DNA of 20,139 nt from IMG/VR virus record IMGVR_UViG_3300033121_001217; one strand, written 5' to 3'. This document shows, piece after piece, positions 1-20,139 of the stretch (positions within the stretch are counted from its first letter, which is position 1; every line of letters starts with the position of its first letter). Both the position numbers and the translations under genes were made by a program. Under the pieces are notes generated by a model. That model saw nothing but the letters and a program-made list of their open reading frames with translations. It made no database searches and had not been told where the DNA came from. The stretch comes from a virus.

Positions 1-998
1 GTGAGGGCCATTGTCTGTTGCTTGGAAAGGTTGTTTCCAACAAGATCAATGGTGACAAGAGAAGATAAAGTGGTTTCTCCACGCTTAGTATCCTTATACT
101 TCCAAGTTCCAACAAGAGCTGGAACCTTAGTATCGGTTTCAAAGAACGAAGATTCGTCAGAAGTATTGGTTTCAAATAACGCCTGAGCAGACGGAGGCGG
201 TTCATTGACACGAATATCAAACTGGTATTCATTCGTTTTCTTATCCCAACGAATGGTGCCGGTAAGACGGTCAATCTTGATCTGATTGTTCTCAGCATAT
301 TGCATAGTAACGTTGTTGAAAAACCAACATTCCTTGTCGTAATCATACAACATTTCACCGTTGAGAGTCACCGTCTGATAGATGGCCACAGGACCAGCAG
401 CGACGACATGATTCTTGAATTCCATCTTGTCATATTTCTTCAAAACAACCGTAGTGGTCTTGCCATTGACGGACCGAGTGATACTAACTGCGTTTCGCTG
501 AAGAGTTTCCAACCAATTCGCCGGACGAGCCAAAGGCTTTCCTTCAGCAGAACCTCCGAATTTACTGGAGAAACCACCAGCATTTCCCATAGGAAGAATG
601 GCAACTTCAAGGTTACCACGATCATACTGATACACGCCTTCCGTACTGATAGGAACATTTCCAATCATACGTCCAACGTTCTTCGTCTGAGCAGGATTCT
701 TGGGGTTCACCACGTCGCAGTTGATATCATAAGTCAACACACGGGGTTGAACAACACTCTTGCTCACCCAACCATCAATGAGTTGGGGTTGGTCAAGGAT
801 TGTTCCTTGAAACAGAGCAGAATTGGCAACGTTAACCGCTACGGTATAAGCGTCCTTCACACCCTTCGGCGGTGGCTTCTCGGTCTGCCGAGTGTTGAAC
901 TTGATGTCGATAGTTCCCTTGACAGGGAAGTTAGTCTGAGCAAAGGAATTGATTCCAAATGCCAGAACAGCCGTAATGAGGATTAGTGTATTTTTCAT
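1..998 (-). CDS. Secreted protein of unknown function. The 3' end lies outside the window. The N-terminus MKNTLILITAVLAFGINSFAQ is a type-I signal peptide. The reading frame stays open up to a second in-frame ATG at 1160, which would encode a lipoprotein-like leader, MKFKITAMAVILGVLFILYVFVGCG.
   Basis: I translated the minus strand by hand. The ORF is open from the ATG at 998..996 to the window edge. The N-terminus has a hydrophobic h-region followed by AQ-T, which is a signal-peptidase-like site. An A-rich leader sits immediately 5' of the 998 ATG. The ORF track does not list this gene because no stop codon falls inside the window. The plus-strand ORF at 300..986 is the antisense shadow of this gene. 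Confidence 0.6.
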   Translation of the reverse strand, partial: MKNTLILITAVLAFGINSFAQTNFPVKGTIDIKFNTRQTEKPPPKGVKDAYTVAVNVANSALFQGTILDQPQLIDGWVSKSVVQPRVLTYDINCDVVNPKNPAQTKNVGRMIGNVPISTEGVYQYDRGNLEVAILPMGNAGGFSSKFGGSAEGKPLARPANWLETLQRNAVSITRSVNGKTTTVVLKKYDKMEFKNHVVAAGPVAIYQTVTLNGEMLYDYDKECWFFNNVTMQYAENNQIKIDRLTGTIRWDKKTNEYQFDIRVNEPPPSAQALFETNTSDESSFFETDTKVPALVGTWKYKDTKRGETTLSSLVTIDLVGNNLSKQQTMAL

Positions 999-1167
999 TT
1001 TTTTTTGTTTTTTGTTATAGGTTGGGTAAAATTCCTCTACTTCTTCGGTCACCACGCCTTCAACATTTCTGTTGATGTCGGTTCTTCCACACCCCACAAA
1101 AACGTAAAGGATGAAAAGAACTCCGAGAATAACCGCCATTGCTGTGATTTTGAATTTCATGGTTTTA

Positions 1168-1944
1168 TTATCTAGAGGTTGCACGAACAGCGTTATTAAA
1201 AGCAGAGTTTACAGTAGCTTGTGTTTTGTTATCATTAACCACGGTTGCCACGTTAATCTGCTTTTGTTCCACTTTCTCGTTATTCTCCAACAAGGCAATT
1301 TCCAAGTCGGCGAATGACTGATTAAGTTTAGTCTGAACGCTTTCAAGTGCGGTTTCAATACAAATCTTGTCAAAAGCATCACCTTCCATCTGACCAGCCG
1401 CTTCATTCATTGCCATAGCAGCCAATGCCATCTTCCACTTGCGGTCAGTCTTTTCAATGGTTCTGGAAAACTCTTCCAAAGCATCCTTAGCATCTTGATA
1501 CTTTTGCTGACGGAGTTCAAGGAGTTTCTTCATCTTGCCCAACTGTTCAACATAAGTCTGAGCATCTTCAAGACCTTCCTTGACATACTGTTTCACTTGG
1601 TCACCAAAATTAAGAACCTGACCCGCAAAGATTCGGATGTTTTCCTTAAATTCTTTGAGAGCAACCTCTTTCTTAACATATTCAGTTTGAAGGGTTTCAA
1701 CAGGATTTTTCATCGCTTCACTCTTGAGTGCCTTAAGTCTCCAATTAGAGACTTTGAGAGCGAACCACGGAAGCATATTGACTGCTGTAAATGAAATGCC
1801 AGCAGCAATAGCCAATCCCAAAATTCCTCCAATAGCGGTTAGTACAAAGGGGGCGACTAGAAATCCAACGACGCCAACACCTACGATTTTCAACGTAGTT
1901 TCAATACGTTGCTTTCTCTGTTCGGGAGTTAGTTGTTTGCTCAT
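1168..1944 (-). CDS. Membrane protein with two N-terminal transmembrane helices followed by a long coiled-coil domain. Function unknown.
   Basis: This is a 258-aa ORF. A hydrophobic stretch, VGVGVVGFLVAPFVLTAIGGILGLAIAAGISF, is followed by heptad-like K/E-rich sequence. A ribosome-binding site is plausible. Confidence 0.6.
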   Translation of the reverse strand: MSKQLTPEQRKQRIETTLKIVGVGVVGFLVAPFVLTAIGGILGLAIAAGISFTAVNMLPWFALKVSNWRLKALKSEAMKNPVETLQTEYVKKEVALKEFKENIRIFAGQVLNFGDQVKQYVKEGLEDAQTYVEQLGKMKKLLELRQQKYQDAKDALEEFSRTIEKTDRKWKMALAAMAMNEAAGQMEGDAFDKICIETALESVQTKLNQSFADLEIALLENNEKVEQKQINVATVVNDNKTQATVNSAFNNAVRATSR

Positions 1945-2038
1945 AACTTATTTTTTGTTTTTCCGACATGCCAAACTCAATTAGGTTCTCGTTTTTTGAT
2001 TTAGAACGAGATCATCATCTATGATAAAGAGGAAACTG

Positions 2039-2245
2039 TCAATAGAAAAACTGAACACCCCACCAACTTCTGAGGATAACAACGTTATTGTTGTTAAAGT
2101 GTTCGACGTGATCTATAGAACGGTACATTGGAGAGTTTTGAGCATTGATTTTAACATCAATGCTCAACTCCACTCTAGCGTCATCAGGAAGATTTTTTAT
2201 TTTTTCTTTTAGTTCTTTTATTGTCATGCCAATAAATATGATCAA
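2039..2245 (-). CDS. Small hypothetical protein of 68 aa.
   Basis: Its start overlaps the stop of the upstream phosphatase gene in an ATGA arrangement at 2242-2245, which suggests translational coupling. Confidence 0.4.
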   Translation of the reverse strand: MIIFIGMTIKELKEKIKNLPDDARVELSIDVKINAQNSPMYRSIDHVEHFNNNNVVILRSWWGVQFFY

Positions 2246-2934
2246 TCTAAAGGCAATGGCGTATATTCTGGAAATTGAAATGGGTGGGTGTATTTCTCGT
2301 ATAAACGAACAGGAGTAATCAGATTGTATTTATCAAACATTCCTTTTTCCAAAACAAAATACTCACAATTTCTTGGGTTTCTGATTTTTTCAAATTCCTC
2401 CACCTTAAAATGAAACCATCTCATAAGAAATAGTCTCAATGTCATTCCGTGATTTACTATAATAGCATTATCAGGAAAATTATCTTTTTGAAAATCACGA
2501 AAGAGTGTATTTAAAAAATCGCTAACTCGATCAAAAACATCAGCACAAGATTCACCATCCGGAAACCTCCAATAAAAATGTCCATACTCGTCTCGTTCCT
2601 TTTCATATTCCATTTGGAATGCTCGACCAGATTTATGCCCCCATTCTTGTTCACGCAATCTTGGGTCTTCATATACAGGTTGAAGTTTAGAAGGATCAAA
2701 CCACTTTTTGATTTCCGCCGTGGTTTCTCTTGCCCGCCAAAACGGTGAAGTATAAAACTTGACAGTTTCTTTTCCACCAATCAACAACTTTAAAGACTTT
2801 CCGGCATCATGAGCTTGTTTTCGACCTAATTCAGTGAGGTGAACAGAATAATCAGGCTTTTCTTTGTAAATATCCTTGTTTACGTTGCCTTCAGATTGCC
2901 CGTGTCTGACAAGTATAATGCGTTTAGGTTTCAT
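2242..2934 (-). CDS. Histidine phosphatase superfamily protein of the phosphoglycerate-mutase-like branch 1.
   Basis: The N-terminal motif LVRHGQSEGN is the catalytic RHG motif. The length, 230 aa, fits the family. The gene overlaps the upstream phosphoribosyltransferase gene by 4 nt. Confidence 0.75.
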   Translation of the reverse strand: MKPKRIILVRHGQSEGNVNKDIYKEKPDYSVHLTELGRKQAHDAGKSLKLLIGGKETVKFYTSPFWRARETTAEIKKWFDPSKLQPVYEDPRLREQEWGHKSGRAFQMEYEKERDEYGHFYWRFPDGESCADVFDRVSDFLNTLFRDFQKDNFPDNAIIVNHGMTLRLFLMRWFHFKVEEFEKIRNPRNCEYFVLEKGMFDKYNLITPVRLYEKYTHPFQFPEYTPLPLD

Positions 2935-3620
2935 TTTGCCGAAATATCTTTCATTACCGTAAATCCAACAACCTGTTTTGTGTACGGTTCCAGTATCCGT
3001 GAAATCTCACACATTGTCAACCCTTCACCAAATGTGTCATCGACGACTAAAACCTTTTTGTTTTTAATCAAATCAGTATTTTTTATATTCAATTCAAGAA
3101 AATTTTCAAAATACCGTCTAAACCTCGTTGGAAAATATGATACTTTAGAAACTTTATCATAGTGTAACCGTCTGGAATGTTGATACGATTCGGGAACTTT
3201 TTCTTTTGTTTTTGGAGATTGTTCTCTATCAACAAGATGACGGTTTAACTTTATATTTCTAACTCTTGTTTTTTTAAAACCTTTATAAATGGCCACTCCT
3301 TTAAAATCACAATCCATTAAAATCTTATCTATAACACGTTTCACTACATCAGATGAAGAAGGCGTACCAATGATGATATCAAACTCATTAATATCATATT
3401 CTTGTAAAAAAACCAACAGCGATTCAATGATCATATTGCTTGACAAAACCTTGTCAAGCTCAGATTTTGGATGTTTAAATCTATCTATGGCATCCCGTCT
3501 CTGATGCTTATTTAAGCCTTTCGGTTCAAAATAAGTATGATACCAAACCGTTCGCCCACAGAGAGTTCTTCTTCTAAGAGAAGTTTTTCTACACTTAGTT
3601 AAATTAAAAGGACTTACCAT
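2931..3620 (-). CDS. Type-I phosphoribosyltransferase domain protein, ComF-like or amidophosphoribosyltransferase-like.
   Basis: The C-terminal motif KVLVVDDTFGEGLTMCE is the PRPP-binding loop of type-I phosphoribosyltransferases: hydrophobic residues, then DD, then a T-x-G loop. The protein is 229 aa. Confidence 0.65.
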   Translation of the reverse strand: MVSPFNLTKCRKTSLRRRTLCGRTVWYHTYFEPKGLNKHQRRDAIDRFKHPKSELDKVLSSNMIIESLLVFLQEYDINEFDIIIGTPSSSDVVKRVIDKILMDCDFKGVAIYKGFKKTRVRNIKLNRHLVDREQSPKTKEKVPESYQHSRRLHYDKVSKVSYFPTRFRRYFENFLELNIKNTDLIKNKKVLVVDDTFGEGLTMCEISRILEPYTKQVVGFTVMKDISAK

Positions 3621-3627
3621 ATTTTAT

Positions 3628-4134
3628 TTAATATTCGTAATAATCTGAATCATTGTCATTTCCTGTTTCAATATAAGAATCCGTATTGAATAAAAACCTC
3701 TTTAAAGAATGTTTGTTCTCAAACATCTCGATATTCGAACCTTCGTAACTTGCGGATTGATGGTCAATATATGCCCATGTGTTTTTACCATCGGCATAGT
3801 CGGTGTTGATGTTCCATTCAATTTCTTCAACACCGATGGTTTCTTTAATAACCTCTTCTAACATGGCAAGCCACTTTTCCCCACGTTCATCCTTATATTG
3901 AATCAAATAATAAGACTGTAGGTAAGCAAAAATCAACTTGGAACCGAAATCTGAATATTTTTCTCGTTCCCAACCAAATTCAGTATGACCAAGTTTGCCA
4001 TCAACAACCAATGTAGTCATGCCAGCCGGCTCATATATCTTACGAAGTTCATACGATTCATCTTTATCGTTATGACTGATAACGATGAAACTGCTTGAAC
4101 TACTATTGCTAACAAATCCACTTCTAATTTTCAT
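3628..4134 (-). CDS. Tag-family protein 1. It has the N-terminus MKIRSGFVSNSSSSSF followed by a unique 150-aa domain.
   Basis: The N-terminal 16 residues are shared with eight other ORFs in this window. A Shine-Dalgarno-like site, agagga, lies 7 nt upstream of the start. Confidence 0.8.
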   Translation of the reverse strand: MKIRSGFVSNSSSSSFIVISHNDKDESYELRKIYEPAGMTTLVVDGKLGHTEFGWEREKYSDFGSKLIFAYLQSYYLIQYKDERGEKWLAMLEEVIKETIGVEEIEWNINTDYADGKNTWAYIDHQSASYEGSNIEMFENKHSLKRFLFNTDSYIETGNDNDSDYYEY

Positions 4135-4267
4135 TGATATCCTCTTCTATGTTTACTCGGATGTCATCTATCTTTGCAACTATTCCGTAATCTCCACAAT
4201 ACAATTTAACGTTGTATTTCTTTAAAAGAAGTTTGAGTTCTTTTAAAAATTCGTGAAAGTTTTTCAT
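4125..4267 (-). CDS. Small hypothetical ORF of 46 aa.
   Basis: I translated it by hand as MKNFHEFLKELKLLLKKYNVKLYCGDYGIVAKIDDIRVNIEEDINEN. It overlaps the start of tag-family gene 1 by about 10 nt. It is too short to appear in the ORF track. Confidence 0.3.
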
Positions 4268-4269
4268 AA

Positions 4270-4389
4270 TTAAACTGCCCACGGTTTATCAGGAAACTCA
4301 CCAGTAGCCGATTCAGGACTAATGTGAATTTCCTTATACAAAGGACACTCACGGTTAAGTTCAAACAAACGCTTACGCCAGTTGTTCAT
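4270..4389 (-). pseudogene. Duplicated remnant of the C-terminus of the radical-SAM gene, 39 aa long. This is probably a footprint of homing-endonuclease insertion.
   Basis: The hand translation MNNWRKRLFELNRECPLYKEIHISPE... matches the last residues of the 5356..6450 radical-SAM protein, NWRKRLFGLSRECPIYPEIRI, at 13 of 17 positions. The codons differ, so the DNA itself has diverged. Confidence 0.5.
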
Positions 4390-4428
4390 AGAACATTAAC
4401 ACCCTTCATTGATAAAGTCAACAACACT

Positions 4429-5307
4429 TTAGACATGTTTACATCTAAATCCTTTATATTGTTTATATCGACCATTGGCACAACATACCATGTTTCCGTT
4501 ATTAAGACCATATTGCCTACAAAACTCTCTCAGTCCTTTTATTTTTTCTTCGTGTCCATCGGGGAATGTTACGATGTATTCTTTTTGTGCTTTTATATTA
4601 GAAACCCCAAAAAGAGGGTTATTTTTTCCCCTGTATTTTTCCGGATTATTTTTAACTGCTTTAAAAAAAGGATTATTTTCACCTACGATGTTGTTAATTT
4701 TCCAATTTTCTTTTTCTTCTTTTGAAAGTTTATTTATCCAACACCGTTCTTTTCTTTCACGTTTAGATAATTTTTTTTGATAATTGTTATCTCCTTTAAA
4801 ATTAGATACCCATTTTTCATAATCATCATCTGACATTTTATTAGTGAAATGGTTCTCTCCTTTTAAATTTGGGTTGTTAAAATTTGGATTTCTACATCCA
4901 ATTCTATTTTTTTTCAACCACAATTCTTTTTTACGTTTAGACATACGGTTTAAATAATGATATTTTCCGGAAGATCCAAAATTATTATCACCGCCTCTTG
5001 TTAGATTATATCCATTTTCTCCATCAGGAGCATATGTCTTAAACTGTTTTATGTAAAAAATTTCTTTGTCATTTAATTCCGGAGTATTACATACTTCTAT
5101 AATTTCCCATAAAAAACTTTCTATTCCATATTTTCTAATTGCTCTATGAAATAGATAATTGTATTGACTGTGGTTTTTTCTGAAAGAGCTTTTCTTGTGT
5201 GAATGTATCCTTTTTTCGAGAATGTCTATTGTTTGCCCTATATAAGATTTGTTGTTAACAACGTTTGTTGCTTTATAAATTATACCAAATTTAGGTTTAT
5301 TATTCAT
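4429..5307 (-). mobile_element. GIY-YIG homing endonuclease with NUMOD3-type DNA-binding repeats, of the T4 Seg / I-TevI type. The likely start is the internal Met, MNNKPKFGIIYKA...
   Basis: The catalytic motifs are GIIYKATN...YIGQT, RIHSHK and YNLTRGG. Repeated NPNF, NPLFG and GENHF motifs are NUMOD-like. The ORF-track extension MIRVLLLG... to 5346 is probably spurious. Confidence 0.8.
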
Positions 5308-5355
5308 GTAAATAAATAGTAAACCTAAGAGCAAAACACGTATCAAAGATTGATA

Positions 5356-6450
5356 TTATATTCTTATCTCGGGATAAATTGGGCATTCCCGAGACAATCC
5401 AAAAAGACGTTTTCTCCAATTCACGGATTTTTCATGATTCCAATCGTCTTTCAAAAAATCGTTAATTTTTAAAATATCAATTGGTTCCTCTTTATCCTCT
5501 CCAAAACTACATGGATACGAAATTCCGTCCGTATTACAATACCAACTAAAAAGTTTCGATTCGCACCGTTCACAACAATTTAGAATGTTTTCCTTAATCT
5601 CATTAGTTATTTTAGTGGAATTGGTGATGGCCAATTCTGTTTTTGGACTACTACACGAATCAAACCCGTATCTGATGTTATTTTCCATACAATACTCTAC
5701 CAACTTAACATAAGCATCTGTCGGCAAAACATCAAATGCCTGTCCTCTGTTTTTTGGCTTCAATCCCAAAAAGACGATGGCATTCAATTGTTCAAGTCTT
5801 GAATCGTTTTGTATAGCATTACAAACTTCATATGCCTTCTCAATAGATTTATTATGAATGACATAATGAATGTTTATCTGTTTTCCGCCTCTGGAAATAA
5901 TTCTGTGAATCAGATCATAAGCATTTTCTTCCCTCGGCGGAACAACTGAGATAGCCATTGCTCCACATAGTTTAACTAACTTATCAATTTGTTCATCGGT
6001 TAACGGATCCGATCCATTAATTGTGACATTAGGAACGATATCATTATTTCTACAGTGTTGAAAAATATCAAAGATTTCAGGATGCGATCCGATAGAAGTT
6101 ATGCCGAAAGCAATTTGACAAATAAACAAATTCCCATCAATTCTAGGAAATTGATTCAAGATTTTCTTAAATGTATCCAACGACATGTTATCTGGAGTTC
6201 CTGGTTTGGAGTTATTTCCTTTATAACACATCGGACATGAAACTGGACACCCACCGCCGTCCTTGCCGCTAGCAGAAATTTCAATATCGGCAATTTCAGG
6301 CCCAAAAGGAGACCAAGTTGGGTCATCCGATTCGGTAGCCCCCCATCTCATAAAATGACCATTAAAAATATTGAAATTGTAATTGTAATTCTTGCTTCGG
6401 AATTTTTTAATTCCGTTTTCGATTATCAAAGTTGGAGCATTGTTCATCAT
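5356..6450 (-). CDS. Radical-SAM enzyme with a C-terminal Cys-rich auxiliary domain of the SPASM or twitch type.
   Basis: The motif CPVSCPMCY has the CxxxCxxC spacing followed by an aromatic residue. The C-terminus carries a second cysteine cluster, NCCERCES...YCNTDGISYPC. The protein is 364 aa. Confidence 0.7.
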   Translation of the reverse strand: MMNNAPTLIIENGIKKFRSKNYNYNFNIFNGHFMRWGATESDDPTWSPFGPEIADIEISASGKDGGGCPVSCPMCYKGNNSKPGTPDNMSLDTFKKILNQFPRIDGNLFICQIAFGITSIGSHPEIFDIFQHCRNNDIVPNVTINGSDPLTDEQIDKLVKLCGAMAISVVPPREENAYDLIHRIISRGGKQINIHYVIHNKSIEKAYEVCNAIQNDSRLEQLNAIVFLGLKPKNRGQAFDVLPTDAYVKLVEYCMENNIRYGFDSCSSPKTELAITNSTKITNEIKENILNCCERCESKLFSWYCNTDGISYPCSFGEDKEEPIDILKINDFLKDDWNHEKSVNWRKRLFGLSRECPIYPEIRI

Positions 6451-6521
6451 GCGATTGCGTACGTGTGTTAATGTTTACGAGGAATACTCTATCACCTTTT
6501 TATATCGGTGTCAAGTGCTAA

Positions 6522-7442
6522 TCAAAAAAACGGATTTTCTTTGTCAGTTGGAACGGAACAATATTCAGGAACTTTGTATTCCCCCTCTTTTCTAAAAACC
6601 AACACAAATTCATGAATTTTGCTTGTATATCTTTTTGCTGCCGCCTTCTCCAATTGCATTGCTGAAAACGGTGTTATGTTTTCCATAACAATTAGATCGT
6701 GATTAGAAAAACCGGCTTTTTTAAAACTTCTTATTGTATCTGCGTGGAATGACAATAACTCACAATCTTTTCTGAAATCGGCAACAACCCAAATACAAAA
6801 TGTTCCAGGTTTCAATACTCTAAAACAACTGACTGCTGTTTTGTCTACTGACTCTATAAACTTATCATAGTCATCTATATCCGATAACTGTCCATCTACA
6901 CTTTCATACTTTTCTATATTAAAATAAGGTGGACATGTAAACACTAAATCAGCAAAATCATTAGGAGTGTTTTCCATCTTAGTGCCGTCCCCCAAATACA
7001 ATGTTGGCGAATCTATTAATTTTCCTTGGTTATTCAAACTCCGAAAATGTTTTAAAGCACGGTTATATGTGTTTGGTGTAATTTCATATCCAAAATATTG
7101 TCTTTTCAGAAAAGTAGTTACAACCGCTCTTGTGACTCTGCCAGCAAATGGATCTACTACCTTCGCTCCTTTTAACGACCAGTATTTTACAATGTTTTCA
7201 GCAAGACCTGCATGAAACTCGGACATCTTGGCAACACCATCTTTGTTTCTGAGGCCATATCCTTTTCGTTTATCAATTTCGTCGTCATAAAGATAAGCAA
7301 TCGACTCCCATTCGGCCTTTGACTCTTTAGTTGGTTTAAATATAGAAAACGGTTTGAATCCGAATTGATCTATTACAGATTTGTCTGATCGAAATGGCAA
7401 AAGTTGTTTGTATTCTTGTTGATTGCCGGCGGGTTTTACCAT
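6522..7442 (-). CDS. DNA methyltransferase, amino-methyltransferase of the N6-adenine or N4-cytosine type.
   Basis: Motif I is VVDPFAGRVTRAV. Motif IV is DLVFTCPPYF, about 65 residues downstream, which is the gamma-class motif order. Confidence 0.7.
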   Translation of the reverse strand: MVKPAGNQQEYKQLLPFRSDKSVIDQFGFKPFSIFKPTKESKAEWESIAYLYDDEIDKRKGYGLRNKDGVAKMSEFHAGLAENIVKYWSLKGAKVVDPFAGRVTRAVVTTFLKRQYFGYEITPNTYNRALKHFRSLNNQGKLIDSPTLYLGDGTKMENTPNDFADLVFTCPPYFNIEKYESVDGQLSDIDDYDKFIESVDKTAVSCFRVLKPGTFCIWVVADFRKDCELLSFHADTIRSFKKAGFSNHDLIVMENITPFSAMQLEKAAAKRYTSKIHEFVLVFRKEGEYKVPEYCSVPTDKENPFF

Positions 7443-7462
7443 GTTAATATTTTATGTTAAAT

Positions 7463-7501
7463 AAACACCGATGACAACTTTTTACATTGTCATCGGTGTT
7501 T
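7463..7501. terminator. Perfect 15-bp inverted repeat with a 9-nt loop, lying between the ATPase stop and the methyltransferase start.
   Basis: The left arm aaacaccgatgacaa at 7463-7477 pairs with the right arm ttgtcatcggtgttt at 7487-7501. Neither strand has a strong U-tract, so this may be an attenuator, a processing site or an operator. Confidence 0.5.
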
Positions 7502-7512
7502 ATAGTAATATT

Positions 7513-20139: not shown

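Follow-up and report, generated by a model that had tools for sequence, protein, structure and literature searches.

The locus described here raises the question of why a short open reading frame (ORF) of 39 codons, lying behind a homing endonuclease gene, repeats the end of the radical-SAM (rSAM) gene on the other side of that endonuclease, and does so in different codons. It belongs to a stretch of viral DNA of 20,139 nucleotides (IMG/VR record IMGVR_UViG_3300033121_001217), referred to below as the window, and every feature of the locus is on the minus strand: a complete rSAM gene of 364 aa (5356..6450), a GIY-YIG homing endonuclease gene of 292 aa (4429..5307), a spacer of 39 nt between the endonuclease stop codon and the repeated sequence (4390..4428), the 39-codon ORF itself (4270-4389; MNNWRKRLFELNRECPLYKEIHISPESATGEFPDKPWAV and stop, from the ORF list and its translation), a 47-aa ORF (4124..4267) and a 168-aa gene (3628..4134). 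An earlier note, made from the sequence alone, had observed that the 39-codon ORF reiterates the rSAM C-terminus in other codons, and took it for a redundant gene fragment copied in from a divergent relative together with the endonuclease. The repetition is readily confirmed. Compared with the C-terminal 21 residues of rSAM, the ORF is identical at 16 of 21 amino acids and at 36 of 63 nucleotides (tblastn E-value 1.8e-8), and codon choice differs at 12 of the 16 residues common to both; of the codons in the shared block, four are the same, 12 specify the same residue in another way and five are non-synonymous. A six-frame translation of the window contained no further 21-aa stretch scoring even 9/21.

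The upstream gene is identified by motif, PHROG and homologues. Its translation contains the CxxxCxxC motif as CPVSCPMC, it matches phrog_7293 among the PHROGs (E 5e-74), and many of its homologues carry precomputed hits to PF04055 or SPASM; its own score against the Pfam Radical_SAM model (PF04055) is 22.5 bits, under the 29.5-bit cut-off. A megablast search of the locus against GenBank phages gave no match, and tblastn of the rSAM protein against the same phages found only relatives of less than 40% identity, in T4-like Klebsiella and Enterobacter phages. A protein search recovered 340 homologues, the C-termini of which are of two types. The gene in the window represents the first, which we call allele A, and ends in NWRKRLFGLSRECPIYPEIRI (RECPIYPEIRI, then stop); its full-length identity is 96% with P0001 and 79% with P0002 and P0003, which have this C-terminus too, on contigs without the endonuclease. 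The second type, allele B, ends in ...RECPLYKEIHI(S/D)P..ATG.FPDKPWAV, followed by the stop codon, and the two alleles share about 56% identity in protein (measured with P0042) and about 67% in DNA. Across relatives, this rSAM gene is host to several classes of selfish element: the GIY-YIG endonuclease, an HNH endonuclease in two placements, inteins both contiguous and split (the latter accompanied by an HNH gene of its own), and a neighbouring LAGLIDADG gene.

Judged by its matches to other genomes, the 39-codon ORF is the 3' end of this second rSAM allele, and not an independent gene. Intact, endonuclease-free rSAM-B genes occupy the syntenic position in L001 (P0042) and in L009, L010 and L011 (P0087), and the last 33 residues of the 39-codon ORF are the exact C-terminus of P0042. 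P0087 includes EPMNNWRKRLFELNRECPLYKEIHI, such that the start methionine of the ORF corresponds to a codon in the interior of the allele-B gene (EPMNNWRK in L009). At the DNA level, positions 4262-4391 are identical to L009 at 114 of 130 nt (88%) and to L001 at 111 of 130 (85%), compared with 57% identity between the remnant and the resident rSAM end. The homology to allele B has an abrupt limit at base 4391, which delimits the displaced 3' end to 4270..4391, that is, the 39-codon ORF and 2 nt. In the other direction the remnant is colinear with L009 (3435-4207), downstream genes included, at 80.7% identity over window positions 4391-3628. The 47-aa ORF that lies between the remnant and the 168-aa gene (MKNFHEFLKELK...) has a homologue behind the intact rSAM-B of L009, is missing from L001, L002 and L005, and has no family match in Pfam or PHROGs. 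The remnant protein is a perfect chimera, reading as L009 in residues 1-23 and as L001 in residues 24-39, and the substitutions specific to the remnant, as counted from its alignment to those two genomes, number two, both synonymous. Exact-pattern scans of IMG/VR and JGI metagenomes for the remnant sequence returned none, leaving L009 and L001 as the closest allele-B genomes recovered.

That the ORF might instead be an independent, conserved small gene, or a tandem duplication of the rSAM end which arose in situ and then diverged, is superficially encouraged by its intact frame, its ATG start and its lack of decay. Yet that ATG is the internal methionine codon of allele B, a separate copy occurs in no endonuclease-free relative, and the DNA is far closer to the foreign allele than to the resident end from which a duplicate would derive. 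Where the earlier note had allowed for the ORF persisting as an independent gene in relatives without the endonuclease, L001 and L009/L010/L011 have the sequence as the 3' end of an intact rSAM-B. We thus regard both versions of this explanation as very improbable, refuted as they are by the allele-B match and by synteny. The 39-nt spacer reads SVVDFINEGC*CS in the frame common to the endonuclease and the remnant, and may have arisen by decay either of rSAM-B (compare VTDFQKEVWLSEP) or of the end of the endonuclease gene (tails in the family follow the pattern ..D..I..W); ungapped identity between L009 and positions 4392-4440, which include the spacer, is only 12/49.

Comparison of the relatives indicates that the arrangements described here are three allelic states of a single locus, anchored by the 168-aa gene, which is 54-80% identical to the genes behind rSAM in L001, L002, L005, L008 and L009. 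It had been predicted that endonuclease-free relatives would have the rSAM gene directly before the homologue of this gene, and that is the order found: rSAM-B precedes it by 4 nt in L001, and by a 141-nt gap containing the homologue of the 47-aa ORF in L009, while rSAM-A precedes it by 3 nt in L005 and by 59 nt in L008, both of which are without endonuclease and without remnant. In L002-L004, the rSAM-A gene has 91.5% DNA identity to that of the window, and between it and the homologue of gene 3628-4134 lies an unrelated HNH-type endonuclease of 276 aa (phrog_655, E 3e-31); homology to the window extends exactly as far as the rSAM stop codon. In L012 and L013, as in the window, the order is rSAM-A, the GIY-YIG endonuclease, the allele-B remnant and the 47-aa ORF. 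The GIY-YIG gene is hence polymorphic at a fixed site, being absent from L001, L005, L008 and L009, replaced by the HNH gene in L002-L004, and present in L012 and L013. Allele A evidently does not need the GIY-YIG endonuclease, because L005 and L008 carry this allele without any endonuclease and L002 carries it with an HNH endonuclease in the same slot.

The recurrence of the arrangement also bears on whether the junction is real. The window is probably derived from a metagenome, and in related samples relatives bearing the one allele and the other are found side by side, circumstances in which an assembler might join two rSAM alleles into a chimera. The identical junction is however present in L012 (SRR12487046) and L013 (SRR12487013), which come from different runs, and it does not lie at a sequence common to both alleles. 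With the same junction in two independent assemblies from other samples, the probability of an assembly artifact is negligible, and we reject it.

The identification of the intervening gene as a GIY-YIG homing endonuclease, already made in the earlier note, is well founded. Its GIY-YIG domain scores 30.9 bits against Pfam PF01541 (cut-off 22.6), PHROGs assigns it to homing endonuclease families (phrog_7168, E 6e-24), and alignment to I-TevI (1mk0/1ln0) finds Y11/Y6, Y22/Y17, R33/R27, H37/H31, E82/E75 and N101/N90 conserved; these six catalytic positions are invariant in 11 homologues. The C-terminus bears a NUMOD-like match of the I-HmuI type at 21 bits, under the 27-bit cut-off, and residues 232-290 align to the C-terminal DNA-binding tail of I-HmuI (1u3e) with an E-value of 0.0098; NUMOD3 is on record for more distant relatives of the endonuclease only. 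As to the extent of the gene, an ORF does run from a TTG at 5346 to 4429, as had been proposed, whereas the true start is likely the ATG at 5307, because the resulting protein of 292 aa is identical to the called protein P0121. This start lies 48 nt beyond the rSAM stop codon and within a hairpin of 17 bp (5291..5328, minus strand; an inverted repeat with 88% complementarity), the 3' arm of which holds the ATG (5305-5307). The hairpin has a predicted folding energy of -12.9 kcal/mol (z = -2.45), matched by 4 of 200 shuffled sequences, and its conservation was not evident in the homologues in L014 and L015. Sequestration of the start site is known as a means of translational control in endonuclease genes of phage T4, and the hairpin over this start codon resembles that arrangement, with modest support.

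Many GIY-YIG endonucleases are encoded within introns, and JGI labels several of the homologues 'group I intron endonuclease', from which it might be supposed that the gene is carried by a self-splicing element, such as a group I intron, with the 39-codon ORF as the last rSAM exon. Against this, no Rfam intron model matched the region at the gathering threshold, nor did relaxing the limit to E <= 1 over 4100-5700 bring one up; rSAM-A is a complete ORF, its C-terminus and stop codon being those of the uninterrupted genes of L005 and L008; and the two copies overlap in content, the last 21 codons being repeated, as contiguous exons would not be. We reject the intron, given the lack of a ribozyme match and the completeness of the upstream ORF, and hold any version of it to be highly improbable. 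The endonuclease is an ORF of its own between a complete rSAM gene and the remnant, and we consider it free-standing, not intron-borne, because no Rfam family was found at the region. Its GC content is 26-28%, compared with 33-39% in the flanks, and with catalytic residues intact, low GC and no intron, it looks like an active endonuclease.

Pairwise DNA comparison places the endonuclease in a larger cassette (4105..6517) which the window has in common with L012 (99.9%) and L013 (99.7%). From 6450 to 4105, the base at which the L012 contig ends, the window and L012 are without a single mismatch in 2,346 nt, and just three differences occur in the whole cassette, all within 6485-6515. The adjoining MVP-like gene is only 94.8% identical to that of L012, and the island between this gene and rSAM is unrelated in the two genomes, encoding a HATPase_c_3 protein and a DNA methylase in the window, and a Cas3-like helicase and a 942-aa protein in L012; L002 has nothing there. 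As zero mismatches in the cassette adjoin 5.2% divergence next door and a different island, comparison of these genomes indicates that the cassette is of recent lateral spread, and the co-conversion signature, in which flanks are swept along with the endonuclease gene, is present. The earlier note was thus right in supposing recent exchange with a related phage, and in supposing that flanking DNA came in with the endonuclease; it had limited that flank to the rSAM 3' end, and in this respect the extent was underestimated, as the incoming DNA appears to comprise the entire rSAM-A gene from promoter-like site to stop; DNA homology to contigs with allele A spans 6514 to the stop codon.

The left edge of this block invites a different explanation. 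In three of three comparisons (L002, L012 and L013), DNA homology to the window starts at 6514-6517, and this edge coincides with a sigma-70-like promoter match (6486..6514, minus strand; TTGACA-17-TAGAGT with TG), identified in a promoter scan as a match to the consensus only. Since the edge lies at a promoter-like site and beside a hypervariable island that differs in every relative, modular recombination of the block, independent of the endonuclease, is conceivable: allele A would have replaced allele B by ordinary illegitimate or modular recombination between co-infecting phages, and the endonuclease would be a passive passenger or a later insertion. Such shuffling could be mediated by nine paralogues in the window, the 5' ends of which are nearly identical, and rSAM-A is itself a mosaic relative to L002, with identity varying from 84 to 99%. 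No direct repeats or common sequence beyond chance were found at the two edges of the cassette. Modular recombination does not, however, readily account for an endonuclease gene that has precisely the incoming gene on one side and the displaced fragment on the other, and its standing depends further on how the relatives of the endonuclease are placed in other genomes.

All the homologues with at least 41% identity whose genomic context was read (L014, L015, L016, L017/L018, L019/L020 and L021) adjoin the 3' end of an rSAM gene, in either orientation, even though their rSAM partners are only 31-62% identical. The endonuclease in L014 (59% identity) is at an rSAM 3' end; that in L015 (51%) begins 3 nt behind an rSAM gene which is 55% identical to that of the window, and the pair of genes there aligns colinearly to the window with 64% identity in DNA. 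In L016 (53%) the endonuclease also lies behind the rSAM end, in L017/L018 (49%) it adjoins an rSAM gene of only 35% identity, and in L019/L020 (43%) and the IMG/VR genome L021 (41%) the two genes are convergent. A scan of IMG/VR with the endonuclease profile returned mostly distant GIY-YIG genes unrelated to rSAM, L021 and L080 being the informative hits; among the other IMG/VR loci, where matches are far weaker or confined to the N-terminal domain, an rSAM homologue occurs in L080 only, about 1 kb from the endonuclease match. Because the association with rSAM holds in both orientations, these contexts point to a family tied to a DNA site and not to co-expression.

A second footprint was found in L016. 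The rSAM gene there ends in RECPLYKEIHINPSEAKGSFPEKM and stop, and the last 22 codons of the endonuclease behind it, PLYSEIHIDPTKATRTFPNKV and stop, read as the displaced rSAM tail of another allele, fused in frame to an endonuclease whose own tail is truncated before it. This displaced tail begins 15 codons deeper in the rSAM tail than does the remnant in the window, and it has an arginine where the listed long B-type tails carry glycine, a change which hints at decay. The cassette common to the window, L012 and L013 represents one event only, and L016 brings the number of independent events to two. That two diverged members of the family differ in their breakpoints argues for the displaced-tail arrangement as a recurrent product of this endonuclease family invading new alleles. 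An independent homologue with the same arrangement and another breakpoint, and the location of all close family members examined at rSAM 3' ends, are not what modular recombination with a passive endonuclease would lead one to expect, and we judge that explanation rather unlikely.

We consider it probable, instead, that a GIY-YIG endonuclease specialised for the rSAM 3' end entered an allele-B genome together with its linked, presumably cleavage-immune rSAM allele A. In a mixed infection, the endonuclease would have cut an allele B that had no endonuclease, either within the 3' region of this allele or close to it, and the break would have been repaired from the endonuclease-bearing genome, over a tract extending from approximately 6517 through all of rSAM-A to the endonuclease gene. 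With DNA identity between the two alleles as low as about 67%, repair could not have resolved inside the gene, hence the replacement of the gene as a whole. The downstream joint would have formed without homology, stranding at least the last 39 codons of allele B behind the endonuclease gene as a fragment that is presumably non-functional and still undecayed; how much of the old 3' end is retained at a joint of this type would vary. The cut may be placed at or upstream of the equivalent of 4391, since the longest remnant extends to there, and allele A is presumed immune because most of its codons differ in this region. The cleavage and its position, the immunity of allele A and the repair pathway are inferred, the cleavage by analogy with the Seg and Mob enzymes of T4, and the rSAM 3' end is a putative homing site, designated as such by position only.

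Measured against this scheme, the account in the earlier note needs further adjustment. The fragment does appear to be allelic and redundant, but it would be the resident, displaced allele B and not a piece of donor DNA. Similarly, the footprint itself stands, whereas classical homing would not produce it: ordinary homologous homing leaves no duplicate, which is why an additional, non-homologous downstream joint is assumed here. A bolder version of the displacement reading may also be entertained, in which the element is a drive for the replacement of whole alleles, with a complete, immune rSAM allele and its promoter as cargo, the stranded tail serving as a downstream homology arm that is partly renewed with each recipient, and the rSAM gene as an arena for at least five competing kinds of selfish element. 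It would explain why the remnant is undecayed and reads as a perfect chimera of L009-like and then L001-like living alleles, although we regard it as tentative, and on balance doubtful.

Displacement of a native gene end by an endonuclease is well documented in fungal mitochondria, where endonuclease ORFs that bring a replacement C-terminus (mORFs) leave the displaced native C-terminus behind, as in atp6 of Allomyces macrogynus, atp6, atp9, cox2 and nad3 of Glomus sp., atp9 of Rhizopus and cox2 of Mortierella (PMC3630166). The order of parts corresponds closely to that in the window: the gene, the incoming C-terminus, the endonuclease ORF (GIY-YIG or LAGLIDADG in mORFs) and the displaced native C-terminus. 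In both, the displaced copy matches endonuclease-free relatives, and the expressed copy is divergent in DNA and similar in protein. The in-frame fusion of the L016 endonuclease ORF to a gene fragment likewise has counterparts among some fungal mORFs, except that the fusion is to the downstream remnant, whereas the in-phase feature of mORFs concerns the upstream host gene. The window differs from the mORFs in that the host is a phage, that the whole rSAM gene and its promoter region appear to have come in, with no hybrid of native core and foreign tail, and that the endonuclease is a separate ORF, 48 nt past the rSAM stop and out of phase with the upstream gene. A targeted full-text search for C-terminal duplication in phages returned fungal mitochondrial examples only, a result that cannot show absence. 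In the locus described here, a pattern well known from fungal mitochondria has a clear phage example.

Among phages, the closest parallels are the free-standing endonucleases of T4, which cut at some distance from where they are inserted and cause co-conversion of their flanks (PMC2988022), and of which the Seg (GIY-YIG) and Mob (HNH) enzymes, including SegF, SegG, SegE and MobE, are associated with intronless homing, co-conversion and marker exclusion (PMC2988022, PMC2790892). As in T4, a GIY-YIG gene stands free among the genes of a large phage, some relatives have it and others do not, and its flanks are swept along. The occupation of the same slot by another endonuclease family in a close relative recalls the replacement of mobC and mobE by SegH and Hef. 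In contrast to the T4 examples, none of which leaves a displaced gene fragment, here a fragment was left; the divergence of the alleles precludes recombination inside the gene, the whole allele appears to have been swapped with one joint non-homologous, and the event is known from sequence alone. In ICP1-like and other phages, endonuclease genes mark the boundaries of genetic exchange, as 'HEG islands' (PMC10448857). The locus resembles these in that a nuclease gene lies at the edge of a block of sharply different identity and cargo moves with it, and departs from them in that the cargo is another version of the very gene next door, with a leftover piece of the allele it replaced as the trace of the event.

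At the most practical level, the 39-codon ORF should be annotated as a gene fragment and not as a gene. More broadly, the locus may be read as a sequence record of a homing endonuclease moving an entire allele of a neighbouring gene between phage lineages, in which the overwritten allele is still legible. With two divergent alleles, two unrelated endonucleases for one slot, and rSAM versions split by an intein as well as by an endonuclease, it constitutes a tractable system, which would allow tests of how targets are chosen, of immunity through codon divergence, and of competition between selfish elements.

Past the stop codon of the radical-SAM (rSAM) allele carried by the window (allele A), the slot is occupied in three related contigs by a 276-aa HNH-type homing endonuclease (L002 4741-5571; also L003 and L004), which matches phrog_655 (E 3e-31; EKHHYIPKS...EEHIVAH in L002). 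This gene takes the place of the window's GIY-YIG endonuclease gene, to which it is unrelated, and the rSAM-A gene of L002 is the closest relative of that in the window. No remnant of a displaced rSAM end is present in the L002 slot. Two endonuclease families, HNH-type and GIY-YIG, appear to compete for one site after rSAM. In contig L014 (3840-6945), a relative of the L002 HNH-type gene, encoding a 279-aa HNH/NUMOD3 endonuclease, splits rSAM near residue 185, and the GIY-YIG homologue P0122 directly follows the rSAM gene; a single host gene is accompanied there by two endonuclease genes, one inside and one beside it. Within the window, the start codon of the GIY-YIG gene is buried in a 17-bp hairpin (5291-5328; z = -2.45), which, by analogy with the translational brakes of T4 endonuclease genes, may restrain translation; it shows no evident conservation in L014 or in L015, another contig with a GIY-YIG homologue.

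The second rSAM type, allele B, is a fractured gene in L009 (265-3556). Its N-terminal part runs to ...CPMTCAF and into an intein N-half, with Hint and Intein_splicing matches, followed by an ORF of 270 aa whose HNH match is weak and below threshold. The C-terminal part then opens ...VLVHN|CYKGN, a junction which places the third cysteine of CxxxCxxC at the +1 residue. Immediately upstream there is a LAGLIDADG gene, and the arrangement is similar to that in PMC2677866. A homologous protein, P0105, appears to be a version of rSAM with a contiguous intein.

A 47-aa ORF (MKNFHEFLKELK..., window 4124-4267) is found in the window, L012, L013 and L009, and is missing in L001, L002 and L005. As ATGAAAA opens both this ORF and the 168-aa gene that follows, the sequence suggests gain or loss through short-repeat recombination, by insertion or deletion. 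The window also encodes nine paralogues of 89-197 aa (minus strand; starts at 4134, 12402, 12998, 13344, 14218, 14612, 15355, 16138, and 16414), with near-identical N-termini, MK(I/V)R(S/N)GFVSNSSSSSF, to which their phrog_7397 match is limited. Their 5' DNA is likewise nearly identical, the remainder of each gene being divergent, and both L012 and L013 end at the repeat so formed.

Domains of the major vault protein (MVP; MVP_shoulder, E 7e-22, and Vault_3), unusual in a phage-like contig, are present in the L002, L008 and L012 homologues of an 835-aa ORF (window 9365-11872). Between this MVP-like gene and rSAM lies a swap-in island. In the window (6522-9153) it encodes a HATPase_c_3 protein of 546 aa and a 306-aa N6/N4 DNA methylase; in L012 (2725-8017), a 794-aa HD/Cas3-like helicase and a protein of 942 aa whose Cas12/C2c1 RuvC-like matches are weak; in L008 (3467-6307), a 946-aa protein; and in L002, nothing. 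This interval may constitute a hotspot for defence or counter-defence.

What the first reader, a model, noticed from the sequence alone, without database searches (positions are those of the whole stretch)
5356..6450. Radical-SAM enzyme with a C-terminal Cys-rich auxiliary domain and unknown substrate; possible peptide or protein maturase
A CxxxCxxC(Y) site combined with a C-terminal multi-cysteine cluster resembles SPASM or twitch radical-SAM enzymes that modify peptides or proteins, such as anSME, sactisynthases and PqqE. The window encodes nine proteins that share a Ser-rich leader-like N-terminus, so a protein-modifying radical-SAM enzyme could in principle act on that tag. Serine oxidation, thioether formation and epimerisation are all known chemistries. 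A nucleotide-modifying role is also possible, for example a deazapurine or viperin-like function. This would fit the adjacent methyltransferase and the phosphoribosyltransferase/phosphatase pair if the phage hypermodifies its DNA.
Basis: inference. Interest (0 to 1): 0.5.

Follow-up and report, generated by a model that had tools for sequence, protein, structure and literature searches.

The report
Phage radical-SAM enzyme with tagged substrates
This phage gene encodes an iron-sulfur radical enzyme of an unnamed family that almost always travels with sets of otherwise unrelated small proteins carrying the same 16-residue N-terminal tag, which points to an undescribed and widespread viral protein-modification system.

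Summary
ORF 5356-6450 (-) encodes a 364-aa radical-SAM enzyme with C68-x3-C72-x2-C75-Y. It has a C-terminal twitch-type domain with four conserved Cys, which is enough for one auxiliary cluster and is not a full SPASM motif. No curated family claims it; its only match is PHROG 7293, function unknown. Its best structural neighbours modify peptides or proteins: SuiB, SkfB, anSME and CteB.

The main result concerns the Ser-rich N-terminus. It is an almost invariant tag, M-K-x-R-x-G-F-V-S-N-S-S-S-S-S-F, and it always starts at residue 1. Nine window proteins carry it. Of 95 non-redundant homologous rSAM loci, 79 have tagged genes in the flank, and all 331 tags counted in the 80 IMG/VR loci lie on the rSAM's strand, usually adjacent. 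In T4-like isolates (RB43, RB16, KP15) the tagged genes lie about 20 kb from the enzyme gene. Even so, the enzyme and one tagged-protein family occur in near-identical sets of records (173 and 171 of 50,697).

With the tag removed, 343 tagged proteins fall into 115 unrelated clusters. No third gene is conserved. The neighbouring methyltransferase, PRTase and phosphatase are not conserved partners.

Best reading: one enzyme modifies this tag on many acidic phage proteins. The chemistry is unknown. I found no published description.

The parts
5356..6450 (-). Radical-SAM enzyme gene, 364 aa (PHROG 7293, function unknown)
6226..6249 (-). Codons for C68-x3-C72-x2-C75, the radical-SAM [4Fe-4S] motif, followed by Y76-K77-x-N79
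   Evidence: C72, C75, Y76, K77 and N79 are invariant and C68 is at least 90% conserved in 45 homologues.
6286..6450 (-). Family-specific N-terminal extension (residues 1-55), predicted as four beta strands. Candidate tag-docking element (inference).
   Evidence: Conserved YNYNF..G.F.RWG..DDP block. DSSP strands E7-11, 14-18, 23-27 and 33-36. No PqqD/RRE Pfam hit.
5383..5655 (-). Twitch-type auxiliary-cluster domain, from C266 to C356, including C296-x12-G309-x4-C314
   Evidence: C266, C314 and C356 are invariant and C296 and G309 are at least 90% conserved. Weak profile matches to the twitch enzymes BtrN and SkfB.
3628..4134 (-). Tagged protein 1 (168 aa). It was probably the rSAM gene's immediate downstream neighbour before the homing endonuclease inserted.
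   Evidence: Starts MKIRSGFVSNSSSSSF. Its 56%-identical orthologue directly follows the rSAM gene in L003.
4429..5346 (-). GIY-YIG homing endonuclease inserted between the rSAM gene and tagged gene 1. This is context, not a functional part of the system.
   Evidence: Pfam GIY-YIG, and PHROG homing-endonuclease families. Absent at this position in L003.
11908..12402 (-). Tagged protein 2 (164 aa), with the tag followed by a CxxC...SGMD Cys-rich module
   Evidence: The same subfamily occurs in 27 loci.
12657..12998 (-). Tagged protein 3 (113 aa)
13003..13344 (-). Tagged protein 4 (113 aa)
13889..14218 (-). Tagged protein 5 (109 aa)
14235..14612 (-). Tagged protein 6 (125 aa, counted from the tag's ATG, which has an AGGAG-like site upstream)
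15041..15355 (-). Tagged protein 7 (104 aa, counted from the tag's ATG)
15545..16138 (-). Tagged protein 8 (197 aa), from the most widespread tagged subfamily, with homologues in RB43- and KP15-like phages
16145..16414 (-). Tagged protein 9 (89 aa)

Best explanation
The gene encodes a twitch-type radical-SAM protein maturase. Its substrates are the phage's own proteins that begin with the invariant tag M-K-x-R-x-G-F-V-S-N-S-S-S-S-S-F.

Proposed mechanism:
1. The flexible first ~10-12 residues of each tagged protein enter the enzyme's barrel. This may happen before or during folding, and the family-specific N-terminal beta extension may help docking.
2. The CX3CX2C cluster cleaves SAM to a 5'-deoxyadenosyl radical.
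3. The radical abstracts a hydrogen atom from a residue in the most constrained stretch, G6-S12.
4. The single, fully Cys-ligated auxiliary cluster accepts the second electron.

My committed guess for the chemistry is a two-electron oxidation. The first choice is Ser to a formylglycine-type aldehyde at S9, S11 or S12, as in anSME. The second choice is a Phe7-centred C-C or C-O crosslink.

The result would be one common chemical handle on many different acidic, soluble effector-like proteins.

Shown here: the enzyme class and fold, the tag, their co-occurrence, and peptide-level selection on the tag. Inferred: that the tag is the substrate, which residue is attacked, the chemistry, and the biological purpose.

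For: (2) Linkage.
- In 80 rSAM-centred IMG/VR loci there are 331 tags, all on the rSAM's strand, and 67 of the 80 loci have at least one.
- Non-redundantly, 79 of 95 rSAM clusters (median pairwise identity 44%) have a tag in the flank. In 65 of them a tag starts within 1.5 kb of the rSAM gene; the median nearest distance is 424 nt.
- In an independent collection of genomes and MAGs, 20 of 29 loci have tags, across GC contents of 23-59%.

(3) Genome-level co-occurrence without adjacency. The rSAM occurs in 173 and one tagged family in 171 of 50,697 phage records, with near-identical counts by the first word of the phage name, although the genes lie about 20 kb apart. Vibrio jumbo phage D479 has the rSAM plus five tagged ORFs.

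(4) Reverse direction. Of 109 tag-seeded contigs, at least 59 show the rSAM.

(5) The tag behaves like a recognition or substrate peptide.
- Only residues 1-16 are invariant among the tagged proteins.
- 343 tagged ORFs fall into 115 unrelated clusters once the tag is masked.
- Every Ser position uses both the AGY and TCN codon families, so selection acts on the peptide, not the DNA.
- Residues 1-10 are predicted disordered and therefore accessible.

(6) No third gene is conserved in the neighbourhood.

(7) Four conserved auxiliary Cys indicate a fully ligated single cluster, as in the dehydrogenase BtrN, which is also the best sequence-profile match among radical-SAM enzymes in the PDB.
Against: There is no direct evidence of modification.

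- Co-occurrence partly reflects shared ancestry. The roughly 170 isolates represent only a few independent lineages.
- 16 of 95 rSAM clusters show no tag within 10 kb. For two such contigs, tags were found further away on the same contig.
- 50 of 109 tag-bearing contigs could not be checked for the rSAM, because only partial stretches were held.
- The enzyme lacks an RRE, and no complex could be modelled.
- The strict position of the tag at residue 1 would also suit a targeting signal.
- The specific chemistry is a guess. The best structural neighbours (SuiB, SkfB) make crosslinks, not aldehydes, and anSME uses two auxiliary clusters and a different motif.
Confidence: 0.68

Rival explanations
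1. Adaptor or docking model. The tag is not chemically altered. It is a docking peptide that tethers many different target-binding domains to the radical-SAM enzyme, which then modifies or damages whatever host molecule each domain has bound.
For: The co-occurrence evidence is the same as for the best explanation. The tagged domains are extremely diverse, at 115 clusters, and acidic like many phage inhibitor proteins. The enzyme has its own conserved N-terminal beta extension that could bind a strand.
Against: I know of no precedent for a radical-SAM enzyme that uses exchangeable adaptor proteins (own knowledge). The invariant Gly and Ser run fits an active-site substrate better than a docking strand. 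The closest structural relatives all modify the peptide they bind.
Confidence: 0.1
2. Sorting-signal model. The tag is an N-terminal targeting signal, for example for packaging into the capsid for injection, loading into a compartment, or proteolytic control. The radical-SAM enzyme is only a co-inherited passenger of the same accessory gene module, with a separate substrate.
For: The tag sits at residue 1 in every case and in nearly all of the top 150 of 22,552 profile hits. T4-type phages are known to use N-terminal capsid-targeting sequences (own knowledge). The window also encodes an MVP-like shell protein.
Against: Passive hitch-hiking does not explain why the two persist together when about 20 kb apart in T4-likes. 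It also does not explain their linkage across phages from 23 to 59% GC, with rSAM identity down to 31%. The MVP-like gene and every other neighbour are not conserved with the pair. The tag has no Glu-containing T4 protease site and no hydrophobic signal core.
Confidence: 0.1
3. Nucleotide or nucleic-acid modifying enzyme (DNA hypermodification, deazapurine, viperin-like or tRNA modification), working with the adjacent methyltransferase and the PRTase/phosphatase pair.
Against: None of these neighbours recurs next to the enzyme in 84 loci. No untagged family is present in more than 15 loci. There is no significant NCBIfam or Pfam match to QueE, viperin, NrdG or MoaA. The restriction resistance reported in PMC5219037 differs between KP15 and KP27; KP15 carries the enzyme, but KP27 was not checked here, and that paper does not mention the gene.
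Confidence: 0.07
4. Glycyl-radical activase. The enzyme would generate a radical on invariant Gly6 of the tag, as PflA and NrdG do on RVxGY motifs.
Against: The Arg is displaced by one residue, and position -1 tolerates Lys, Gln and Ile, so the PROSITE glycyl-radical pattern (recalled from my own knowledge) is not met. Gly6 is Asp in some variants. The Gly lies in a disordered N-terminus that could not shield a stable radical. GRE activases lack a twitch domain (own knowledge). The NrdG score is 17 bits against a cut-off of 126.
Confidence: 0.03

Closest known systems
Anaerobic sulfatase-maturing enzyme (anSME / AslB) and its sulfatase substrates
   Different: anSME has two auxiliary clusters (a full SPASM motif), whereas this family conserves only four auxiliary Cys. 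The anSME motif is (C/S)xPxR inside the active site of one enzyme family. Here the motif is a 16-residue tag at residue 1 of more than 100 unrelated small proteins. No NCBIfam anSME match.
RiPP radical-SAM maturases SuiB/StrB (streptide) and SkfB (sporulation killing factor)
   Different: Sequence identity is only 13-15%. There is no RRE/PqqD-like domain; the N-terminal extension is all-beta. The substrates are folded proteins of 80-270 aa rather than short leader-core peptides. The conserved part is the presumed modification site itself. The tag has neither Cys (needed by SkfB) nor a Lys-Trp pair (needed by SuiB).
BtrN and other twitch radical-SAM dehydrogenases
   Different: BtrN oxidises a small-molecule aminocyclitol and has no protein substrate or N-terminal extension (own knowledge). 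The similarity is marginal.
Prochlorosin-type systems (one enzyme, many precursors with a shared leader, e.g. ProcM with Nif11-type leaders)
   Same: The logic is the same: a highly conserved N-terminal sequence, a hypervariable remainder, many paralogous substrate genes per genome, and one modifying enzyme (own knowledge).
   Different: The enzyme class differs (lanthipeptide synthetase, not radical SAM). The cores are short secreted peptides, and the host is cellular, not viral.
Glycyl-radical-enzyme activases (PflA, NrdG)
   Different: The motif register differs, these activases have no twitch domain, and the NrdG model scores far below its cut-off.

Membership tests
Radical SAM superfamily | CX3CX2C motif binding the SAM-cleaving [4Fe-4S] cluster | tested here: met
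   C68-x3-C72-x2-C75. C72 and C75 are invariant and C68 is at least 90% conserved in 45 sequences.
Radical SAM superfamily | Pfam PF04055 at or above its gathering score | tested here: not met
   22.5 bits against a cut-off of 29.5 (E 1.4e-4) for the window protein. Many homologues do carry a precomputed PF04055 hit.
Radical SAM superfamily | Partial TIM-barrel radical-SAM core fold | tested here: met
SPASM/twitch subfamily | C-terminal beta-hairpin motif CX9-15GX4C contributing to an auxiliary cluster | tested here: met
   C296-x12-G309-x4-C314. C314 is invariant, and C296 and G309 are at least 90% conserved.
SPASM (two auxiliary clusters) | Seven-Cys motif including CX2CX5CX3C for a second auxiliary cluster | tested here: not met
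   Only four auxiliary Cys are conserved: C266, C296, C314 and C356. The window protein has no PF13186 hit, and only 3 of the 120 listed homologues have one. The family is therefore twitch-type.
anSME / AslB | Substrate motif (C/S)-x-P/A-x-R and a match to curated anSME models | tested here: not met
   The tag has no P-x-R. No NCBIfam anSME hit at E <= 1.
RRE-dependent RiPP radical-SAM maturases | PqqD-like winged-helix RRE domain that binds the leader peptide | tested here: not met
   No PqqD/RRE Pfam hit. Residues 1-55 are predicted as four beta strands without helices.
RRE-dependent RiPP radical-SAM maturases | Short precursor peptide gene(s) with leader and core next to the enzyme | tested here: inconclusive
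   Substrate-like genes are adjacent and on the same strand. They encode proteins with a median of 130 aa and at least one confidently predicted fold, not short peptides.
Glycyl-radical-enzyme activases | Substrate glycyl-radical motif [STIV]-x-R-[IVT]-[CSA]-G-Y-x-[GACV] and a match to PflA/NrdG models | tested here: not met
   The tag reads K-I-R-x-G-F-V-S, with the Arg one residue out of register and a variable -1 position. NrdG scores 17.2 bits against a cut-off of 126.1.
QueE / viperin / MoaA (nucleotide-acting radical SAM) | Match to curated family models and the usual pathway partners nearby | tested here: not met
Any radical-SAM protein maturase | Demonstrated covalent modification of the proposed substrate | not testable with these tools
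   This needs anaerobic co-expression or reconstitution plus mass spectrometry.

The most novel reading that the evidence does not exclude
A previously unrecognised and very widespread viral post-translational system. One twitch-type radical-SAM enzyme installs a modification, possibly a new one, on an invariant 16-residue N-terminal tag. That tag is carried by tens of thousands of otherwise unrelated small acidic phage proteins: 22,552 clusters at 50% identity match the tag profile. The system occurs from E. coli phage RB43 to jumbo phages and to contigs binned with archaea. The tag would then be a natural, enzyme-addressable protein handle, and it would mark a large hidden class of phage effector proteins.
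Probability: 0.55. Interest if true: 0.9.

Novelty: new variant of a known kind. Interest (0 to 1): 0.8.

Why it matters
- **Function for unannotated proteins.** If the enzyme modifies the tag, thousands of 'hypothetical' phage proteins gain a common biochemical property and a way to be recognised from sequence alone.
- **Scope of radical-SAM maturation.** It would extend radical-SAM maturation from secreted peptides and sulfatases to whole sets of intracellular viral proteins. It may also reveal new radical chemistry on a Gly/Phe/Ser/Asn motif.
- **A possible tool.** A 16-residue tag with one dedicated enzyme could become a protein-labelling method.
- **Testability.** The system is present in culturable E. 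coli, Klebsiella and Vibrio phages (RB43, RB16, KP15, D479). At least two tagged proteins were found in the 18 kb of RB43 that I examined, so the question can be tested directly.
- **Annotation caution.** The window's methyltransferase and PRTase/phosphatase genes should not be read as partners of this enzyme.

Tried and rejected
- **Curated family assignment.** Pfam, NCBIfam and PADLOC give nothing significant for the enzyme or the tagged proteins. Only PHROGs 7293 and 7397, both of unknown function, match.
- **PDB by sequence.** The single sequence gives only spurious PPR hits. The profile gives marginal BtrN and SkfB hits.
- **Whole-window nucleotide match to known phages.** None.
- **tblastn of tagged protein 11908-12402 against phages.** No match.
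- **tblastn with the bare 20-aa tag.** No match, as expected from the low-complexity filter. A tag census of isolate genomes was therefore not possible.
- **A third conserved partner** (protease, methyltransferase, PRTase, phosphatase, MVP-like, vWA). None is present in more than 15 of 84 loci.
- **DNA-level explanation of the tag** (recombination or regulatory site). Rejected because synonymous codons, including AGY/TCN switches, vary freely.
- **Glycyl-radical motif.** The register and the variability do not fit.
- **Thioether (sactionine) chemistry.** The tag has no Cys.
- **Epimerase with a Cys H-donor.** There is no conserved non-cluster Cys. This is an inference only.
- **Literature.** Eight searches, including sequence strings of the tag, found no description.

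Full report
**1. What is at 5356-6450**

The minus-strand ORF 5356-6450 (ATG start, 364 aa) is real. It contains C68-x3-C72-x2-C75-Y76.

I aligned 45 homologues drawn from 340 metagenomic hits. C72, C75, Y76, K77 and N79 are invariant, and C68 is at least 90% conserved.

In the C-terminal third only four Cys are conserved: C266, C296, C314 and C356. They include C296-x12-G309-x4-C314, the CX9-15GX4C hairpin signature of SPASM/twitch domains. The second, CX2CX5CX3C cluster motif of full SPASM enzymes is missing. The enzyme is therefore best described as twitch-type, with one fully Cys-ligated auxiliary cluster. The cluster assignment is an inference from sequence.

Curated libraries do not place the protein:
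- Pfam Radical_SAM is below threshold, at 22.5 vs 29.5 bits.
- The best NCBIfam hit is NrdG, at 17 bits against a cut-off of 126.
- PADLOC gives nothing.
- The only family is PHROG 7293, function unknown, at E 5e-74.

**2. Fold**

An AlphaFold2 model built on the 45-sequence alignment is very confident (pLDDT 95.6, pTM 0.93).

| Search | Matches |
|---|---|
| Foldseek vs PDB | SuiB 8e-10, SkfB 2e-9; then BlsE, NifB, PflA, viperin, PqqE |

By sequence profile, the only radical-SAM PDB matches are marginal hits to the twitch enzymes BtrN (E 0.002, covering both the cluster motif and the twitch helix) and SkfB (E 0.0085).

Residues 1-55 form a family-specific, strongly conserved extension (YNYNF..G.F.RWG..DDP). 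It is predicted as four beta strands. It is not an RRE.

**3. The tag**

The back-translated motif matches nine times in the window, against 0.00 expected.

Beyond residue 16 the nine proteins cannot be aligned. They have no Pfam or NCBIfam family. PHROG 7397 (unknown function) matches mainly their N-termini.

**4. Linkage of tag and enzyme**

*First contigs examined.* In the 79%-identical contig L003, the orthologue of window gene 3628-4134 directly follows the rSAM gene. In the window, a GIY-YIG homing endonuclease (4429-5346) has been inserted between the two. Contigs carrying 56%- and 53%-identical enzymes have eight and six tagged genes just upstream of the rSAM gene.

*IMG/VR.* 147 relatives were found and 80 loci fetched with 10-kb flanks. 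These contain 331 tags. All 331 are on the rSAM's strand and all start at an initiation codon. 67 of the 80 loci have at least one tag, and some have up to 13.

*Genomes and MAGs.* Only 29 loci were found in GTDB species genomes. Nearly all are MAG contigs, many binned with archaea, and they span 23-59% GC. 20 of the 29 have tags.

*Non-redundant count.* The loci collapse to 95 rSAM clusters at 90% identity or less (median pairwise identity 44%, minimum 31%). Of these, 79 have a tag in the flank. In 65, a tag starts within 1.5 kb of the rSAM gene; the median nearest distance is 424 nt.

*Isolates, where the genes are not adjacent.* The enzyme occurs in 173 of 50,697 phage records: pseudo-T-even and Slopekvirus-type phages including RB43, RB16 and KP15, plus Vibrio jumbo phage D479. 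One tagged subfamily occurs in 171 records with almost the same genus counts. In these T4-like genomes the tagged genes lie about 20 kb from the rSAM gene. D479 has five tagged ORFs within 12 kb of its enzyme.

At least 59 of those contigs show the enzyme. The other 50 could not be checked, because only partial stretches were held.

**5. Nature of the tag**

Across the 331 tags:
- R4, G6, S9, S11 and S12 are invariant.
- N10 is conserved in 330, K2 in 329, F7 in 322, V8 in 316, S15 in 316, F16 in 318 and S13 in 310.

Each Ser position uses both the AGY and TCN codon families. Gly uses all four codons, and Arg uses AGA as well as CGN. The constraint is therefore on the peptide, not on a DNA or RNA element.

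With the tag masked, 343 tagged ORFs fall into 115 BLAST clusters, of which 78 are singletons.

A profile of the first 40 residues of the nine window proteins finds 22,552 representatives (50%-identity clusters) at E <= 0.001 among 1.84 billion proteins. In nearly all of the top 150, the match starts at residue 1. Rare variants such as R-x-D-F-V-T-N-S-S exist. The low-scoring part of that list could not be inspected.

The tagged proteins are soluble and acidic: 92% carry a net negative charge, D+E averages 20%, and none has a membrane-like stretch. The comparison set of untagged ORFs includes spurious ORFs, so that contrast is rough.

**6. What is not part of the system**

I clustered all same-strand ORFs of 84 loci. 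The rSAM is the only universal family. The next families are all tagged ones, present in 35, 27, 27 and 19 loci. No untagged family is found in more than 15 loci.

The following window genes are therefore local neighbours, not conserved partners:
- the N6/N4 methylase;
- the PRTase;
- the histidine phosphatase;
- the HATPase (MzaB-like);
- the MVP-like protein;
- the DUF2828/DUF7788 protein.

This removes the contextual support for the DNA-hypermodification alternative.

The KP15/KP27 paper on an 'unknown DNA modification' does not mention this gene. It reports a restriction-resistance difference between KP15 and KP27 (PMC5219037). KP15 carries the enzyme; KP27 was not checked here.

**7. Mechanism**

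The best-supported reading is that one twitch-type radical-SAM maturase modifies the exposed N-terminal tag of many phage proteins.

| Status | Items |
|---|---|
| Shown | Enzyme class and fold; the tag and its peptide-level constraint; physical and phyletic linkage |
| Inferred | That the tag is the substrate; the site (most constrained stretch, G6-S12); the chemistry |

On the chemistry:
- Thioether formation is unlikely, because the tag has no Cys.
- A Cys-donor epimerase is less likely, because no non-cluster Cys is conserved.
- A glycyl radical is unlikely. The motif is out of register, Gly6 is replaced in some variants, and the segment is disordered.
- A fully ligated single auxiliary cluster fits a two-electron oxidation.

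I commit to Ser to formylglycine-type oxidation at roughly 0.3, conditional on the tag being the substrate. A Phe7-centred crosslink is close behind at roughly 0.25.

Rivals, with my confidence in each: the tag as a docking peptide that recruits adaptor domains (0.10); the tag as a sorting signal with the enzyme as a passenger (0.10); a nucleotide substrate (0.07); a glycyl-radical activase (0.03).

**8. Comparison with known systems and novelty**

In logic, the closest known systems are anSME with its sulfatases (one enzyme, many full-length proteins, one short Ser/Cys motif) and prochlorosin-type systems (one enzyme, many precursors). In structure, the closest are SuiB and SkfB. In domain architecture, the closest is BtrN.

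This system differs from all of them in four ways:
- a single auxiliary cluster combined with a new all-beta N-terminal extension, and no RRE;
- a 16-residue tag fixed at residue 1;
- substrates that are folded proteins from more than 100 unrelated families;
- an essentially viral distribution.

Eight literature searches, including searches for the tag sequence itself, found no description. That library lacks most subscription journals.

I rate it a new variant of a known kind, with high interest. The association is strong and the system is widespread. It can be tested directly in RB43, RB16, KP15 or D479.

Noticed in passing
window 9365-11872 (-): An 835-aa protein with major-vault-protein domains (MVP_shoulder E 1.5e-22, Vault_3 E 4e-12). 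In the phage collection its only relatives are three 'uncultured phage' records of 462-735 kb (LR756500, LR756501, LR756503) at about 42% identity. An MVP-like shell protein in a phage is unusual, and the match suggests that the window comes from a very large phage.
   Followed up: partly
window 18501-20009 (-); L008 892-2337; L089 5852-8098; L240 7360-9579: TROVE/vWA-type proteins recur near tagged genes. The window has a DUF2828+DUF7788 protein. L008 has a TROVE protein. In the T4-like phages leN and RB43 a 739-748-aa protein sits between the two tagged genes; the leN copy matches vWA models. Together with the MVP-like gene this recalls the components of the vault particle. BLAST clustering did not find them as a conserved family across loci.
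   Followed up: partly
window 4429-5346 (-); L239 13130-13858; P0105; H95 and H116: The rSAM gene attracts selfish elements. There is a GIY-YIG homing endonuclease directly downstream in the window, and a homing endonuclease directly after the gene in Vibrio phage D479. One metagenomic homologue carries an intein (Hint and intein-splicing Pfam domains, 503 aa). The gene matches in two pieces in Cronobacter phage leB and Citrobacter phage IME-CF2.
   Followed up: no
window 7513-9153 (-): A 546-aa HATPase_c_3 (GHKL/MORC-like) protein matches the PADLOC model MzaB at E 3e-14. MzaB is a component of a bacterial anti-phage system, here encoded by a phage.
   Followed up: no
window 2242-3620 (-): The PRTase-domain protein (2931-3620) and the histidine phosphatase (2242-2934) overlap by 4 nt and are probably translationally coupled. 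A His_Phos_1 gene also lies about 2.6 kb downstream of the rSAM gene in L008. The pair could be a phage nucleotide or NAD-related module. It is not conserved with the rSAM.
   Followed up: no
window 16522-18377 (-): A Bac_transf sugar transferase (17775-18377, E 5e-59) is followed by two proteins with signal-peptide-like hydrophobic N-termini (17244-17759 and 16522-17241), directly upstream of the tagged gene cluster. L003 carries an NAD-dependent epimerase/dehydratase two genes after its rSAM. A sugar-related function next to a Ser-rich, N-x-S-containing tag may be coincidence.
   Followed up: no
P0207-P0213, P0215, P0264 (representative proteins): Several database proteins contain two complete tags, the second one internal and again starting MK.R.GFVSNSSS. 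They look like read-through fusions of neighbouring tagged genes. This could reflect stop-codon recoding in the source phages or gene-calling artefacts.
   Followed up: no
L210, L213, L216-L219, L222-L224, L228, L229, L235, L236: Many rSAM-plus-tag loci in the genome collection sit on contigs binned as archaea (Asgard, Nanoarchaeota, Woesearchaeota, Bathyarchaeia, Thermoplasmata). One is a 793-kb contig of a Promethearchaeota MAG, whose single tag lies on the opposite strand. These may be mis-binned phage contigs, archaeal viruses, or a cellular copy.
   Followed up: no
window 11908-12402 (-) and homologues (L003 2196-2567, L006 7464-7961, L008 7407-7910): One tagged subfamily has the tag followed directly by CxxCG...SGMD...C.NGHTFC..H and a C-terminal CP(I/V)C, which looks like a zinc-binding module. 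It is often the tagged gene closest to the rSAM gene.
   Followed up: no
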